Part shown: positions 1 through 64,000 of the stretch, piece by piece
Layout: each line of letters opens with the position of its first letter
How positions within the stretch are numbered: the stretch's first letter is position 1
IMG/VR virus record: IMGVR_UViG_3300024493_000235
Location: 192,001-256,000 of that record
Length of the DNA stretch: 64,000 bases
Source of the DNA: a virus
Taxonomy: Duplodnaviria; Caudoviricetes
Strand: one strand, 5' to 3'
Notes under the pieces: generated by a model
The model's input: the letters and a program-made list of their open reading frames with translations, nothing else
What the model was told of the DNA's origin: nothing
Database searches by the model: none
Translations under genes and position numbers: made by a program

Positions 1-14
1 ATAGATTTAATCCG

Positions 15-497
15 ATGACACGTCTTAATATAGACCTTACAAGTGTCATTAACAACGCTATCCTTCCTCATATATACGATGCTGTTACGGTTTTAAGTAA
101 CTCGAGTGATATCGTCATAAGTAAAAGAGAATATGATCTCTTTACTAAAGAAAGGGAAGAAGCCGAGTTAAATATAAAAACCGCTTTATCTAATGCACAA
201 GACGAAGTAAACAGACAATTGATAGAAGCATATGCTCTTGTCGGGAAAAATGAAGAAGATAAGGAGAAAATCCGACTTCTTTTAATCTCCGCAGAGCAAA
301 AAGCTGCCGATGCCTTTAGGCTTTTCAATACGTATACATCAAGAGATAACCAGCTTACACGAAAACAAAATGTATTGGAGCAAAAACGGATCAATTTGGT
401 CTCATTAAAGAACGAATTCAACGAAAGATGTAGGGCTGCTGACTTGGAAGACTTGCAACTTCCAGACGATTGGATTCCTGACTTCTTTGATTTGTAG
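15..497 (+). CDS. hypothetical coiled-coil protein (may start upstream of the window)
   Basis: 160-aa helical, charged ORF; no recognised motif. Confidence 0.5.
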   Translation: MTRLNIDLTSVINNAILPHIYDAVTVLSNSSDIVISKREYDLFTKEREEAELNIKTALSNAQDEVNRQLIEAYALVGKNEEDKEKIRLLLISAEQKAADAFRLFNTYTSRDNQLTRKQNVLEQKRINLVSLKNEFNERCRAADLEDLQLPDDWIPDFFDL

Positions 498-532
498 AAA
501 TTTGGTCTAATTGATTCAAATATTATTTAGAC

Positions 533-542
533 TATATATCAT
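533..542 (+). promoter_or_regulatory. early-type phage promoter motif TATATATCAT
   Basis: TATA(T/C)AT(C/A)AT recurs in intergenic regions at 533, 1568, 4277, 13093, 17506, 43170, 54224, 59425, 60325, 61844 (+) and 12440, 12958, 27094, 29062, 33948 (-), with a near match at 38443 (-). Confidence 0.7.
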
Positions 543-561
543 CTACATGAAGGAGAAGAAT

Positions 562-768
562 ATGACAACGACATTCACAAAATTTGGTCTACCTGTTATC
601 TGGTCTTTAGTGAAAAACACCGTGTATGGGTTAAAATATAATCGAAAAGACGTACAGGTACGATGTTCATCCGTAGCAACCATCAAATCTGGCTACGGAA
701 TGTTTTATGAACACATTCCACCCATAGCATTGGATCTGAAAATTGATCCTTCTGGGGCTGTGACATAG
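562..768 (+). CDS. small hypothetical early protein
   Basis: AAGGAG SD then ATG at 562, downstream of an early motif. Confidence 0.5.
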   Translation: MTTTFTKFGLPVIWSLVKNTVYGLKYNRKDVQVRCSSVATIKSGYGMFYEHIPPIALDLKIDPSGAVT

Positions 769-911
769 ACATTTTAAAAGCATTCTCATACAAATGAAAA
801 TTTGTATTACACATATGGAGGTAAAGATTCAATAAAAATGCGCACGCTTTATAGTATATTTACGGGGTGGTTTCTCACCCCGTTATTTTAACAACAAGGA
901 GGATACGTATC

Positions 912-1217
912 ATGGATTATGCCATATATGCGCGTATCGATATGCATAGAGGACCAACTCCTTATGCAGAAATTTGGGCCGACAAAGACAGCGATGATGT
1001 TTTTTCATCTGAAGGTAGGACGATGATTCCTCATTCGAGGTTTATTGTCACTCAAACATATCCTGAGTCAGAAGATGACATCAAAGAATACAAGCCTGAT
1101 GAAAACGATTTCCACCTTACAGATAAAATGAAAGCCTACATTTTCAAGTGGGCTAAAGAGAAAAGCTGTATGCCTCCGCATGCCAGCAATTGGGGATCTG
1201 TTTTTTCTTTATGGTGA
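912..1217 (+). CDS. DUF4160-like paralog (degenerate)
   Basis: AGGAGG SD; C-terminus KAYIFKWA...SNWGSVFSLW matches the family pattern K..I..WA...NW....LW. Confidence 0.55.
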   Translation: MDYAIYARIDMHRGPTPYAEIWADKDSDDVFSSEGRTMIPHSRFIVTQTYPESEDDIKEYKPDENDFHLTDKMKAYIFKWAKEKSCMPPHASNWGSVFSLW

Positions 1218-1271
1218 GTATAGGGAGAGACGCATGTCTCTCCTTTATTTTTATAATAAAGGAGGTATTAT

Positions 1272-1487
1272 ATGTGTACAACTACAACTTCTACTTGCGG
1301 TCAAAAACCTCGAGTTTTTCAAAAAAGAAGATTTGGTGAACCGGTTATATTGCGAAATCCTGATGTACCAGGATATCCAGATTATCTTTTAAGCAACGAA
1401 GAAGAAATCGAATACTTAAAAAAGCGCATTGCAGTTACCCGAAAGAAAATAGAAGAACAAAATTCTCGCAAAGCTATCGGGGGATAA
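1272..1487 (+). CDS. small hypothetical protein
   Basis: GGAGG SD; flanked by hairpin terminators at 1223-1252 and 1493-1526. Confidence 0.55.
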   Translation: MCTTTTSTCGQKPRVFQKRRFGEPVILRNPDVPGYPDYLLSNEEEIEYLKKRIAVTRKKIEEQNSRKAIGG

Positions 1488-1544
1488 TTTTAAGGAGAGG
1501 CATCATGCCTCTCCTATATTTTTTTTGATCTGTACATTTTGACA

Positions 1545-1556
1545 AACATTGTAATA
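1545..1556 (+). promoter_or_regulatory. late-type promoter AACA-N6-TA
   Basis: AACA-TTGTAA-TA; same spacing recurs upstream of many virion genes. Confidence 0.6.
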
Positions 1557-1594
1557 GCGATAACGAGTATACATAATATATGTAGGAGAAAATA

Positions 1595-3376
1595 ATGGAT
1601 GGTGAAAAATATACATTTATCAATCAGTTCTACTTAAAAGAGCAATGGAAAAATAAAAAAGGCACTTTTAAGAAAGTAGCTGATGATGCAATGATTGTTG
1701 TATATAAGAAAGGGGATAAACAGATTATCAGAATTATCGAAAATCCCGATTTTTCTTTTTATATAGCTAAACAAAACGTCGATGTTCCAAAGTATATAGA
1801 CTTTATATCAAGAGACAGTGTCGACCTTGTTACCATCAAGTATCATGATCTTGAAAAAATTTTAGCTGATTATTGCGGAAGAACTGAAGAGTATAACTAC
1901 ATCAAATCTGCTGGAAAGTATGCAAGTTATGAAGAGAAAATGGAGACACGTAAAAGGTTCATTAAGAGTCTTCATATGAATCCTCGTATCTTTGGATCAG
2001 ATCGCAATATAGAAGAATGGTATAAACAGCAGTTTGTAAAACAGCATGGTGTTCACATAGGCGGTTACAAGCTTATGTTTTTTGATATAGAAACTGATAC
2101 TTTTTCAGATCCATCGGTCGCAAAAAGTCCCATAAACGTAATGTCTTTTTATTTTCAACCTTCAAATACGATGTATACTCTCATTCGGGACGATGAAAAG
2201 ACATATCCTACAATTGCACAATTCAAAAATGATTTGGCATCTGGGGCTTTTTTAGCTCGTCTTAAAGCAGATCCTGACATGAATGGACAAACTGAAGGTG
2301 AAGGAAAAGCTACATTTACAAACAAGGATACAACTTATATCTTCGAATTCTTTGATAATGATTTCGAGATAATAAAAAGACGATATAAAATTATTCACGA
2401 ATTAAAGCCGGATTTTTGCTATGCATGGAACTTCTCATTTGATGAAATGACATGTATTAACAGGGCAAAAAATTATATCGAACGTCATCCTGAAGAAGGG
2501 CGTCTTGAAGATTTATTGTGTCATCCTGATGTGCCTCCTAAATTTCGTTTCTGGAATTTTAGAGAAGATAAAAATCCGAGGCACGAATATTATGACAAAT
2601 GGCATATTCTTTCTATTCCTGGATATACACAATACATCTGTGCAATGTCGACATTTGCAAATATTAGAAAAGGACGTGGTTCTTTCTCATCATATTCTCT
2701 TAATGATATTTGCATGACAATACTGAAAAAAGGAAAACTCGATTATTCCAATATTGCCATAGATCCAATCGAGCTTCCTAAAGTTGATTTTGCAACTCAT
2801 GTGCATTACAATATTAAAGACACTTGGATGATGGCATGTCTCGAAGCTAAAACTAGGGATATAAATGCTCTTATGTATTTAGCAGAATTATCAAGTCTTT
2901 CTAACGTGTGTAAAAAGACTTCGATTGTAACAAACAGAATGATTCAATTCTATGAGAATAATGGTCTTGTTATGGCAAATAACAAGAATGCTCTTATACA
3001 AAATCCTGAAACAGGATATGAAGGCGCTATTGTTGCATCTCCTCATTTGAATGAAGCTCTCATGACTCCTTTATTTCCATATCCGTCTAAAATGATTCGT
3101 CCATTTATAAGCGATGCCGACCTTGCAAGTTTGTATCCGAGTATTGTTATTTTGTTTAACACTTACAAAACGGGATTAGAGTTTCAGATAGATAAGATAG
3201 GACAAGTATCTCAAGTTAGAGATAACATATCAGCCATCAGTATTCCTGAATGCTTTGATAATCTTTTAACAGGAGATATAATGTCATGGACACACGATTA
3301 TCTACAAATGCCATCGATAGGAAATATGGTGGTAGAACTTGACAAAGAGTTAAAGAGATTGGGAGGAGCAGAATGA
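1595..3376 (+). CDS. family-B DNA polymerase, N-terminal subunit (3'-5' exonuclease plus motif A) of a split polymerase
   Basis: ExoI FDIET, ExoII AWNFSFD, ExoIII YNIKD, GYEGAIV, motif A DLASLYPS; stops before motifs B and C. Confidence 0.9.
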   Translation: MDGEKYTFINQFYLKEQWKNKKGTFKKVADDAMIVVYKKGDKQIIRIIENPDFSFYIAKQNVDVPKYIDFISRDSVDLVTIKYHDLEKILADYCGRTEEYNYIKSAGKYASYEEKMETRKRFIKSLHMNPRIFGSDRNIEEWYKQQFVKQHGVHIGGYKLMFFDIETDTFSDPSVAKSPINVMSFYFQPSNTMYTLIRDDEKTYPTIAQFKNDLASGAFLARLKADPDMNGQTEGEGKATFTNKDTTYIFEFFDNDFEIIKRRYKIIHELKPDFCYAWNFSFDEMTCINRAKNYIERHPEEGRLEDLLCHPDVPPKFRFWNFREDKNPRHEYYDKWHILSIPGYTQYICAMSTFANIRKGRGSFSSYSLNDICMTILKKGKLDYSNIAIDPIELPKVDFATHVHYNIKDTWMMACLEAKTRDINALMYLAELSSLSNVCKKTSIVTNRMIQFYENNGLVMANNKNALIQNPETGYEGAIVASPHLNEALMTPLFPYPSKMIRPFISDADLASLYPSIVILFNTYKTGLEFQIDKIGQVSQVRDNISAISIPECFDNLLTGDIMSWTHDYLQMPSIGNMVVELDKELKRLGGAE

Positions 3377-4275
3377 CATCTCAAGAATACCATCATTATG
3401 CGCCATTTGAAGAATCTGTAAATGAAGTATGGTCTAAACGTTTTGCTGATGCTATAATGTATTTTTGCAAAATGTTAAAGCAAACGCACTATCCATATTT
3501 CTGTTTATATTGCGGACATATTTATACAGCCTTTACCCCTACTGAACCGCAAGATACCACTAAAACGAACGTTTTCTTGGGCAATATCGATATAAAATAC
3601 ACCGATTTTTGCACTCCTTTAACAGAATCGCTTACCGCAATATTCGATAATAAAGTTGGACCTAATATAGGGGGGTGTATTCTTATTATCGATATCGAAA
3701 AGTTTTATGCGTTTTATAACGAATACTCGAAAGAGAAAAAGGAAAACAAATCTCCAATACATCTTAAAATGCTTTTTCAAAACGATAAAGTTCTCAATCG
3801 CTGTAAGTTCTCATATACGCAACTTTCTTCAAATACCGAAGTTTCATATGAAAGCGTATTTGGTGTATATCTACTTACAGGCGTTCCCCGTATTAATGAT
3901 CCCGCAAGTCCTACATATCTTGAAACACATAGTGTATACGATATTCCAATTGGAATTATTCAAAATATGTTTGAAAGGGATGAGCCTGTTGATATAAATC
4001 TTCAAGAAGGTTTTATATCTATTTTTGGGACTAAAATTAACGCCAGTGTACATATGAATTCAAATGACATAAATGGCGTAATATCGATATCGAAAAATAT
4101 GTTTCTTAAAGAGTTTACAAAGAGTGCCGTTACAAGTGTAAACTTGACTCTTTATACTATAAAGAACATAAGTTCTTCTTTTATGCTATTCCGTTTTAAA
4201 TCCGTAATCGACGGTCTTACTGTTGTATCCGACGGATGGACAGTTATTATTCAGAAAAAACAACCGCTTATATGA
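3373..4275 (+). CDS. hypothetical protein coupled to the DNA polymerase gene
   Basis: ATGA overlap with the polymerase stop; 300 aa. Confidence 0.65.
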   Translation: MTSQEYHHYAPFEESVNEVWSKRFADAIMYFCKMLKQTHYPYFCLYCGHIYTAFTPTEPQDTTKTNVFLGNIDIKYTDFCTPLTESLTAIFDNKVGPNIGGCILIIDIEKFYAFYNEYSKEKKENKSPIHLKMLFQNDKVLNRCKFSYTQLSSNTEVSYESVFGVYLLTGVPRINDPASPTYLETHSVYDIPIGIIQNMFERDEPVDINLQEGFISIFGTKINASVHMNSNDINGVISISKNMFLKEFTKSAVTSVNLTLYTIKNISSSFMLFRFKSVIDGLTVVSDGWTVIIQKKQPLI

Positions 4276-4364
4276 GTATATATCATATAACTGTGTAGAA
4301 ATATTAACGGTTAAATACGCCCAGTTATGGGCGTATTTTTTATTTTATTGAAAAGGAGTAAATT

Positions 4365-4772
4365 ATGTCTTTAGAAAACCCTCTTATATTTGTACTTGCA
4401 ACAATGGAGCAAGACGACTTTACGTTACTTATGAGCCCTGATTGGATTCTCGAAAGAGTAAACGTGCCGATGGCAAAATACATATGTGGAAAGATATGTA
4501 CTTGGATTGTGCTGGATGGGATAGAAACGCCCATTAAAACCGACCAGGTTCACGAAATGGTCGTGAATTCGCATATGAAAGAACAGTTGTGTGAATTCGC
4601 AAAAGAGAAATTCATTAAATGGGCGAGTAAACCACATTATATCGCTGTCAAAGGCGAAAATTTTCAAAATGAAACTCTCTATGGAAATAACTGGATGCAT
4701 GCCATATCTTTATGGAGAGACCTTAAACGCGCAACGGGGGAGAAATATGAAAAATACCAAACCGGAGATTAA
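4365..4772 (+). CDS. DUF4160-like paralog (degenerate)
   Basis: KEKFIKWA...NNWMHAISLW. Confidence 0.55.
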   Translation: MSLENPLIFVLATMEQDDFTLLMSPDWILERVNVPMAKYICGKICTWIVLDGIETPIKTDQVHEMVVNSHMKEQLCEFAKEKFIKWASKPHYIAVKGENFQNETLYGNNWMHAISLWRDLKRATGEKYEKYQTGD

Positions 4773-5166
4773 TGGACAGAAAATTGTTCTCGCATCTGTA
4801 AAAGATTACGGTATCGAAGTATTCATGAAAACGGATGATTCTGTCACACATCCTAATGATAGGCCTTTTATTTGGGTAAAAGATGAAAGAATTCTCGATT
4901 GCTTTTACTTGCACACAATTGAAGAATCGAGTTTTTTAATTTCCTCTCCGCCTAAAACAATCGAAGACCTTGTACAAATGCCGAATATCAAAGGAAAGAA
5001 TCCTGAATTGTTTTTTGTTCCCTCCACAGACGAGGTAAAACAAAAGCTCATTGTATGGGCTAATGATATATACCACATCATCGGGAATGTATCGAACGGT
5101 ACGAATTGGTTTCATGCAGTGAATCTTTGGCACACATTCAATAGGAGTATGGAGGCACAAAAATAA
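4747..5166 (+). CDS. DUF4160-like paralog
   Basis: GGGGAG SD then ATG at 4747; PPKTIEDL...KQKLIVWAN...TNWFHAVNLW. Confidence 0.6.
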   Translation: MKNTKPEINGQKIVLASVKDYGIEVFMKTDDSVTHPNDRPFIWVKDERILDCFYLHTIEESSFLISSPPKTIEDLVQMPNIKGKNPELFFVPSTDEVKQKLIVWANDIYHIIGNVSNGTNWFHAVNLWHTFNRSMEAQK

Positions 5167-5600
5167 TGGTATTAACAGATAAATTTTTCTCACTTATTGT
5201 CGGATCCATAAACGGTGATATATCGTTGGGTTTTCATATAAGACTTGAAATTGACAAAGTCAAGGATGTGGAGCATCCATTTGAAACGTATAAGCAATGT
5301 ACAATCTCCGAATTTACAGAAGACAGCTTTAATTGTCTGCTTGTTACAAACGAAAATTGGGATTACAGTGTTTGCATAAGTATTGCAAACAGACTTACCC
5401 CGTGTGCAATATCTGATATCATCGAAATACCTGGACCTGATGGAATAACAAGACTTGATAATGACACAAAAGTTAAAATTGTAGAATGGGCTAACGATGT
5501 CAAGTTTTTCAACAGAGTACCTATTGGCACAAATTGGACATATGCACGAATGCTCTTAGATGAGTTCAGAACAGAGTCGCTATTTAAAGCGTCAAGATAA
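5166..5600 (+). CDS. DUF4160-like paralog
   Basis: TPCAISDI...KVKIVEWAN...TNWTYARML. Confidence 0.6.
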   Translation: MVLTDKFFSLIVGSINGDISLGFHIRLEIDKVKDVEHPFETYKQCTISEFTEDSFNCLLVTNENWDYSVCISIANRLTPCAISDIIEIPGPDGITRLDNDTKVKIVEWANDVKFFNRVPIGTNWTYARMLLDEFRTESLFKASR

Positions 5601-5637
5601 CCTATTTCTAAGCACGATATAAAAGGAGTTTCTTATT

Positions 5638-6405
5638 ATGGTCAAATTAAAAGAATTCGAAATGCATACCAGAAAATCGATGCAAAACATTGTGCTATCT
5701 TATAGTGGTTTGTACAAATTCGTATGCAAATTGCAAAGTATTTGCGACGGGTTTTCTCTTTCTCCGTATACATATGGAGATGGTGCTGATAAAGACCCGA
5801 AGGTCTTTAGCGATTGCAATGAATTTTCCCTTCTGTGTGGCAATGGAGTTTCTGTGTATTTTAACACCAATCGTGCAACAGATAATGACACTATGCATGT
5901 GGAGTTTAAGACAATAAAAGGCATGTTTGATATTAAAATATGCTCATTAAACTCTCATCGTATTCCGGATGCCGATGCGGAAGATATCTATAGAAGAAAC
6001 TGCGTACGTAACTGCTTTCGTTCATATTTGGAATCGGAGGATTTTACAAAGCATGGCAGCGTATATTCCGACACAGATATTTTCCAAGTGATAGCAACGA
6101 AAGACGAAAGTGACGAATGGACACTCTCAGACAGGGTTCTTCAAAATTTCAATTATTGCTTTCCTGAGGATGAAGTGAATCACGTTCAGTTTGTGAAGTT
6201 CTTCTTAAAGGGTTCTATATTTGGCCACAGAGTTGTCTTTAATGCTGTTCCTGATAATCCTGAGACACTGTTTCTAATGTCACCTATCGTCGAGAAATGT
6301 TCTCAGGAAATATCTATAACAAGAGACAACAGAACTACAAAATCGTTAACACCAAAGGCGTATGACAATTTTGAACGCTTTGTTAGTTATTACAAAATAT
6401 TTTAA
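5638..6405 (+). CDS. hypothetical protein
   Basis: AAGGAG SD; 255 aa; followed by terminator 6411-6450. Confidence 0.65.
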   Translation: MVKLKEFEMHTRKSMQNIVLSYSGLYKFVCKLQSICDGFSLSPYTYGDGADKDPKVFSDCNEFSLLCGNGVSVYFNTNRATDNDTMHVEFKTIKGMFDIKICSLNSHRIPDADAEDIYRRNCVRNCFRSYLESEDFTKHGSVYSDTDIFQVIATKDESDEWTLSDRVLQNFNYCFPEDEVNHVQFVKFFLKGSIFGHRVVFNAVPDNPETLFLMSPIVEKCSQEISITRDNRTTKSLTPKAYDNFERFVSYYKIF

Positions 6406-6468
6406 ATACAATAAATACCTGGGCATTTCTGTCCAGGTATTTATTTTTTTTGCATTTTTAGCTGGTAA

Positions 6469-6480
6469 AACATCCTAGTA
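6469..6480 (+). promoter_or_regulatory. late-type promoter AACA-N6-TA
   Basis: AACA-TCCTAG-TA. Confidence 0.7.
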
Positions 6481-6509
6481 AAATAGCTTCAAAATAAAGG
6501 GGAAAACAT

Positions 6510-8753
6510 ATGGAACCTATGTCTATAGAGAAAATTCAGGACGAATTTTGCGACATGTATGACACTTTGTGTCCAAGAGCAAGACAAGTAATGACAGAAA
6601 AATTTAAAGATTTCAGTGTTGATATAGAATCTTTTTTAATTCCATACAGTAGCGACAGGATAGAAAAACATTTCGAAGATCCTGATACGGAATCTACAGG
6701 AACAGTTTCAGCATTGAAATTTTTGTGTATACCTTTATCGATTTTTCATTCTATACAGCATCTAAATATCAATGAAGATCAGTTCAGAATATCTTTGAAT
6801 ACGCGGTTTTTAAATCCTGTATCAGAAGCATTATCAGCCGCAATGGAAGAGAAAAAGAAACCGTGGTTTAAACTTTTTATCCAGTTTGAAAAAGCTGACA
6901 ATACAACAATCGAAAGCTATAACGCATACATTTTGTTTTCAGGCGTTGTTCAAGGAGAATCAGGATATCCGTATGATCTTAACATCAATTCTGTTTATCT
7001 TGAAGACAAAGATGTAGAAAAGGAAGACGCTGTTGTAAAGGATATCGAAAATCAAACAGGAAAAGACGATAATACCGTTATACAAGATGATACGAAAAAA
7101 GATGCCAAAAAGAAGGATATTTCTGAAGAAGGTGCATTTCTTAGAGTATCAATTCCTGATGGTCTTAAAACTGCAAACGATATGATTTCATATCTTAAAA
7201 GAGCAGGTATTGAGAAAACTATAAAACTGCGTCTTAATGAGCTTAACGCTAATGGATATGAACCACTTTCATTTTCCAAATATCACGAAATGAGACGGAA
7301 TGGAACCTCTTTTGATAAAGACTTCAAAAATGATATGTACATCACATATTCAAATGGAAAAGCGGATCTTAAGTCTACAAAAGAATATCAAATCATGGAA
7401 CTTGCAGGAACGTGTGTTGTATTCGGATTATATAATTCGATATCGGCAGTTCCTGATAAAAAATATCCATTTTCTTTAAATAAAAATGTCCGTTATGCCA
7501 ATAAAGGATATAAGTTAAAGAGAGTATGGATAGCCGTCTATAATCCGCGTACTAAAAACGTAATTCATAAACCTATTGCAAAATCATCAAAGATTTTTGG
7601 TGTAAAAGTTGAGGGCTTTTCGGTTGCACTTGAGGGGCTTTTCTCCGATAATAGCGATTGGGGACTATCTTGTGATCCACATAGTATCCAAAAAAATAAA
7701 TATACATACCTTATAAACGACAAAACTGGAAAGGTTGATATCGGTATGGCATATCCTCCTGGAGATGAATGGTATCAATTTTTAACACCGTTTCAATCTC
7801 GCAATATTGGAAATAATATACGTGACATATATTACAAATTTCAATCGATGGACAATGGCGGAGATTGGGATTTGTATACATACAACGATTACAAAAGTGC
7901 GGATGGATCTAAGGCATTACTGGAAGTTCTTAAAAACTTTAAGTGTTATAAATTTTCCGAGAGGTTTACAGATAATGCAAATCGTTCATATGACGGTTTT
8001 AATATCTTTAAACTTGGAGGATGGATTTACGGATGCACAATCGTCGCTAATATCCTCACAATTAGGCCCACAGGATGCACCGAAAGTGAGTATCATTATG
8101 CACATCTTTCTGATATATACTTATTCATGTATAACAGCGCCACACATAAAATAGCAACTCCACTTTTGGCATCGGAAGGATTATTGTGGCTAACCCAACT
8201 TGGTAAACCTTCAGCATCGTTTAGAACTCAAGTTTTTGGTGATAAAAAGCCTGTAAAAGGTATTATCACAAAAGCGAATATGCAGGAGATACCAAATGAT
8301 TCTACAATACTGGATAAGACCTTTATTGCGGGAAAACCTGTCGTACCTCTTGTCGGAAAGCTCGCACTTTCTTTAAAGGAAGTTATAGCGAATCCAACTT
8401 CGAGAATATTAAAACCTTCAACTACAATTCCAGATACAACTTCTGAAGGAACGCAAATAGATTTGACAGTTGCAAAAGAAAAACTTATCAAACTTTTCGC
8501 ACAAGAGCATATGTCAATGTCTGTAACAACAAGTTTTAATCATGTGAACAAATCATTCATGTTTGCCGACGGGTTTATTGGTAAACCGAAGGGATCCGTT
8601 TCTTTTGAAGGCGCAAAAAATGAAAACATAGGAGTGAAAATTCACAGACTTCAAGATACGTGTGATACTATCGTAGAGGAGTCAGGATCATTAAAAGCTC
8701 TTACTGTCAGAATGTCGGGTGATAAAGTATTCATAACAGGAACTCTTGCGTAA
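6510..8753 (+). CDS. putative internal head protein with multiple protease-processing sites
   Basis: late promoter; repeated (S/A/T)-x-E motifs AME, TIE-S, SEE-G, ALE-G, ASE-G, TSE-G, SFE-G; adjacent to the portal gene. Confidence 0.5.
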   Translation: MEPMSIEKIQDEFCDMYDTLCPRARQVMTEKFKDFSVDIESFLIPYSSDRIEKHFEDPDTESTGTVSALKFLCIPLSIFHSIQHLNINEDQFRISLNTRFLNPVSEALSAAMEEKKKPWFKLFIQFEKADNTTIESYNAYILFSGVVQGESGYPYDLNINSVYLEDKDVEKEDAVVKDIENQTGKDDNTVIQDDTKKDAKKKDISEEGAFLRVSIPDGLKTANDMISYLKRAGIEKTIKLRLNELNANGYEPLSFSKYHEMRRNGTSFDKDFKNDMYITYSNGKADLKSTKEYQIMELAGTCVVFGLYNSISAVPDKKYPFSLNKNVRYANKGYKLKRVWIAVYNPRTKNVIHKPIAKSSKIFGVKVEGFSVALEGLFSDNSDWGLSCDPHSIQKNKYTYLINDKTGKVDIGMAYPPGDEWYQFLTPFQSRNIGNNIRDIYYKFQSMDNGGDWDLYTYNDYKSADGSKALLEVLKNFKCYKFSERFTDNANRSYDGFNIFKLGGWIYGCTIVANILTIRPTGCTESEYHYAHLSDIYLFMYNSATHKIATPLLASEGLLWLTQLGKPSASFRTQVFGDKKPVKGIITKANMQEIPNDSTILDKTFIAGKPVVPLVGKLALSLKEVIANPTSRILKPSTTIPDTTSEGTQIDLTVAKEKLIKLFAQEHMSMSVTTSFNHVNKSFMFADGFIGKPKGSVSFEGAKNENIGVKIHRLQDTCDTIVEESGSLKALTVRMSGDKVFITGTLA

Positions 8754-8806
8754 TCATATATTTGGGAGGCATGTGCCTCCCAAATTCTTTGAATAAAAAC
8801 GGCTAA

Positions 8807-8818
8807 AACACTATTATA
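8807..8818 (+). promoter_or_regulatory. late-type promoter AACA-N6-TA
   Basis: AACA-CTATTA-TA upstream of the portal gene. Confidence 0.75.
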
Positions 8819-8845
8819 AAGAAAACATAAGGAGATTAAACGGTT

Positions 8846-11800
8846 ATGGCCAATAATTTACAAATTGTACCGCCTAAAAAAATAGCAAAACCTGACGGGG
8901 CTTCTACTTATCGAGAATTATCAGAAGTACAGGATGCATTTTTACACGGTGTGTCAAGAGATTATATCGAAAGAAATACCGAATTTATCAATAACGTTGT
9001 AGATAAAGTACAGCAAATAACCACCCAATTTAACAGAAACGTTGCAGCCAGTTCTCCTAAAATGCTCGTTGATGCAATAAAATCTAACGTCCTTGATAAT
9101 AATGCAAAAGCATCGAAGAATGATAATTCGAAACAAGGGTTTGTAACTGGTGTTAAAGGGTTAACCGATCTTTCAAAAGATATGGATCTTTTTAGGGAAT
9201 TATACCCGATTGCGACCCCGATGTTTGAATTGTTTTATGAATATCAAATGGTAGCTGGGATGATACCCGAGGCTTCAAAGTGTTTTGATATTCTTAAGAA
9301 TTCGGTTCTTTCCGCAGATAGTTTTTCAAAGCAATACCTTATCGCTCGCTATGATACTTTCAACGCAAGTCAGAAATCTACGACAGATGATATTACAGAA
9401 AATGATCAAAGACATGTACGTCTTATAAAGGATATCATTGAAGAATATGACCTTAATATTCTTTTTGACGGATATGTGACCGATGCCATGATGTATGGTG
9501 CTAAACCTGTAATGATAATTCCGATTGACGACACCTTCAGAAAATCCGCAGAACAAGTTTTACGAGCTGAAAGCGCTAACGAAGTTCGAGACATTATTCG
9601 CTCATCATATGATGCTGGTGTTAATGTGTCTATGGAAAATTATATCGAGTATGAATCAACAACTATAGACGGAAAAAAAGTGTATGAAGACACTCCGTTT
9701 GCTGATGAATTTTCCGATGCAATTGATAATCTCACTGCTGTATATGAAGATGCTCTCGATTTTGAAGAAGCGATGCTCAGAGATAATTCGAGTTTATCAA
9801 AGGAAGATACCGTAGCATGTGAAAATGCCATCAAAGCTCGAAAGGTACAATTAAAGCGTGTACGAGATAAAACAAAGCGAAAAGACATTTTGAAAGAGTT
9901 TGCAAGAGAGTGTAGCAAAATAGTCGATTCAAAAGTCAAATTTTCTCTTGCAACAGAATCTGTCACTCTTCGTACAGTAAGTAAAATTGCAGGACAATTG
10001 AAGACATACAGAAGAGCGCAACTGTACAATACTCGTGGAAGTAAGCCGCATAATGTTGTTACTACTGAGGGTGTGTCTTTTAAAGATATTTACTCCGATG
10101 AAGTTACACTCGAAAATGATATTGGACTTTTGTGTGATTTGATAAGCCAATCGAAATACGAAAAAGTTGAAACAACGGTACAGAAAAGAGATAATAACGG
10201 TGTAGTAACAGAGGTCGTTAAAGAATCCTGGAAAATGGTTACACCGGATATTTTTACCCTTGAATCAAAAAGATCTGGAACCTTTGGTACACCGCAGAGA
10301 AAAAGCAAACAAGAGGATTTGGAGGATCTCGATCCTGAATCTAAAACAACAGTTTCAAAGAAAACTACAGGGTCTGTCATAATACCTCTTCCTCCAGATA
10401 CGGTTGTTCCTATATCTGTACACGGAAAGCATATAGGATACTATGTAATAGAACGCCTTGGAAGTGATGATTTAGGATCCGGTGTTGCAACTTTATTAGG
10501 ATACAGACCTGCGAATTCATTATATTCAATCGGTATGGCAGGCCATATGTTTACAGGAAGCGGAGCTATGACAGGAACAGATGGCGCTGGTATCATTCTT
10601 CGTGACATGTCAGATCTTCCTATGGCAGTCCGTGATGATGGGCAAAGATTTGATTTACTTCGTTCAATGCTTGTACGCGCCATATCGGAACGTGTTGGAA
10701 ATCCTGATATCGTTGATGATTCCGCATTCAATTCCATCATATTCTCGCTTATCAAAAATAATTACATTACAAAACGTGAAGTGAGAATTACGTATGTTCC
10801 GGCACACATGATGGTTTATTTCTCTCATGAAATAGATTCTGATACAGGTATCGGAATTTCCGTATTCAAAAACGGTTTATTTTTTGCTCATATTTATATT
10901 GCGTCTCTTATAACGAATCTTATGATAGCAATATCAAAGTCGGCAGACAGAGAGCAAGTAAATGTCGAAATAGGATCCCATGGAAGAATTGAAGCTACAG
11001 TGCAAAAAGTGATGAGATCCCTTCAAACAAAACGAGCTTCTATAGATAGTATCGGAAATATCGATACTATTATGAAAAGCTTAGGTACTTTCCAAAGGTA
11101 TATATCTTTACGTCATAACGGAAATCCTTTAGTGGAATTGGAAACAATACCAGGACAGGATATAAGCCTTGAAAACACCCTTATGGAAAAAGCGTTACAA
11201 TCCTTTATAAACTCGTTTTATGTGCCAGCATCTTCGATTAATCAGCTTAATGAACAAGAGTATGCTCGTAGTATTACGTTACAAAACGCGCTCTTTTTGG
11301 ATAAGATTGTAGTATTACAACAGATGTATCAGGAATGTATGACAAAATTTACTCGCATTCTTATTCGTAACAAACATCCAGAGAAGATTTACAACGAAGC
11401 CAACATTAAGAACTTTGATGTCGATAAGGATCCGAACACACGAAATGCTGATGATGACATGACCGAACTTATTGATATCAACAAAATATTTACAGATCTT
11501 CCGTCTCCTGAAGGTCTTAACATTTCGGCATTTAACGATCAAATCGGAAATGTTTCTTCATTCGTAGATTCTCTTATTGATATTCTTCTTCCTCTTGGTA
11601 TCAAAGAAGAACTTGTCGATCCTGTTAAGATGCTCATCAAGAAAAAGATGTTTAAACGCTATATGCCTAATCTTCCAATGGACGAATTTGATGATTTTGC
11701 TTTGGAATCTGTTACTGAAGCAAAGAAATCAAAAATGGCACATCCCGAAACTCCGGAGGAGCAACAATTTGCAAGTAGCTCTGGCAGTGGTATCGGTGGA

Positions 11801-11920
11801 GGAGGTTCAATGGGTGGATTTGGCGGAGACATGGGTGGAATGGGTGATCTTGGTGGCGATATGGGAATGGGAGATCTTGAAGAACCCGGAGCAGAACAAA
11901 ATCCCACTGACCTTATGTAA
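8846..11920 (+). CDS. portal protein (phiKZ/AR9-like jumbo phage type)
   Basis: 1024 aa; PEASKCFDILKNSVLSAD, DAMMYGA.PV, VVPI..HG..IGYY, ITYVPA.MM.YF, GISV; acidic Gly-rich C-terminal tail; late promoter. Confidence 0.75.
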   Translation: MANNLQIVPPKKIAKPDGASTYRELSEVQDAFLHGVSRDYIERNTEFINNVVDKVQQITTQFNRNVAASSPKMLVDAIKSNVLDNNAKASKNDNSKQGFVTGVKGLTDLSKDMDLFRELYPIATPMFELFYEYQMVAGMIPEASKCFDILKNSVLSADSFSKQYLIARYDTFNASQKSTTDDITENDQRHVRLIKDIIEEYDLNILFDGYVTDAMMYGAKPVMIIPIDDTFRKSAEQVLRAESANEVRDIIRSSYDAGVNVSMENYIEYESTTIDGKKVYEDTPFADEFSDAIDNLTAVYEDALDFEEAMLRDNSSLSKEDTVACENAIKARKVQLKRVRDKTKRKDILKEFARECSKIVDSKVKFSLATESVTLRTVSKIAGQLKTYRRAQLYNTRGSKPHNVVTTEGVSFKDIYSDEVTLENDIGLLCDLISQSKYEKVETTVQKRDNNGVVTEVVKESWKMVTPDIFTLESKRSGTFGTPQRKSKQEDLEDLDPESKTTVSKKTTGSVIIPLPPDTVVPISVHGKHIGYYVIERLGSDDLGSGVATLLGYRPANSLYSIGMAGHMFTGSGAMTGTDGAGIILRDMSDLPMAVRDDGQRFDLLRSMLVRAISERVGNPDIVDDSAFNSIIFSLIKNNYITKREVRITYVPAHMMVYFSHEIDSDTGIGISVFKNGLFFAHIYIASLITNLMIAISKSADREQVNVEIGSHGRIEATVQKVMRSLQTKRASIDSIGNIDTIMKSLGTFQRYISLRHNGNPLVELETIPGQDISLENTLMEKALQSFINSFYVPASSINQLNEQEYARSITLQNALFLDKIVVLQQMYQECMTKFTRILIRNKHPEKIYNEANIKNFDVDKDPNTRNADDDMTELIDINKIFTDLPSPEGLNISAFNDQIGNVSSFVDSLIDILLPLGIKEELVDPVKMLIKKKMFKRYMPNLPMDEFDDFALESVTEAKKSKMAHPETPEEQQFASSSGSGIGGGGSMGGFGGDMGGMGDLGGDMGMGDLEEPGAEQNPTDLM

Positions 11921-11944
11921 CTTTTTATTTGTACAAAAAATAAC

Positions 11945-11967
11945 TTCCGGGCCTTTATGGCCCGGAA
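11945..11967. terminator. bidirectional hairpin terminator
   Basis: ttccgggcc-tttat-ggcccggaa between convergent genes; 22 nt identical to the reverse complement of 12466-12487. Confidence 0.75.
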
Positions 11968-11972
11968 CGTTT

Positions 11973-12422
11973 TTACTTTATACTGCGATCTATTGAGTGA
12001 TCGACTTTCCACAGATAACGAACCAAAGTCCAATTGTATATAAAATTTCCTTCGTCATCTTCTACACGAGAATTTGCCCAATTGACAATATCCTCTCTGT
12101 ATTCATCGAGCTTTGATGTTTTGGGTTTTCTGTATTCCCAAACATCTTGGATTGTTTTTGGTCTTGGACCGGTGATGTTTACAAATCCGATAAGATAATT
12201 ATCGGCTGTAAGCACATGTGCGTGTGCAGGACTGTCGTGATCTGGTATATATCGTTTACCATCTCCTATTTTCCCATGATCGAGCGGATTTTCTTTGATG
12301 TAAATCCGGCATTTTAATTTTTGTCCTAAACTTCCTGGACTACAAACTGTAGCCATTTCTGTTGAGAATGCGTCGAATTTGTCGTTTAGTAGGTCATCTA
12401 ATTTAACTTCTGGAATATGCAT
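11973..12422 (-). CDS. DUF4160 (HicA-like/DhiT-like) domain protein
   Basis: YIKE...DHDSPAHAHV...IGFVNI...PKTIQDV...IVNWAN...NWTLVRYLW; early promoter at 12440-12449; GGAG SD. Confidence 0.6.
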   Translation of the reverse strand: MHIPEVKLDDLLNDKFDAFSTEMATVCSPGSLGQKLKCRIYIKENPLDHGKIGDGKRYIPDHDSPAHAHVLTADNYLIGFVNITGPRPKTIQDVWEYRKPKTSKLDEYREDIVNWANSRVEDDEGNFIYNWTLVRYLWKVDHSIDRSIK

Positions 12423-12494
12423 ATCTTCTCCATACTCATATGATATATAAATAAAAAAATTGTTATTCCGGGCCATAAAGGCCCGGATTTATAT

Positions 12495-12908
12495 TTAAGC
12501 AACATGCTTCTTTTCTTCAACAGAGTTATATTTAAACGCAATATTTATACAGATCTTCTTATTTAAGAGATCTATTCCTGCATACGACACGTATACGTCA
12601 CAATAGTGAAAAACGTTTTTCACAGCATCGCAGCGAGTATCAGGTAAATTGATAATAGCTTGAGCTATACTTTCAAACGGATAATCTGACCTCATAATTC
12701 GATCGTTTCCGAATAAAGTAATTAATGCTCCATCCCCATTGAGTTGTTTTGAAAGTTCAGGACATTTCCAATCGTCCAACACTTTACTGAAATCAATGGT
12801 GCAATAACAGGTATTTTTTCTGTCTACGATAGCACAATTTATGCTATCTATAACACCCTCAGAGAACAAGAAGTCTTGTATCTTTTCTTTTGTTAGCATG
12901 ATAGCCAC
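12495..12908 (-). CDS. hypothetical protein
   Basis: 137-aa ORF; early motif at 12958. Confidence 0.55.
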   Translation of the reverse strand: MAIMLTKEKIQDFLFSEGVIDSINCAIVDRKNTCYCTIDFSKVLDDWKCPELSKQLNGDGALITLFGNDRIMRSDYPFESIAQAIINLPDTRCDAVKNVFHYCDVYVSYAGIDLLNKKICINIAFKYNSVEEKKHVA

Positions 12909-13143
12909 CGTATTCCTTGTGTCATAAACCCTCCTTAAAATGTCATTTCATACATTAATTATATATAATTATTTAGGCTTTTAAGTGTATTTGTTTTCAT
13001 CATAAATCCTGCAATAACAAAGTCATAAATATGCAACACTTATGGGATATATGACCATTCGTTTGCAGAAATCCTGCAATATTACGAATGAATATATATC
13101 ATATGTGTAGAGTTTACCAATCTATTTTCTGAAGGAGAAAAGT

Positions 13144-13554
13144 ATGAGTGAAAAAGCGAGGGTCCTTCTCAATAAGGACCAGTTGGTCACCCAGATCAGC
13201 GAAGTTAGCGGGGAAACCAAGGCCGCTGTTGTGCGGGTAATGGATGCAATTCCTCAGGTAACGATCAATGCCGTCCTCAAGGATCCGCCAAAATTGGGTG
13301 AAGTTGTTTCCGTACCGCTTCCCGGAATTGGTACATTTGGTGCCAAGTTTGTCGCAAAGTCGGAAAGAATCAACAACATGTCGAAACAGAAGTACACGGT
13401 TCCCGCGCACATTGTTCCGACATTCAAGGTCACAAGGTCGATAAAGGTCGAACTGAACCCCACAATGGTCAAAACCGCCGCCAAAGCAGCCACAAAACCG
13501 GATGCCAAGGCAGGAACTCCGCCCGACGCGAAATCCGCCAAGAAAACAGCTTAA
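13144..13554 (+). CDS. hup: HU/IHF-family histone-like DNA-binding protein with Lys/Ala-rich tail
   Basis: LNKDQLV..IS, V.LPGIGTF, R.N...Q...VPA..VPTFK..S+K; AKAATKPDAK tail. Confidence 0.88.
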   Translation: MSEKARVLLNKDQLVTQISEVSGETKAAVVRVMDAIPQVTINAVLKDPPKLGEVVSVPLPGIGTFGAKFVAKSERINNMSKQKYTVPAHIVPTFKVTRSIKVELNPTMVKTAAKAATKPDAKAGTPPDAKSAKKTA

Positions 13555-13639
13555 CAGTGTTTAACTGAAAGCTCATGGTAAACTTTAGGATTGTTTAAGG
13601 GGCCGAAAGCTCGGCCCCTTTTTATAAAGGAAGTGTGAT

Positions 13640-14713
13640 ATGTTAAGTCATTCCGAAGCCATAAGAGCCATGAGAGCTGAACTTGATAAATTCAAGGTAT
13701 TAAAGCGATACCACGAAAAATCAGAAGATCATTGCAGGTGTCCTATATGCGGAGATTCGACAAAATCTCACAGAGTAGAACACTTATACATGAAACTCAA
13801 GAAAGACACTCATGACGATGCTGTTTACTTTTCATACCATTGTAAGTTGTGTGGTGCAAAAGCAAAGGTGTTTTCTGGAAAAGACATCAAAGCGTTTAAA
13901 ATTAGAAATAAAGACCTTATAGAGTACATAGATAATACGGTTAAAAATCGTGGAAACTATGTACTAAAAAGTTCATATAATTACATCGGTAGGTCGCTAC
14001 ACAAGATTCCTATCGATTGCGATGTAACAGAAAAAATCGCATATATGCAACGAAGACTTGGAGACTGCAGAGTTGTACGAAATCCTGAAAAATTCAAAAT
14101 TATCTACGATTTCGCATCATTCTTTAAAGAAAACTCGCTCCAAGTAAATACAGATTATGGAGAGATTTCTTATGTGAAGAAATTCCTTAGAGCTCTCCAT
14201 GATAACTGTATCGGCTTTTTATCTTTCGATAACACATCAATTAATTTTCGTGATATCTCAAAAAATAATGTCATGGGAAAAAGATATATCCAATACAGGC
14301 TATATCCTGAAGCTACTTTAACAGTTGATGGTGCGAGCGTTTCATCGTTTTATACGATCCCAGGAGAGTTAAACTCTATGGCTCCAACTCTTAGTGCTGT
14401 TTTAGCCGAAGGAACATTTGATATCTTAAGGATATACTCCGACTTCTATCCACAAGTGAAAAGAGACGATATTGTATTTGCATCAGTTGCAAATGCTCAT
14501 GGATATTCAACTTTTTTAAAGAAATTCCTCGAATACGGGATTATGTTTGATGATGTAACTATTTATTCAGACGATGATGTCCCTATAAAGAAATATAAAG
14601 AGTCTATAAGGCCCTTAATACCAGACGCAAAAATAACTATACATTATAATGCAGCTTCAAAGGATTATGGTGATAAACTTAAGCCTTTTGAAGACTCAAC
14701 TTTCGCTATATAG
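13640..14713 (+). CDS. DNA primase (Zn ribbon plus TOPRIM)
   Basis: CPICGDS...H...HCKLCG Zn-binding domain; AEGTFD and YSDDD TOPRIM motifs; C-terminal KDYG. Confidence 0.85.
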   Translation: MLSHSEAIRAMRAELDKFKVLKRYHEKSEDHCRCPICGDSTKSHRVEHLYMKLKKDTHDDAVYFSYHCKLCGAKAKVFSGKDIKAFKIRNKDLIEYIDNTVKNRGNYVLKSSYNYIGRSLHKIPIDCDVTEKIAYMQRRLGDCRVVRNPEKFKIIYDFASFFKENSLQVNTDYGEISYVKKFLRALHDNCIGFLSFDNTSINFRDISKNNVMGKRYIQYRLYPEATLTVDGASVSSFYTIPGELNSMAPTLSAVLAEGTFDILRIYSDFYPQVKRDDIVFASVANAHGYSTFLKKFLEYGIMFDDVTIYSDDDVPIKKYKESIRPLIPDAKITIHYNAASKDYGDKLKPFEDSTFAI

Positions 14714-14727
14714 GAGTATAATCCGCT

Positions 14728-16146
14728 ATGGAAGAAAAACTGCGCATAAAAAAGTTCGACCGTTTTCTTGACAATAATGAAATTGTCAAGTACGGGGATC
14801 AGTTAACTGTCTGTACATGTTATGACAGAACCAAAGGAGAGAAGCTGACTTCGGATATTATAACAGAATTCCTTGAAGAATTCGCGTATTCGAAGTATCA
14901 TGCCTCCCTTCAAATTGCATACGTAATCCCCAATCATTTTGATATCTCAGTCCCGATTACAATGAAAGAAAGGCTCGGCTGGTATTGTGAGCAAGACTCG
15001 TTAGGAAATCACTTCATCAAAGTACGATTCACCATGACAGATGAACAGCACCGCCAGCAAATTGAAACATTTAGAAATTTCGGTGTCGATCTTAACATCC
15101 TACAACTCGGAGATAATGACGTTCTTGATATCGGAGAAATAAATCCTGAATGTATCTTTAAGTTTACAATATCAAAGAACGCCATTTGGTGTATCAGGAG
15201 TGAACCGATAAAGATTTACAACGACGATGATAAAATTCCGCCTGAAGATGGGAACCTTATATCCCTTACTATGGAAAAATATCCGGATATTCAAAACCGT
15301 ACATTTTCTCCAAATCAGGCTGGAATGATTTGTCTTTCTATCGTCACAGGAATGACCATATTTTCCGAAGAACATCTTGCGAGAGCACAAATAAAAGAAG
15401 AAGTGATTGACGAAGGTCATGTCACAATTCTTACCGATGACGATTGCAAACTTCCCGATTTCTCTGTCGAGGAATTATACACCGATAATATCCCCGAAGA
15501 TCAAAAAGAAGAAAGGGAGCAGCGTCTAAAAGAAATACAAAAAGAGGTATCACTAGCACAGAGACGAAAAAGTACATGGGAGAAGATTTTCTCATGTCCA
15601 AATCCGTTTATTCAAGAAATGCTTAACACTTGGATTACAACTCTTGAAAAGCCTCAGAATGACAATCAGATGCAAGTGTACTTAAGGGACTTTGAGAAAT
15701 GGCTTATCGAGAAGAACTCACATGAAAAATTCATGAGCATTTTGAAAGCTGAAACAACCGATCAAAATCCCAACCTTGTTCAAAATATTGACTTTTCAAA
15801 TCTTGTCATAACAGATGAACACCGGGAAGTGTATAATAAAAAGATAATCCCCTTAACAAAAATCTTTTCGCAGAAGATGGCTGATATAGGAAAAGAAATG
15901 GGTATCGAAGCAAATTGTGCTCAAGTTCCTGTAGAATATAGCGAAAGAATACAGCAAATACCAGAGCTTATTGAATATGAAAGATTAGCTTGGTTTTTAG
16001 CTCTTAACATAGCTTTCGCTAACGGACTTTTGAAAAAGGCTGATGGCACATTATATGCGAAGGAAGAACTGGAAGGTAAATCTTTTGAGGAATTCCCGAT
16101 TTTGAAGCATATCATTATGAAACTAAGTGACATGATGGAGTGCTAA
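14728..16146 (+). CDS. hypothetical protein
   Basis: 472-aa ORF with AGGAG SD, downstream of primase. Confidence 0.7.
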   Translation: MEEKLRIKKFDRFLDNNEIVKYGDQLTVCTCYDRTKGEKLTSDIITEFLEEFAYSKYHASLQIAYVIPNHFDISVPITMKERLGWYCEQDSLGNHFIKVRFTMTDEQHRQQIETFRNFGVDLNILQLGDNDVLDIGEINPECIFKFTISKNAIWCIRSEPIKIYNDDDKIPPEDGNLISLTMEKYPDIQNRTFSPNQAGMICLSIVTGMTIFSEEHLARAQIKEEVIDEGHVTILTDDDCKLPDFSVEELYTDNIPEDQKEEREQRLKEIQKEVSLAQRRKSTWEKIFSCPNPFIQEMLNTWITTLEKPQNDNQMQVYLRDFEKWLIEKNSHEKFMSILKAETTDQNPNLVQNIDFSNLVITDEHREVYNKKIIPLTKIFSQKMADIGKEMGIEANCAQVPVEYSERIQQIPELIEYERLAWFLALNIAFANGLLKKADGTLYAKEELEGKSFEEFPILKHIIMKLSDMMEC

Positions 16147-16208
16147 CAAAACTATAGATTTTATAACCCTGCGTATGCAGGGTTTATTTTATGTAAAGGT
16201 GGTTTATT

Positions 16209-17423
16209 ATGTTTTTTAGACCAGAAAGTGACGGCATCGCTATTCAGAAGAAAATGGTGCTAGGTTTACAGCACACATTCACAATGTTCGGGGCTACGGT
16301 ATTGGTTCCAATACTTACCGGATTAAATGTATCTGTTGCGCTTTTTATGGCTGGGGTATGTACAATTCTGTTTCACCTTATTAATCAGGGTAAAGTACCG
16401 ATATTCCTCGGTTCCTCATTTGCGTATATTACTCCCATCATAACTGTCGGATCTTTATTCGGGTTGCAATACGCACAAGGTGGCGTAGTGATTTCAGGCC
16501 TTGTATACGCGTTATTGGCATTAATCATTAAAGCATTCGGTGTTGAGAAGGTATTAAAATTCTTTCCACCAATAGTTACAGGTCCCATAATTGTGATCAT
16601 AGGACTAACCCTTGCACCTGTTGCGGTATCCTCAGCATCGAATGATTGGTTACTCGCTGCAATTAGTTTTATAATCGTACTTGTAATTGCAATTCTTACA
16701 AGAGGATTTATTAAAATGATTCCTGTACTTTGTGGCCTTGTTGGAGGATACATTGTTGCAGTATTGATGGGTAAAGTCGATTTTACTGCAGTAGGAGAAG
16801 CTGCATGGATTGGAATACCAGCTTTTACAATTGCAAAATTTAATGCAAGTGCTGTACTACTTATAGTACCTGTAGCAATTGTAACCTTTGTTGAACACAT
16901 TGGCGATATAATTGCTATCGGGACAGTTTGCAATAAAAACTTTGCGGAGGATCCAGGACTTCATCGGACTTTATTAGGCGACGGATTAATGACTTCGTTA
17001 AGCTCGATGTTTGGTGGCCCGGCGAATACAACTTACTCGGAAAACACTGGAGTAATAGCTTTGACAAAGGTTTTTGATCCATTTGTTATGCAAATTGCGG
17101 CGTGTTTTGCTATATTAATCAGTATGTGTCCAAAATTTGCCGCCGTAATAGCTTCAATTCCTGGTGGTGTCATTGGAGGAATTTCGATTGTGCTATTTGG
17201 CATGATTTCTGCTACTGGTATTCGTAGTATCGTTGATAATAAGGTTGATTTTTCGGCTCCTCGAAATTTATTCATCGCCGCCACGATCCTTGTAATTGGT
17301 CTCGGTGGTACCGGTATTCAAATCAATAATTCTCTCTCGATATCTACAATGGCTCTTGCCGCTGTACTGGGGATTGTGTTAAATAAAGTACTTCCCCAAG
17401 TTAAGATTGACGAAAAAGGTTAA
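16209..17423 (+). CDS. uraA: uracil/xanthine permease (NCS2/NAT family, UraA/PyrP-like)
   Basis: GLQH..MFGATVLVP, P.FLGSSFAY, FPP.VTGP, EHIGD, PNTTYSEN.G signature; many transmembrane helices. Confidence 0.93.
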   Translation: MFFRPESDGIAIQKKMVLGLQHTFTMFGATVLVPILTGLNVSVALFMAGVCTILFHLINQGKVPIFLGSSFAYITPIITVGSLFGLQYAQGGVVISGLVYALLALIIKAFGVEKVLKFFPPIVTGPIIVIIGLTLAPVAVSSASNDWLLAAISFIIVLVIAILTRGFIKMIPVLCGLVGGYIVAVLMGKVDFTAVGEAAWIGIPAFTIAKFNASAVLLIVPVAIVTFVEHIGDIIAIGTVCNKNFAEDPGLHRTLLGDGLMTSLSSMFGGPANTTYSENTGVIALTKVFDPFVMQIAACFAILISMCPKFAAVIASIPGGVIGGISIVLFGMISATGIRSIVDNKVDFSAPRNLFIAATILVIGLGGTGIQINNSLSISTMALAAVLGIVLNKVLPQVKIDEKG

Positions 17424-17468
17424 TTAGTACCTCTGGCCCGATCGGGCCAGAGGTTATTTTTTTATTAT

Positions 17469-17607
17469 TTATATATCTATGATCCGAATCTAAAGGATAT
17501 ATAAATATACATAATCTATATAAGAAATAAGGAATTAAGATTATTAAGTTTGGAGTTGTTAACTCGTGCTTATAACAAATATTCCTTAAAGTATTAAAGG
17601 AAATGGT
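17469..17607 (+). promoter_or_regulatory. conserved 18-bp box plus early promoter plus structured 5' leader (copy 1)
   Basis: 17506-17601 aligns without gaps to 59425-59520 (77/96 identical), with compensatory changes in three stems. Confidence 0.8.
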
Positions 17608-18204
17608 ATGATTGAGAAAAAAGCTTTTTCTATCTTCAATATAATTGAGGGTACAGATCTTACACAAGGGTTTAACCAGCCGTATCTCTTGACATGCATC
17701 GCACAAGCTATCATCGGGCAATTTCACTTGAACCCGAATCTTGAAGGGTTTACAGTCGAATCTGTTACACACCCGTTTACAAAATACGAAAGCGGGTTTG
17801 TCCACAGAATTCACTATTACCAACTTGCAATAGTTCAAACACCTTTGGATTCTCTTGGCCATATGCCGGAAACATGGAAGCCTATTATTTACGATGTCGT
17901 GTTTTACAATATAGGACTTAAAGGAAAAGTCCTTGTGAAATTTACGGCAAATATTCCGGAATGCCATGAACGGTATTACAATATTCTCGCCGGTGATAGT
18001 TTTATGGCTATGGTCAGCGATATTCAGAGAGTTATAGGCGGTAAGGTGGTTCCGTTCTACAACAACTTTGCTATCCTCACAAAAGAAGAATTTGACAAAG
18101 CTTTCCGTGATATGACGATGGAAAGTTGCGGCAAAGAAGATGAATACATAAAATACCAGCAGCGATACCTGAATCAAGGGGTATATACTCACAGGATTCT
18201 GTAA
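17608..18204 (+). CDS. hypothetical protein downstream of the conserved structured leader
   Basis: AAAGGA SD; 198 aa; terminator 18210-18238. Confidence 0.65.
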   Translation: MIEKKAFSIFNIIEGTDLTQGFNQPYLLTCIAQAIIGQFHLNPNLEGFTVESVTHPFTKYESGFVHRIHYYQLAIVQTPLDSLGHMPETWKPIIYDVVFYNIGLKGKVLVKFTANIPECHERYYNILAGDSFMAMVSDIQRVIGGKVVPFYNNFAILTKEEFDKAFRDMTMESCGKEDEYIKYQQRYLNQGVYTHRIL

Positions 18205-18243
18205 ACAATCTCGGGGCCATATGGCCCCGAGTATTTTTCTTTG

Positions 18244-20136
18244 TTACAGGTTTTTTCGCATCTCTTCCATTTTGGGAGTTCGTAAGAATTGATTACTTGT
18301 CATAACAAGATCCAAAATGGAAATAGCGGCTGTAAGAATTTGTGTGTCAACTTCAGAGCTGTTTATAATAGCGTTGTTCTTCGTTGCATCGTTAGCTCTG
18401 TGTATTTCACGTTTATCGTTTATTAACGTATACGAATCTTCGTAGTTATCATTGATGATATCATACGTCCTATCGCTTTCGATGCATTCTTTAGCGATTT
18501 TATACGACTTCCTCCAAGACCTGAATTTGTTATCGATAATGATTGCATAGGTTCTTGTATATGCTATGCAAATATTGTAAAGTATTTCGTACACATATTT
18601 ATCGATACTCTTTCTGATATTCGACGGCATGGTTTTATTAAGGGATGTAGTAATTGAATCGACAAATTCTCGAAGCACAAGAGCGTTAAGATTGTTCTTA
18701 TCGCGATTCTTATATTCTTCAAGAATTTTGTGGCATATTTTTGGAATGATTGTATTGCCACCGCATACGATTCCGCTTTTTATAGCGGACTTACATCCAC
18801 GTACAGCATCATCGAAAAGATGCTGTTTGTTTTCTTTCTCCTCGATTGTATCCCCACCAACAAAGAGAGTTACCATGTCTCCGTATAAAGCGGCTTTTCT
18901 TCTTTGTAGTAAGAAGATATTGTACTGATTGTCAATGTGTGTTTCACTTTTCATCCGATCTATTTCTTTGTCGATATCATCGATTCTGAACTTGATTCTG
19001 TCGGTGTTGTTTTTTCCGCCTATGAAACGTGTATAATTTGTAGTTGAAGCTATAATCTTATTGCACGTTCCAAGATACGCATCATACTTTTGTGGATCAG
19101 CTTCGATTGGAAATTGTTTTGCGGAATCAACTGTGATAATTGAAGCGCTTATGTTATCGGCTAAGTCTTGAAGATTTTCTTTACCGATAGAAGATTCTGT
19201 GTCCATTTCTATGCACAAGAGCTTTAATATAGTGCCGTGTTTTTCTACGAACCTTATAATCGACTGCCTGAACGATTCTCTTGATGCTTCACAGAATCCT
19301 CCTGCTATAATAACAAGGGGACGAGAACATTTGCCAATGACGTATTCGATTACGTATCGTAGCGCTTCTATATCATGAGTCATGATATGGCCTTTAATAA
19401 GAAGAATCTTCGGATTCACATATACAGCGCGTCTGCCATCAGGTTCTGTAACCATTTCAGGAAGTAGCATTCCCCGGGTGATTTCAAAACCGCGATCAAG
19501 GTCATAATGTGTTACATTCGTTCTCGATAATTCTGCGTTCACAAACCCGTGACCCGGATTTTTAAGAGAGCAAAACATATCAGATACGAGTTTTCCATTC
19601 TCCCAATCGTTATTAAGAGAGATGGATGCAACAGCTTGAATTCTCTGTTCGAAGGTGTCAGTTTTGTTATATCCGCCATCTTTGTACTCAATAAGCGGAA
19701 TTGCGTTTTTCTTGACGATTTCGTTCAGTTTTTGCCCGATTATCTTCAGAGATTCTGCTAAAAATTTAGGGGGTATGTGCCATTTCCTTGCCAGCTTTCG
19801 GATACGATACAATTCGTTCGCAATTACAACAGAACTTGTGGTTCCATCCCCTACTACATCATTTAGGCTTCCTGATATCTTTTGGAATAACCTTGCAGCA
19901 ACTCTTGCCAATCTTGGGTAGAAAACTAAGGACCTGTAGACAGTCCATCCGTCTTTTGTAGTCGTATGATGAAGCATTTGATCTTCTATGATCGTATTTG
20001 CGCCATATGGACCTAATGTGCGTTTAAAGACAGCAGATTCAAAACGAAGTGTTCTTACAATCTCCTTGTCTAGCTCATCAGGCCCCGTGACATTTGAATA
20101 CGTTTCATCTTTTCTCTTTAAAGGATTTAAAAACAT
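18244..20136 (-). CDS. groEL: GroEL-like phage chaperonin
   Basis: TLGPYG, TKDGWTV, GDGTTS, VGG.T..E, DDAV....A...GIV.GG; start placed at ATG 20136 after AAGGAG SD. Confidence 0.9.
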   Translation of the reverse strand: MFLNPLKRKDETYSNVTGPDELDKEIVRTLRFESAVFKRTLGPYGANTIIEDQMLHHTTTKDGWTVYRSLVFYPRLARVAARLFQKISGSLNDVVGDGTTSSVVIANELYRIRKLARKWHIPPKFLAESLKIIGQKLNEIVKKNAIPLIEYKDGGYNKTDTFEQRIQAVASISLNNDWENGKLVSDMFCSLKNPGHGFVNAELSRTNVTHYDLDRGFEITRGMLLPEMVTEPDGRRAVYVNPKILLIKGHIMTHDIEALRYVIEYVIGKCSRPLVIIAGGFCEASRESFRQSIIRFVEKHGTILKLLCIEMDTESSIGKENLQDLADNISASIITVDSAKQFPIEADPQKYDAYLGTCNKIIASTTNYTRFIGGKNNTDRIKFRIDDIDKEIDRMKSETHIDNQYNIFLLQRRKAALYGDMVTLFVGGDTIEEKENKQHLFDDAVRGCKSAIKSGIVCGGNTIIPKICHKILEEYKNRDKNNLNALVLREFVDSITTSLNKTMPSNIRKSIDKYVYEILYNICIAYTRTYAIIIDNKFRSWRKSYKIAKECIESDRTYDIINDNYEDSYTLINDKREIHRANDATKNNAIINSSEVDTQILTAAISILDLVMTSNQFLRTPKMEEMRKNL

Positions 20137-20138
20137 TT

Positions 20139-20489
20139 TTATTGCAAACTCCTTTTTGAATGAGCGATTTTCAAGATATAAAGCGTTCCTTTTCCTTCGG
20201 ATATTTGATAGTAAAAACCATTTTCCGTAGGAAGCGGAATGTCGCAATTTTCAATGACATTGCGACAGCGAGATGTGAATCTAAAAGGAATTGAAAGAGT
20301 ATTTTTTTGCATACTTTTGAAATCAACTCTTTCGACATTAATATCCCCTTTAGATTTGTGTGTTTCACTTATGCGCTTTAGAATGTCCCATGCTGTATTA
20401 ACAAGCGCATCGTAACCCATTGCGATATCAAAACCATTCTCAGGTTTCTCACTACCGCAGAGTTGATTCACAAACGTAATTTTATTCAA
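20139..20489 (-). CDS. hypothetical protein
   Basis: TTG start with GGGGAAGGA SD; directly upstream of the chaperonin. Confidence 0.55.
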   Translation of the reverse strand: MNKITFVNQLCGSEKPENGFDIAMGYDALVNTAWDILKRISETHKSKGDINVERVDFKSMQKNTLSIPFRFTSRCRNVIENCDIPLPTENGFYYQISEGKGTLYILKIAHSKRSLQ

Positions 20490-20517
20490 TTCCTTCCCCT
20501 TTTTTGATTTTCATGAG

Positions 20518-20754
20518 CTAATGCTTTGCGTTTTTAATGGCGTCAGCTTGCTCCTTAATAATCTGGATACGAGCTTCAGTTAAGCTCGCTAATGTGGGAA
20601 GATCCATTTCATCTAGTTCTGTGTGCGTGAATTTTCCATCAAATAGCTGTAAGAGTTGGAGAGTATATTTTGAACTTTCGATAGCAATATCTGTTTTTAT
20701 ATACTCCCCATCCCTTGCAACTAGAACCCCTTTCGGCTTTTGGTTTCGAAAAAA
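20518..20754 (-). CDS. -1 frameshift extension of the tail/baseplate assembly chaperone (76 aa)
   Basis: slippery T-TTT-TTC at 20754-20748; -1 frame is open to TAG at 20518, closed by TAA four codons upstream, and has no SD-linked start. Confidence 0.7.
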   Translation of the reverse strand, partial: FFRNQKPKGVLVARDGEYIKTDIAIESSKYTLQLLQLFDGKFTHTELDEMDLPTLASLTEARIQIIKEQADAIKNAKH

Positions 20755-22643
20755 AGCGTCCGTGTATTAATGTCCCTCTGGTTAATAATACGGCCGCAAT
20801 GCTTACATTTAACGCGCGGTATTTGATATGCAACAGAGAACCGCGTTATGTAGTTTATAATCTCCTTCTCAAACTGTTTCTTTTCATCAGGAGAGATATC
20901 GGCGATGGCTTTATCGATAGCCTCTACGCGCGTATCGAGGAAGTAGTTTGCCTCACCGGTTTGATTATAGTGTTTGATATCGATAATACCGACACCACGA
21001 ATATATCCGGCATAAATCATGTCATGATAGAAGTCGTTTACAACTTCTTCTTTTTTGCCCTTAAACGAATTCTCAAGGAACTCAAAGATACTCGGAGTGC
21101 GAGCCCTGAAGAAGCGACGGCCTTTCTCAATAAAGATGTCCAAGGCCGACCATCTTTGTGTCAACGCTTGAATCCTCTTTGGATCCCATGCCATCGGATT
21201 GTTGAGTATATCAGAAATTTGTTGTTGTGCGATACTGCCAGGAGGAATACATGCCAAAGTGTTTGTATCTATTTGTACGGATATATTCTTTCCGCAGAAG
21301 TTACAATCAAATGTAAAAGGTGTTTTTGAAGGATATGTGGCGTGATACAGGCCAAACATGAATGTCTGAAGGTCCGAATATGCTGTTGCATTCATCCATT
21401 GCTGGAATGTAAGGGCACCGCAAGAGAACTCGGAAAGTTTTGAATATATGGCGTTACATATGGCCATTTCGTACGCATATGTATTATCGTTTCCTTCTCT
21501 TCGTCCAAATGTACGAAGTTCACGAGAATTGAACGGTTTTACCATACACGAATATCCTGATTGAACAGCGACAATCTGTACTTTCCTCAATCCGTCAAGA
21601 ATGTTTTGTTCAAGTTCAACTTGTCTCATCATATAATCAGGAATTGTTGAAGCTTCGACAACTGTCCGCTTTGAGATATCGATTTCTTTGCCTTGCAGTT
21701 TCTTAATTTCTGCAGTGCTCGCTTCAAATATCTTATAGTGTGTTGTCGTATAATCATTCAATTCGATTACTTGGACATCATTAAGCTGTTTTGAAGTTGT
21801 GAGATATCCGTTGTTGTCTTTTTCCAACTCTTCAAGTTGTCTCTTGTTTGCTTCTTCTTCCGTGATACTTTCAACGTATGTGCCTGGTTCAGCTTTATCA
21901 TTCACATTTTCAAGCGGAATATCTTTATTGGCATCGGCTTTTTTGACTTCTGTATCTTCTACAGTTTGAGTCATTATATTATCAGAGATATTTGTTTCTC
22001 GCCATGAAAGTTCAACATTTTGTGCCGCTTCTTGTGTATTTGCTTGTGGAGCTTCGGCTGTTGGCGGATTTTCAGAAACTGGCGGTGCTGGGGGTGGAGG
22101 CGTGTCAGTAACTGGTTGCGATTCTATCGGAGGTGTATTGGGTTTCGTTGTTGCATCGTCTACATTTTGTGGAGGTACAGAAGTATCACTTTCTTCACCC
22201 GGTATAAATGATTGCACAACACCTTTTTCATTTTCAGGAATAACCTCCGCATCCTCCGTAGTTGTAAACTGATCCGGTTTCTCTATTACAGTTGGCTGTT
22301 TTGCCGTCTGTAAAGCATCGTTGATTGTATCAAGTGAATGTGATAAACCGTTAGGCGCTTCGACCTTCGGAATTGGAACGGCATCATGTGCCACTTCAGG
22401 AGGTGCTGAACGCACTTCTTCCTTTGGCTTTCCGTCAGATACAGGCGGCGGATCCCTTTGAGCTTCGGGATCTTCAAGTCTGTGTCCGACTTCATTTTGT
22501 ACGATTTGTTGTGGGCGATCCTGATTTTTTTCATTCAGTTTTTGAAGTTCTTGCTGCTTTCTTTCTTCCGCTGAAATGGATCCAGGTATATTTACACCAG
22601 AATCAAAATTAACCATCGGCGGGATTCCATTATTCTCAGTCAT
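20721..22643 (-). CDS. tail/baseplate-hub assembly chaperone (T4 gp26-like C-terminal domain) with low-complexity N-terminus
   Basis: two CxxC knuckles (CNFC, CKHC); ends LFF at a slippery site; same operon as the gp25-like gene. Confidence 0.6.
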   Translation of the reverse strand: MTENNGIPPMVNFDSGVNIPGSISAEERKQQELQKLNEKNQDRPQQIVQNEVGHRLEDPEAQRDPPPVSDGKPKEEVRSAPPEVAHDAVPIPKVEAPNGLSHSLDTINDALQTAKQPTVIEKPDQFTTTEDAEVIPENEKGVVQSFIPGEESDTSVPPQNVDDATTKPNTPPIESQPVTDTPPPPAPPVSENPPTAEAPQANTQEAAQNVELSWRETNISDNIMTQTVEDTEVKKADANKDIPLENVNDKAEPGTYVESITEEEANKRQLEELEKDNNGYLTTSKQLNDVQVIELNDYTTTHYKIFEASTAEIKKLQGKEIDISKRTVVEASTIPDYMMRQVELEQNILDGLRKVQIVAVQSGYSCMVKPFNSRELRTFGRREGNDNTYAYEMAICNAIYSKLSEFSCGALTFQQWMNATAYSDLQTFMFGLYHATYPSKTPFTFDCNFCGKNISVQIDTNTLACIPPGSIAQQQISDILNNPMAWDPKRIQALTQRWSALDIFIEKGRRFFRARTPSIFEFLENSFKGKKEEVVNDFYHDMIYAGYIRGVGIIDIKHYNQTGEANYFLDTRVEAIDKAIADISPDEKKQFEKEIINYITRFSVAYQIPRVKCKHCGRIINQRDINTRTLFFETKSRKGF

Positions 22644-22673
22644 ATTTCCTCCTTACAGAAATACATATTAGTT

Positions 22674-23267
22674 TTATAATACCACTGCTGCGACTTCTGA
22701 ATCTTCAGGCGGAGCAAATGGATCTTGATTATTTTTCGGTTTTGGCGGTTCTTTTGTCATAGTTGTAAAAATCGGAGCATCTTCTGGTGGAACAGCGATT
22801 CCTTGTAAGAAAGGATTTCCAGGTTGTGTTGGAACTTTTTGATGTCCGCTGGTGTAATCGATCCCGCTTTGAGGAATTGCAATTCCTTCTCTTCTAGCCA
22901 AATTCAATATCCCTCTTTCTTGCGCATTTAAAGGTCTTTGTTGTCCTTGTCCTTTCTGTTTCATACCGTTATTAACGTGTGCTTGATTATTTTTCATCAT
23001 TGCAACGTACATCCTTTGCCGATTTAAAGCATCCTGTTTCACACTATCAGGAATATTTGGATCATTTTTCATTCTGCTTAAGTTTGGAGCTTCCTTTGCG
23101 GCTTGTATAAGAGCAGATTGCATGTCTGCAAATTCTTCTTTCGAATAAGGAACACCATCCATTTTTACTTTTCCAGAATGAATTTGATTTAAAGGATTGT
23201 CAGGGTCTCCCATTACTTGTGCTTGAGTTTGGGAAAGCATTTTTTTGTAATCATCTATCGTAGGCAT
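22674..23267 (-). CDS. hypothetical Gln/Pro-rich protein
   Basis: AAGGAG SD; 197 aa; in the tail operon. Confidence 0.6.
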   Translation of the reverse strand: MPTIDDYKKMLSQTQAQVMGDPDNPLNQIHSGKVKMDGVPYSKEEFADMQSALIQAAKEAPNLSRMKNDPNIPDSVKQDALNRQRMYVAMMKNNQAHVNNGMKQKGQGQQRPLNAQERGILNLARREGIAIPQSGIDYTSGHQKVPTQPGNPFLQGIAVPPEDAPIFTTMTKEPPKPKNNQDPFAPPEDSEVAAVVL

Positions 23268-23282
23268 GTATTTCTCCTTAAA

Positions 23283-23762
23283 TTATGCGACATGGCTTAT
23301 GAAAGGTGTTTTATCGATAGACACGTCTTTAACGTGTAATCGACCATTACTTGCAGATCCGTCCCATTTTATCACAGTTCCGGTTTTCAGTTCTATCGAT
23401 ATTTTACAATCCTGAGATCCGTCCGATGTCGGAGCACGTGTAGAGGGAGCTATTTCAAAATGTACACCGGTGATAAATCCTTTTTCAATGAATCTATCTC
23501 CTAGCCACATAATATCATTTTGGATTCTTTCTGTTACCCTGTCTATTTCACTTATTATCCCACCATCGGAAGCTTTTTCAGCAAATTGTATCGATGACGT
23601 GTCTAATCCGCAATCAGGGCAATCCTGCATAGTCCCAGGTCTCATATTAAGCATATTTGAAAGAGCTAATATTTTATATCCTTCTCCGTATGGGTCATTT
23701 GTTTCAAGCATGCCATTAAATTTTCCAAACTTATAACGAAAGTCTATCACTCCTTGGGCCAT
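23283..23762 (-). CDS. gp25-like baseplate wedge/sheath initiator
   Basis: start MAQGV after AAGGAG SD; MLNMRPGTMQDCPDCGLD resembles the gp25-family PG...P..G motif. Confidence 0.55.
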   Translation of the reverse strand: MAQGVIDFRYKFGKFNGMLETNDPYGEGYKILALSNMLNMRPGTMQDCPDCGLDTSSIQFAEKASDGGIISEIDRVTERIQNDIMWLGDRFIEKGFITGVHFEIAPSTRAPTSDGSQDCKISIELKTGTVIKWDGSASNGRLHVKDVSIDKTPFISHVA

Positions 23763-23793
23763 ACTCAATCTCCTTGATACGAAATATGTGAAA

Positions 23794-23805
23794 AACATTT
23801 CATTA
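23794..23805 (+). promoter_or_regulatory. late-type promoter AACA-N6-TA
   Basis: AACA-TTTCAT-TA. Confidence 0.65.
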
Positions 23806-23862
23806 ATAGATTGTTGTTGTTCTAAAAAATAGTGAAAAATTTCTATAAAAAAGAAGGAAAAT

Positions 23863-24669
23863 ATGAAAATTCCTAATGTAAAGGTATTTAAATGTCCTAT
23901 TTGCAAGAGATCGTTCTCATCAAAGCAAGCTGTGTACACCCATATGTATAAAGAACACTCCGATGAAATACCCGACGGCATGAGTGCCGCACAGTACGCT
24001 TTTAATCTTCGTAATAATAAAGAATACGGTCTTTGTGTCCAATGCAAAGTTGGAAAAACACCTTGGAACGAAGAAGCCGAAAGATATGATAGATTCTGCT
24101 GTGAAGAATGCAAAAACGCATATGTCGCAGAAGCTAAAAGACGAATGGTTGCTAAGTATGGGAAAGAGCATCTTTTAGATGATCCAGATCATCAACAGAA
24201 GATGATGAATAACAGATCAATCTCAGGTGTTTATGTTTTTGATACAGATAAAATCGCCGTAAAGTACAACAGCCAGTATGAATATGATTTTTTGCGTCAT
24301 CTTAATTTAGGACATGGATGGCTTGGAAAAGATATCGTCCAATGTCCGTTTGCATTTGAGTATGTACACGACTGTAAGAAAAAGTTATATATTCCAGATT
24401 ATTGGATTATATCTTTGAACGCCGTTATCGAAATTAAGTCGTATCAGAATAAGCACCATAAGATTCTTGAAGTTGATGTCGAGATGGAAAAATTAAAAGA
24501 CGCCGTGATGGAAGAACAAACACAATATAACTACATTAAAATTGTAGATGAAAAATACGTGTCTTTTTCTTTTTTTGTAAAACTCATTCAAGATTTATAC
24601 TGGGATTGTAAAGATCCCGACATTCAACCTGAAGTTGCTGGAATTAAAATAATTCCGCCAAGGAGTTAG
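23863..24669 (+). CDS. Zn-finger plus TnsA-like PD-(D/E)xK nuclease
   Basis: C2H2 finger CPIC...H...H; CVQC...FCCEEC; S.YE...YIPDY...IEIK nuclease core. Confidence 0.7.
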   Translation: MKIPNVKVFKCPICKRSFSSKQAVYTHMYKEHSDEIPDGMSAAQYAFNLRNNKEYGLCVQCKVGKTPWNEEAERYDRFCCEECKNAYVAEAKRRMVAKYGKEHLLDDPDHQQKMMNNRSISGVYVFDTDKIAVKYNSQYEYDFLRHLNLGHGWLGKDIVQCPFAFEYVHDCKKKLYIPDYWIISLNAVIEIKSYQNKHHKILEVDVEMEKLKDAVMEEQTQYNYIKIVDEKYVSFSFFVKLIQDLYWDCKDPDIQPEVAGIKIIPPRS

Positions 24670-24670
24670 C

Positions 24671-25348
24671 ATGCTGACAGTAATAACAAAAAATCTCTTT
24701 AAAAAGCCAAAAAAAATAACACTTGCAAGAGCCATTCAAATAATTGAAATGGAAGACCCGTATATCACAACAGATTGGCATCTTGGAAAGTTTATTAACA
24801 AACAACAGACAGAAGCTTCTTATCAGGAATATATCGAAAAGACAAAGAAAATGATTGACAGACTTCAAAAAGCTGTAAAACCTGGAAAACCGATGTTGTG
24901 TCTCGGAGATATTACAGAAGAAGAGATGTATGACGAAGATTTGATTAAATGGCTTTACAACACCGTTGTTACGATACATGGAAGTCCAAAAATTTTAATA
25001 AAAGGAAACAACGATATTTTCGATGATGAATTTTATTATAAGCTCGGATTTGAATATGTGACAAAAAGAAATATCGTATCCGATAAACTTCGAATAGTTT
25101 TTTCTCATGAGCCTGTGTCTATAATAGACATGAAACTCTCCGAAAAGGATTGGCTTAATTTGCACGGACACAGTCACGGATCCGGTAAATTATACAACAT
25201 GCAACCAGGGGATGCTAATTGTCATTTGGATGCTTTTCCGGATTACAATTGGCAAGGCGTTCAAAAACTCTCGTACTATCTTAGCATGTTTCGCGCACAT
25301 CCTGAAAAGTATAAGTGCGACGTTATTTATAAATACGGGTGGAATTAA
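24671..25348 (+). CDS. calcineurin-like metallophosphoesterase
   Basis: TDWH, LGD, KGNND, SHEP, HGHSH motifs. Confidence 0.85.
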   Translation: MLTVITKNLFKKPKKITLARAIQIIEMEDPYITTDWHLGKFINKQQTEASYQEYIEKTKKMIDRLQKAVKPGKPMLCLGDITEEEMYDEDLIKWLYNTVVTIHGSPKILIKGNNDIFDDEFYYKLGFEYVTKRNIVSDKLRIVFSHEPVSIIDMKLSEKDWLNLHGHSHGSGKLYNMQPGDANCHLDAFPDYNWQGVQKLSYYLSMFRAHPEKYKCDVIYKYGWN

Positions 25349-25359
25349 AGGAGACACAC

Positions 25360-26523
25360 ATGAAAAGCTTGGATGATTATATTCCAAAAATCCCTATGGG
25401 TCTTGATGACAACGTTATTGATGTAGAAGACAATATTTCATACGAGATTGTCAACGCCCTTTCTGAATTACATTGTACAACATCGGATTTGTTACAAACA
25501 GAATCCGAACTGGTTTTAAGATATATTTCAGACGAATATGGTATATCGTTTGAAAATGTCGATGCGGATATCGGCATACAAATAGGGATAAAGCCTTCAA
25601 GAGATCCGCATACAGGAACACCGAATGTCCTTGATGTCAAAATCAATTCAAGGGTCGGATTCTTTGAGTCTTTGGCAAAAAAGATGCGGGATTTGGCGCT
25701 ACGAGTTGCAACCGCTATTCGTAACTTTTTTGTATCAATCCATCATTTTTTTCAATCCAAAATTAGCAAAGTGGACAATATGCTTTTACATGCTAATTTT
25801 TCTATCGTTGATAAATATTACAGCGATACATCAAAATCTTGTAAGATAAAACTTACAAAGTATATGATAAATGATCCTATTGCTGAATACAAAAAAGATC
25901 AAGACGTATTGCGTCTTGCAGTTCCAAGATTAAAAGATGCAATTATTACCCTTGTTGATCATATCGAAAATCCTATTACACTGCAAGAAAAAACTGGAAG
26001 TAAAAGTGATATGTACGTCACATACCAAAGAGACAGGGATGAAATCCAAACTCTATTTGATGAAATCTTTGGAAAGCTTGCAGGGCCTCACGTTAATCTC
26101 GAAATGATTCATGAAATGAATATCGCACGTGTTATTCGGCTTAAATACTTTGGAGATAAGAAAACCTCTGATATATTTGAAGTTCGAGATGTTATTCCAA
26201 ATAAAGAAGTATTTGATACCATAACTTCTGATAATGCGTATCATTCATTTAAGAATTTATTCAAACAATCCGATGAATGTCTTGAAATCGCATTGAAAGT
26301 CGCTAACAGGTTTAACAAAAGCCTCAGGATGATGTATAATTCTCCTTCGACTGTATATACAGAAATACAAGGAGTTATACTTAAATTTCGAGGTCTTCTT
26401 ACAGCTTTATTGTACACGAATATCGCATATTGGGAATTATATTTTTCAATACGACAGAATGCTTTGGCAGCCCTTCGTGCAATCATAAGAGACGATGTTG
26501 AAAAACAAGTTTCAAACAAATAA
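25360..26523 (+). CDS. putative internal head/virion protein
   Basis: acidic N-terminus with SFE/QTE motifs followed by an amphipathic helix (FFESLAKKM...IRNFF), a layout typical of processed head proteins of these phages. Confidence 0.5.
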   Translation: MKSLDDYIPKIPMGLDDNVIDVEDNISYEIVNALSELHCTTSDLLQTESELVLRYISDEYGISFENVDADIGIQIGIKPSRDPHTGTPNVLDVKINSRVGFFESLAKKMRDLALRVATAIRNFFVSIHHFFQSKISKVDNMLLHANFSIVDKYYSDTSKSCKIKLTKYMINDPIAEYKKDQDVLRLAVPRLKDAIITLVDHIENPITLQEKTGSKSDMYVTYQRDRDEIQTLFDEIFGKLAGPHVNLEMIHEMNIARVIRLKYFGDKKTSDIFEVRDVIPNKEVFDTITSDNAYHSFKNLFKQSDECLEIALKVANRFNKSLRMMYNSPSTVYTEIQGVILKFRGLLTALLYTNIAYWELYFSIRQNALAALRAIIRDDVEKQVSNK

Positions 26524-26536
26524 AGACAAAGAAAAT

Positions 26537-26567
26537 AATGCAGGGTGGCTAACAGCCACCCTGCATT
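26537..26567. terminator. hairpin terminator
   Basis: aatgcagggtggct-aac-agccaccctgcatt. Confidence 0.7.
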
Positions 26568-26645
26568 AAAGAGGTGATAATCTCTCCATATTATATCTCC
26601 CCAGGCCCAACCAACACATATGATTTAGGAGAGTCTATATATGGC

Positions 26646-27089
26646 AAAAATAAAAGCGGCAGGGGCAATCTGGCCCCTGCCGCCCGGCGGATCTGCAGCC
26701 CGATTCGGAATATAAATCCCGGACCGGTTTTCTTTAGTCTGCTAGATTGCGCCACTCTGAACCGCCGCGATTAAGCGGCAGTTAATAAAAATGACATGCA
26801 GGGCTTAGCATTGGCATGGCGTACCACATTATAATAGAGGCTTGCCGCCGCGGGAACAAGCCCGTGGCGGTGCATACTATAATGCGGGTTTTTAATCAGC
26901 GCCGGTTAGACGGGGTAACGGTTTTATCCATAATCCGCGGTAGTCGCCTTTGCATTTATCGCCCTACTGGGATGCCTTTTCCCGGATATTCTTTGGGAAG
27001 CGCGGCAGCTTTCCGCGCGACCTTTATCCCGGATCGCCGTTGCTAGCAAACGACAAGGCATTTTACATGGAACATGTCATCTTCACTAC
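26646..27089 (-). ncRNA. unclassified large structured non-coding RNA (~440 nt)
   Basis: about 54% GC (225/420 over 26641-27060) in an AT-rich genome; early promoter at 27094-27103; nested long-range stems; 11-bp terminator plus U tract at 26646-26683; no credible ORF. Confidence 0.8.
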
Positions 27090-27130
27090 ATAGATGATAT
27101 ATACGTAAAAACATTTTTGTTTCACGTATA

Positions 27131-27565
27131 TTATCCTGAAGCGTAACCGTTATTGAAAAACCAATTTGATATTGTACAAGCTATGATTGGACTTGTTTCA
27201 TGGTTTATAAAGTTTACAATAATCGGTGTACACCTTGGAACAATCGGATGCTCGATTTTCTTCGATTCATAAATGTGGATACGCATAGATTCATGCACGA
27301 TTTTACTCGGCGTTGTAAGCTGTATCAAGACTGTACAACCTATAAGTCTTGATTTGTCAAGATCACTTATTTCAGGTTTCATGATCTTTTTTGTCACGAC
27401 TCTTGTTTCATTCGAGTATCTTGTCATTGCGTATATAGTTGTTTCTCCCATTTGAAAAGCTTCGTTTGGGATATTAGTAATACGATCCGCCAAGTGTTTG
27501 ACTGGATCCGGCTTATAAAAGTCGTGACTTGTAAGAATTTTGCATTGTGTCATTATTGGGTTCAT
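27131..27565 (-). CDS. hypothetical protein
   Basis: 144 aa; coupled to the upstream gene. Confidence 0.55.
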   Translation of the reverse strand: MNPIMTQCKILTSHDFYKPDPVKHLADRITNIPNEAFQMGETTIYAMTRYSNETRVVTKKIMKPEISDLDKSRLIGCTVLIQLTTPSKIVHESMRIHIYESKKIEHPIVPRCTPIIVNFINHETSPIIACTISNWFFNNGYASG

Positions 27566-28335
27566 TGTCTTATATACCCTCGTATATCCTTGATATCGTG
27601 AAAGATATTTTCACGAGTTAGGAAATCTTTAGGAAGAATATCCTGCCAGCATGATTGTTCTGCTGTTAAACATCTTATATCATTAGGAGATATTTTCCAT
27701 CCTCCGTAAGTTCCATCTACATACAGTGGATTTATCATCATTTCCATGTCGCTTATAAGCACGTTCTCCGCAATTTCTCTTTTTGTTAGATCTGTTTCGG
27801 GATCGCCGTCAGCATCGTATAACGCATAATACATCACCATAGGGCATGATGCTATCATAAACGATTCATGTACAGCATTAAAGATTGCCTTACGTGCATA
27901 CATAGAGAATACCAAAGCTTTATTTTGGTTATCTTGAAGTTTTGTTCCGCTTGAGTATCCTGTCAATTTAAGAAGTGCGAATGCGCTACAAAAGACTGCA
28001 TAATATGCCTCTTGGATGAACGAGCATTTGAACGGTGTATGTATAACTTTATTGTATCTCTCTTCAAATGTTGAGCTCACTACATTTCGACGTAACTGTA
28101 TGGGGTTTATGTATATAGCTCCATGTTTACTGTCTTCAAGGTTGTTATTTGCATATGGAGATATTATAACAGGTTCAAGGTGTTGGTATTCCGATACGTC
28201 TCTTGTAATTTTTCTGTCCATGAGCATGTATATGGCGTTTGAGGCTGCCGTCACATACTGCTCCCAAAGTTTTGCTTGCTGAGAGTGCAATATTTCCATA
28301 CGTTTTCTCACATATTCATTTATGCTATAACGCAT
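27562..28335 (-). CDS. helical paralog family A member
   Basis: VIISPY...QEAYYAVFCSAF...INPLY.DG. Confidence 0.6.
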   Translation of the reverse strand: MRYSINEYVRKRMEILHSQQAKLWEQYVTAASNAIYMLMDRKITRDVSEYQHLEPVIISPYANNNLEDSKHGAIYINPIQLRRNVVSSTFEERYNKVIHTPFKCSFIQEAYYAVFCSAFALLKLTGYSSGTKLQDNQNKALVFSMYARKAIFNAVHESFMIASCPMVMYYALYDADGDPETDLTKREIAENVLISDMEMMINPLYVDGTYGGWKISPNDIRCLTAEQSCWQDILPKDFLTRENIFHDIKDIRGYIRQ

Positions 28336-29038
28336 AATTAGAATCTATGGCGTCAGTTGACCTAGGTCTTGCCATCATTTTTAACTCCTCGATATATCCA
28401 GACATTTTATCGTCTAATACATCAAACTGTGTGGGATTATCTCTACATGCATATTTTAATTTTGTGAAATGCTCAATCCAAAAATCGTATATGATAAACA
28501 ATGAAGGCTGGTACCCTTCTGCTAAGAAGTTATTAAATGATCCTCCTGAGAACATCGGTCGCAAGATATCGTTTTCTATAAGAGAGAAGATGGCCTGCGA
28601 TTTATCTCCAACTTGAGGGTTAAGATATATCTGGGGCACTACAGAGTTTAAGAATTGATAGATGTATGCTTTCACTTCATGTATGAAGAACGTGATGCGA
28701 TTATAACTTAAATCGTTAACTTCTGACATCTCAGAACACCAAGCAGCACATAACATCGCAAAATATGCCTTCTGTAAGTTTGTCGCATTTTTATTTTTAT
28801 CTCTTATCGAAAGATACGTGCTTTTATAGTTCCTTCCTGTCGATATTCTGTACAAATACGTTTTAGGAATATGCGATAACCCACCAAAACTCGATCCGTC
28901 ATACTGAAGAAACGGAGATTCTATTATTCCTGTTACAACGATACTTCCGCCTAAATCAAGCATCACTTTACTATCAATGCACATGTACAATACTTTTGTA
29001 AGTTTTTCCATTATAGAATGGATCATCATTTGGTCCAT
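28325..29038 (-). CDS. helical paralog family A member
   Basis: IIESPF...QKAYFAMLCAAW...ILRPMF.GG; early promoter at 29062. Confidence 0.6.
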   Translation of the reverse strand: MDQMMIHSIMEKLTKVLYMCIDSKVMLDLGGSIVVTGIIESPFLQYDGSSFGGLSHIPKTYLYRISTGRNYKSTYLSIRDKNKNATNLQKAYFAMLCAAWCSEMSEVNDLSYNRITFFIHEVKAYIYQFLNSVVPQIYLNPQVGDKSQAIFSLIENDILRPMFSGGSFNNFLAEGYQPSLFIIYDFWIEHFTKLKYACRDNPTQFDVLDDKMSGYIEELKMMARPRSTDAIDSNYAL

Positions 29039-29121
29039 ACAAGTGCCTCCTTTATAGTGATATTATATATAGTTATAACAAAAAATAAACATCACGGGAT
29101 TTATAGAAATTTCCCGTGATG

Positions 29122-29790
29122 TTAGTATGGAATATCGGTAGTTGGATTCTCATCTAGCACTTCTTTCATTCCTATACCAAAGGATCCGTAAATTCTTGAA
29201 AAACAGAGAATTTGATCGAACAATTCTTCTATAAACGAAGCTTGATCACAATGCTGCCCATACATTGAAAGAAGGGATTCGACTAAGAGATCCGCATTCG
29301 CGTTTAGACTATGCATACACCATGCAAGTTTGTTTCCATACTCCTTAATATTAGGGTGTATTTCAAACCATGCTTGTAGTATTGCAATATAGTATATCAT
29401 TGCAGCGTACGCATAAGCTTGCGCATCAAGATCTGTTCCATGTACTTGCTCATACGAGTGCATAAAGTTGTCGAATATGTTTTTCATCCTTGTTTCAAAA
29501 TCATCCGTGAAGGAAAGTCTTTGTATCGCTACGAACGTTGTGTTTAAAACAGGATTTTCTTTTAACAATTTTTCATGGAGTATTATATTCGGATCATTAA
29601 TAACTACGTCATTCGAACTCGGCACAACAAAACTTTCATAAGGGTTTTCAACCATTTGAAGATTGAACACCTTCGAATGATTTCTCTCTTTAGAGAATTT
29701 TGTTTTAATGTTATACCGTGTATCATTTAGGATAAAGTTTGTGATGTGTTCTACGACATATTGTTTATTGATCGTGGAATACGTCTCCAT
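29122..29790 (-). CDS. helical paralog family A member
   Basis: MVENPY...YAAMIYYIAILQAWFEIH. Confidence 0.55.
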   Translation of the reverse strand: METYSTINKQYVVEHITNFILNDTRYNIKTKFSKERNHSKVFNLQMVENPYESFVVPSSNDVVINDPNIILHEKLLKENPVLNTTFVAIQRLSFTDDFETRMKNIFDNFMHSYEQVHGTDLDAQAYAYAAMIYYIAILQAWFEIHPNIKEYGNKLAWCMHSLNANADLLVESLLSMYGQHCDQASFIEELFDQILCFSRIYGSFGIGMKEVLDENPTTDIPY

Positions 29791-30541
29791 ATCTATACCT
29801 TCCTTCACAGTAATAATCGACTAATTCTCTCATGTCGATAGGATTTGGATATACATGAACCATGTGTCCGGATTTTTGTACCGGATCCCAAATGCATCGA
29901 AAGATGATATCTTCGATATTTTCGTTTACAAAATCCGATGTTGCATAAGGTAAATTTCGCCACAAAAGCTCTTCATATAAGCCTTTTATTATTGCGAAAT
30001 GTGTAGCATGCTCATACATGTCTTTGTGATCTGAAAGTAGTTTATCAATCGGCGGAGATCCCGGTTGTGTATGTAGCTGTGTCCATGCGAGAACTACACA
30101 TGTGTAAAAACAGAATGCGTAGTATATCGAATCATCATATTTTGTCTTTTCCAAATTCTCAATTAAGAGATTATGAAAATTGATGAGGCCCAATTTTGCC
30201 TTATTCAGATGCGGTACGGGAATGTTAAACAATACGTTATCTTCAATGATGCTATTCCACCAGTCACGTACTTCTATACTACGATGCCTATTAACTCCAG
30301 GTGGATAGAATTCGTTGAAGTTTATAAAAGGAGATCGTATTACTGCACTTGAATACATTCCACATGTATCTTGAGTCCTATCTCCTCTTGAAAGAAAACC
30401 GGTACATACGACATCATGTAATGCATTACACACTATACCAGTATATTCACATATAATATCGTTAGAATAGCCGTCAAATAAAAGATAATCTGAAAATTCT
30501 TCAATGTAAAGTGCATTGTGCACCAAACTGATGTCTATCAT
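29765..30541 (-). CDS. helical paralog family A member
   Basis: VIRSPF, P+.HLNKAK.G, SIYYAF.FY..VV.AWT.LH, IWDP....GHM.H.YP.P. Confidence 0.65.
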   Translation of the reverse strand: MIDISLVHNALYIEEFSDYLLFDGYSNDIICEYTGIVCNALHDVVCTGFLSRGDRTQDTCGMYSSAVIRSPFINFNEFYPPGVNRHRSIEVRDWWNSIIEDNVLFNIPVPHLNKAKLGLINFHNLLIENLEKTKYDDSIYYAFCFYTCVVLAWTQLHTQPGSPPIDKLLSDHKDMYEHATHFAIIKGLYEELLWRNLPYATSDFVNENIEDIIFRCIWDPVQKSGHMVHVYPNPIDMRELVDYYCEGRYRYGDVFHDQ

Positions 30542-30554
30542 GATTTTTCCCTTT

Positions 30555-31349
30555 TTAGTCATAGAACAAGTCTCCATATACATCACAACCTTCCATGTAG
30601 TAGTTTATGATTTCACGTATATTGGCAGGTTCTGGATAAATGTGCTTCATATGGCCCTCTTCTCTTATAGGGTTCCATATTTTCCGAATAATTACTTCTT
30701 CGATGTGTTTGTCAACAAAGTCTTCCGATGCCCATGTCATTGAATGCGCTTTTAACTCTTCAAGTAAAGCTTTTACAATAGAGAAGTACATAGCGTCCAT
30801 AAAGATAATTTTATAATCATGGGCGTACACAGCTTCTTGCTTTGTGTCTTTAACCCCATGCATACATGTCCAAGAAAATACAAGACCCATGTAGTACGTA
30901 AATGCATGATATATACTTTCATCACCGAATGACTCAGACAACGGTTCAAACAGAGAATTTTCGAAAGTTATATTCCCAAATTTAGCTCTGTTTAGATGCG
31001 TTATCGGCGTTTGAAATATAACACTGTTTTCAAGATATGTCCATGCATTTGATGCGTCCAACTGTGTGATAAAATCGTTACATTCTTTCATTCGAGTCGA
31101 TTCAAAATACCAAGAGTAATACGGCGATTTTATAATTTGTCCTTGAAACGGATTTTGTATAGATGCTTTATTTGCACTGCGAGTTCTCAATCCTGAATAT
31201 ATGATATCGTAAATTGTATTACACATTATACGAGAATAATCGAAGATTGTATCGGATATCGATTCTTCGCAAAGTCTTGAGTCATGAAATTCCTCACAGT
31301 CTAAACTATCGTGAATTTTATCATGTACATCACTTGTTATGAAGGCCAT
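30555..31349 (-). CDS. helical paralog family A member
   Basis: IIKSPY, P+.HLNRAK.G, SIYHAF.YY..LV.SWT.MH, IWNP....GHM.H.YP.P; clearly homologous to 29765-30541. Confidence 0.65.
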   Translation of the reverse strand: MAFITSDVHDKIHDSLDCEEFHDSRLCEESISDTIFDYSRIMCNTIYDIIYSGLRTRSANKASIQNPFQGQIIKSPYYSWYFESTRMKECNDFITQLDASNAWTYLENSVIFQTPITHLNRAKFGNITFENSLFEPLSESFGDESIYHAFTYYMGLVFSWTCMHGVKDTKQEAVYAHDYKIIFMDAMYFSIVKALLEELKAHSMTWASEDFVDKHIEEVIIRKIWNPIREEGHMKHIYPEPANIREIINYYMEGCDVYGDLFYD

Positions 31350-31686
31350 GACGTTGATTCCTTTTTGATGTGCGAAAATGTTTACAAGATTGAATCCATT
31401 GTCCAATATCACGATGGTTATGCAATTTCAAAAGAATTGCGTTATCATTTGAAAGTATCTTTAATGTACAATCAATTTGCTCATTTATATTTCTTTTGAA
31501 ATACTCAAGTGTTGTTACGGACAAAGATGGAATATTAAAAAGATGAGTCTTTGTATATGAAAAGAACAAGAATTTTGTTTTAATAATAACTATATACGCA
31601 TCTTTATTTTCTTGCTCTGAAGTTGCATGTTTAAATGAAAGTAATATTCCTTTAAGATGTAAGTATTTTACTTTTTCTTTTTTCAT
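31330..31686 (-). CDS. hypothetical protein
   Basis: GAGG SD; 118 aa. Confidence 0.45.
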   Translation of the reverse strand: MKKEKVKYLHLKGILLSFKHATSEQENKDAYIVIIKTKFLFFSYTKTHLFNIPSLSVTTLEYFKRNINEQIDCTLKILSNDNAILLKLHNHRDIGQWIQSCKHFRTSKRNQRHGLHNK

Positions 31687-31743
31687 AATATACCTCTGTA
31701 TTGCAAAAAATACCTGCCACAGAATGTGGCAGGATATTGTGTA

Positions 31744-33771
31744 TCAGTCTTTTAGAAGAGCTCCGCCTACCTTAAACAGGCAATTAAGCATTTTCCTATT
31801 GATACTTTTTCTTTCAACTGGGGTGTATACAATGTTAAAAGGATCATAGGCTTGTATAATTTGTGACACAAAAGCTTCTCTATTTTTAGCCGATGTAGAA
31901 TAAGCGGATAAAAATAGTGCTACGCTTTCGGGATCACACATCATACACAACACCATATTTTCTTGCTCTCCTGTTCGTATTGGTGTGTTGCTATACGGAA
32001 TTCCGTACTTTTTATATTTGATGCTTTTGGACGGATGCCCCAAAGTACTTTGCATTCCAAGACCCCTAGCCGAGTATTTAGAACCCGGTGTTTGTTTAAG
32101 AAGCATAAGATACTTCTTTCCCATGGTAAGAGGCCTTATGATATCTTTTCCGCCGTATTTAAATCTGTACCTGGGGTACCTGTATTTTGCATATAATGCG
32201 CGTAGTTCATCAAAAGTACAGTTGTCCCAAAACGGAGGTTGATGGATTTTTAATCCTTCTGTGAGAATTTCGTTGTACAATATTTGTTTATAATTTTCGT
32301 CACAGCTTTGATAGAATTGATTTAAATCCGCCGCTTGTTTGGGATTCACATCGTTAAGAAAATTTAAAAGGACAGGAAAGCCTACGGCATATGGAATATT
32401 GTGAGCTGCTAATTCTCGGCAGATATTATCGGCTATGAATGTTAAAGATGTTTCTGTCCATTGTCCAACATTTAATCTTCCAAATACACCTTGTCCCGAT
32501 AAAACACAATCAGCATGTATGCCGTATTGGTTTTCGGGCATTTGAGCTTTTGGTGTGATTGTTCCTATAACGCCCTTCTCACCAAAACGTCCTGTGACTT
32601 TGTAGCCTTTGCCAGCATGTTTGATATCAAGAATCGTGAAAATAACAGACATATTTTCGAACTTAGAAGTTCCATTTACAATTGTTTTTCCAGATACCAA
32701 ATCTTCTGCTCTGTGATATATATGAAGAAGTCTGTCCGAAACTTTTCCAGGATTGTGCAATATTAACTTCCCTAAAGTTTTCTTTAAGGTTGTATAGTAT
32801 TCCTGCTGCTCATTATAATAATATAAGAGCTGTGCGTAAACAGGGTTTTTGTTTATCTCTTCGGGACTCCGATTACAGAATATATCAATGCCGATTACCT
32901 GTCCACTCGTGTAGAAGGCATCGTCCTCGTGATAGTGTACATTACGGAGGTTCCCGTCTTTGAGATTAAACAATATCGATTTATTCGATATTCTTCTTTT
33001 AGCACATAAAACACGAAGTTTTATCTCTTCCCCTATATCAGGGAATGATTTGTATACGGTATCGTTACCATATAGATTCAGTAAAATCTCGTTGATGTTC
33101 AGCGTCATCTCGATGGAATGGATCATAGCGTACTCGAACTGCTTAGCGCATTCATCGCTCATCCACACCGAATCCTCGGTAACTTGAGGGCAACTGAGAT
33201 ATACCACATTAACGTTCCTCCCGTATCGCCAATTCATGGCATCGTCGAATGCGGTGCTCTTATATAAAACCTCCCCTTGTCCGATTGTCGATCCCGGCAC
33301 CTTGGAATCGATTACGGAGTTATTATTGAGATACCCGTACGATTCTGTAAGGGTTTCTCCAAATGATCTTTTAACAATATCAATCATCCCATTTTGGTCT
33401 TCTAATATAAGATAATATTGAAGGTCTGGATGCGTTTTATAACGTGAAATTTTATTAATGACTTTCCACATTCTATCTGATGTGTATTTGGAATTAGAAA
33501 AACGTGCTATTTCTTTTTCATACCCAGTGTACACTTGTGGCACCTGGGGATTTAATAACATAAGTGCTTGTGGTAATTGTGATAAAAACATCTGTTCCCG
33601 GGGACTTGAAAGTAAATTAGCCAGTGTTAAGAGTGAACTTCCTAAAAATGTGTCTTTATGATCGAATGCTTGATTATAGCGTTCAAGCATTTGTTTTGAT
33701 ATGAGCGATTTAACGACTTTGATCTCTTGCGAACTTTGTTTTACGACCGTTGTTTTAGATTTTTCCGACAA
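31744..33771 (-). CDS. multisubunit RNA polymerase beta subunit, C-terminal fragment (probably non-virion RNAP)
   Basis: R.QM..SQ..QA, GRN+.V.Y, EDS, GYK+TGRFGEKGVI (GDK..GRHGNKGV equivalent), GR.NVGQ..E, KYSAR, RTGEQE; TTG start with GGAGGAG SD; early promoter upstream. Confidence 0.9.
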   Translation of the reverse strand: MSEKSKTTVVKQSSQEIKVVKSLISKQMLERYNQAFDHKDTFLGSSLLTLANLLSSPREQMFLSQLPQALMLLNPQVPQVYTGYEKEIARFSNSKYTSDRMWKVINKISRYKTHPDLQYYLILEDQNGMIDIVKRSFGETLTESYGYLNNNSVIDSKVPGSTIGQGEVLYKSTAFDDAMNWRYGRNVNVVYLSCPQVTEDSVWMSDECAKQFEYAMIHSIEMTLNINEILLNLYGNDTVYKSFPDIGEEIKLRVLCAKRRISNKSILFNLKDGNLRNVHYHEDDAFYTSGQVIGIDIFCNRSPEEINKNPVYAQLLYYYNEQQEYYTTLKKTLGKLILHNPGKVSDRLLHIYHRAEDLVSGKTIVNGTSKFENMSVIFTILDIKHAGKGYKVTGRFGEKGVIGTITPKAQMPENQYGIHADCVLSGQGVFGRLNVGQWTETSLTFIADNICRELAAHNIPYAVGFPVLLNFLNDVNPKQAADLNQFYQSCDENYKQILYNEILTEGLKIHQPPFWDNCTFDELRALYAKYRYPRYRFKYGGKDIIRPLTMGKKYLMLLKQTPGSKYSARGLGMQSTLGHPSKSIKYKKYGIPYSNTPIRTGEQENMVLCMMCDPESVALFLSAYSTSAKNREAFVSQIIQAYDPFNIVYTPVERKSINRKMLNCLFKVGGALLKD

Positions 33772-33801
33772 AATTTACTCCTCCCTTCGTTTTGCTCATT
33801 T

Positions 33802-33927
33802 TTACTTAACACTCTCATACTTTTGAGACCTTTTATTTAAGTGCTCATGATGTCCAACCTCAAGCCCTTTAGATTTCTTATCTGCAGGTTTTTTAACCTT
33901 AGCAGGATCAACTTTTTTCTTTGCCAT
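33802..33927 (-). CDS. 41-aa basic peptide (absent from the ORF track)
   Basis: early motif 33948-33957; AGGAG SD; MAKKKVDPAKVKKPADKKSKGLEVGHHEHLNKRSQKYESVK. Confidence 0.6.
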   Translation of the reverse strand: MAKKKVDPAKVKKPADKKSKGLEVGHHEHLNKRSQKYESVK

Positions 33928-33979
33928 TCTATATTTCTCCTGCTAAGATTATATATACTTTTTATGTATTTTGACAATT

Positions 33980-35281
33980 TCACATTGCACCCTTTACATA
34001 CGATAATGGAACAGGACTTCCGTGTGTCCAGTTATTGGGATTTGGATCGGGATTATGCACACAAAAATCGTGAAATAAGCATTGCTGAATTGTGTATATA
34101 AGCGCTTTATTCAAAGGAGAGTTATACCCGTTTTCTTTAAAATCTTTTAACAGTTCTTCGTATAACGTTTTTTTCGTAAACGTTTTATTTGGATAGACTT
34201 TAAAGTTCATCGAACGGGCTTGCATGTCAAGTCCGTAACCTCTTTGCAAAAGATATTCAAAGCTTGATAAACTGGATACATAACCATGCTTTTGGTCAAA
34301 AATCATTGGCACCGGAACTCCAGATAAGTTGCTTTTGTTTTTGCTCATTGTAAGTCTGTTTCTGGAACCGTGTATCATTGGGCCAAATTCGTTGTCATCC
34401 AATTTGGAAACAAAATCTGTTCTCGTGATGTTTGTGCACAAGTATAAAAATGTGTTTCCACCTGCTATGTGTTCGTCCTGTTTTAAATAAGGTAAAACTT
34501 TTGCAGGGCCTGCAAATGCATTCATTGCAATATTTTTTGTAATGTGACCTATCGCAACAAAACGTATGTTATATCGATATAAAAGATCAAGGATTTTTAA
34601 GAGTAATTGTTTGTTTGAATTAGCTCCCTGCATTCCTTCGACCTTTCGGTTGACTTCAACTTCTTTTACCTCGAAAGTATTTGTGTTTCTGGTTCCTGTT
34701 TTTATTTCTTCTGTATCACTTATGTCAGTAAGAGTTGATATAGAATCCAAAAGATATACATCAGGAGAATACACCTTTATGGGTTTTCCTTTAGTGTTTC
34801 TAAAACCGGTATCAATCATAAGTTGATCTTTCAAACTTTCTTTTGTTTGGCAGATTTGTCTTATATCGTTATATAAGCTATCGTGGTTTATATTAAAACG
34901 GGTATAACGAACTTGTTCCTGAAGCCTATCAGGAGATAATCCTGTTAAGCTCATCATACGTGCGACAGAAGTTGTTTTTTCTCCATCGACAAAGTATAGC
35001 ATGGAATTTGGAAACTTCGATATAATATTTCCAGCCAGTTTAATCATAAGACTTGTTTTTCCCGATTGGCTCTTTCCGATAATGCAATGAATACCGGGGG
35101 TAAGTCCTAAGTTAAGGTGTCTTTGTATCGAGTTGTTAGGACCGAATATATCGGATTTTTCACAGTTCATATAATCATATAAAGAAACATCCGTTGCAGC
35201 CGAAAAAAGAGGAGCTTCGTTTTCTTCCAAGTCTCCAAAAACGGTTCCATGTTTTCTAAGCGCATTCATCATTAAGCCCAT
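33980..35281 (-). CDS. uvsX: RecA/UvsX-like recombinase
   Basis: Walker A GKSQSGKTS, YFVDGE, Walker B LLDSI, AGG....Y, KNK; AACA-N6-TA at 35312-35323. Confidence 0.85.
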   Translation of the reverse strand: MGLMMNALRKHGTVFGDLEENEAPLFSAATDVSLYDYMNCEKSDIFGPNNSIQRHLNLGLTPGIHCIIGKSQSGKTSLMIKLAGNIISKFPNSMLYFVDGEKTTSVARMMSLTGLSPDRLQEQVRYTRFNINHDSLYNDIRQICQTKESLKDQLMIDTGFRNTKGKPIKVYSPDVYLLDSISTLTDISDTEEIKTGTRNTNTFEVKEVEVNRKVEGMQGANSNKQLLLKILDLLYRYNIRFVAIGHITKNIAMNAFAGPAKVLPYLKQDEHIAGGNTFLYLCTNITRTDFVSKLDDNEFGPMIHGSRNRLTMSKNKSNLSGVPVPMIFDQKHGYVSSLSSFEYLLQRGYGLDMQARSMNFKVYPNKTFTKKTLYEELLKDFKENGYNSPLNKALIYTIQQCLFHDFCVHNPDPNPNNWTHGSPVPLSYVKGAM

Positions 35282-35378
35282 ATTTTCCTCCTATTGTAAA
35301 AATAAACAGCTTATTTTAGTGTTAGCTTAAAAATTTTGGAAAAAAATTCTGGAGGAAGACCCTCCAGAATTATATTTG

Positions 35379-36023
35379 TTATTGTGCGGTGTCAGATGCT
35401 ACGTATGTTACGGGAGTTCCATCTGGAGATGAAAATTGTTTAGTGCTACTTGACATTCTAGCGAGCTTTCGAACGGCATCGAGCACTAAGCCGCTAGTTG
35501 GTCCTTCTTTTTCTATTTCTTCTCCGACATTTATAATTTGGTTGTTTAGAAGGCTTACGATTTGTCCTGTAATAGTGTGGATTAAAGTTATAATGCCAGG
35601 ATCGTCTTTTTTGTTTTTGTCCTTGACATTAAAATAGAAAAATATGGACTCCTCAAGATAATTAGGCAAGCCCTCAAATATCTGGATAAGAGTTGCTTGA
35701 ATAAACTGATGGTAATTTTGATCATTTGGGGACAACATTTTTATCTTGCCTTCAGCATTTGCTAATTGTGGAATGATGCTGTTAACATATCCTCTTTGAA
35801 AGTGAACAGTTGTAAGTCGTATAAGGAGTATCATGGCATCTTTATACGGAAGATATTTTGCTGGAAGTGGTGGAATTGATGCTTTCGGAGTTGTCAGATT
35901 CTTAACAAGTTCTTTGAAAAGTTTTTCTTGTCTCATCACACTTGAGAGAATTGCAAAAACAAGTATTCCAGTTACAATGGCTGAGAATATAAGTATGATG
36001 ATTAAGAGTATACCGTTTGTCAT
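35379..36023 (-). CDS. membrane-anchored hypothetical protein
   Basis: N-terminal transmembrane helix; AAGGAG SD. Confidence 0.65.
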   Translation of the reverse strand: MTNGILLIIILIFSAIVTGILVFAILSSVMRQEKLFKELVKNLTTPKASIPPLPAKYLPYKDAMILLIRLTTVHFQRGYVNSIIPQLANAEGKIKMLSPNDQNYHQFIQATLIQIFEGLPNYLEESIFFYFNVKDKNKKDDPGIITLIHTITGQIVSLLNNQIINVGEEIEKEGPTSGLVLDAVRKLARMSSSTKQFSSPDGTPVTYVASDTAQ

Positions 36024-36033
36024 TGTTTCTCCT

Positions 36034-36192
36034 TTACATTTTTGTTGACAACAGCAAAAGAACTAAGAATACAGGAGTGGAACCTATGAAAATATTCCAT
36101 ACGCTATATCCTGTTATTAAGTCCGCAATCAGTATCGTAACAAAGAGCCCTCCTAATGCTAAGATACCGTTTACTATCTGGTTTTTGGTCAT
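36034..36192 (-). CDS. 52-aa two-TM membrane protein (absent from the ORF track)
   Basis: ATGA overlap with the upstream stop; MTKNQIVNGILALGGLFVTILIADLITGYSVWNIFIGSTPVFLVLLLLSTKM. Confidence 0.55.
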   Translation of the reverse strand: MTKNQIVNGILALGGLFVTILIADLITGYSVWNIFIGSTPVFLVLLLLSTKM

Positions 36193-36968
36193 GGATTCTC
36201 TTCAACAAGTTTTTGAGCAGCAATGAAGTCTTCTGAGGGCTCTAAATCCATTTCTTTCATATGAAACAACATTCCGAGTTTTCCAGTCTTCACACCTTCG
36301 TACACCTTACGGTCTGTTACATGGCCTGTAACAAGTTTAAGAGATATTTGCTCTATAAACTTGCGATACTGGACCGCATCTTTCTTTGCGCTCCTCGCAT
36401 TCATTGCATACAGAGGGTAGTTAATTCTTGGGTCCCGTGTGAGATTCTTAAGACCTGCTAAAAGCTCACTTCTTATATGCATTCCAACACGCAAAGCAAA
36501 CATGTCAGGTTCCTCGATATCTTGTTTTCCAACGAGGAATATGAGGTTTTCCCACAACTCGTGATAATACGTTTCAATACCTTCGGTTTGTGCTTTGAAT
36601 CTATCGGCCGTTGGTGCGTTTGCGTATTTTTTGTTTAAAGATATTGCACGCTTTTTCATGTATATCTTAGCACGACTTGTAATCCATTCAGAAAACAATT
36701 CGTACAAAGTATTACGAAGGACTATTTCTTTTGTATCATGAATGATACTTTTAATAATTCCTTTCGGCTTTGTTGCGATATCGCTATATTTTTTAGCGTA
36801 TAACTCAAGCTTTTCATTGACGATTCCAGAATAGAATTTGTCACATCGCTGTAACACGTTAGCGAAATCCCCGATGGTGTCAACTTTCGCCATATCCATA
36901 TTCAGTAGAAATCCATATGTTGCATCCAATGGTGTCACAAGCTTTTTAGCAAAAGATTCTTTTTGCAT
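36189..36968 (-). CDS. hypothetical protein
   Basis: 259 aa; AAGGAG SD. Confidence 0.65.
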   Translation of the reverse strand: MQKESFAKKLVTPLDATYGFLLNMDMAKVDTIGDFANVLQRCDKFYSGIVNEKLELYAKKYSDIATKPKGIIKSIIHDTKEIVLRNTLYELFSEWITSRAKIYMKKRAISLNKKYANAPTADRFKAQTEGIETYYHELWENLIFLVGKQDIEEPDMFALRVGMHIRSELLAGLKNLTRDPRINYPLYAMNARSAKKDAVQYRKFIEQISLKLVTGHVTDRKVYEGVKTGKLGMLFHMKEMDLEPSEDFIAAQKLVEENP

Positions 36969-36979
36969 TAATATCTCCT

Positions 36980-37186
36980 TTATTCTCCGGGTTTTAAGTG
37001 GCCGCGCAAATCTTCAAGAATAGCATCGAAATGAAAATCCCTGATGCATACGTTTTTAACCCCTTTTGTTTTTGCGAATTCAATCATATCGATGATTGTT
37101 TTTATGTTAACGGGTCCTCCATACGCAGTTACATTCTTGCACGATCCGTCTGCTCCACCGTATTTTATTGTTATTTCTAAAGCCAT
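36980..37186 (-). CDS. small paralog family B member
   Basis: P+.+.T+..M+.FAK......+.I....F..+L.DL. Confidence 0.6.
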   Translation of the reverse strand: MALEITIKYGGADGSCKNVTAYGGPVNIKTIIDMIEFAKTKGVKNVCIRDFHFDAILEDLRGHLKPGE

Positions 37187-37213
37187 GATTCGCTCCTTTG
37201 ACGCAAAAATATT

Positions 37214-37915
37214 TTAGACTTTTAGAAAACTCTTTTGTCCATACATAATGAACGTAGTTTCCTTTTCTGGATAGAAATGTGGGCATTCAAAAATTTTCTT
37301 AAATCCGAATGCCTCGTGTGCTTGGTATACACATTCTGTTGAGGTGTGAAAGATATAAAAACCCTTCAAATTCTCTAAAAGTCTTTTTGTCATATTGCGA
37401 TAAATACCAAATTTGTGGTATATAGGATAGATGGCTATAGAAATACCTTCTGAGACTTTCTTATAGTCTTTTCCCATTAGAGACGCCTTTCCTATCTGGA
37501 CAGACGCATCTTGATGGAAACGATACAACCTTCTCCATTGCAATATCTCTCGTCCATCTTTTGAGAATGATAAAAGAAAGCAAGCTAGGAAATGTATCAA
37601 TATCAGTATCGGATGACATTTTTTATGTTTGTTAGAAAGATATGCCATCATGTATCCGATACATTCTCCGTTTTTATCTATTGCGAGATCAAGATAATTA
37701 TAGTTCCACTTATTCTCGCTAGTTACTCCGGCTAAAATGCCGAGCCAATAGATAAACCGGGTTCTTCCAGGATGATCGTAATCCCAAACACTTGCGTTTA
37801 TCTTACAAACGCTTTTTACAAACTTTAGGGGTAAATAAGATTTCCGAATCAACTTTACATCGGAAATGTCCCCCCCCCGATTACGCTGGGATATCAGCTC
37901 TTTACTTTCCGTCAT
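37214..37915 (-). CDS. GNAT-family acetyltransferase
   Basis: IGYMMA strand; IAIYPIYHKFGI acetyl-CoA loop; HEAFGFK. Confidence 0.7.
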   Translation of the reverse strand: MTESKELISQRNRGGDISDVKLIRKSYLPLKFVKSVCKINASVWDYDHPGRTRFIYWLGILAGVTSENKWNYNYLDLAIDKNGECIGYMMAYLSNKHKKCHPILILIHFLACFLLSFSKDGREILQWRRLYRFHQDASVQIGKASLMGKDYKKVSEGISIAIYPIYHKFGIYRNMTKRLLENLKGFYIFHTSTECVYQAHEAFGFKKIFECPHFYPEKETTFIMYGQKSFLKV

Positions 37916-38124
37916 TATTGTTCCTCCGGTTTAAGGCGTGTTTGAAGATCTAAAAGAAGTTCTTCATAATTTTCTCTGTGTATTTGTATGTATTCAGCAT
38001 CCTGTTCCTTTGCGAAAGTGAGCATGCTTTTTAATGTCGTTACTGTCATAGGACTTCCATGCGCTAATATACGCAGCACCGATGTACTCTTATTCTTCAA
38101 TTGTGCAAAAACTTTTACACTCAT
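37915..38124 (-). CDS. small paralog family B member
   Basis: PMTVTTLKSMLTFAKEQ...IQIH.E.Y..LL.DL..RLKP. Confidence 0.6.
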   Translation of the reverse strand: MSVKVFAQLKNKSTSVLRILAHGSPMTVTTLKSMLTFAKEQDAEYIQIHRENYEELLLDLQTRLKPEEQ

Positions 38125-38159
38125 AAATCCCTCCTTTTTATGATTTTATGCAAGGCTAG

Positions 38160-38423
38160 TTATATAGCAGAATCTATCTTTGTAAATGTAGCAATAGCTT
38201 TCTCAACGTTAGCTTTGAGATTATCCACTGCCAAAAGATATTTCTGAATATTAACAAGTAACGATGTGTAGCTTTCACTATGGATGCAAATCCTATCAAC
38301 TTTGTTTTCTTGGGCGTATTGTATCATTTCTACAAGTGTATGCAGTGTGATAGGTTCTTCCCCAACCGTTACGTTTTCGCAACATCCATCAACTAATGCC
38401 TGTACTGCGGTTATATCTGACAT
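38160..38423 (-). CDS. small paralog family B member
   Basis: PITLHTLVEMIQYAQEN...ICIH.ESY..LL; early-like motif at 38443. Confidence 0.6.
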   Translation of the reverse strand: MSDITAVQALVDGCCENVTVGEEPITLHTLVEMIQYAQENKVDRICIHSESYTSLLVNIQKYLLAVDNLKANVEKAIATFTKIDSAI

Positions 38424-38453
38424 GATTATTCCTCCTATGTCTATTATATACAC

Positions 38454-39158
38454 CTAAATCCAAGTTTGATATTCATCTTTTGAAAAGTCGAGAATTTCTT
38501 TTGGATTTATAATATCCGTTGATTTAAATGCCGGACTTAATAGTAACTCCTTGTAGTTGTAAATGCGGTTCATAAGGTACGGAGAGCCTTTTATTTGCTC
38601 TTTATACTTTTCAATGAAAACAATTATATTTCCCCAACACTGTCTCATATCAAGATATAGTTTTCCTGCATGCACAAGAGCGTGATTATTCTTAGACAAC
38701 ATAACAACTTGCACATTGTTAAGAGAATGCTCTGTCATTACTTGATGTGCTATTAAAAAAGAATTTGTAAGCATACCTTGAGATAATTGCCAGTTCAGTA
38801 TTATTTTTATATAATCTGTGATGCTAAAAATTGGACCATGATGCATAACGAGTGTTGCATTATCTTGGGTTATGTTTCCGTTAAAGGCATCGAATTGCAA
38901 TCCTATGACATTTCGAAGATAGTCGATGTATGCTTTATACCATTGACTAGTCCTTATCATTTGTTTGACGCTGTTTATAATCGTGTCAACAATTCGGGTA
39001 TCAAATAACATCTTAGGCTCGATATAGTAATGCAATGAACATAGATCTCTTTTTGAGCTAAGTTTCAGATTACCCGATTTTGTTTTATCAAAGTGAACAC
39101 CTGTTTTGGATATATCAGCATTCTGAATATATCCAGATTTTACGTTTGTTTTTTCCAT
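38454..39158 (-). CDS. HNH-like (beta-beta-alpha-Me) protein
   Basis: LVMHHGP...NNVQVVMLSKNNHALVH pattern. Confidence 0.55.
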   Translation of the reverse strand: MEKTNVKSGYIQNADISKTGVHFDKTKSGNLKLSSKRDLCSLHYYIEPKMLFDTRIVDTIINSVKQMIRTSQWYKAYIDYLRNVIGLQFDAFNGNITQDNATLVMHHGPIFSITDYIKIILNWQLSQGMLTNSFLIAHQVMTEHSLNNVQVVMLSKNNHALVHAGKLYLDMRQCWGNIIVFIEKYKEQIKGSPYLMNRIYNYKELLLSPAFKSTDIINPKEILDFSKDEYQTWI

Positions 39159-39204
39159 ATTATCTAAATTGTTACTTAAAAATTGTGGGTATAAATGCTA
39201 TTAA

Positions 39205-39216
39205 AACATTTTTGTA
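39205..39216 (+). promoter_or_regulatory. late-type promoter AACA-N6-TA
   Basis: AACA-TTTTTG-TA. Confidence 0.7.
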
Positions 39217-39230
39217 ATCTTTAAGTCTAT

Positions 39231-42152
39231 TTGGAGGGAATTATTTTGCCTGCAAAATTTTCGTATTACGAAAAACAATTTATGTTTAAATATTTGAATT
39301 TCCTGGATAGTCTTATCATAAAGTCAAATTATGATGCATCCCTTACCGAAACGGCAGAGTCTGCTAGGGAAGGAGAGTTATACACGTTGGCCAGGAATAA
39401 AAAAGACACTATTTTTAACTATATCATAACAGAGGACGCCCTTAAAGCTGTAGGTATATCTCAAAGACTTATTGGAATATTCAAGATAAATAAATCTGAA
39501 TTTTATAGGTCAGCAACTCCCGCTGATATAGATAATCTTCTTGAATATTACAGAAGACGAACTGTTGATAATTATATAGAAAGGAACCCGTACTATCTTA
39601 CATTAAATGGAACTCCTAAAAGTGAATCTGGGCATATCCTTGTAAACGGAGACTTTCACGAAGATGGTATTGTATATCCTGATGAAAGTGAATATATTCC
39701 TCTTCATAAGGTATCTCAAACTGTACATCCGAAGACATATGCGTTTTTAGCAAGGAATAATTTTGAGAAACTTCGATCTCTTATTTCAAAGCTTAAAAAA
39801 GACGGGTATAAAACCGTAGTAAATAATCTTCGCACAGGAAAAGAGGAAGAAGTCGTTATTGATGTAAATACACCGGATTTTGAATATCTTGATTATCTTG
39901 ATAAAAAGATTCCGTATCATATAGCAAGGTCGGCTGCGAACTTTTCTATTTTACATTGCGATGAATCAATTCTCTCTTCAGGTGATACACATACCTTTTT
40001 TGAATGCTATCACATATCAAGACAATATGTCTTAGAAGTTCCATATATTCAAGAGTATGCAAAAACAGAAGAACTCTATGATAGGTTTATGGGTGTATGT
40101 ATGCTATTTTTGGCTACGCTTAAATTCTTTTCCGAACAGATTATGAATTATATGCGTAACCAGTTTCCAACAAAACAAGAAAAAAGACTTTTCCTACAGC
40201 AGTATAAACTTGAAAAAATGGTCGACATTATCGATGATGAAATGATCTTAAATGAGTTTATAAGCCATATCGACGAGTTTATTGCTGTTAAAGGATCTGA
40301 TGCCATTATCTCAAAGATACTCGGTTTATTCGATGCAAAAGATCTCGACGTATATAAATATCTTCTTGTAAAGACCATAAAATATGATTCTATTACTAAA
40401 GATATACTAAACGACCCTTCAAAGAAAAGGGAAGATAACTATAATATATCTTTAGTGAAAGTTCCTATAAACGTTGTAGAAGAAGCCAGAAGCGTTGCAA
40501 AGTATGTATCTGATAGATTTCAACATGTATCACTTTACGAAGTTGCATCTCAGGATCCTTTATTCGGAGACTTTGGACAAAGCTCGGTCGGAAAGAGTGG
40601 TTCAAAAGATCCAAAAGGTGACTTCATACAGCATGTAGAAAAAATGCTTAAAAACAACGAACAGTTCTCGATGTTTTATACAAAGTATCTAGGTATCGTA
40701 ACGCATGTAGATACTGTAAAGAATCTCATACAGTCTGCGTATCTTTTTACATCAAGTATTGCATCTGATAAACATACAATGGATATGGAAATACACGATT
40801 CGCATATTCCGCTTCAATCTGTGACGATACGCGATTTATTCGCTGGTATCAATTACGTTACATGCCTTCGTCATACTATGTCAGACGAAATCGTTCAGGA
40901 CGTTTCGAAAATAGCATCTTTTATAGGATTTAACACAAGCCCAAATTTGGACGAACTTCGTGCAATGGATCAATATGTCACTAAGGTTGATGAAAACGGT
41001 GAAGATATTGTCAACGTAAAACTTCCTGATATCTTAGTGCCAAGACCGGATCCAAAAAACCCGAGTATTTTAAAAGATGATATATTTATCATAAAGAAAG
41101 CAGAAGATATGTCGCTAGTTCCTATTAGCGAGTTTGATTCCGGAAAATATATCAATTCTGCTATAGCAAGTTATTATTATAATCTTGAAAGCCATGACGC
41201 TCTTATCGAAGATATGATTGCTGAAACAGACTATAACAGATATCTCGGATTAAAACGAGTATTTGATTACAATATGTACTGTAAAGCGATTCTTGATACA
41301 TACGATGGGAAGCCGACATACACTGCATACCTTAATTCGAGGGAAAACGGTATAAAAGATTTCATCAATGAATACTTAAATCAATACACTCAAGGGCCAT
41401 GGTACGATGAAGAAACCGGTGCCACATCTGATGCCTTTAGAAATGCAACCACCTCCCTTATAACACTTTTTTTAACGGCGATGTTAAAACGTCTTGATGT
41501 ACAAGATAATACAGTTGATGCTGCTATGACAACCTATGTAGATCAAGTTATGAAATTTACTAAAATCATGAATATCATAGAATTGTTTAGGCACTATACT
41601 GTAAACTTCTCCACATCCGACACGATAAATATTTTCAATGCCCCGAGGGAATGTCTTATACGTCTATTTGATGCTATAAAGAATGAAAGCGGAACTATGT
41701 CGGGAGAATCCGTTGCCAACGTTGTTTTTGATTCGTATAAAGTTGAAGGTTTTCAGACCTTTTCAAACGATATAGAAGTCAAAGACAGATGGGGAGATCA
41801 TAGAGAAGAAACGTATGTCACAGAAGTAAAGGTCGAAACTGTATGGGACCAATCTGAAATAATGTATGCAGGAGAATTGTATGATTTCCCTGCAGTATTT
41901 GATAAAGTTTTACAACTTCTTGGAACCCATGTCGATGAAACCGATATTAAAGTACGTGACAGAATCAATATAATCCCTATTGAGACTGTAAAGCTCCCTT
42001 TAATCGTCACATCAAAATTCAAAATCTACCCTCTTGAGACAGTTGGGGATGCAATAAACATATTTGACAGATATGCTTTGTGCGGATCTATCGATAAAGT
42101 GCAAAGTGATATCTGTATAAAGCACAAATTGACGTGTCTGCAGGGTGATTAA
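39231..42152 (+). CDS. large virion/baseplate wedge protein
   Basis: 973 aa; YIERNPYY..LNG, I..FIA.KGSD..I..IL..F; late promoter. Confidence 0.6.
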   Translation: MEGIILPAKFSYYEKQFMFKYLNFLDSLIIKSNYDASLTETAESAREGELYTLARNKKDTIFNYIITEDALKAVGISQRLIGIFKINKSEFYRSATPADIDNLLEYYRRRTVDNYIERNPYYLTLNGTPKSESGHILVNGDFHEDGIVYPDESEYIPLHKVSQTVHPKTYAFLARNNFEKLRSLISKLKKDGYKTVVNNLRTGKEEEVVIDVNTPDFEYLDYLDKKIPYHIARSAANFSILHCDESILSSGDTHTFFECYHISRQYVLEVPYIQEYAKTEELYDRFMGVCMLFLATLKFFSEQIMNYMRNQFPTKQEKRLFLQQYKLEKMVDIIDDEMILNEFISHIDEFIAVKGSDAIISKILGLFDAKDLDVYKYLLVKTIKYDSITKDILNDPSKKREDNYNISLVKVPINVVEEARSVAKYVSDRFQHVSLYEVASQDPLFGDFGQSSVGKSGSKDPKGDFIQHVEKMLKNNEQFSMFYTKYLGIVTHVDTVKNLIQSAYLFTSSIASDKHTMDMEIHDSHIPLQSVTIRDLFAGINYVTCLRHTMSDEIVQDVSKIASFIGFNTSPNLDELRAMDQYVTKVDENGEDIVNVKLPDILVPRPDPKNPSILKDDIFIIKKAEDMSLVPISEFDSGKYINSAIASYYYNLESHDALIEDMIAETDYNRYLGLKRVFDYNMYCKAILDTYDGKPTYTAYLNSRENGIKDFINEYLNQYTQGPWYDEETGATSDAFRNATTSLITLFLTAMLKRLDVQDNTVDAAMTTYVDQVMKFTKIMNIIELFRHYTVNFSTSDTINIFNAPRECLIRLFDAIKNESGTMSGESVANVVFDSYKVEGFQTFSNDIEVKDRWGDHREETYVTEVKVETVWDQSEIMYAGELYDFPAVFDKVLQLLGTHVDETDIKVRDRINIIPIETVKLPLIVTSKFKIYPLETVGDAINIFDRYALCGSIDKVQSDICIKHKLTCLQGD

Positions 42153-42196
42153 ACATTCTAATAAAAGCGGAGATTTATAAGTTAAACAATAGGAGG

Positions 42197-43111
42197 ATGA
42201 TAATCGTGAAAGAACTTATGTATACAAGACTTAACTCTGGCACCCCTGTTTTATCACATCGATTGTACGATGATAAAGGACAATTGGTAGCCAGAAGCGA
42301 TAATTTCTGTGGACAAATTCGAGGGAAAGTGCGTATTATAGGAAGCGACGGTTCCGTTATTAATCAAACAAACATGACTATATATCCAGGACGCAGATTT
42401 GTTCTTGAAGCCATTCTTAAAGTGAATGCGGATGAAAAGCACATCCGTACATTGAATGAAGCTCTTGGAATAAACCATATTGCAAAGCCTTCTGATGACA
42501 TAAAAGCCAGAAGAAAAGTTTGCTTAGTTGGCATAGGCGATGGAGCTGCAAAAGCTACCGAATTCGGAAATGTGTACGGTGTACGTGCAAACGATAACAA
42601 CCTTGTCAATATTATTCCGCTTAGGACGATTCCTGACGGGACTTTCTTAACCGGCTCTGATGAAAGCAAATATTACATGAGGGCTACAGGAGAAACCATT
42701 GGCGGGAATAAATACACAAACTATTACCTCAAAGAAGTTTTTGCAAACGAAATTGTTGTAAAACTCAAAGACACAGATCACAGACCGCAGGAAACCGATA
42801 ATGCGCCTGAGAAAGATCCAAGTGATGATCTTGTACTATACAATGTGCAGGTAAACGCGATTTTTGATATCCAGATTACTCAAGACGATGTCAAAGGGTA
42901 TTTCCAAGCAAAAGAAGGGAATATCAATAAGGCAAAGTTCAATGAGATGTCATTATTTTTTGGAACGAAAGTTGAACTCGCTCCGAACGCTCAAGGAGAA
43001 GTGCGGCAAGATTATGTCGCTGTAGAAGCATTTTCAAGATTGTCCTTTAACCATCGTGCGATGGATTCCGCCGGTTCTTCGTACAGGTTCTTGTATTATC
43101 TTATTTCGTAA
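42197..43111 (+). CDS. baseplate/tail-fibre attachment structural protein
   Basis: N.+...GR, +GIGDG, FNEMSLF.G, FSRL.F; own AACA-TTCTAA-TA promoter at 42152-42163. Confidence 0.6.
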   Translation: MIIVKELMYTRLNSGTPVLSHRLYDDKGQLVARSDNFCGQIRGKVRIIGSDGSVINQTNMTIYPGRRFVLEAILKVNADEKHIRTLNEALGINHIAKPSDDIKARRKVCLVGIGDGAAKATEFGNVYGVRANDNNLVNIIPLRTIPDGTFLTGSDESKYYMRATGETIGGNKYTNYYLKEVFANEIVVKLKDTDHRPQETDNAPEKDPSDDLVLYNVQVNAIFDIQITQDDVKGYFQAKEGNINKAKFNEMSLFFGTKVELAPNAQGEVRQDYVAVEAFSRLSFNHRAMDSAGSSYRFLYYLIS

Positions 43112-43202
43112 GATTATCGTAGTGGCAGAAATGCCACTACGATATATTGTTATTAAATAATCATATGAGTATATATCATATAGATAGTATAGGAGGTTTA
43201 TT

Positions 43203-43601
43203 ATGGAAAACATTTTGCAATCAGAAAACCCTCATGAAATGAATGATTGGTTTTTTGAAAGCATCATTGAATATCTTAAAAATCACAACGGATTAGAGAC
43301 GTTTGTGAAAGTTTTAGATAAACAATTGGGAAGAACAATGCCCGGATATCACGTGGTGTTTAACTTTGTTAACGAGACCGAAGAAAAGGAAATATTCGAC
43401 GCATTTGATATCAGTAGCAACGATGTTCTTAATTTTTGCACCGAAAGGAATTTCCTTAATAAACCTGGAGAGTCTTATACTTTCTTTGGCCAGGTAGAAT
43501 ACTATATCAACTGGCTTTTGGAAAGTATGAAGATTCCTGTTAAGGAAGGAACAGTGCGAGTGTTAAATGTTTTTGATCAGAGACAATACGTGCCATTTTA
43601 A
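43203..43601 (+). CDS. hypothetical early protein (paralog of 43886-44194)
   Basis: IS.NDVLN....N....PG..Y...YI.WL. Confidence 0.55.
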   Translation: MENILQSENPHEMNDWFFESIIEYLKNHNGLETFVKVLDKQLGRTMPGYHVVFNFVNETEEKEIFDAFDISSNDVLNFCTERNFLNKPGESYTFFGQVEYYINWLLESMKIPVKEGTVRVLNVFDQRQYVPF

Positions 43602-43612
43602 AGGGGAGGAAA

Positions 43613-43876
43613 ATGATACGTTACCCAATTACACAAACGTGTACGCAAAACTGCTTTATATGCTGCGTCCTTGTTATCTTGCAATATTCATCATATGAAA
43701 GAGAGCCGCAGTATGTATCAAATTCGAGAGGAACCGCCGTACCTGAGCCAAAGGATATGATGGTTGGAGAGCAAACACCTAATGACGCAATCGACAGTTC
43801 TTTTACAAGAAGTTCTGGATGTTCTAAAGGGGAAATAAAAGATCCTACATGGATTAAGGCTGGCGATGAATTTTAG
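43613..43876 (+). CDS. small hypothetical protein
   Basis: GGAGG SD. Confidence 0.4.
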   Translation: MIRYPITQTCTQNCFICCVLVILQYSSYEREPQYVSNSRGTAVPEPKDMMVGEQTPNDAIDSSFTRSSGCSKGEIKDPTWIKAGDEF

Positions 43877-43885
43877 GAGGAAGAT

Positions 43886-44194
43886 ATGCACTATAAGTAT
43901 ACCGGAGTTTATTACGCTGTATCGTATGTGCAAAAAGATGGGGATACTGGTGAAATAACCGTCCATAACATGGAAGTGAGCGAAACGGATGTACTTAATA
44001 ATTATTGGGAATCGAATGCTTTTAAGCTTCCTGGCTCATATTACGAAACTGAGCGTAACAATGAAGTTCATAATACTGCATTTATTGTAAAACTGAAATG
44101 CTATTTATACTGGATAACACGTGTATTGCTAACCAGGAAAGATGGCGACTTTATTGAAGTGCTCCCACATCCTGACAGAATTGAAAGAAAGTAA
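43886..44194 (+). CDS. hypothetical protein (paralog of 43203-43601)
   Basis: VS.TDVLN....N....PG.YY...YLYWI. Confidence 0.55.
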   Translation: MHYKYTGVYYAVSYVQKDGDTGEITVHNMEVSETDVLNNYWESNAFKLPGSYYETERNNEVHNTAFIVKLKCYLYWITRVLLTRKDGDFIEVLPHPDRIERK

Positions 44195-44290
44195 GATATA
44201 ATAAAGAGAGGCTAAAAAGCCTCTCTTTATTTTTTTTTGCCTTTTTAGCATATAAAAACATTGTAATAATACAAGGAGATTCTAATTCCT

Positions 44291-45493
44291 ATGAGCAGAC
44301 TATTAACAAGAGAAGAAATAGACGAACACATGAAACTCAAAGATGACGATATAACAAAAGAACTCTTTATACGATGGTATGGAATAACCGAAGAGAAATT
44401 AAAACCGAAATACTCTACAAACGACTGGTTTATACTTAAAAAAAGTATGAGCAAATGGTATACAGAAAATACAAGTATTACAACAACTTCTGGAAGATTC
44501 CTTTTTAATATATTTTTGAATTATAGCATATTTGGAAATACTTTTGCATATTTCAATGATGAAGATGCGAGTAAGTTTCATAAACAGGTTTCATATGCTT
44601 TCATTCAGGGTGTTGTTACACGTGAACAACACAGCATGTATCAAACAAAGAAAGCATGGCTTGAATATACTCCAACCGAAATTCTTGTTCCTGGTATGTC
44701 CTTTAATATGATGAGAGTACAACCACAAGTTGCAAAACGAAGGGCGGAATTGTTTAAGATATACGAAGAAGAACTTAATAAAGGTGGAACTGATGCCGTA
44801 AATGCAGCAGTTAAAATTGAAGCCGAACTGTTAGCTCTTGCAAAAGAGATTACAAAAGACGATCCCGCATCAAGATTGTTCAGGTTGAAGAAACCCTCAT
44901 TTGGCAATAACTATAAAAACATGTCTGTTATGATAGGCTCTCAAAGAGATAATACAAATCCTTCTGTATACCATGTATCAAAATCAAATTATACAGACGG
45001 TATTGATAAAAATGAATTCTCAAGTCATGCCGACCAACTTATATACGGGACATATCAAAGGTCTGTTAATACCCAAGAAGGTGGAGCTCAGACAAAAGAA
45101 ATAACTGCAGCATTTGAAAATGAGCAAGTGAATATCGATCCGAATTCCGATTGTAAGACACCGTTTTATATCACTGTGGATTTAACAGATGATAATATCG
45201 ATCTTTATCTTTTCAGGTTTATTATAGGTCCTAAAGGTTTAATCGAAATACTTCCTGATAACAAAAAAGATTTTGTCGGAAAGAGATGGAAAATGAGAAG
45301 TCCGCTATATTGCAATGATCCTGATTATTGTGATAAATGTACTGGCTCTCTTTATAGACGCCTTAATATAAAAGACGCGGGAATCACTCTTTCGGGATTA
45401 GGGTCTGTTATTGTCGGTCTTTCCATGAAAGCCTTTCATGATTTATCCGTTAAAACGCAAGATATGAATTGGGAAGATTTTTTCTCCGATTAA
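44291..45493 (+). CDS. multisubunit RNA polymerase beta' subunit, C-terminal fragment (probably virion RNAP)
   Basis: TTSGRFLFN, SNY.DG, R.V.T..GG..TK bridge helix, DCKT...RSPLYC...CDKC.G Zn site, LSMKAFH trigger loop; no NADFDGD; late promoter at 44257-44268. Confidence 0.88.
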   Translation: MSRLLTREEIDEHMKLKDDDITKELFIRWYGITEEKLKPKYSTNDWFILKKSMSKWYTENTSITTTSGRFLFNIFLNYSIFGNTFAYFNDEDASKFHKQVSYAFIQGVVTREQHSMYQTKKAWLEYTPTEILVPGMSFNMMRVQPQVAKRRAELFKIYEEELNKGGTDAVNAAVKIEAELLALAKEITKDDPASRLFRLKKPSFGNNYKNMSVMIGSQRDNTNPSVYHVSKSNYTDGIDKNEFSSHADQLIYGTYQRSVNTQEGGAQTKEITAAFENEQVNIDPNSDCKTPFYITVDLTDDNIDLYLFRFIIGPKGLIEILPDNKKDFVGKRWKMRSPLYCNDPDYCDKCTGSLYRRLNIKDAGITLSGLGSVIVGLSMKAFHDLSVKTQDMNWEDFFSD

Positions 45494-45559
45494 TAAGCAG
45501 GTGGGCAAATGCCCACCTGCTTTTATTTATTTTTGAGCTTCCAACAATAAAAGTAAAGG

Positions 45560-46771
45560 ATGGACTTTATGGCACTTATAGAATTTGGAAAAGATCAAAA
45601 AAACGCCATAAAGATGGCAGTTGATTGGATTAATACCCCTTCTAATAAAAGGCGTCCCATATTTGTTGTATCAGGATATGCAGGTACAGGCAAATCTACG
45701 GTTATAAGCCAGATACTTTTAGAAATGAAGATACCTAAATACAGAGTTGCATTTTGTTGCTATACTGGAAAAGCCGCTGTCGCACTTCGTAAATTAGGAC
45801 TTAATGCGTTTACAATTCATAAACTTATTTATAATATTCAAGTGACTCCAAACGGAGTTCCTTTATTTCGCAGAAAGAAAAAAATATCAAGCTCGATTGA
45901 ACTACTTGTTATAGACGAATTGTCCATGGTTCCAGAACAAATAATGACTGATATATTGTCATTCGGTGTTCCTGTTTTGTGCATGGGTGATTCAGGACAA
46001 CTTCCTCCTATATATGGAGAAAACTCGTATATACAAAAACCTGATTGTATGTTAAAAGAAGTCTTTAGACAAAAAGATACTTCCGGTATAATACTTCTTG
46101 CGACAGATATTCGTAATGGAGAATTCAATCCCAGAAAAGATTATGGAGAAGATGTTGAATTTATTCCCGAAAGCGCTTTTAAGTCGAAGATAATAACTCA
46201 ATATGATCAAGTTATTTGTGCTACTAACAAAATACGATATCTTTTAAACTCAACTGCAAGAAAAATATACGGTAGAAAATCGGCATTTCCTGAAGTTGGA
46301 GATAAATTAATCTGCACAGCTAATAACTTCAAAGAAATTGTTGGTTATTACGAAGATATTGAAGTTTTTTTGGTAAACGGTTTAATTGGAGAATGTACAG
46401 AAGAAGCAAGTAACATAACGGACGACATTGTACGCTTAAGATTAAATATTCAAGGGATGGGAAGCTGTGAACCCCTCATTTATTGTAAGGCTAAATCACT
46501 TTTGAGTATATATGATACTATAGGAATTAAAGAAGTCGCTGCCAAGGATGAAGATGTAATCGAGTTCTATGAAACTTATGAAGGCAGATCTGTTCATTCC
46601 ATTGAATATGCGTATGCTATTACTTGTCATAAAAGCCAAGGAAGTCAAGCCGTTTCTGTGTTAGTCTATGACGATTGTTTTTATAATCGTAATAGCGATA
46701 ACTTTTTTAAATGGATGTATACAGCGGTTACAAGGGCACAAAGATGCGTTCATATTGTCACAAAATTTTAG
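45560..46771 (+). CDS. dda: Dda/RecD-like SF1B DNA helicase
   Basis: GYAGTGKST, TGKAA, TIHKL, DELSMV, GD..QLPP, FRQ, YAITCHKSQGS, YTAVTRA. Confidence 0.92.
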   Translation: MDFMALIEFGKDQKNAIKMAVDWINTPSNKRRPIFVVSGYAGTGKSTVISQILLEMKIPKYRVAFCCYTGKAAVALRKLGLNAFTIHKLIYNIQVTPNGVPLFRRKKKISSSIELLVIDELSMVPEQIMTDILSFGVPVLCMGDSGQLPPIYGENSYIQKPDCMLKEVFRQKDTSGIILLATDIRNGEFNPRKDYGEDVEFIPESAFKSKIITQYDQVICATNKIRYLLNSTARKIYGRKSAFPEVGDKLICTANNFKEIVGYYEDIEVFLVNGLIGECTEEASNITDDIVRLRLNIQGMGSCEPLIYCKAKSLLSIYDTIGIKEVAAKDEDVIEFYETYEGRSVHSIEYAYAITCHKSQGSQAVSVLVYDDCFYNRNSDNFFKWMYTAVTRAQRCVHIVTKF

Positions 46772-46783
46772 GAGGATTTATTC

Positions 46784-47074
46784 ATGGATGCGATGGATAT
46801 TTTAAAAGAAGGCGGAAGAATAGACTATAAGTTTACTATCTGTGTAAAGCATACAAGTGAAAACGTGCCAATAGAAGTTTCTGTTAGCAGTATGTCTATA
46901 CTTGCTATGTGCAGAATGATAGAAAGAGCCAAGAAAGACGGACTTAGTCAAGTCGTTATTCCTGAAAGTCAATTTAATGAATTTCTCTGTGATGTTGATT
47001 TATGGAAAAACCTCATTTTCGAATACGGTTCGATAGCAATGAAGTCCATCAAGAAAGAAGGAGATGACACATGA
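46784..47074 (+). CDS. small paralog family B member
   Basis: MSILAMCRMIERAKKDGLSQVVIPESQFNEFL.D+. Confidence 0.5.
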   Translation: MDAMDILKEGGRIDYKFTICVKHTSENVPIEVSVSSMSILAMCRMIERAKKDGLSQVVIPESQFNEFLCDVDLWKNLIFEYGSIAMKSIKKEGDDT

Positions 47075-47406
47075 TAATGAATTATCTGCGTATACGGGAT
47101 ATACGAAAAGCAAGGAACTTCTTTAATGCACTAAAGAATGCATTAACACGTTTTGCACATGGATTGTATTCGATTATCGGAATATTAGTTCCTATTCTTA
47201 TAATCGCCGTAACAATCGGATTTTTTATAATCCTTCCGGCATATGACAGAATCATTGTAAAGAAGATGAGTGTCGGAGAATTAATTAATGACAATCCGAT
47301 GAAAGGATATATCATCATAAGTATTGCTGTCACGGTTGTTTCTGTCATAATTGCCATCATTTGCATTATCGTAAAAATGTATAAGAAAAAAGAGGAAAGG
47401 AAATAA
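47071..47406 (+). CDS. two-TM membrane protein
   Basis: two hydrophobic helices and a basic C-terminus. Confidence 0.6.
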   Translation: MIMNYLRIRDIRKARNFFNALKNALTRFAHGLYSIIGILVPILIIAVTIGFFIILPAYDRIIVKKMSVGELINDNPMKGYIIISIAVTVVSVIIAIICIIVKMYKKKEERK

Positions 47407-47407
47407 C

Positions 47408-48934
47408 ATGGGATTACAAGACGGATTTGTATCACTCAGTTCGAAGCATAACGTATTTAAGACAGATTTAATTACAGACTTACGTTCCAATGACTCTGTA
47501 GTGGAGTCATTGGAAGAGTTGTGTAAAATTGTCGCAAATACGATGAAACCCCATATTCAATATTTAGGCCACAAAAGGATAGACCAAAGAGCTAAGTATC
47601 CATCAAAATACATTCAGCAATACGAAAGTATGATATTTTGCGAACAGTTTGATTTCAAAATAAATGCCACCGACGAATACAATAGACCTAAGTCTATGTA
47701 TAAATCCATGATATTTGAAATTCCGATTCTTCTTGAAGGCTGCCGTTACTTTCTTAACGGCGTTAATTTCTATCCCATATATCAGCTTATAGACGCTACA
47801 ACATATCACAGATCCGGGGCTGTTTGTCTTAAGACATTGACTATCCCGATTAAAATGGATAGATCTCAATGCACAATTTACGACATTACAGGAAAAGAAT
47901 ACTCTTCGTTTGTATATACAATCGAAATGCAAAGAAAGAAAGTAAATATTTTTGCATTCTTATTCGCTACTTTGGGTTGCCTTGCTACGATTAAATTCTT
48001 TGAAGGAAAAGAAACTGTCTTTAAGATAGTATCAGAAGACAGAGTCGATAAATTAAGCCAAAAATATGTGTACTTTAAATTATCAAAGGCTATATATTTA
48101 GCTTGCGATACCGAAGTCTTTAAAGGAAAAACTGCTCCACAAGCTAGGGCAATGATAGCAAGCATTATCGACGTATTCCCTAAGAATATAACTGTCGAAC
48201 AGATGTTATCTCAAGACTTCTGGAGATATAATGTTTTATCTCAATATTTCATCAAGGGAAAACCCATAACAAAAAGCACAAAACTCGATCTCTTTATCGA
48301 AGCGTACAAAAGACTCTACGATTCTATAACAGAGAAAAATATGGGGATTTATGAGACTCCGAAAAAAAATATATACGATGTAATCCGTTGGATGTTTATG
48401 CATTTTACTGAATTACTTTATCGTGACAACAATAGTATCTTTCAAAAGAAGGTAAGATTGTCGGAATCTCAAATTGCACCGATTATAAGACGCGAATTAT
48501 ACAAAATGAATCGCGTTATTCATTCGAGAAATCGGTTCAAGAACGTCGATAGGTACGCAGAGATTATTACACTCCCGTATAAATTTTCATTCGATTCCAA
48601 GGATAAAAAGAAACTTGAAAATCAACCTTCGGATATACTTCTTAAGGCAATTATTAATTCAAGTAACACCCGTTATGCGGAAGCGACAAATGATTGCGAC
48701 TTGTTTAATATATTGCTTAAATATTGTGTCACATCTTCTTCTACAACAATAGCGAAAGGACCCAACACAAATAATCTTTCACTATCACAAAGACATGTAC
48801 CACTAAACCAAATCGGATTTATCGGAGTTAATTCAATCGGAGCAGGGGACCCGGGCTCTACATCGTGCTTTATTCCGTTTACGCAGCTAGATGAAGAAGG
48901 AAGATTTATATCTTTACTTGACACAGTGGCTTAA
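47408..48934 (+). CDS. multisubunit RNA polymerase beta subunit, N-terminal fragment
   Basis: IP.L.EG..Y.LNG.....I.QL.D; NNS...KK+R.SE; R.V...QIG.I......GDPG. Confidence 0.8.
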   Translation: MGLQDGFVSLSSKHNVFKTDLITDLRSNDSVVESLEELCKIVANTMKPHIQYLGHKRIDQRAKYPSKYIQQYESMIFCEQFDFKINATDEYNRPKSMYKSMIFEIPILLEGCRYFLNGVNFYPIYQLIDATTYHRSGAVCLKTLTIPIKMDRSQCTIYDITGKEYSSFVYTIEMQRKKVNIFAFLFATLGCLATIKFFEGKETVFKIVSEDRVDKLSQKYVYFKLSKAIYLACDTEVFKGKTAPQARAMIASIIDVFPKNITVEQMLSQDFWRYNVLSQYFIKGKPITKSTKLDLFIEAYKRLYDSITEKNMGIYETPKKNIYDVIRWMFMHFTELLYRDNNSIFQKKVRLSESQIAPIIRRELYKMNRVIHSRNRFKNVDRYAEIITLPYKFSFDSKDKKKLENQPSDILLKAIINSSNTRYAEATNDCDLFNILLKYCVTSSSTTIAKGPNTNNLSLSQRHVPLNQIGFIGVNSIGAGDPGSTSCFIPFTQLDEEGRFISLLDTVA

Positions 48935-49019
48935 ATCTGTTTAATGTTAAAACGGTTGATATTTAAATTATTTGCCGTCCTCTGCATTGAGGACGGTTAT
49001 TTTTGAAACATGGAGAAAA

Positions 49020-49568
49020 ATGATGAGTACATCAAAAACAAAACCGAAAGAGTTAGTTAAATCGCAAACTTCAAAGAATCCAAAGAGAATAAAGGTAACT
49101 ATTCGTAAGAAAGTTACGCCAACTTTTGACGGCTTAAAAGATGTAAATATTGCATCCTTATATCCTAAAAAAATACAAGTGAATCCGCCAAAAATAAAAA
49201 GTGCAAAACCACCTTCCGCGGCACCGCTTACTAAGAAACAGAAAGAACAAAAAAGGGTTATAGAAGAAAACGCTGTTATATCCCTTGCAAAAACGCTGTT
49301 TTTATTAGAGTATCCGGGGGCTTTAGAAAAACCAAAAATAAAGATTGTCGACTGTCAGTATGTCGGTGTCGATAGTAAATCTGAAAATATGGGATGCACT
49401 AAGTTTAAAATCGCGTATGAAACCACACACGTTGAAGATGGCGAACTTCGAACACTTGCGACATATAAAGATTTGTATATATCGGGAACGTATATGCAAA
49501 TATCAGTTGAACAAACAGTATCGAAAAAGATAGCCCTTCCGATGTGTCCGTGGCTTAAATATCGATAA
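49020..49568 (+). CDS. paralog family C member with Lys-rich N-terminus
   Basis: VISLAKTLFLLEYP...KF.I.Y...YKDLYIS. Confidence 0.6.
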   Translation: MMSTSKTKPKELVKSQTSKNPKRIKVTIRKKVTPTFDGLKDVNIASLYPKKIQVNPPKIKSAKPPSAAPLTKKQKEQKRVIEENAVISLAKTLFLLEYPGALEKPKIKIVDCQYVGVDSKSENMGCTKFKIAYETTHVEDGELRTLATYKDLYISGTYMQISVEQTVSKKIALPMCPWLKYR

Positions 49569-49621
49569 TGTAATTTTTCCTTTCTTATTTTTGAGAGGGA
49601 TATTTCTAAGGAGGAAACCGT

Positions 49622-49864
49622 ATGGCAGAGAAACAAACACCGCTTGATATAATGTCAAAGATTGCAAGAATATATCTTGAAAGCACATTTCCTGGTATAG
49701 AAATAGAAGGTCTTAGCGTAACAAGTCAGTACGGAAATTCTTCACAAACAACATTTGTAGCTGAATTTAACATTAATAACAATGAACCGGCACGCATGAA
49801 ATTTGATATCACATTTCCGTATTCTATACATACAAAACAGCCTTATAAACCAAAAATCAATTAA
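49622..49864 (+). CDS. paralog family C member
   Basis: PLDIMSKIARIYLESTFP. Confidence 0.55.
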   Translation: MAEKQTPLDIMSKIARIYLESTFPGIEIEGLSVTSQYGNSSQTTFVAEFNINNNEPARMKFDITFPYSIHTKQPYKPKIN

Positions 49865-49884
49865 ACTTGTAAACAGGAGTAATT

Positions 49885-50277
49885 ATGGCCAGAATAGAAA
49901 ACGCCGAAAATATGGTATTTATTAAAATTGATACCAGTATGATTTGTGATCTGAGTGCGTTTCATAAACGTCGGGACAGAGATCCGAATCTTCACCATAA
50001 AAGAGTGTATGATCCAAGAAAAGTCAAAAAGGGTTTAGCAGCACATTCGACAGAATATTATATAAAACTTCCGATAGAATATTTTTCTTCTGTTGAAAAT
50101 GGCGGTGTTGCTATAATGGAAATAATTCAAAATTATATGGGCAGCATATTAAAAGTACCGCGAGATATCGTTGTAAATCTTGATCATGGCAAACAGGAAT
50201 TGTTTGTTGAAAATAAGGACAACGTATATGTAATACATCTGCCAGTGAAAGTTACAATGTCCTCCACCAAGGAGTAA
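49885..50277 (+). CDS. hypothetical protein
   Basis: AGGAG SD; 130 aa. Confidence 0.55.
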   Translation: MARIENAENMVFIKIDTSMICDLSAFHKRRDRDPNLHHKRVYDPRKVKKGLAAHSTEYYIKLPIEYFSSVENGGVAIMEIIQNYMGSILKVPRDIVVNLDHGKQELFVENKDNVYVIHLPVKVTMSSTKE

Positions 50278-50280
50278 AAT

Positions 50281-50664
50281 ATGCCTTCCGACATTGTTGT
50301 AGCTATAAAGGATTTAGCTTTACTATGTTTTAAAGAAGAATTCCCTGATTTTACCATTGAGAAAATTGACATCATGGAGCTTGTTGGAGATACAACTCAT
50401 TCAAGCGTTGTGGAGTATCACGTTAAAGATGTTGGAGTTGTAATGAGAACTATAGGAGTTACAGCTCCATCCATGAAGGATAAACCTGACAAAATACTTT
50501 CGCAAAGAACCATCATCGAAGGTTATATGAAGCAAGGATTATCCCAACAAGATGCGCAAGAGTTTTACAGAAAACATGCAGGAAAAGGATCGAACGGTTT
50601 TATACCGCCTATCGATTGGACGGATAAAGGTGTGCACAGACACACCTTTACTATTACGAAATAA
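50281..50664 (+). CDS. paralog family C member
   Basis: AIKDLALLCFKEEFP...IEKI. Confidence 0.6.
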   Translation: MPSDIVVAIKDLALLCFKEEFPDFTIEKIDIMELVGDTTHSSVVEYHVKDVGVVMRTIGVTAPSMKDKPDKILSQRTIIEGYMKQGLSQQDAQEFYRKHAGKGSNGFIPPIDWTDKGVHRHTFTITK

Positions 50665-50684
50665 AAAACTTGAGGAGAATTAAC

Positions 50685-51149
50685 ATGGCAAAGAAAAATG
50701 GAAGTACAGTTCCGAAACGTCTGAAAACAGACTATGTAAAGGTGCCTGAGAAGAGAAAGGTAGCGATTAAGAAGTGCTTGGATTCTGTTATAAAAGAAGA
50801 CAAAGCAAAAAAGAAAGGAACTCTTGCACAAGAAGAAGCCCATGTTATAACACTTGCAAAAGCATTGTTTAAAATGGACTTTCCAACTGTTGCAGTGAGT
50901 AAGATTTCAGTTGTCGGGGCGTCATCGCACGGACATGAAACTTATCCATCTGGTGATAATAAAGCCATTGATATTAAGTTCATAGTCGAATACAAGACAA
51001 AGGTTTTGGGCAACGTATATCGCGACATAACTATATCAAGGGTTTATCACACAAAAGAATATACCCATTCAATATTTATGCATTTGCCTGTATACCTGCC
51101 AAAGGAAACAAAGAAATCCAGGTTTCGGGTGACAAAGAATGGGCAGTGA
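50685..51149 (+). CDS. paralog family C member with Lys-rich N-terminus
   Basis: VITLAKALFKMDFP...KFIVEY...YRDITIS. Confidence 0.6.
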   Translation: MAKKNGSTVPKRLKTDYVKVPEKRKVAIKKCLDSVIKEDKAKKKGTLAQEEAHVITLAKALFKMDFPTVAVSKISVVGASSHGHETYPSGDNKAIDIKFIVEYKTKVLGNVYRDITISRVYHTKEYTHSIFMHLPVYLPKETKKSRFRVTKNGQ

Positions 51150-51441
51150 ACAAGAAACATTCGCTTACGATATCGTAGAAGTTGATAAAAAAGATCCTTT
51201 GAATATCGTGAAAGTGCTGTCTGAAACATACTTTGAAAAAGAATTTCCTCATCTTACATTAATCGACATTGTCGTAACAGAAGAAAGAGGAAATAACTAC
51301 AGCATATTCAATATTACATATACTGTGAAAGATCATAAAGATGTATATAGGTCTTTATCTTTATCACAGCCGTGTATTTTTAGCGGAGAGAAACAACAGT
51401 TTCTTTTAGATCCGCATCATTGCAGCAAACGCAAAAAGTAA
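51139..51441 (+). CDS. paralog family C member
   Basis: PLNIVKVLSETYFEKEFP...VYRSLSLS. Confidence 0.6.
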   Translation: MGSEQETFAYDIVEVDKKDPLNIVKVLSETYFEKEFPHLTLIDIVVTEERGNNYSIFNITYTVKDHKDVYRSLSLSQPCIFSGEKQQFLLDPHHCSKRKK

Positions 51442-51485
51442 TGGGAGGAACTTTATGGATAAAAAAGACACAAAGGATAATCCCG

Positions 51486-51728
51486 ATGAGTGATCGTGGC
51501 GATTTTAATGAAGATGACGACGATGATAGTCAAGATAGCAACATAAAAAATACCATAAAATCCGGTATCTCATTTGGTTGCTGTCTGGCTATTGTCATTT
51601 CTTTTGTTTCGTGGAAATCTGTCGGTTGGGCAATTTTTCACGGGTTATTAAGTTGGGTGTATGTGATATACTATGTAATTACATACACAGGGTTTAACGA
51701 CGTTTTGGAACAAGCGTTTATAAAATAA
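51486..51728 (+). CDS. small membrane protein with acidic N-terminus
   Basis: GISFG..LA+VIS.....S+.WAI.HGLLSW.YVIYY; start uncertain. Confidence 0.6.
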   Translation: MSDRGDFNEDDDDDSQDSNIKNTIKSGISFGCCLAIVISFVSWKSVGWAIFHGLLSWVYVIYYVITYTGFNDVLEQAFIK

Positions 51729-51744
51729 TACGGTGTAAATAATC

Positions 51745-52476
51745 ATGAGTAATAAGGGAAGACCTGCTATGTATCCTAGAGATGTGGGTTCGGCTTTTGA
51801 GTATCCGATTACACTTGAAAGAAAACTCCTCGCCGCTGTAAGTCGCGGCGATAAAACCGACGCTCTCAAGTGGTACAACGAATTGTTTTCACATTTGAGA
51901 ACTAAACACAAAGGCGATCTTAGGTATATGAGCCTTTGGGCTATGAAACTCATATCGCGTCTTGAGACACAAGGGGTGAATCCAGGAAGCGAAAGCGTCA
52001 TCAATATATGCAACAAACATTTAATTCGTGTGGACGGCGTAGAATTTATCACGTCTCTTAATCCTATCATCACCAGTATGATTAAGGAAATGGTCGATCA
52101 GGTAGTTACATTTCGCGGTGTAGCACATTCAATTAACCTCAAGAGAGTTATTGGATATATCAATGAGAATCTTTCGGATAAAATGCCGCTTCGGAAACTT
52201 GCCGATATTTCAGGTCTATCAGGTTCATATCTTTCCAGCATCTTTTATAAAGAAATGGGAGAGACTATCACAAACTACATAAACAGGTTGCGGGTAGAAA
52301 GAGCAATGGTGTTACTCGAAACAACAGATATGACATGTACTGACATTACAGAAAAGTGTTCTCTTCCTGATCCGAGTTGGTTTTCTAAGGTGTTTAAAAG
52401 ACATGTCGGTTTAACTCCGACAGAATACCGAAAACAAAAACGCTGCACCCTCATTCCAAAGAACAAAAAAGGATGA
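51745..52476 (+). CDS. AraC-family transcriptional regulator
   Basis: YI.ENL....L..LA...GLS.SYLS..F.KE.G....YIN.LR+E.A..LL...FSKVFKRH.G.TP.EYR double HTH. Confidence 0.92.
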   Translation: MSNKGRPAMYPRDVGSAFEYPITLERKLLAAVSRGDKTDALKWYNELFSHLRTKHKGDLRYMSLWAMKLISRLETQGVNPGSESVINICNKHLIRVDGVEFITSLNPIITSMIKEMVDQVVTFRGVAHSINLKRVIGYINENLSDKMPLRKLADISGLSGSYLSSIFYKEMGETITNYINRLRVERAMVLLETTDMTCTDITEKCSLPDPSWFSKVFKRHVGLTPTEYRKQKRCTLIPKNKKG

Positions 52477-52479
52477 TAT

Positions 52480-52851
52480 ATGCGAAATAAGCTTATTTGT
52501 TGGTTTCACAGTAAAATAAGGAGTTGTAAGTCAAAACGTGAAGAGATAAAACTGACTTTTGTATTAAAGCGTATCGACTATTATATTTCTCACAATATAG
52601 ACGGACTTTTTTCTCTTATCGTTATGTATGCGCATCTTCTTTTTAAAAAGGAGTTTCCTGAAGAACCACTTCGTAGTACCAACATAGATCGTATACAGCA
52701 AATTGAGTCTAATCCGGGTGATATTCATCTTTTTGAAACAGAGATTATCATCCGGCATAACCTTCGTAATGTGAACGGTATAGAACGAGCTTCGGTATAT
52801 CGAAAAATACGAATCTCAAAACCGTATATTATAAAATTAAACGGTGTATAG
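52480..52851 (+). CDS. paralog family C member
   Basis: IVMYAHLLFKKEFP...VYRKIRISKP. Confidence 0.55.
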   Translation: MRNKLICWFHSKIRSCKSKREEIKLTFVLKRIDYYISHNIDGLFSLIVMYAHLLFKKEFPEEPLRSTNIDRIQQIESNPGDIHLFETEIIIRHNLRNVNGIERASVYRKIRISKPYIIKLNGV

Positions 52852-52881
52852 CCTAAAGTTGTAATATAAAAGCGATATCCA

Positions 52882-52953
52882 GTCTTCGTGACCGAATGGT
52901 TAGGTAGCGCACTGCAAATGCGTTTCATGCAGGTTCAAATCCTGTCGAAGACT
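52882..52953 (+). tRNA. trnC: tRNA-Cys(GCA)
   Basis: acceptor stem GTCTTCG/CGAAGAC, D arm with TGG, anticodon arm GCGCA-CT-GCA-AA-TGCGT, T arm GCAGG-TTCAAAT-CCTGT, U73 discriminator; CCA not encoded. Confidence 0.92.
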
Positions 52954-52977
52954 TATAAATTTTTAAGGAGGTAACAC

Positions 52978-53247
52978 ATGACAACGCGATTTTATTTATG
53001 TGATGATATCACAAGAGAACCTACAAAAAATTGCAGATCATACCCGCCTGAATTTTTGCAACATGTAATACATAATCAACATAATAAAGGTTCTTTGAAT
53101 ATCGAATTTGGTGAAAGTTTTCATCATATTGGTGAAACTGATACTCACACAATACAAGACAACGATTTGACGATGATTTTAGCAAATGGCAAATTTACTC
53201 CGATGCCTTCTGGTATATGGAGTTTCGATTTAAACAATTTGTGTTAA
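52978..53247 (+). CDS. hypothetical protein
   Basis: AAGGAGG SD. Confidence 0.55.
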   Translation: MTTRFYLCDDITREPTKNCRSYPPEFLQHVIHNQHNKGSLNIEFGESFHHIGETDTHTIQDNDLTMILANGKFTPMPSGIWSFDLNNLC

Positions 53248-53261
53248 AAAAGGAGAAATGG

Positions 53262-54152
53262 ATGGACGAACTGCCAAAGGAACTTGCAGACATCGAAAGG
53301 AATTATATCCAATGGGGTGTAATAATTGACAATACCGAAAATGATGATTCGATATTACTTCGAAGCGCCATGGAAGAAAAAGATATCGTTACAAAGATAT
53401 TTGAAATGATACCGCAATACGCTGTTTTATTTACATCAGTGGATGCAAAAAATTGTATTCCAGGTTGTACAGACAATAAAACTTATACCGTATTTCATAA
53501 ACATGACGATTCTATTGTCGCAACACTTCACAGATCTACAGAAAAACGAGAAGGAAAAAATGTCACTCAGTGGACAATATATATGAGAATTAATTATGTG
53601 ACATCCCATCTTGTTTCCCTTTTAAATGACAAATATCCTAAATCTTCGTGCCAGATACATTCTGAAGACATGCTCATCGATTTTGGATTTTTACATCTTG
53701 AAGGACAGCCATTTGTCGAAATAGATCCGTCACAAAAATCAATAACAATATCAGCTTCGTATATCGTAGATAATATTCTCACGTATGTACGAAGTCTTGA
53801 TTGTTTTATATTGACACAAGCTCCAACAAAAGAAGTACATCAAATTGAGGGAAAAAATGTTAGCATTGCAACTTTGCGGTATATCATATACAAAGAAAGT
53901 GTAGCTCCTTGTCCTGAAGATGTAAATTCCGAAAAGTTTCCGCCAAATGAATTACGCATATTTCCAATTCTTGATGTGTCTGTTATATCAAAAGCAGAAG
54001 TAAATGCAAGTTTTGATATGATAAGACCTTTGGGTGACATTGTGAAGGTGTGTAAAAGCGATCATATCGCAAATTACTACCCTGAAAAGCTAAAAGTTTA
54101 TATCGATAAGCTCGCCGATTCGATTAAACTTCTAGTAGATAATCTTCATTAA
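53262..54152 (+). CDS. hypothetical protein
   Basis: AAGGAG SD; followed by terminator 54156-54190. Confidence 0.6.
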   Translation: MDELPKELADIERNYIQWGVIIDNTENDDSILLRSAMEEKDIVTKIFEMIPQYAVLFTSVDAKNCIPGCTDNKTYTVFHKHDDSIVATLHRSTEKREGKNVTQWTIYMRINYVTSHLVSLLNDKYPKSSCQIHSEDMLIDFGFLHLEGQPFVEIDPSQKSITISASYIVDNILTYVRSLDCFILTQAPTKEVHQIEGKNVSIATLRYIIYKESVAPCPEDVNSEKFPPNELRIFPILDVSVISKAEVNASFDMIRPLGDIVKVCKSDHIANYYPEKLKVYIDKLADSIKLLVDNLH

Positions 54153-54258
54153 TAAATATGCCTAGGGAATGTCCCTAGGCATATATTTTTGTCTTTTTTA
54201 CATAGCTTAAACTTCAAAAGAAGTATACATAATAAATGTAGGCTATGGGAGGAGAGGT

Positions 54259-54915
54259 ATGAATGATATTGTTGAAACGTCACGTGAAGTAGGAGAAAAT
54301 ATAAAAGATGCAGAAGTTATAGCAAATGGTGACGTTGTAATAAATGCAATGGCCCTTAACATGACAATGGTTCGTCACGTACAAACTGGAATTCGACATG
54401 TGGAATTTGAAAAAGGCCATGTATATGATCGTATGGAGAAGCTTGCGCTGAAATATTTTAATAATCCGAAAGTGTTATTCGAAAGAACTCGCATTGATAT
54501 TACAGTGTTTTCAAGTTCTGTAGGATATTTAGAAGAATATCCTGATTATTATGATAAACGATTTCCAGCGCATGCAAAGGTGGAGATAAACGGACGATAC
54601 CAAGGGCTTTTGGATATATCAAGAGCAACTCCGCCTTCGTGTATTGAAGAAGTGAGGGAATTTATCGCACCAATTGCTGGTATGCATCCCTGTATTAATG
54701 ATAATGTAAAAAGACACATCGTAGCTTTTGCAAATCATGTGGTTGGAGAAAATGATGGAAGCGTCATAACCAATTGGAAAAAATTGCGCATTATGTACAG
54801 TGTTGTTCATGAGACAAAACTGGCGGGAGGACAAATGTGCGTGGAGAAAAACAACGTAGAGGATCAGCGAGAAAATACGTCCAGAAACAGATTATTGACA
54901 GAAATGAAAACTTAA
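54259..54915 (+). CDS. DUF4160-like paralog
   Basis: FPAHAKV...GLLDIS...PP.CIEEV.E...KRHIVAFAN...TNWKKLR; early promoter at 54224. Confidence 0.6.
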   Translation: MNDIVETSREVGENIKDAEVIANGDVVINAMALNMTMVRHVQTGIRHVEFEKGHVYDRMEKLALKYFNNPKVLFERTRIDITVFSSSVGYLEEYPDYYDKRFPAHAKVEINGRYQGLLDISRATPPSCIEEVREFIAPIAGMHPCINDNVKRHIVAFANHVVGENDGSVITNWKKLRIMYSVVHETKLAGGQMCVEKNNVEDQRENTSRNRLLTEMKT

Positions 54916-55661
54916 ATGACAAACAAATCTGCGCTAAATTGTGTAGCATGTTTTCTAAGATGCGTAACAACGGTGTCACAAAATGCATTTATTGCGGCAG
55001 AGAAATAATAAAGTGTAAGAAAACACAAATTATGTGCGGATATTGTCATATATACCAAGGATACTACGACTTACTCACTATTCCTTTTAGTCTTTTACAT
55101 TTATATGCAAAACATGTCGACATTCCAAAGGATCTGCTTGTTGAAATCGAGAAGTATGAAACTGTCGAAGGTTTTACAGCATTGCATAGTGAACTATTAA
55201 CCCCGATATATAATATTCAGATAAAGAGATCTGAGTTGAAATGCAAGTTTTGCGGAAAACTGATAGGGGAAAATAATGCATCACAGGTATCAAGATGGTC
55301 GTCACAATTTTGTAGCGAAGTATGTCATCAGCGAAATAAGTTATACAAAGACGGAAAAAGAAAATGCATAATTTGTGGAAAAGAAATTCCGTATGGTTCT
55401 AAACAAAAAGCTTGTAGCGTAGAATGTAAAAGAATCAGAAGAAACGAAACGCATAGAGTAATATACGATAGAAATAAACCGATGTATAATAGAATATGCC
55501 CAGTTTGTGGCAAAAATTTCGCGACATATTTGAGTCGTTCGATGTGTTGTTGTACACACTGCAATCGTCTTTCTATAGACAGAAGAGCTAGGGCTCGAAA
55601 AAGAGAAGAGAGATTAAAATCCTTAAACGGAGGGGGAAAATGGAAAAGAAAAGAGACTTAA
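54837..55661 (+). CDS. multi-Zn-finger (treble-clef repeat) protein 1
   Basis: GVTKCIYCG...Q.MC.YC, Y.T+EG+..LH, then CxxCGK...CS..C repeats. Confidence 0.7.
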   Translation: MRGEKQRRGSARKYVQKQIIDRNENLNDKQICAKLCSMFSKMRNNGVTKCIYCGREIIKCKKTQIMCGYCHIYQGYYDLLTIPFSLLHLYAKHVDIPKDLLVEIEKYETVEGFTALHSELLTPIYNIQIKRSELKCKFCGKLIGENNASQVSRWSSQFCSEVCHQRNKLYKDGKRKCIICGKEIPYGSKQKACSVECKRIRRNETHRVIYDRNKPMYNRICPVCGKNFATYLSRSMCCCTHCNRLSIDRRARARKREERLKSLNGGGKWKRKET

Positions 55662-55897
55662 GTAAATACTTAAGCGTATACGAAACGGCCGTACTTCTTC
55701 GGGTATCTGAAAGCTATATACGTTTTCAGATAAAAAATTTTAGCTTTATGCAGCCTTGGAAATCCGCCATAAAAGAGGGAAGAAAAACATACATTCCTAA
55801 GTTGGCGATTAAGAAGTATTTGCAAACCATGTTTCGCAATTGTATGGCAAGCATCGAGAAGGGTGCGAAGAAAAGCTCTAAACGCAAAAGTGTATGA
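55640..55897 (+). CDS. excisionase-like (MerR-type) HTH protein
   Basis: YLSVYETA.LL.VSESYIR..I......A.K.GR...IPK..+..Y. Confidence 0.7.
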   Translation: MEKKRDLSKYLSVYETAVLLRVSESYIRFQIKNFSFMQPWKSAIKEGRKTYIPKLAIKKYLQTMFRNCMASIEKGAKKSSKRKSV

Positions 55898-56646
55898 AAG
55901 CGCAGAGGATATTTTTATCTCCAAAAATGGAAGCTTTGTTTCTTCGAAGAACCGTTGAAAAGGACAAGAAGATAGACAAGCGACATCAGAGATGGAAATT
56001 TGAAAAGATGTTTTTCCACGCAAAAATATATGGTACTACAAAGTGTATATGTTGCGGAAGAAAAATCATAAAGAATACTGATACTCAGAAAATGTGTCTT
56101 TATTGTTCGTTTGCATCAAGGGCTTTTAGAGGAGAGAAACCTCCTAAAATAATTGTACCTGATAAATTCATTGAAATTATGGACACATATCATACAATTG
56201 AAGGATATCATGCGTTGCACCGTGATGTGACGCATGATATATACGTCTATTATAAAACCGGAAAGAGGACACGAAAGTGTAAAAATTGTGGTAAAAGACT
56301 TGGATTTGACAGAAGACGTGATCTTATGTTTTGCTGCACAAAATGTAGTGTATCGTTCTATAGCAAGAAACGTTTTAATGCCGATATCGAAGATATTCAT
56401 ACATGCCCTATATGCAAAAAGCAGTTTAGTGTGTCATTTAAAAATAGGGTATTCTGTAGCGCAAAATGTAAGATGCATAAATCAAGAGAGACTGGAAGAT
56501 ATCCTGTAGATAGGGTATGTCCAGTATGCGGTAACACTTTCGAAGCATATCATTATAAGCAAATATACTGTGGAAAAGTGTGTTCGTATACCGCAAGATT
56601 AAAACAGCGGAAGATTCAATATGCAAACAGAAAAGCAAAGAAATAA
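55894..56646 (+). CDS. multi-Zn-finger protein 2
   Basis: GTTKCICCG...QKMCLYC, YHTIEGYHALH, three further CxxC/CxxxC repeats. Confidence 0.7.
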   Translation: MKAQRIFLSPKMEALFLRRTVEKDKKIDKRHQRWKFEKMFFHAKIYGTTKCICCGRKIIKNTDTQKMCLYCSFASRAFRGEKPPKIIVPDKFIEIMDTYHTIEGYHALHRDVTHDIYVYYKTGKRTRKCKNCGKRLGFDRRRDLMFCCTKCSVSFYSKKRFNADIEDIHTCPICKKQFSVSFKNRVFCSAKCKMHKSRETGRYPVDRVCPVCGNTFEAYHYKQIYCGKVCSYTARLKQRKIQYANRKAKK

Positions 56647-56695
56647 TCTTAACCCTCAAGGAATTCCTTGAGGGTTATTTTTTAAAGGTGGGGCT

Positions 56696-57667
56696 ATGCC
56701 AAAAAAAGACTGTACTTTGACAGTACATCTGTCAGAGAAATCAAAACGAGCGTTCTTTAACAGAATTGTTAATAAAGACAAAAAGAGAACCGCCGCTCAA
56801 ATTGTAAACAGGTTTGAAAAATTCTTCAGTAGAAAAAGAAGTTTGGGAACTGCAAAATGTATTTATTGCGGACAAACTATTTTGAAGTCAAATAAAAAGC
56901 AATGTATGTGCATATATTGTTATCTTGCAATAGGCCAATATGAACGATATGAAACACGCAGAACTAAACACATCAATATTCCTCCTGTATTCAAAAAGAT
57001 AATGGATACATATTTTACAATCGAAGGATACCTGCGATTACACAAAAAGTTGCTGCAAGATGCATATAACAGACAAATGGGAAAAGAATCTTTACACTGT
57101 AAAATGTGTGGAAAACCTCTAACCGGCAAAAATATCCGGGTATCAAGAGAATACTGTTCGGAGCGGTGCTGTCAAAAACATTACAATCTTCGGCGTCAAA
57201 AAAAGGCGAAGGAAAAATTTGCTACATGCCTTACTTGCAAAAAGAAGTTTAAAGTGACTTATCGACATAAAGTGTATTGCAGTGACAAATGCAAAGTCTT
57301 TGAAAGCGATACATCCTTCTTAGAAGCTGCTAAAGTGTGCCCGATATGCGGAGGCGAGTTTAGTAATTCTATATCGCAGAAGAAATACTGTTCAGAAAAG
57401 TGTGCGAAAGTTGCTGCGTCAAGGTGCACTCAAAAAAGTCGTAAGAAACGGCTAAAAGACCCAAAAGTACTTGCAGAATTTCAAAAGCGTCAACGAGAAT
57501 ATCGTAAGAAACGAAACAGTGAAAGAAAACGAGAGATTTTAAAATCTCTGGGTCCTCGAAAATGTAAGCAGTGTGGAAAGAGGATTCTTAAAAGCGCACA
57601 TCTACGACAGAAATTTTGTTCCAAAGATTGCAACATGCATCATTGGCGCGAGCATCATAAAAGCTAA
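56696..57667 (+). CDS. multi-Zn-finger protein 3
   Basis: GTAKCIYCG...QCMCIYC, YFTIEGYLRLH, four further repeats. Confidence 0.7.
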   Translation: MPKKDCTLTVHLSEKSKRAFFNRIVNKDKKRTAAQIVNRFEKFFSRKRSLGTAKCIYCGQTILKSNKKQCMCIYCYLAIGQYERYETRRTKHINIPPVFKKIMDTYFTIEGYLRLHKKLLQDAYNRQMGKESLHCKMCGKPLTGKNIRVSREYCSERCCQKHYNLRRQKKAKEKFATCLTCKKKFKVTYRHKVYCSDKCKVFESDTSFLEAAKVCPICGGEFSNSISQKKYCSEKCAKVAASRCTQKSRKKRLKDPKVLAEFQKRQREYRKKRNSERKREILKSLGPRKCKQCGKRILKSAHLRQKFCSKDCNMHHWREHHKS

Positions 57668-57751
57668 TCTTGATATGTCAAACCCTCAGGAATCCTGAGG
57701 GTTTTATTTTTTTTTAACATTTTATTAAACGAGACGAAAAAGGAGCAAAAT

Positions 57752-58597
57752 ATGTTTTTTCACACAAAGACAACCGATAACGCAAAACCTGCTATCGTTA
57801 TAACATTTGAATCAATGGAACCGTCGGAAATATCGTATATAAAAGACATAGGAGATGGACATATAGAATTTAACGCTTGTCTTCAAAGCGCGGAAATTAT
57901 AAACCGAAATAACAAATTTTACCCGGCTCCAGTCCTAACAGAAGCCCTTCAACAACCGAGACTTCAGGAACTTGTGAAGCGAAAAGTATGGTTTGGGGAG
58001 ATATCCCATCCATACCAAAGAAAAGACTTTCAAAGATCCGTTGACGTATTACCCGAAAGAGTATCTCATAGGGTATGCGACATTCCAACTCTTAAGGGTA
58101 ATCTCTTTTGTTCAAGAATTGAAACTGTCGACCCTATGGGAAAAACGATGGCGTCTTGGTGCAAAAGAGGATCTGTCATGGGATTCTCTATGAGAGGATT
58201 AACACCATATGAAGTTACAAAAACTTCTCCTATTGTGCATAAAGTTGTAAGGTCTCCGATGGTAATTCTTTGTTATGACGCCGTATGGTACAATAGCCAT
58301 CCTGAAGCTACGATGCAAACTTCTACAATAGAATCCAATTTCCTTGAATTTGCAAGCCTTAAGAAAACTGAAGAAATTGAGATGACATTCAATGACGTTG
58401 CCAAATACATTGCAACTGAATCAAAGAACTTCAAAATCTTTACAGAAGAGCTTGGAATTAAACTCGATACTTCAAAGACTGTAAAAGCGGCAAATGTAAA
58501 AAATTCTGTCGATGTAGTTTTGGAAGACGGAAGATTGGCTCGATTAAGAGTTGAAAACGATATTTTTTTGCAAATAGCGGAAAGTCTTAAAGGGTAA
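57752..58597 (+). CDS. prohead maturation protease (T4 gp21/phiKZ gp175-like)
   Basis: N.N...YP, GEISHP, RVSH, GFSMRG, YDAV...SH..A; late promoter at 57716-57727. Confidence 0.88.
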   Translation: MFFHTKTTDNAKPAIVITFESMEPSEISYIKDIGDGHIEFNACLQSAEIINRNNKFYPAPVLTEALQQPRLQELVKRKVWFGEISHPYQRKDFQRSVDVLPERVSHRVCDIPTLKGNLFCSRIETVDPMGKTMASWCKRGSVMGFSMRGLTPYEVTKTSPIVHKVVRSPMVILCYDAVWYNSHPEATMQTSTIESNFLEFASLKKTEEIEMTFNDVAKYIATESKNFKIFTEELGIKLDTSKTVKAANVKNSVDVVLEDGRLARLRVENDIFLQIAESLKG

Positions 58598-58601
58598 CCG
58601 T

Positions 58602-59360
58602 ATGGGACTTACAATGACATCTGCTATACGCAGAGTTCAGCAGAGAACAGGATTTCCTCGTTTTAAATTAGTCACAGAAGACGAAATAAAGGAGCAAATC
58701 GTATCAAACGTTATTCCTGAATTCACACATTACTTTCCATATAAGACATACTTTGCGATATATCCATCTCAAGATGCTGTAGACGATCAGAAGTATCCAG
58801 GTCTTTTTAAGATAGTTCCGAAAGATTGTGACATATCAAAAATATATGATGTCGGAATGTGTTTTGAAGCTGGAAGTCTTGCAGTCGGTGGATATCCAAG
58901 AGATGCACTCAGAAATGTATATGGTTCATTCGGTTTTGGAGGCGGACCTGGTGCTGTTTTGTATGCACAACTTCATGCCAATATTGCAAGTATGACACAA
59001 GTTCAACAAATTACATGTGAATACATACAACCGAATCTTGTACAGATATATCCTAAAAGGCGCAATTGGGTTGCAGCAGGTCAACAGATTGTTATAGAAC
59101 TTCTTGTGTATCATTCTGAAGACTTGAAAACCATTCCCAATAGCTATGAGCAAGAATTTTTGAAAATGGCTGTATTGTATACAAAAGCTCTAATATACGA
59201 CAAATACAAAGACCTTGATGCCGAAACATATGCAGGACATCAGGTGAGAACGATGGTGCAAGCATATTCTGATTCCGAAGACAAGATTGAAGATCTCAAA
59301 AAAGAGTGGGATGAAGAATATGTATTTAATCCTGACCGTCTCGATTTTTATGTTGTATAA
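58602..59360 (+). CDS. putative neck/head-completion virion protein
   Basis: follows the protease; +..F..YFP, H..DL.TIP.SY...F...A....K..+Y. Confidence 0.55.
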   Translation: MGLTMTSAIRRVQQRTGFPRFKLVTEDEIKEQIVSNVIPEFTHYFPYKTYFAIYPSQDAVDDQKYPGLFKIVPKDCDISKIYDVGMCFEAGSLAVGGYPRDALRNVYGSFGFGGGPGAVLYAQLHANIASMTQVQQITCEYIQPNLVQIYPKRRNWVAAGQQIVIELLVYHSEDLKTIPNSYEQEFLKMAVLYTKALIYDKYKDLDAETYAGHQVRTMVQAYSDSEDKIEDLKKEWDEEYVFNPDRLDFYVV

Positions 59361-59387
59361 TAATTCGGGGCCAGTTTAGGCCCCGAA

Positions 59388-59529
59388 TTATATATCTATG
59401 ATCCGTAACAATGAAAATTATGATTATATATAATATATATGAGAAATAAGAAATTAAGATTATACTGTTTGGAATCGTCGATTCGTGCAGGTAACAAGTA
59501 TTTCTTAGAGTATCAAAGGATAAAAAGAT
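59388..59529 (+). promoter_or_regulatory. conserved 18-bp box plus early promoter plus structured 5' leader (copy 2)
   Basis: homologous to 17469-17607 with covarying stems. Confidence 0.8.
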
Positions 59530-60267
59530 ATGGATCCGAAAAAAGAATTGACTGTTAATAACTTGGAAATAACCACTGAAAAATATGATGAGCCGACACA
59601 GAGAAAAAAGTCTGACGGTTGGAAATTCAGGGTATACAATTCCGAGCTTTTAACAACCTCAAATGTGTGGTTCATTTCCGGGCATAGTGGCTCAGGAAAA
59701 ACCTCACTAGCAAGTGAACTTGCAAAACGTTTCGGGCGTGAAAGATTTGAATTGGACTGGTTTGAATCTTTCGACGACGGTTTTACCGACACGAGGAATC
59801 CTGGTTACATCGTGCTTAAAGACTTCTATAAGGCAAGAAATCTTACACCGGAAATTGTAAAAAACACATACGACCATGCGTACGATAAACTCCTTGTTGA
59901 TCTTATTCAGTATGCAATGATTCATCCGGTTTATAAAGGTAAGAAAATTATCATCGAGGGTTTGCAATTTATCGCTAAGTTTTATCTTATTTCCAAAATA
60001 CGTAACGGCGATTTGTACATAAACTATCCTGTTATTATTCTGGATGTATCGGATGAACAGGCTATGAGTAATGCATACTACAGGCCGAGTAATGGAAAAT
60101 TGTCGTGGAGTGAATTCGTAAAGGCAAGAAGAAACATGTACAGAAATTGGGAAAGCGCGTACAGGAGATTCTTGGAACTTGTCAAGAGAGAAAGACTTAT
60201 TCACATCACAAGATTCTACAGAACTTCAGCATCATTGGATTTCTTTATAGCTGATTTATCAGTTTAA
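59530..60267 (+). CDS. P-loop kinase/NTPase (nucleotide-kinase-like)
   Basis: ISGHSGSGKTSLA, ELD, IIIEG. Confidence 0.7.
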   Translation: MDPKKELTVNNLEITTEKYDEPTQRKKSDGWKFRVYNSELLTTSNVWFISGHSGSGKTSLASELAKRFGRERFELDWFESFDDGFTDTRNPGYIVLKDFYKARNLTPEIVKNTYDHAYDKLLVDLIQYAMIHPVYKGKKIIIEGLQFIAKFYLISKIRNGDLYINYPVIILDVSDEQAMSNAYYRPSNGKLSWSEFVKARRNMYRNWESAYRRFLELVKRERLIHITRFYRTSASLDFFIADLSV

Positions 60268-60355
60268 AAACATAGAGCTGCGTAATGCAGCTCTATGTTA
60301 TTTTTTTATAAATATATTTTTAAGTATATATAATATGCAAAAAGGAGAGATACAA

Positions 60356-61036
60356 ATGACAGTTGAAAACGAAAATATTGTAAGTATGTATGTCAATAAG
60401 TTAATTGACGATACTATACAAAAAGCGAAAAATGAAAAAGAATCGAAAGAGTCTAAAGCTCGAAACTTTATCGAGTATTTAGAAAAAGCTGACATCGTTA
60501 TAGCGGATTTTTTGTTTAAGACTATAACAAAGATTATTATGTCTAACGATAGTCGAAAAACGTTTAAAATTCTGATTGATGGAGCGGAATGTGTTGATTG
60601 GGAATTTATTCGTGCAAAATTAAAAATAAACAAAGAATATAAACAATCCGCTCCACTTTCAAAAGTTGTGCAATATCAAATACGAGATATTAAAGCTTCT
60701 GATATCCCTGAAATAGAAGGAGGAGAATACTGCACTACATTTATACTTAATTGTGAATACCCCATTGTAGAACCGAGATTAAAAGAGTTCCATAAAGAGA
60801 TATTTACAATGCTTCCTGAAAAGTTTGTAATGCCTGAAACTTCTTCTAATGAAAAGTATCCTGGGAAGTATCCGAAAATGTCTGATTTAATTAAAATCTT
60901 TGAAAACAATCTTATCAGAGATTTTTGTCTTTGCGAGAAAGGATTCGAATCGGTAAATTTAAGATACGATTCTGCTGAAAAATCTTTTTCTGTAGATATA
61001 TCGTTTAAATGGGTACAGCTATCAAAAGAAAAATAA
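60356..61036 (+). CDS. hypothetical early protein
   Basis: early motif at 60325; AAGGAG SD. Confidence 0.6.
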   Translation: MTVENENIVSMYVNKLIDDTIQKAKNEKESKESKARNFIEYLEKADIVIADFLFKTITKIIMSNDSRKTFKILIDGAECVDWEFIRAKLKINKEYKQSAPLSKVVQYQIRDIKASDIPEIEGGEYCTTFILNCEYPIVEPRLKEFHKEIFTMLPEKFVMPETSSNEKYPGKYPKMSDLIKIFENNLIRDFCLCEKGFESVNLRYDSAEKSFSVDISFKWVQLSKEK

Positions 61037-61068
61037 AAATACGGGGCCGCAGTGGCCCCGTATGGTTT

Positions 61069-61791
61069 TTAATACGACTTGTATTCTGTACTGCCACATT
61101 TCCATGAGCCGTTTTCCATTTTAATAGCTGTATCAAGAAGTGATTTATTTGGAAGTAAGGTTTTAGGATAATCATGCAGAATCTCTCCGGTGTCACCAGC
61201 TATAGCTACAAATTCGGGATTAACATTTCCTTTTACACGAATTTGCACATCACGTTTTTCGAACTGTATAGCCCTTTCATTGTCTGTAAAGACAATGCTG
61301 CCATTTTTTTCAAGCTCAGCAAGACGTTCATCTAAGTCTTTATCTTCACGATTCGGGCTCTGTGCAACTTTTGCTTGTTTCTTAAATTGTTCTTGAGCGT
61401 TTGTTACATCAGATTTACGTTCAATAATAAGTTTTTGAAACTCCCTAGCAAGATTTGCAGCATTTGTATTATCGTCCACATTTTTGTTTTTCTGTAAGGA
61501 TAACTGCGCTATTTTTAGCTTATTTGACAATGTCTGGTTTAATGCTTGGTTTTTGCCATTATACATGGAAGAAAGGGTTTCAAGTTCAGAACTTATAAAA
61601 GATATACTTCCTCTTCCAAAAAGGCCACCTTCATCGTTGAAATATTTGGTATTAACGTCATTTTCAATCTTTTGAATAACGTTACCCATATTGTCAATAT
61701 TTGTATATAATTCTTCCAAATCTGGACGGAAAAATTCAGGGTTTAATACAGTTTCTTCGTTTAAAACTTCAGGCAGTCTTTTTTTCGCCAT
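61069..61791 (-). CDS. hypothetical late coiled-coil protein
   Basis: AACA-TACAAA-TA at 61817-61828 (-). Confidence 0.6.
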   Translation of the reverse strand: MAKKRLPEVLNEETVLNPEFFRPDLEELYTNIDNMGNVIQKIENDVNTKYFNDEGGLFGRGSISFISSELETLSSMYNGKNQALNQTLSNKLKIAQLSLQKNKNVDDNTNAANLAREFQKLIIERKSDVTNAQEQFKKQAKVAQSPNREDKDLDERLAELEKNGSIVFTDNERAIQFEKRDVQIRVKGNVNPEFVAIAGDTGEILHDYPKTLLPNKSLLDTAIKMENGSWKCGSTEYKSY

Positions 61792-61863
61792 AATTTAAGC
61801 CTTCCTTTTGTGTATTTATTTGTATGTTAAAACGAGCTTTGGGTATATATAATCTAAGTAACT

Positions 61864-61940
61864 TGCAGGCAGTTTGGCTATTTCTCATTCCCCTCTCCAA
61901 TACCAATGAGATAGGTCAAACTCGCCTTGCATTTTATTTT
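61864..61940 (+). ncRNA. putative small RNA/attenuator hairpin with C-rich loop
   Basis: early promoter at 61844; long imperfect stem; loop CCCCTCTCCAATACC; U tract. Confidence 0.45.
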
Positions 61941-61958
61941 ATTAACGAGGTGACATAA

Positions 61959-62507
61959 ATGGTATATCAATTATTTCCTGGTATACAAATTCCTCTATTG
62001 AAAATTGGAGATGTGCTGGTTATTTCCGGTAAACAATTTCAGTACAGGGGGACAGTTAGGAGTCTTAAGGATATACCACAAGTAGTTGGTGTATACTTAT
62101 GTCTTGATAACAACAGTTATTATTTGCACCACAAAAAGGATGAAAATAAGGATATTATTATGGCTTACAATAAACATCATGTAGAAAATATCGCTAAAGA
62201 CGATAACCCTGTAACAAGAATTCCTGAGAATATAGAGATATTTACAGTCCCTATATATCCTGAGGACAATTTCCTTAAGATGCTTATAAAGAAAGTGTTG
62301 TACACATTAAAACTTGATACAGTTCAATACAAGAAATTGTTTATGAACGAGAATCATTACAACAATACGAAACGAAGTCTTACAAGTAAGTCTGTTCTTT
62401 CTTATGAAAAATTTTGTGAACTTCTCGATTTATTGGGGCTTACTCACACTATAACCATCTCTTATAAAGATGGATCCGATTTTACTTTTGACAAGGATAT
62501 TGTATAA
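61959..62507 (+). CDS. putative HTH (Cro/C1-like) DNA-binding protein
   Basis: C-terminal LIKKVL...YNNTKRSL....LSYEKF.ELLD.LG. Confidence 0.55.
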   Translation: MVYQLFPGIQIPLLKIGDVLVISGKQFQYRGTVRSLKDIPQVVGVYLCLDNNSYYLHHKKDENKDIIMAYNKHHVENIAKDDNPVTRIPENIEIFTVPIYPEDNFLKMLIKKVLYTLKLDTVQYKKLFMNENHYNNTKRSLTSKSVLSYEKFCELLDLLGLTHTITISYKDGSDFTFDKDIV

Positions 62508-62523
62508 AAAAGGAGGTTTTGTC

Positions 62524-62673
62524 ATGATGTACGATGATGAAAGCTGTCAGAATCATAATGGTGATGATCCTGACGATTTGTTTGACGACGAATTGGATAA
62601 TTTCAATGCTAAGGTCAGAAACGAATCTGATGAGAGAATGTACGGTTGTACAGCCGACGAATGGTTAATTTAA
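62524..62673 (+). CDS. 49-aa highly acidic protein
   Basis: AGGAGG SD; 16 D/E against 3 K/R; terminator 62680-62701. Confidence 0.6.
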   Translation: MMYDDESCQNHNGDDPDDLFDDELDNFNAKVRNESDERMYGCTADEWLI

Positions 62674-62933
62674 AATAACAGCGCCCGGCAACACCGGGCG
62701 CTTGTTTGTTGAGAAGCATACTCCGGTAGATTCCACCCACTTAAAAGACCGAAAAATAATCAAAAACCTGTCTTTTATAAAAAACCGGAAGCTGTAAGGA
62801 GTTTTTTATGAAAAAAGCAGTCTCTATAATCGCGGCGTCGATTACGGATACTATAATAATGTTTCTACCGTTATTTTTTTGCTTAAATTGTATCAAAATA
62901 ACATCTTTATAAAAATAAATGGGGAGTTTATCT

Positions 62934-64000
62934 ATGATATTAAAAAGTGATATGCCCTCAATATCCGTCGAACAATCACAAATACCGCAAAATATAACAC
63001 CAGATACTCGCCCTATCGAAAAAAGAGATAATAGAGAAGTATTAGGAAAAAGAGACCCAGATTTAGCACCTATAACAGATGCCGCTGTAAATGACGAATT
63101 ACAGCTATTACGGGATCTTTCTAATAATCAAAATGACCTCTCTAAATCTTCTCCAATTTCAAGAATGCTGGGCGGGACAAAAAACATTGTTATTTATTTT
63201 AATCAAAATACAAACAGAGCAAATAATGATAATATCAATATATCAGCTCCTGGACTTGTAAATTCCACTAAATATGATAGAATTGACAATATGATTATTT
63301 TCACAGAACAAGAACTTCAAGCTAATTTCACTGTAGAAGACGGTCATGTTGACAATCAAGTAACCTCGAGCGGAGTTATGCCCGCAGGTACAACTCCAAA
63401 ATCCGGTGACTTATTTTATTGGAATGATATAGGTGGAAGAGGTGTTCTTTTTGTTGTTACGAATCCTGTACCTTTAAGTACATTAGAATATACAGGGTGG
63501 CAAATTGAATTCCAAAGACATCACGAGCAATTCACCCCCGAAGAATTGACAAATCTTGTACAGGATTACTTTGTATTTAAATTTGAAAATCTTGGAACGG
63601 ATAGGGTTGTTGTATTACACCAAAAGATGGCGCATCTTTATGATATGGCGACCAAAATCTTAGAAGATTTTACAAATGAATATATCTTCAGGTTCTTCGA
63701 TGAACCTCGCAATATAATTCGTCTTAAACATCTTTCAAAGAAAAAACAACCATCACAATACGTTGTTTTAGGCGAGGAACATAAATTTCAAACAGGAGGA
63801 AGGGATGATATCCCTGAACTTCCACGACAAATATTTGATCCTTATATAATGCAATTTTTTTCTGATGCTTTTGCAAAAGAAAAATTATTGTATAAAGGAT
63901 ACTCTATATATCCTGTAAATCCTGTATGGACAGGGGAAGAATTTAAGACATACTATCACCATTCTATATACAATGCGATAATACATCAGAAGCCTTCGCT
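62934..64000 (+). CDS. virion structural protein (jumbo phage type), truncated by the window end
   Basis: late promoter 62900-62911; GGGGAG SD; frame reads MILKSDMPS...IYFNQ...YDRIDNM...TPKSGDLF...LFVVT. Confidence 0.65.
   Translation, partial: MILKSDMPSISVEQSQIPQNITPDTRPIEKRDNREVLGKRDPDLAPITDAAVNDELQLLRDLSNNQNDLSKSSPISRMLGGTKNIVIYFNQNTNRANNDNINISAPGLVNSTKYDRIDNMIIFTEQELQANFTVEDGHVDNQVTSSGVMPAGTTPKSGDLFYWNDIGGRGVLFVVTNPVPLSTLEYTGWQIEFQRHHEQFTPEELTNLVQDYFVFKFENLGTDRVVVLHQKMAHLYDMATKILEDFTNEYIFRFFDEPRNIIRLKHLSKKKQPSQYVVLGEEHKFQTGGRDDIPELPRQIFDPYIMQFFSDAFAKEKLLYKGYSIYPVNPVWTGEEFKTYYHHSIYNAIIHQKPS

Follow-up and report, generated by a model that had tools for sequence, protein, structure and literature searches.

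Ten copies of a candidate structured leader RNA follow early-type promoters in an uncultivated jumbo phage

Introduction

Two unrelated genes of a large phage are preceded by nearly the same 96 nucleotides, and the question that this locus raises is whether such a leader is a plain repeat, a piece of regulatory DNA or an RNA selected for its fold and, in this last case, what it could do for the messengers that carry it. The stretch analysed (64,000 nucleotides, hereafter the window) corresponds to bases 192,001-256,000 of a 268,442 bp IMG/VR virus record with an estimated completeness of 91% and a G+C content of 37%. Among the genes of the record are two with an Rpb2 domain-6, together with those for a T4 gp21-like prohead protease, a GroEL-like chaperonin and a uracil/xanthine permease, and the virus was therefore considered a jumbo phage that has two multisubunit RNA polymerases. 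Its closest isolated relatives are the Bacillus phage Goe21 (AR9/PBS1 group), the Listeria phage LPJP1, the Staphylococcus phage SA1 and the Yersinia phage phiR1-37, to which the protease shows less than 30% amino acid identity. For jumbo phages that have RNA polymerases of their own, gene control has so far been described almost wholly through promoters, and a search of the full-text literature on jumbo-phage transcription found no description of the present leader.

The first of the two copies is flanked by unusual phage cargo, a complete xanthine/uracil permease gene (window 16209-17423, Pfam E-value 1.8e-93) and a gene for a 667-aa chaperonin of the Cpn60/TCP-1 family (18244-20247, minus strand). 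Elsewhere in the window, a 71-nt direct repeat (54979-55049, 56039-56109 and 56853-56923, 66-72% identity) lies within three adjacent ORFs, where it codes for a Cys-x-x-Cys ... Cys-x-x-Cys stretch, and this suggests that these ORFs form a small paralogous family of zinc-ribbon-like proteins.

Results

The duplicated leader belongs to a family of ten

The repeat pointed out in an earlier note, between 17506-17601 (copy A) and 59425-59520 (copy B), is indeed a gapless alignment with 77 of 96 identical positions, whereas among 200,000 pairs of 96-mers drawn at random from the window no more than 46/96 positions agreed. The similarity extends further upstream, in such a way that 133 nt can be aligned (17469-17601 with 59388-59520) at 77% identity. 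When copy A was compared by BLAST with its own genome, four or five copies were detected. A first covariance model was made from five copies and a second one, R2, from ten. Model R2 finds exactly ten copies in the genome, with scores of 64-96 bits, and the next match, at window 1699-1778, has 19 bits and was excluded from the family. The copies are located at genome positions 25241, 63046, 69739, 70664, 87284, 88570, 107499, 151868, 209515 (copy A) and 251434 (copy B), all ten on the plus strand. Both originally claimed copies are thus real, but the family is larger than the pair first noticed, with ten members here plus a divergent subtype in related phages (see below). Every one of the ten starts directly after a TATAYATHAT box and ends at a Shine-Dalgarno sequence (SD) and ATG, the leader being around 75 nt long with a structured core of 61 nt. 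Flanking sequence is also common to several copies, and part of the similarity is plain duplication.

Early-type promoters and single-gene units

The TATAYATHAT box is found 60 times on the plus strand and 28 times on the minus strand of the whole genome, mostly 11-31 nt upstream of a strong SD of the AAGGAG type, and ten of around 60 early units carry the hairpin leader. With its spacing, TATAYATHAT-N6-R, this box matches the mapped early (virion polymerase) promoter of AR9, AAATATATATTAT-N6-G(+1) (PMC5312081), from which we infer that the leaders are transcribed from early promoters, by the virion RNA polymerase. The first transcribed base would be window 17522 in copy A and 59441 in copy B, with helix P1 starting from +7, a placement based on the match to the AR9 promoter and on three genes whose ATG is located exactly at N6+1. 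The early-type promoters of these three genes (genome 64043 and 66840 on the plus strand, 14846 on the minus strand) are followed by no SD, so that their products are apparently leaderless early mRNAs, which favours the predicted start site. The single-stranded 5' tail predicted before the hairpin is 6-12 nt long in all the copies, and 6 nt in most of them.

Upstream of copy A, the permease gene ends in an intrinsic terminator (17429..17454, plus strand; 11-bp stem with eight G-C pairs and a T-run as detected in a scan, with a weak match also to the terminator part of an Rfam model), so a new transcription unit begins for copy A. This unit has an upstream box TTATATATCTATGATCCG (17469..17486) and the promoter box TATACATAAT (17506..17515), from which the start at 17522 (N6 and then A) is predicted. 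Upstream of copy B, a G+C-rich hairpin located 3' of a DUF7484 gene (59364..59387) is followed by an identical TTATATATCTATGATCCG box (59388..59405) and by the promoter box TATATATAAT (59425..59434), with the start at 59441 (G) predicted by analogy with AR9; all these features are on the plus strand. Motifs similar to the TTATATATCTATGATCCG box, GATCC or GTATCTA, are present upstream of copies D, F, I and J, and a terminator or G+C-rich hairpin followed by the TATAYATHAT box is found ahead of copies A, B, C, D, E and I. The gene of copy B ends at 60267, just before a terminator (60269-60299), so that its unit consists of one gene. The same holds for the four units examined (A, B, C and I), in which the single gene is followed by a terminator, by a gene in convergent orientation or by the promoter of the next unit, those of I and C being adjacent. 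A role in antitermination was rejected because these units hold one gene each, and an attenuator was also discarded, as no terminator follows the hairpin.

Around 30 bases upstream of the promoter of copy C (ATTTCCGTTTTTATTTGTATTTTAA) recur in the genome (~83,609-83,663 compared with 70,610-70,664), and at 83654 they precede another early promoter with a short unstructured leader. This recurrence with a different leader is the reason why the promoter-upstream and leader parts appear to be shuffled as separate modules.

Other long leaders were also observed. Early-type promoters at genome 25914, 26579, 46736, 84409, 109040, 196277 and 206638 have leaders of 60-90 nt that R2 does not match, some of them strongly paired in appearance (e.g., 109040), and these seven may be other types of leader RNA. 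Another long leader, of a different kind, lies at window 61843-61961 between an early-type promoter (GGGTATATATAAT) and the gene at 61959-62507, and extends as far as the SD and ATG of this gene; it contains a hairpin of ~60 nt (GCAGGCAGTTTGGCTATTTCTCATT...AATGAGATAGGTCAAACTCGCCTTGC) and then the T-rich run ATTTTATTTTATT, and looks like a terminator or attenuator within a 5' UTR.

A covarying irregular hairpin

When each copy was folded alone, the minimum-energy structure was a single irregular nested hairpin. In copy A (core 17528..17588, plus strand), P1 is formed by 17528-17535 and 17581-17588 (UAAGGAAU/AUUCCUUA) and is followed by the loop UAAGA (17536-17540) opposite CAAAU (17576-17580). 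Then come P2 (17541-17548/17569-17575), UUAU-u-AAG/CUU-AUAA with its bulged U, a second loop, UUUG (17549-17552), opposite GUG (17566-17568), and P3 (17553-17557/17561-17565), GAGUU-guu-AACUC with the loop GUU at 17558-17560. The corresponding parts of copy B (core 59447..59507, plus strand) are P1 59447-59454/59500-59507 (UAAGAAAU/AUUUCUUA), the loop UAAGA (59455-59459) opposite CAAGU (59495-59499), P2 59460-59467/59488-59494 with a bulged A (UUAU-a-CUG/CAG-GUAA), UUUG (59468-59471) opposite GUG (59485-59487), and P3 59472-59476/59480-59484 with a GUC loop (GAAUC-guc-GAUUC). The three helices described earlier, and the compensatory and other pair changes listed for them between both copies, are therefore present. 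In the family as a whole, P1 has 7-10 bp and is followed by a symmetric, purine-rich internal loop of about 5x5, (W)WAGA opposite CAA(RU), a P2 of 4+3 bp with a conserved one-base bulge on its 5' strand, a 4x3 loop with UYUK opposite GYG, and a 5-bp P3 that ends in a GUY triloop.

Individual copies are marginally more stable than their shuffled versions (z-scores from -1.0 to -2.4), these modest values being due to the A-U richness of the helices. Much clearer was the covariation, drawn mainly from paralogues of one genome and three distant orthologues. In the alignment fitted to the model, 91% of the cells are paired, compared with 38-48% when the partners were slid by 1-3 columns, and changes on both sides affect 17 of 20 pairs, values that none of 500 shuffles equalled. 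Such an alignment is biased towards the model, and the test was repeated on a plain MAFFT alignment of seven copies, in which RNAalifold recovered P1, P2 and P3, compensatory changes being present in 15 of the 22 pairs, and 90% of the cells were paired compared with 40-46% after sliding. The alignment also includes 14 G-U cells, which would be C-A mismatches on the opposite strand, supporting that the molecule under selection is the sense RNA and not a DNA palindrome or an antisense transcript.

Pairwise identity in the core is higher in unpaired than in paired columns (0.66 versus 0.56), a modest difference that may in part reflect the shared recent ancestry of the copies. Hardly any variation is seen in the GA that precedes P2 and the CAA that follows it, in the GU of the triloop or in either G of GYG, and the position of the bulge in P2 is also kept. 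The terminator hairpins of this genome are G+C-rich, whereas the helices of the leader are weak; the combination of weak A-U helices with conserved loops points to recognition of both shape and sequence rather than to mere stability. A K-turn was rejected on inspection by eye, as the strand opposite AGA is CAA and offers no GA for tandem sheared pairs. An upstream ORF was rejected as well, since there is no conserved start codon and the frame that seems conserved among copies A, B, D and F is interrupted by stop codons in C, G and H. As far as can be judged from its sequence, the element is a 5' leader RNA of ~75 nt that is structured and non-coding, and the earlier proposal of a leader RNA that extends from an early-type promoter to the SD ahead of unrelated genes is borne out.

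The ribosome-binding site and the genes downstream

In copy A, the linker AAGUAUU leads to a weak SD, AAAGGA (17596-17601), and to the ATG at 17608 (17589..17610, plus strand) of a gene encoding a 198-aa protein with no family match; its SD:anti-SD duplex was calculated as -6.0 kcal/mol and its mean unpaired probability as 0.74. In copy B, the linker GAGUAUC, the SD AAAGGA (59515-59520) and the ATG at 59530 (59508..59532, plus strand) precede the gene of a 245-aa P-loop protein. In none of the copies does the minimum-energy fold pair the SD, and mean unpaired probabilities over the SD window are 0.43-0.82. It had been suggested that the 3' strand of P1 could alternatively pair with the SD, but this pairing is strong only in copy A (-6.3 kcal/mol compared with -6.9 for P1). 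In the other copies this pairing amounts to -0.7 to -4.3 kcal/mol, no better than that obtained with the tails of other copies, and so it reflects a generic pyrimidine-purine complementarity and not a conserved switch. In view of the free SD and the weak alternative pairing outside copy A, an anti-SD switch was rejected as a general feature. The SDs of the leader genes seem weaker than those of short-leader early genes (median around -6 versus -9.2 kcal/mol, one-sided p ~0.03), a weak hint given by a comparison in which the start of copy F was misassigned.

The ten proteins encoded downstream are unrelated to each other, and eight of them have no function assigned by Pfam or PHROG. They comprise two basic proteins of 55 and 75 aa, a predicted lipoprotein, a P-loop protein, a DHH phosphoesterase and five proteins without match. 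The gene of copy I (genome 69835-70599) encodes a 254-aa product with the N-terminus MKKIWVIACLILIAFAIVSC, a predicted signal peptide of the lipoprotein type, and may be an early membrane or exclusion protein. That of copy H (genome 107591-108991) encodes the DHH-family phosphoesterase, for which no homologue was found at E<=1e-10 among 5.8 billion proteins, so that there is no orthologous leader to compare at this position.

Known families and relatives in other phages

In agreement with the earlier note, in which the element was not recognised as a known family, a search of the whole window with Rfam 15 at the gathering threshold returned one tRNA only. Permissive searches (E<=10 for copies A and B, E<=1 for six further loci) gave no match overlapping the element, the sole matches near the copies being upstream terminators. 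BLASTN of the element, and of 5 kb around copy B, against 50,697 phage records gave no match, and no copy was detected with model R2 in Goe21 (AR9-like), LPJP1, SA1 and phiR1-37. A short pattern of the core (GATTAT..GTY..GYG..TAACAA) had 48 matches in IMG/VR and at least 120 in metagenome contigs, none of which scores with the covariance model, and they were attributed to chance. A protein-guided search of IMG/VR with the chaperonin and an alignment of DUF7484 returned no relative.

The closest relatives are metagenomic contigs with core proteins 50-60% identical, of each of which ~20-30 kb were examined. Among these contigs are JGI Ga0466696_419923 (197 kb), Ga0466704_414335 (83 kb) and Ga0466696_092928, as well as gut contigs from ENA of around 210-227 kb. 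In the JGI contig Ga0466696_419923, a match of 33 bits lies directly after a promoter AAGTATATATAAT and ends at an ATG, and homologues of the protein encoded downstream (42-45% identity) are present on two more contigs, both with an orthologous leader. The three leaders share the core GAACUGUUU(A/U)GGUUUA-[P3]-(A/G)UGCCGUGC(A/G)GC, in which P3 is swapped in a compensatory way (GAUAU/AUAUC, GCC/GGC, CUC/GAG). Their architecture is that of the type found in the window, but the one-base bulge has grown to a UUUA/GUG loop; the 5' tail predicted for the relative's leader, from an inferred start site, is of ~11 nt. From these sequences, we consider with moderate confidence that the three leaders represent a divergent subtype of the same family. 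Scans of IMG/VR for the core of this subtype gave no matches apart from three unrelated G+C-rich ones.

On a related phage contig (L075, positions 700-800, minus strand), a second early-type promoter is located directly upstream of the relative's leader and is followed by what looks like a tRNA-like sequence ending in ...GGTTCAATTCCACCCAGGTCC. A weak match in another locus (L081; 18.6 bits, E ~1), with a P3-like AGCUC-GUU-GAGCU-GUG ahead of a lipase gene, was not counted as a member.

Discussion

A proposed recognition element on a subset of early messengers

The reading that we favour, in a tentative way, is that the hairpin is a recognition element for a trans-acting factor that controls the translation or the stability of a subset of the early mRNAs. 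The hairpin would form near the 5' end of the early transcript and leave the SD free, and the factor, most probably an RNA-binding protein or a nuclease of phage or host origin, would bind the conserved loops and the bulge, coordinating in this way the translation or the lifetime of these messengers, for example in a shut-off after the early phase. It is because the hairpin leaves the SD free that we read it as a recognition tag and not as a self-contained switch. Binding of the leader by a protein is plausible, the factor itself and the direction of its control being presumed. A screen of the phage for three RNA-related families, RegA (PF01818, E<=1), RNase III and dsRBD, found no homologue.

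A more ambitious version, possible although we hold it with less conviction, makes the hairpin the address label of a new post-transcriptional regulon in jumbo phages with multisubunit RNA polymerases, read by a dedicated phage protein. Its recognition signals would be the GUY triloop and the AGA/CAA loop, carried by a defined subset of the early transcripts of the virion polymerase, and translation, decay or routing could then be timed independently of the transcriptional switch from early to late.

Alternative explanations

Best placed among the alternatives, if on balance unlikely, is a 5' stabiliser or translation enhancer that needs no specific partner, and such a factor-independent role would fit most of the anatomy. 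As a stabiliser, a hairpin near the 5' triphosphate would block 5'-end-dependent decay of the RNase J1/RNase Y type in Firmicutes-like hosts; as an enhancer, it would prevent a weak ribosome-binding site from pairing and serve as a standby platform. Stabilisers of this kind are established in Bacillus and its phages (SP82, ermC, aprE), and the fact that every copy has its hairpin 6-12 nt from the predicted 5' end, the unpaired SD and the weaker SDs of the leader genes, as if the leader compensated for them, are all in line with this explanation. However, a stabiliser requires a strong stem and not conserved loops, bulge and triloop, whereas the stems found here are A-U rich and barely exceed shuffled sequences in stability. 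In B. subtilis, a single-stranded 5' tail of 6-12 nt is long for good protection, and only ten of ~60 early units carry the hairpin.

Rather improbable, in our opinion, is a processing site for an endoribonuclease as in T7 or SP82, either the host RNase III or an unrecognised phage nuclease, whose cut in the hairpin would remove the 5' end and set the stability or translatability of the mRNA downstream. The layout is that of T7 and SP82, with a promoter, an irregular hairpin with conserved internal loops and a ribosome-binding site repeated around ten times per genome, and the ~20 stacked pairs are near the size of an RNase III substrate. These pairs are nevertheless distributed in three helices of 8, 7 and 5 bp, parted by the 5x5 and 4x3 loops, in such a way that the longest unbroken helix in the family is of 8-10 bp and the 5x5 loop interrupts the stack, whereas the RNase III sites of B. 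subtilis are consistently paired around the cut (PMC11780869). In addition, no gene for an RNase III or dsRBD protein was found in the phage, and units A, B, C and I have their own promoters after terminators, without a polycistronic precursor to be processed.

A riboswitch, in which the internal loops would be the pocket for a small molecule that controls the translation of the ten genes, could account for the conservation of these loops and for their position in the 5' UTR, but it is very improbable. There is no expression platform, as neither a terminator nor a U-run follows P1 and neither fold sequesters the SD; no metabolic or transport theme unites the ten genes, which are orphans unrelated to one another; and no riboswitch family of Rfam matches, even at E<=10. 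Of the protein- or ligand-binding switch proposed in the earlier note, the ligand part is therefore unlikely, in view of the absent expression platform and the unrelated orphan genes.

Scarcely credible is an element acting as DNA, be it the P3 palindrome (e.g., GGATC-GTT-GATCC) as operator of a dimeric protein or a recombination cassette with no role for the RNA: P3 has the form of an inverted repeat, the orphan genes have terminator-promoter-leader blocks at their sides in the manner of the PeSLs of T4-like phages (PMC2839356, PMC4122927) and the recurrence at 83654 speaks of shuffled modules, but the half-sites vary while staying complementary (GAGTT/AACTC, GAATC/GATTC, GGATT/AATCC, AGATC/GATCT), the opposite of an operator, a cassette has no need for compensatory changes, and the covariation of three nested helices, with G-U pairs that work only in the sense RNA, largely refutes this reading.

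Significance

A covarying leader present in ten copies on a subset of early genes would show directly that control in phages of this kind has a second layer, a post-transcriptional one. The 61-nt core, with its defined invariant loop bases, could serve as bait to find its reader, and a well-supported candidate is added to the small catalogue of phage cis-regulatory RNAs. The ten orphan early genes would also be marked as a co-regulated set, a lead to host-takeover functions in an uncultivated lineage.

Comparison with known systems

The RNase III hairpins of T7 and the homologous Bs-RNase III sites of the early mRNA of SP82, whose host is a Firmicute, act on the stability and translation of the messengers. 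For the sites in SP82 early mRNA, PMC4838370 cites Panganiban and Whiteley (1983). The likeness with the present leader consists in the presence of around ten copies of an irregular hairpin between a promoter (or gene end) and a ribosome-binding site. In contrast, the helices of the leader are shorter (5-10 bp) and include the 5x5 loop, the units examined are monocistronic, and no similarity in sequence or covariance model could be established.

The PeSLs of T4-like phages consist of a terminator stem-loop and a sigma-70 early promoter and act as substrates for recombination (PMC2839356, PMC4122927). Repeated blocks of terminator and early promoter beside variable orphan genes, as well as modular shuffling, are shared with them, a likeness that concerns only the surroundings of the leader, because PeSLs have no long covarying leader RNA whereas here the feature under selection is the fold of the 5' UTR RNA.

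With the operators of phage RNA regulators (T4 RegA, T4 gp43, the MS2/PP7 coat proteins and lambda N-boxB) the family shares a short RNA element near the 5' end or the ribosome-binding site, present on several mRNAs, with recognition through loops or bulges and the logic of a post-transcriptional regulon. RegA sites are unstructured and overlap the start codon, and the phage, unlike those with a RegA regulon, has no match to PF01818. Coat-protein and boxB hairpins have 15-25 nt, compared with ~61 nt and three helices here. In contrast to lambda nut/boxB and HK022 put, copies A, B, C and I precede a single gene and there is nothing further downstream to antiterminate.

AR9 is a phage of the same group, likewise equipped with two multisubunit RNA polymerases, and its early promoters are of the type found here. 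For some of its early transcripts, long UTRs (78-124 nt) have been described that are predicted to share a motif with no assigned function (Lavysh et al. 2017, PMC5312081, Fig. S3). We extracted and folded nine of these long UTRs and found neither the fold of the leader nor a sequence in common with it. One of the AR9 early genes, g157, encodes the DHH oligoribonuclease NrnB behind a 124-nt UTR, which recalls the DHH gene located behind copy H, but this UTR folds differently, as a long perfect hairpin.

The leader is thus closest to the T7/SP82 hairpins in layout, to PeSLs in context and to the operators of phage translational repressors in logic, and it cannot be assigned to any of them. We rate it as a new RNA family, one more among those leader hairpins of phages by which a post-transcriptional regulon is defined.

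Follow-up and report, generated by a model that had tools for sequence, protein, structure and literature searches.

A GC-rich, ORF-free island at positions 26646-27087 (minus strand) of the window, the 64,000-nt stretch of phage DNA analyzed here, is confirmed as a real feature, and it probably represents an early-expressed gene for a structured non-coding RNA that was acquired as a moron. The window corresponds to bases 192001-256000 of a 268,442-bp IMG/VR virus record, which is approximately 91% complete and has an overall GC content of 36.8%. By sequence comparison, the source is an uncultured AR9/PBS1-like jumbo phage, since its RNA polymerase (RNAP) beta fragment (31744-33771, minus strand) shares 35% identity with the non-virion RNAP subunit of the Bacillus phages AR9 and PBS1. 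The RNAP beta relatives of the phage show identities of 74%, 66%, and 66%, followed by 49-61%, and searches for related phages in collections of viral contigs and genome contigs gave only 25-28% relatives, or none. The assembly GCA_001577415.1 contains two different jumbo-phage RNAP-beta contigs, LSQA01000004.1 and LSQA01000017.1 (loci L002 and L029).

The island had been described as approximately 54% GC within AT-rich DNA; we measured approximately 52% GC for 26646-27087 compared to 37% for the genome. The GC fraction is 0.50-0.52 over 26600-27099 and 0.30-0.40 on either side, and the gap at 26524-27130 is the GC-richest of the 23 ORF-free gaps of at least 250 bp in the whole genome (0.48 vs. 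0.415 or less). All six frames of the island are closed by 5-8 stops each. No Pfam signal was detected in the island ORFs or read-through frames, none of these ORFs is present among 15 billion predicted proteins, and the sole matches of the 76-aa ORF in a set of 1.84 billion proteins were two long repetitive proteins. A decayed gene was rejected, as no protein trace was found in any frame. A small protein or a type I toxin-antitoxin pair, encoded for example by the plus-strand 24-codon ORF at 26641-26715 or the minus-strand 45-aa ORF at 26924-27061, is extremely improbable. An AGGAGAG sequence does lie 7 nt 5' of the ATG of the plus-strand ORF, which is antisense to the terminator T1, but the plus strand is devoid of a promoter motif and the peptide is not hydrophobic, while the minus-strand ORFs have no Shine-Dalgarno sequence (SD); there was no family match, and no island ORF is called in public data. 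This candidate was rejected on the combination of the missing Pfam signal and the lack of island ORFs among predicted proteins. The genes immediately neighboring the RNA do not belong to any Pfam family. A 20-nt direct repeat (80% identical, 26493-26512 and 27148-27167, 655 bp apart) has one copy in the 3' end of each flanking gene and is perhaps due to chance.

The promoter previously proposed at 27103-27094 belongs to the phage's own early class and has the layout of promoters used by the AR9 virion RNAP. The window holds 17 copies of its motif, TATATATMAT, compared to 1.5 expected, and the genome 66, nearly all of them located 10-30 nt 5' of an SD and a start codon. In AR9, early promoters have the form AAATATATATTAT-N6-G+1 and are read by the injected virion RNAP (PMC5312081). 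According to this rule, transcription is predicted to start at A27087/G27086, where the closing stem described below begins, and the predicted RNA begins 6 nt past TATATATCAT. Early-class promoters followed by hairpin leaders instead of an immediate SD are also found at window positions 4277 and 61844 (plus strand), and others with hairpin leaders and without an immediate SD at genome positions 25914, 87275, 88561, and 151859. At the opposite end of the island, the terminator with a U tract was found again, with a stem of 13 bp instead of the 11 bp reported before. Both this terminator, T1 (26685-26654), and a second one, T2 (26568-26536), are predicted to be functional on the minus strand only. 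The two tandem terminators, and the position of the island on the same strand directly 3' of the 144-aa gene, would also fit a reading in which the island forms an extended, structured 3' end to the early operon upstream, stabilizing its mRNA or insulating convergent transcription. However, the island has a full promoter of its own, and a single hairpin in a 35-41-bp gap suffices in the relatives, making this explanation highly improbable. The features of the locus are listed in Table 1.

Table 1. Features of the candidate RNA gene and its surroundings (window coordinates)
Feature	Position	Strand	Evidence
Convergent flank, 394-aa gene	25339..26523	+	Orthologue in sister phage, E 3e-74
Second terminator T2, probably corresponding to the one hairpin of the relatives	26536..26568	-	Terminator prediction; relatives' gaps
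Spacer, 77 bp, part of the extra DNA	26569..26645	.	Sequence and relatives' loci
Intrinsic terminator T1 with U tract	26646..26685	-	13-bp hairpin 26685-26654
Predicted non-coding transcript, ~442 nt	26646..27087	-	Closed frames, no Pfam signal, fold z -4.6/-5.3
Long irregular hairpin	26686..26753	-	p 0.89-0.99
Hairpin ACUGCCGC-UUAAUC-GCGGCGGU	26761..26782	-	p 0.99
5' multibranch domain with a 15-bp closing stem (27088-27074/26797-26783)	26783..27088	-	p 0.93; inverted repeat I2
Subdomain 2, GUAGGGC/GCCCUGC around 13-bp arm and GC-rich cap	26798..26967	-	MFE fold; model R1 matches itself only
Subdomain 1, three-way, loop U-GCUAGC palindrome	26972..27061	-	MFE fold; model R2 matches itself only
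Early-class promoter motif TATATATCAT, start predicted at A27087/G27086	27094..27103	-	Motif overrepresentation, AR9 early consensus
Upstream flank, 144-aa gene	27131..27565	-	Orthologue in sister phage, E 2e-24

The predicted transcript folds far better than expected from its composition. Its minimum free energy (MFE) is -181.3 kcal/mol, compared to -148.6 ± 7.1 kcal/mol for shuffled sequences (z -4.6), with no shuffle equally good, and a second test with 30 shuffles gave a z of -5.3. In control folds of 16 other GC-rich islands, 30 of 32 z values fell between -0.2 and -3.9, and the other two were -5.0 and -5.7; the MFE of the RNA is the lowest among 34 same-length folds from the GC-rich parts of the genome. 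The two outlying control values, -5.7 and -5.0 (30 shuffles), come from GC-rich stretches under ORFs at genome positions 20576-21000 (minus strand) and 161751-162175 (plus strand), respectively. Most helices of the predicted fold have p>0.85, and the MFE fold reproduces the helices of the preliminary description at the same coordinates. These include AUGCCUU/AAGGCAU, GCGCGG/CCGCGC, GUAGGGC/GCCCUGC, the 13-bp arm CCGCAUUAUAGUA/UAUUAUAAUGUGG, CCGCC-CGGG/CCCG-GGCGG, ACUGCCGC/GCGGCGGU, and the long irregular hairpin after the domain (26753-26686), while UGUCGUU/ACGGCG appears as GUCGUU/AACGGC. The stem closing the domain, reported as 12 bp (27083-27072/26799-26788), is present but extends to 15 bp in the register given in Table 1; the CCGGGAUA/UAUCCGGG helix consists of 3 and 5 bp flanking a G.G mismatch, and the long-range GGCG/UACC pairings face competing alternatives. 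The predicted fold contains no GNRA or UNCG loops and no G+C-containing loop-loop pseudoknot between unpaired segments. A GCGGAUU/GGUCCG pseudoknot was rejected, as each strand is already part of stable helices, and a palindromic loop such as the single one present, GCUAGC, can be expected by chance.

The earlier argument that G-U pairs favor the minus strand did not hold, with 15 such pairs in the MFE fold of each strand, and the plus strand, too, gives a good fold (z -4.1 to -4.35). We assign the RNA to the minus strand because of the promoter, the terminators, an energy 8.5 kcal/mol lower (-180.3 vs. -171.8 kcal/mol), and an excess of A among the unpaired nucleotides (44% A vs. 11% G; p=0.003 for A against U) that is seen on this strand only.

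Comparison with the Rfam 15 covariance models gave no match to ROOL, GOLLD, OLE, raiA, HEARO, 6S, pRNA, ribozymes, CRISPR repeats or any other family, with nothing beyond terminator-level noise inside the RNA at E<=10; across the window a single tRNA-Cys was found, and in the rest of the genome nothing. This result, and the failure of ARAGORN to find a tmRNA, agree with the reported lack of hallmarks of tmRNA, RNase P, SRP, and group I/II introns. No similarity to the RNA was found by blastn among GenBank phages and plasmids, and exact-word scans of viral, genome, and metagenome contig collections revealed no homologue: the matches in viral contigs (L020-L023, L053) are due to chance, as is a 25/26 match within a coding GC-rich metagenome contig (L027). 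Searches of the phage's own genome by nhmmer and blastn recovered the RNA itself only, as a single copy. Models of subdomain 2 (R1) and subdomain 1 (R2) likewise matched only themselves across this genome, 12 loci of relatives, three IMG/VR jumbo phages, AR9, and RaK2. As no homologue was found, the fold has no covariation support and there is no sign of purifying selection. The proposal of a new phage-encoded large RNA is upheld with respect to a minus-strand unit that is self-contained, without coding capacity, strongly folded, equipped with an early-class promoter and an intrinsic terminator, and outside all Rfam families; the proposed roles as ribozyme, scaffold, or decoy are guesses. A retron RNA or a TnpB-IscB omega RNA was rejected, as the 91%-complete record has no RVT_1 or TnpB domain. 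Another ORF-free stretch of approximately 430 nt, termed RNA-1, is located 2.6 kb before the window (genome 188958-189390, plus strand; L018:13458-13890); it has a 30-bp closing stem, an MFE of -159 kcal/mol, and 39% GC, without a TATATATMAT promoter. A two-member family with RNA-1 is unsupported, as nhmmer, R1, and R2 all miss this stretch.

In the relatives' loci L002, L003/L004, and L005, the gene order is shared: RNAP beta, a paralog array, a ~135-aa gene, and a convergent ~380-aa gene. The last two genes, to which both flanking genes of the RNA are orthologous (E 2e-24 and E 3e-74 in a sister phage), are separated by only 35-41 bp with one terminator hairpin. The closest relatives, at 66-74% RNAP beta identity, thus lack the unit and keep both flanks. 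The RNAP-beta identities group the studied phage with P0002, and P0003 with P0004; given this grouping and the short gaps in the relatives, a single moron-like gain in the studied lineage, between convergent genes that are adjacent in relatives, is the most parsimonious explanation. Among more distant relatives the gene orders differ, and their 22-kb loci contain no island comparable to this one. The suggested tie to the adjacent paralog array finds no support in the nearer relatives, which keep the array together with both flanks and have no RNA, so the array appears independent of it. In the relative L029 (RNAP beta 55% identical), we observed a 417-bp ORF-free island (L029:4726-5141) with a GC fraction of ~0.5, a z of -6.2, and two terminator-like hairpins, which gave no Rfam match at E<=0.3 and no match to R1 or R2.

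A moron is defined by its own promoter, its own terminator, and a deviant composition. The RNA unit is inserted between genes adjacent in relatives, and its sequence predicts a promoter and terminator of its own and deviates in composition. Restriction to the studied lineage, the lack of a homologue, and the deviant composition could also mark a neutral passenger, that is, a foreign or rearranged GC-rich fragment between convergent genes, functionless and transcribed from a captured promoter; two other stretches reach a similar z, and absence from relatives fits dispensable DNA too. We consider this unlikely, as a complete early-class promoter sits precisely in front of the closing stem and a strong terminator concludes the island, no protein trace exists in any frame, the MFE is extreme, the loops are A-rich, and the genomes of the relatives are tightly packed. 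It is very unlikely that the island acts as a DNA-level or co-transcriptional cis element, such as an origin at which a structured early transcript provides the primer (as with ColE1 RNA II or T4 R-loop origins) or a packaging or recombination site. An early promoter does fire into a hairpin-dense non-coding stretch where gene orientation switches, but the island has no iterons or direct repeats, the cumulative GC skew has no extreme at the locus, the relatives have nothing here, and a strong terminator ends the transcript.

Taken as a whole, the explanation we favor, a stand-alone structured RNA gene gained in a moron-like manner and acting as a protein-binding RNA, stands at slightly below an even chance. 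The extra DNA that would have entered the lineage between the two convergent genes measures approximately 560-600 bp and comprises promoter, RNA, terminator, and spacer. The injected virion RNAP would initiate at the predicted start, producing the RNA within minutes of the onset of infection. The 5'-most 14-15 nt of the RNA would pair with nt ~291-305, closing a multibranch domain of ~300 nt, followed by two hairpins and then the terminator. The RNA may serve as a stable, trans-acting decoy or scaffold binding a protein factor of the host or a competitor, in takeover or counter-defence. This function is a guess that we hold to be somewhat unlikely, and is based on the immediate-early and accessory character of the RNA and on its stable helices with A-rich loops. 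It is rather unlikely that the RNA founds a new class of large phage RNAs, immediate-early and horizontally acquired, that neutralize a host defence or takeover target or self-assemble like ROOL and GOLLD; a single orphan sequence is too little yet to name a class. Large structured phage RNAs are few and functionally unexplained, and its character as an accessory early unit makes this one a candidate for an RNA factor in takeover or counter-defence. Its clean architecture, with a predicted virion-polymerase promoter and with a defined 5' end (within the closing stem) and 3' end, and the existence of natural relatives without it should make the RNA easy to synthesize, probe, and compare.

Among known systems, ROOL, GOLLD, and OLE (RF03087, RF01998, RF01071; PMC12286853) are likewise large (hundreds of nt), multibranched, and non-coding, and often reside in phages or prophages as GC-rich islands in AT-rich DNA, whereas the RNA studied here is shorter, a single orphan sequence, and without a covariance-model match at E<=10. 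The jumbo-phage RNAs of the RaK2/121Q type (~450-650 nt) resemble it in size, in their GC-raised, ORF-free island, and in having their own promoter and terminator, but occur in several diverged copies per genome, in contrast to the single copy here. An nhmmer profile of the RaK2 copies (NC_019526.1) did not match the RNA in the studied genome (best E 0.18, elsewhere), nor did R1 match RaK2. In NC_019526.1, copies of a ~700-nt non-coding element are located at 191307-191999, 279666-280345, and 7119-7456; two are 85% identical, and one is partial and diverged. The phi29 pRNA (RF00044) belongs to another phage group and gave no model match, and the studied RNA is 2.5 times longer; the likeness lies in a structured, protein-binding RNA of a Bacillus-type phage made from an early promoter, properties that are at most predicted for the studied RNA. 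The closest parallel in arrangement is with phage morons, which are also extra units with their own promoter and terminator and a deviant composition, inserted between genes adjacent in relatives; morons carry a protein gene, whereas the cargo here would be an RNA.
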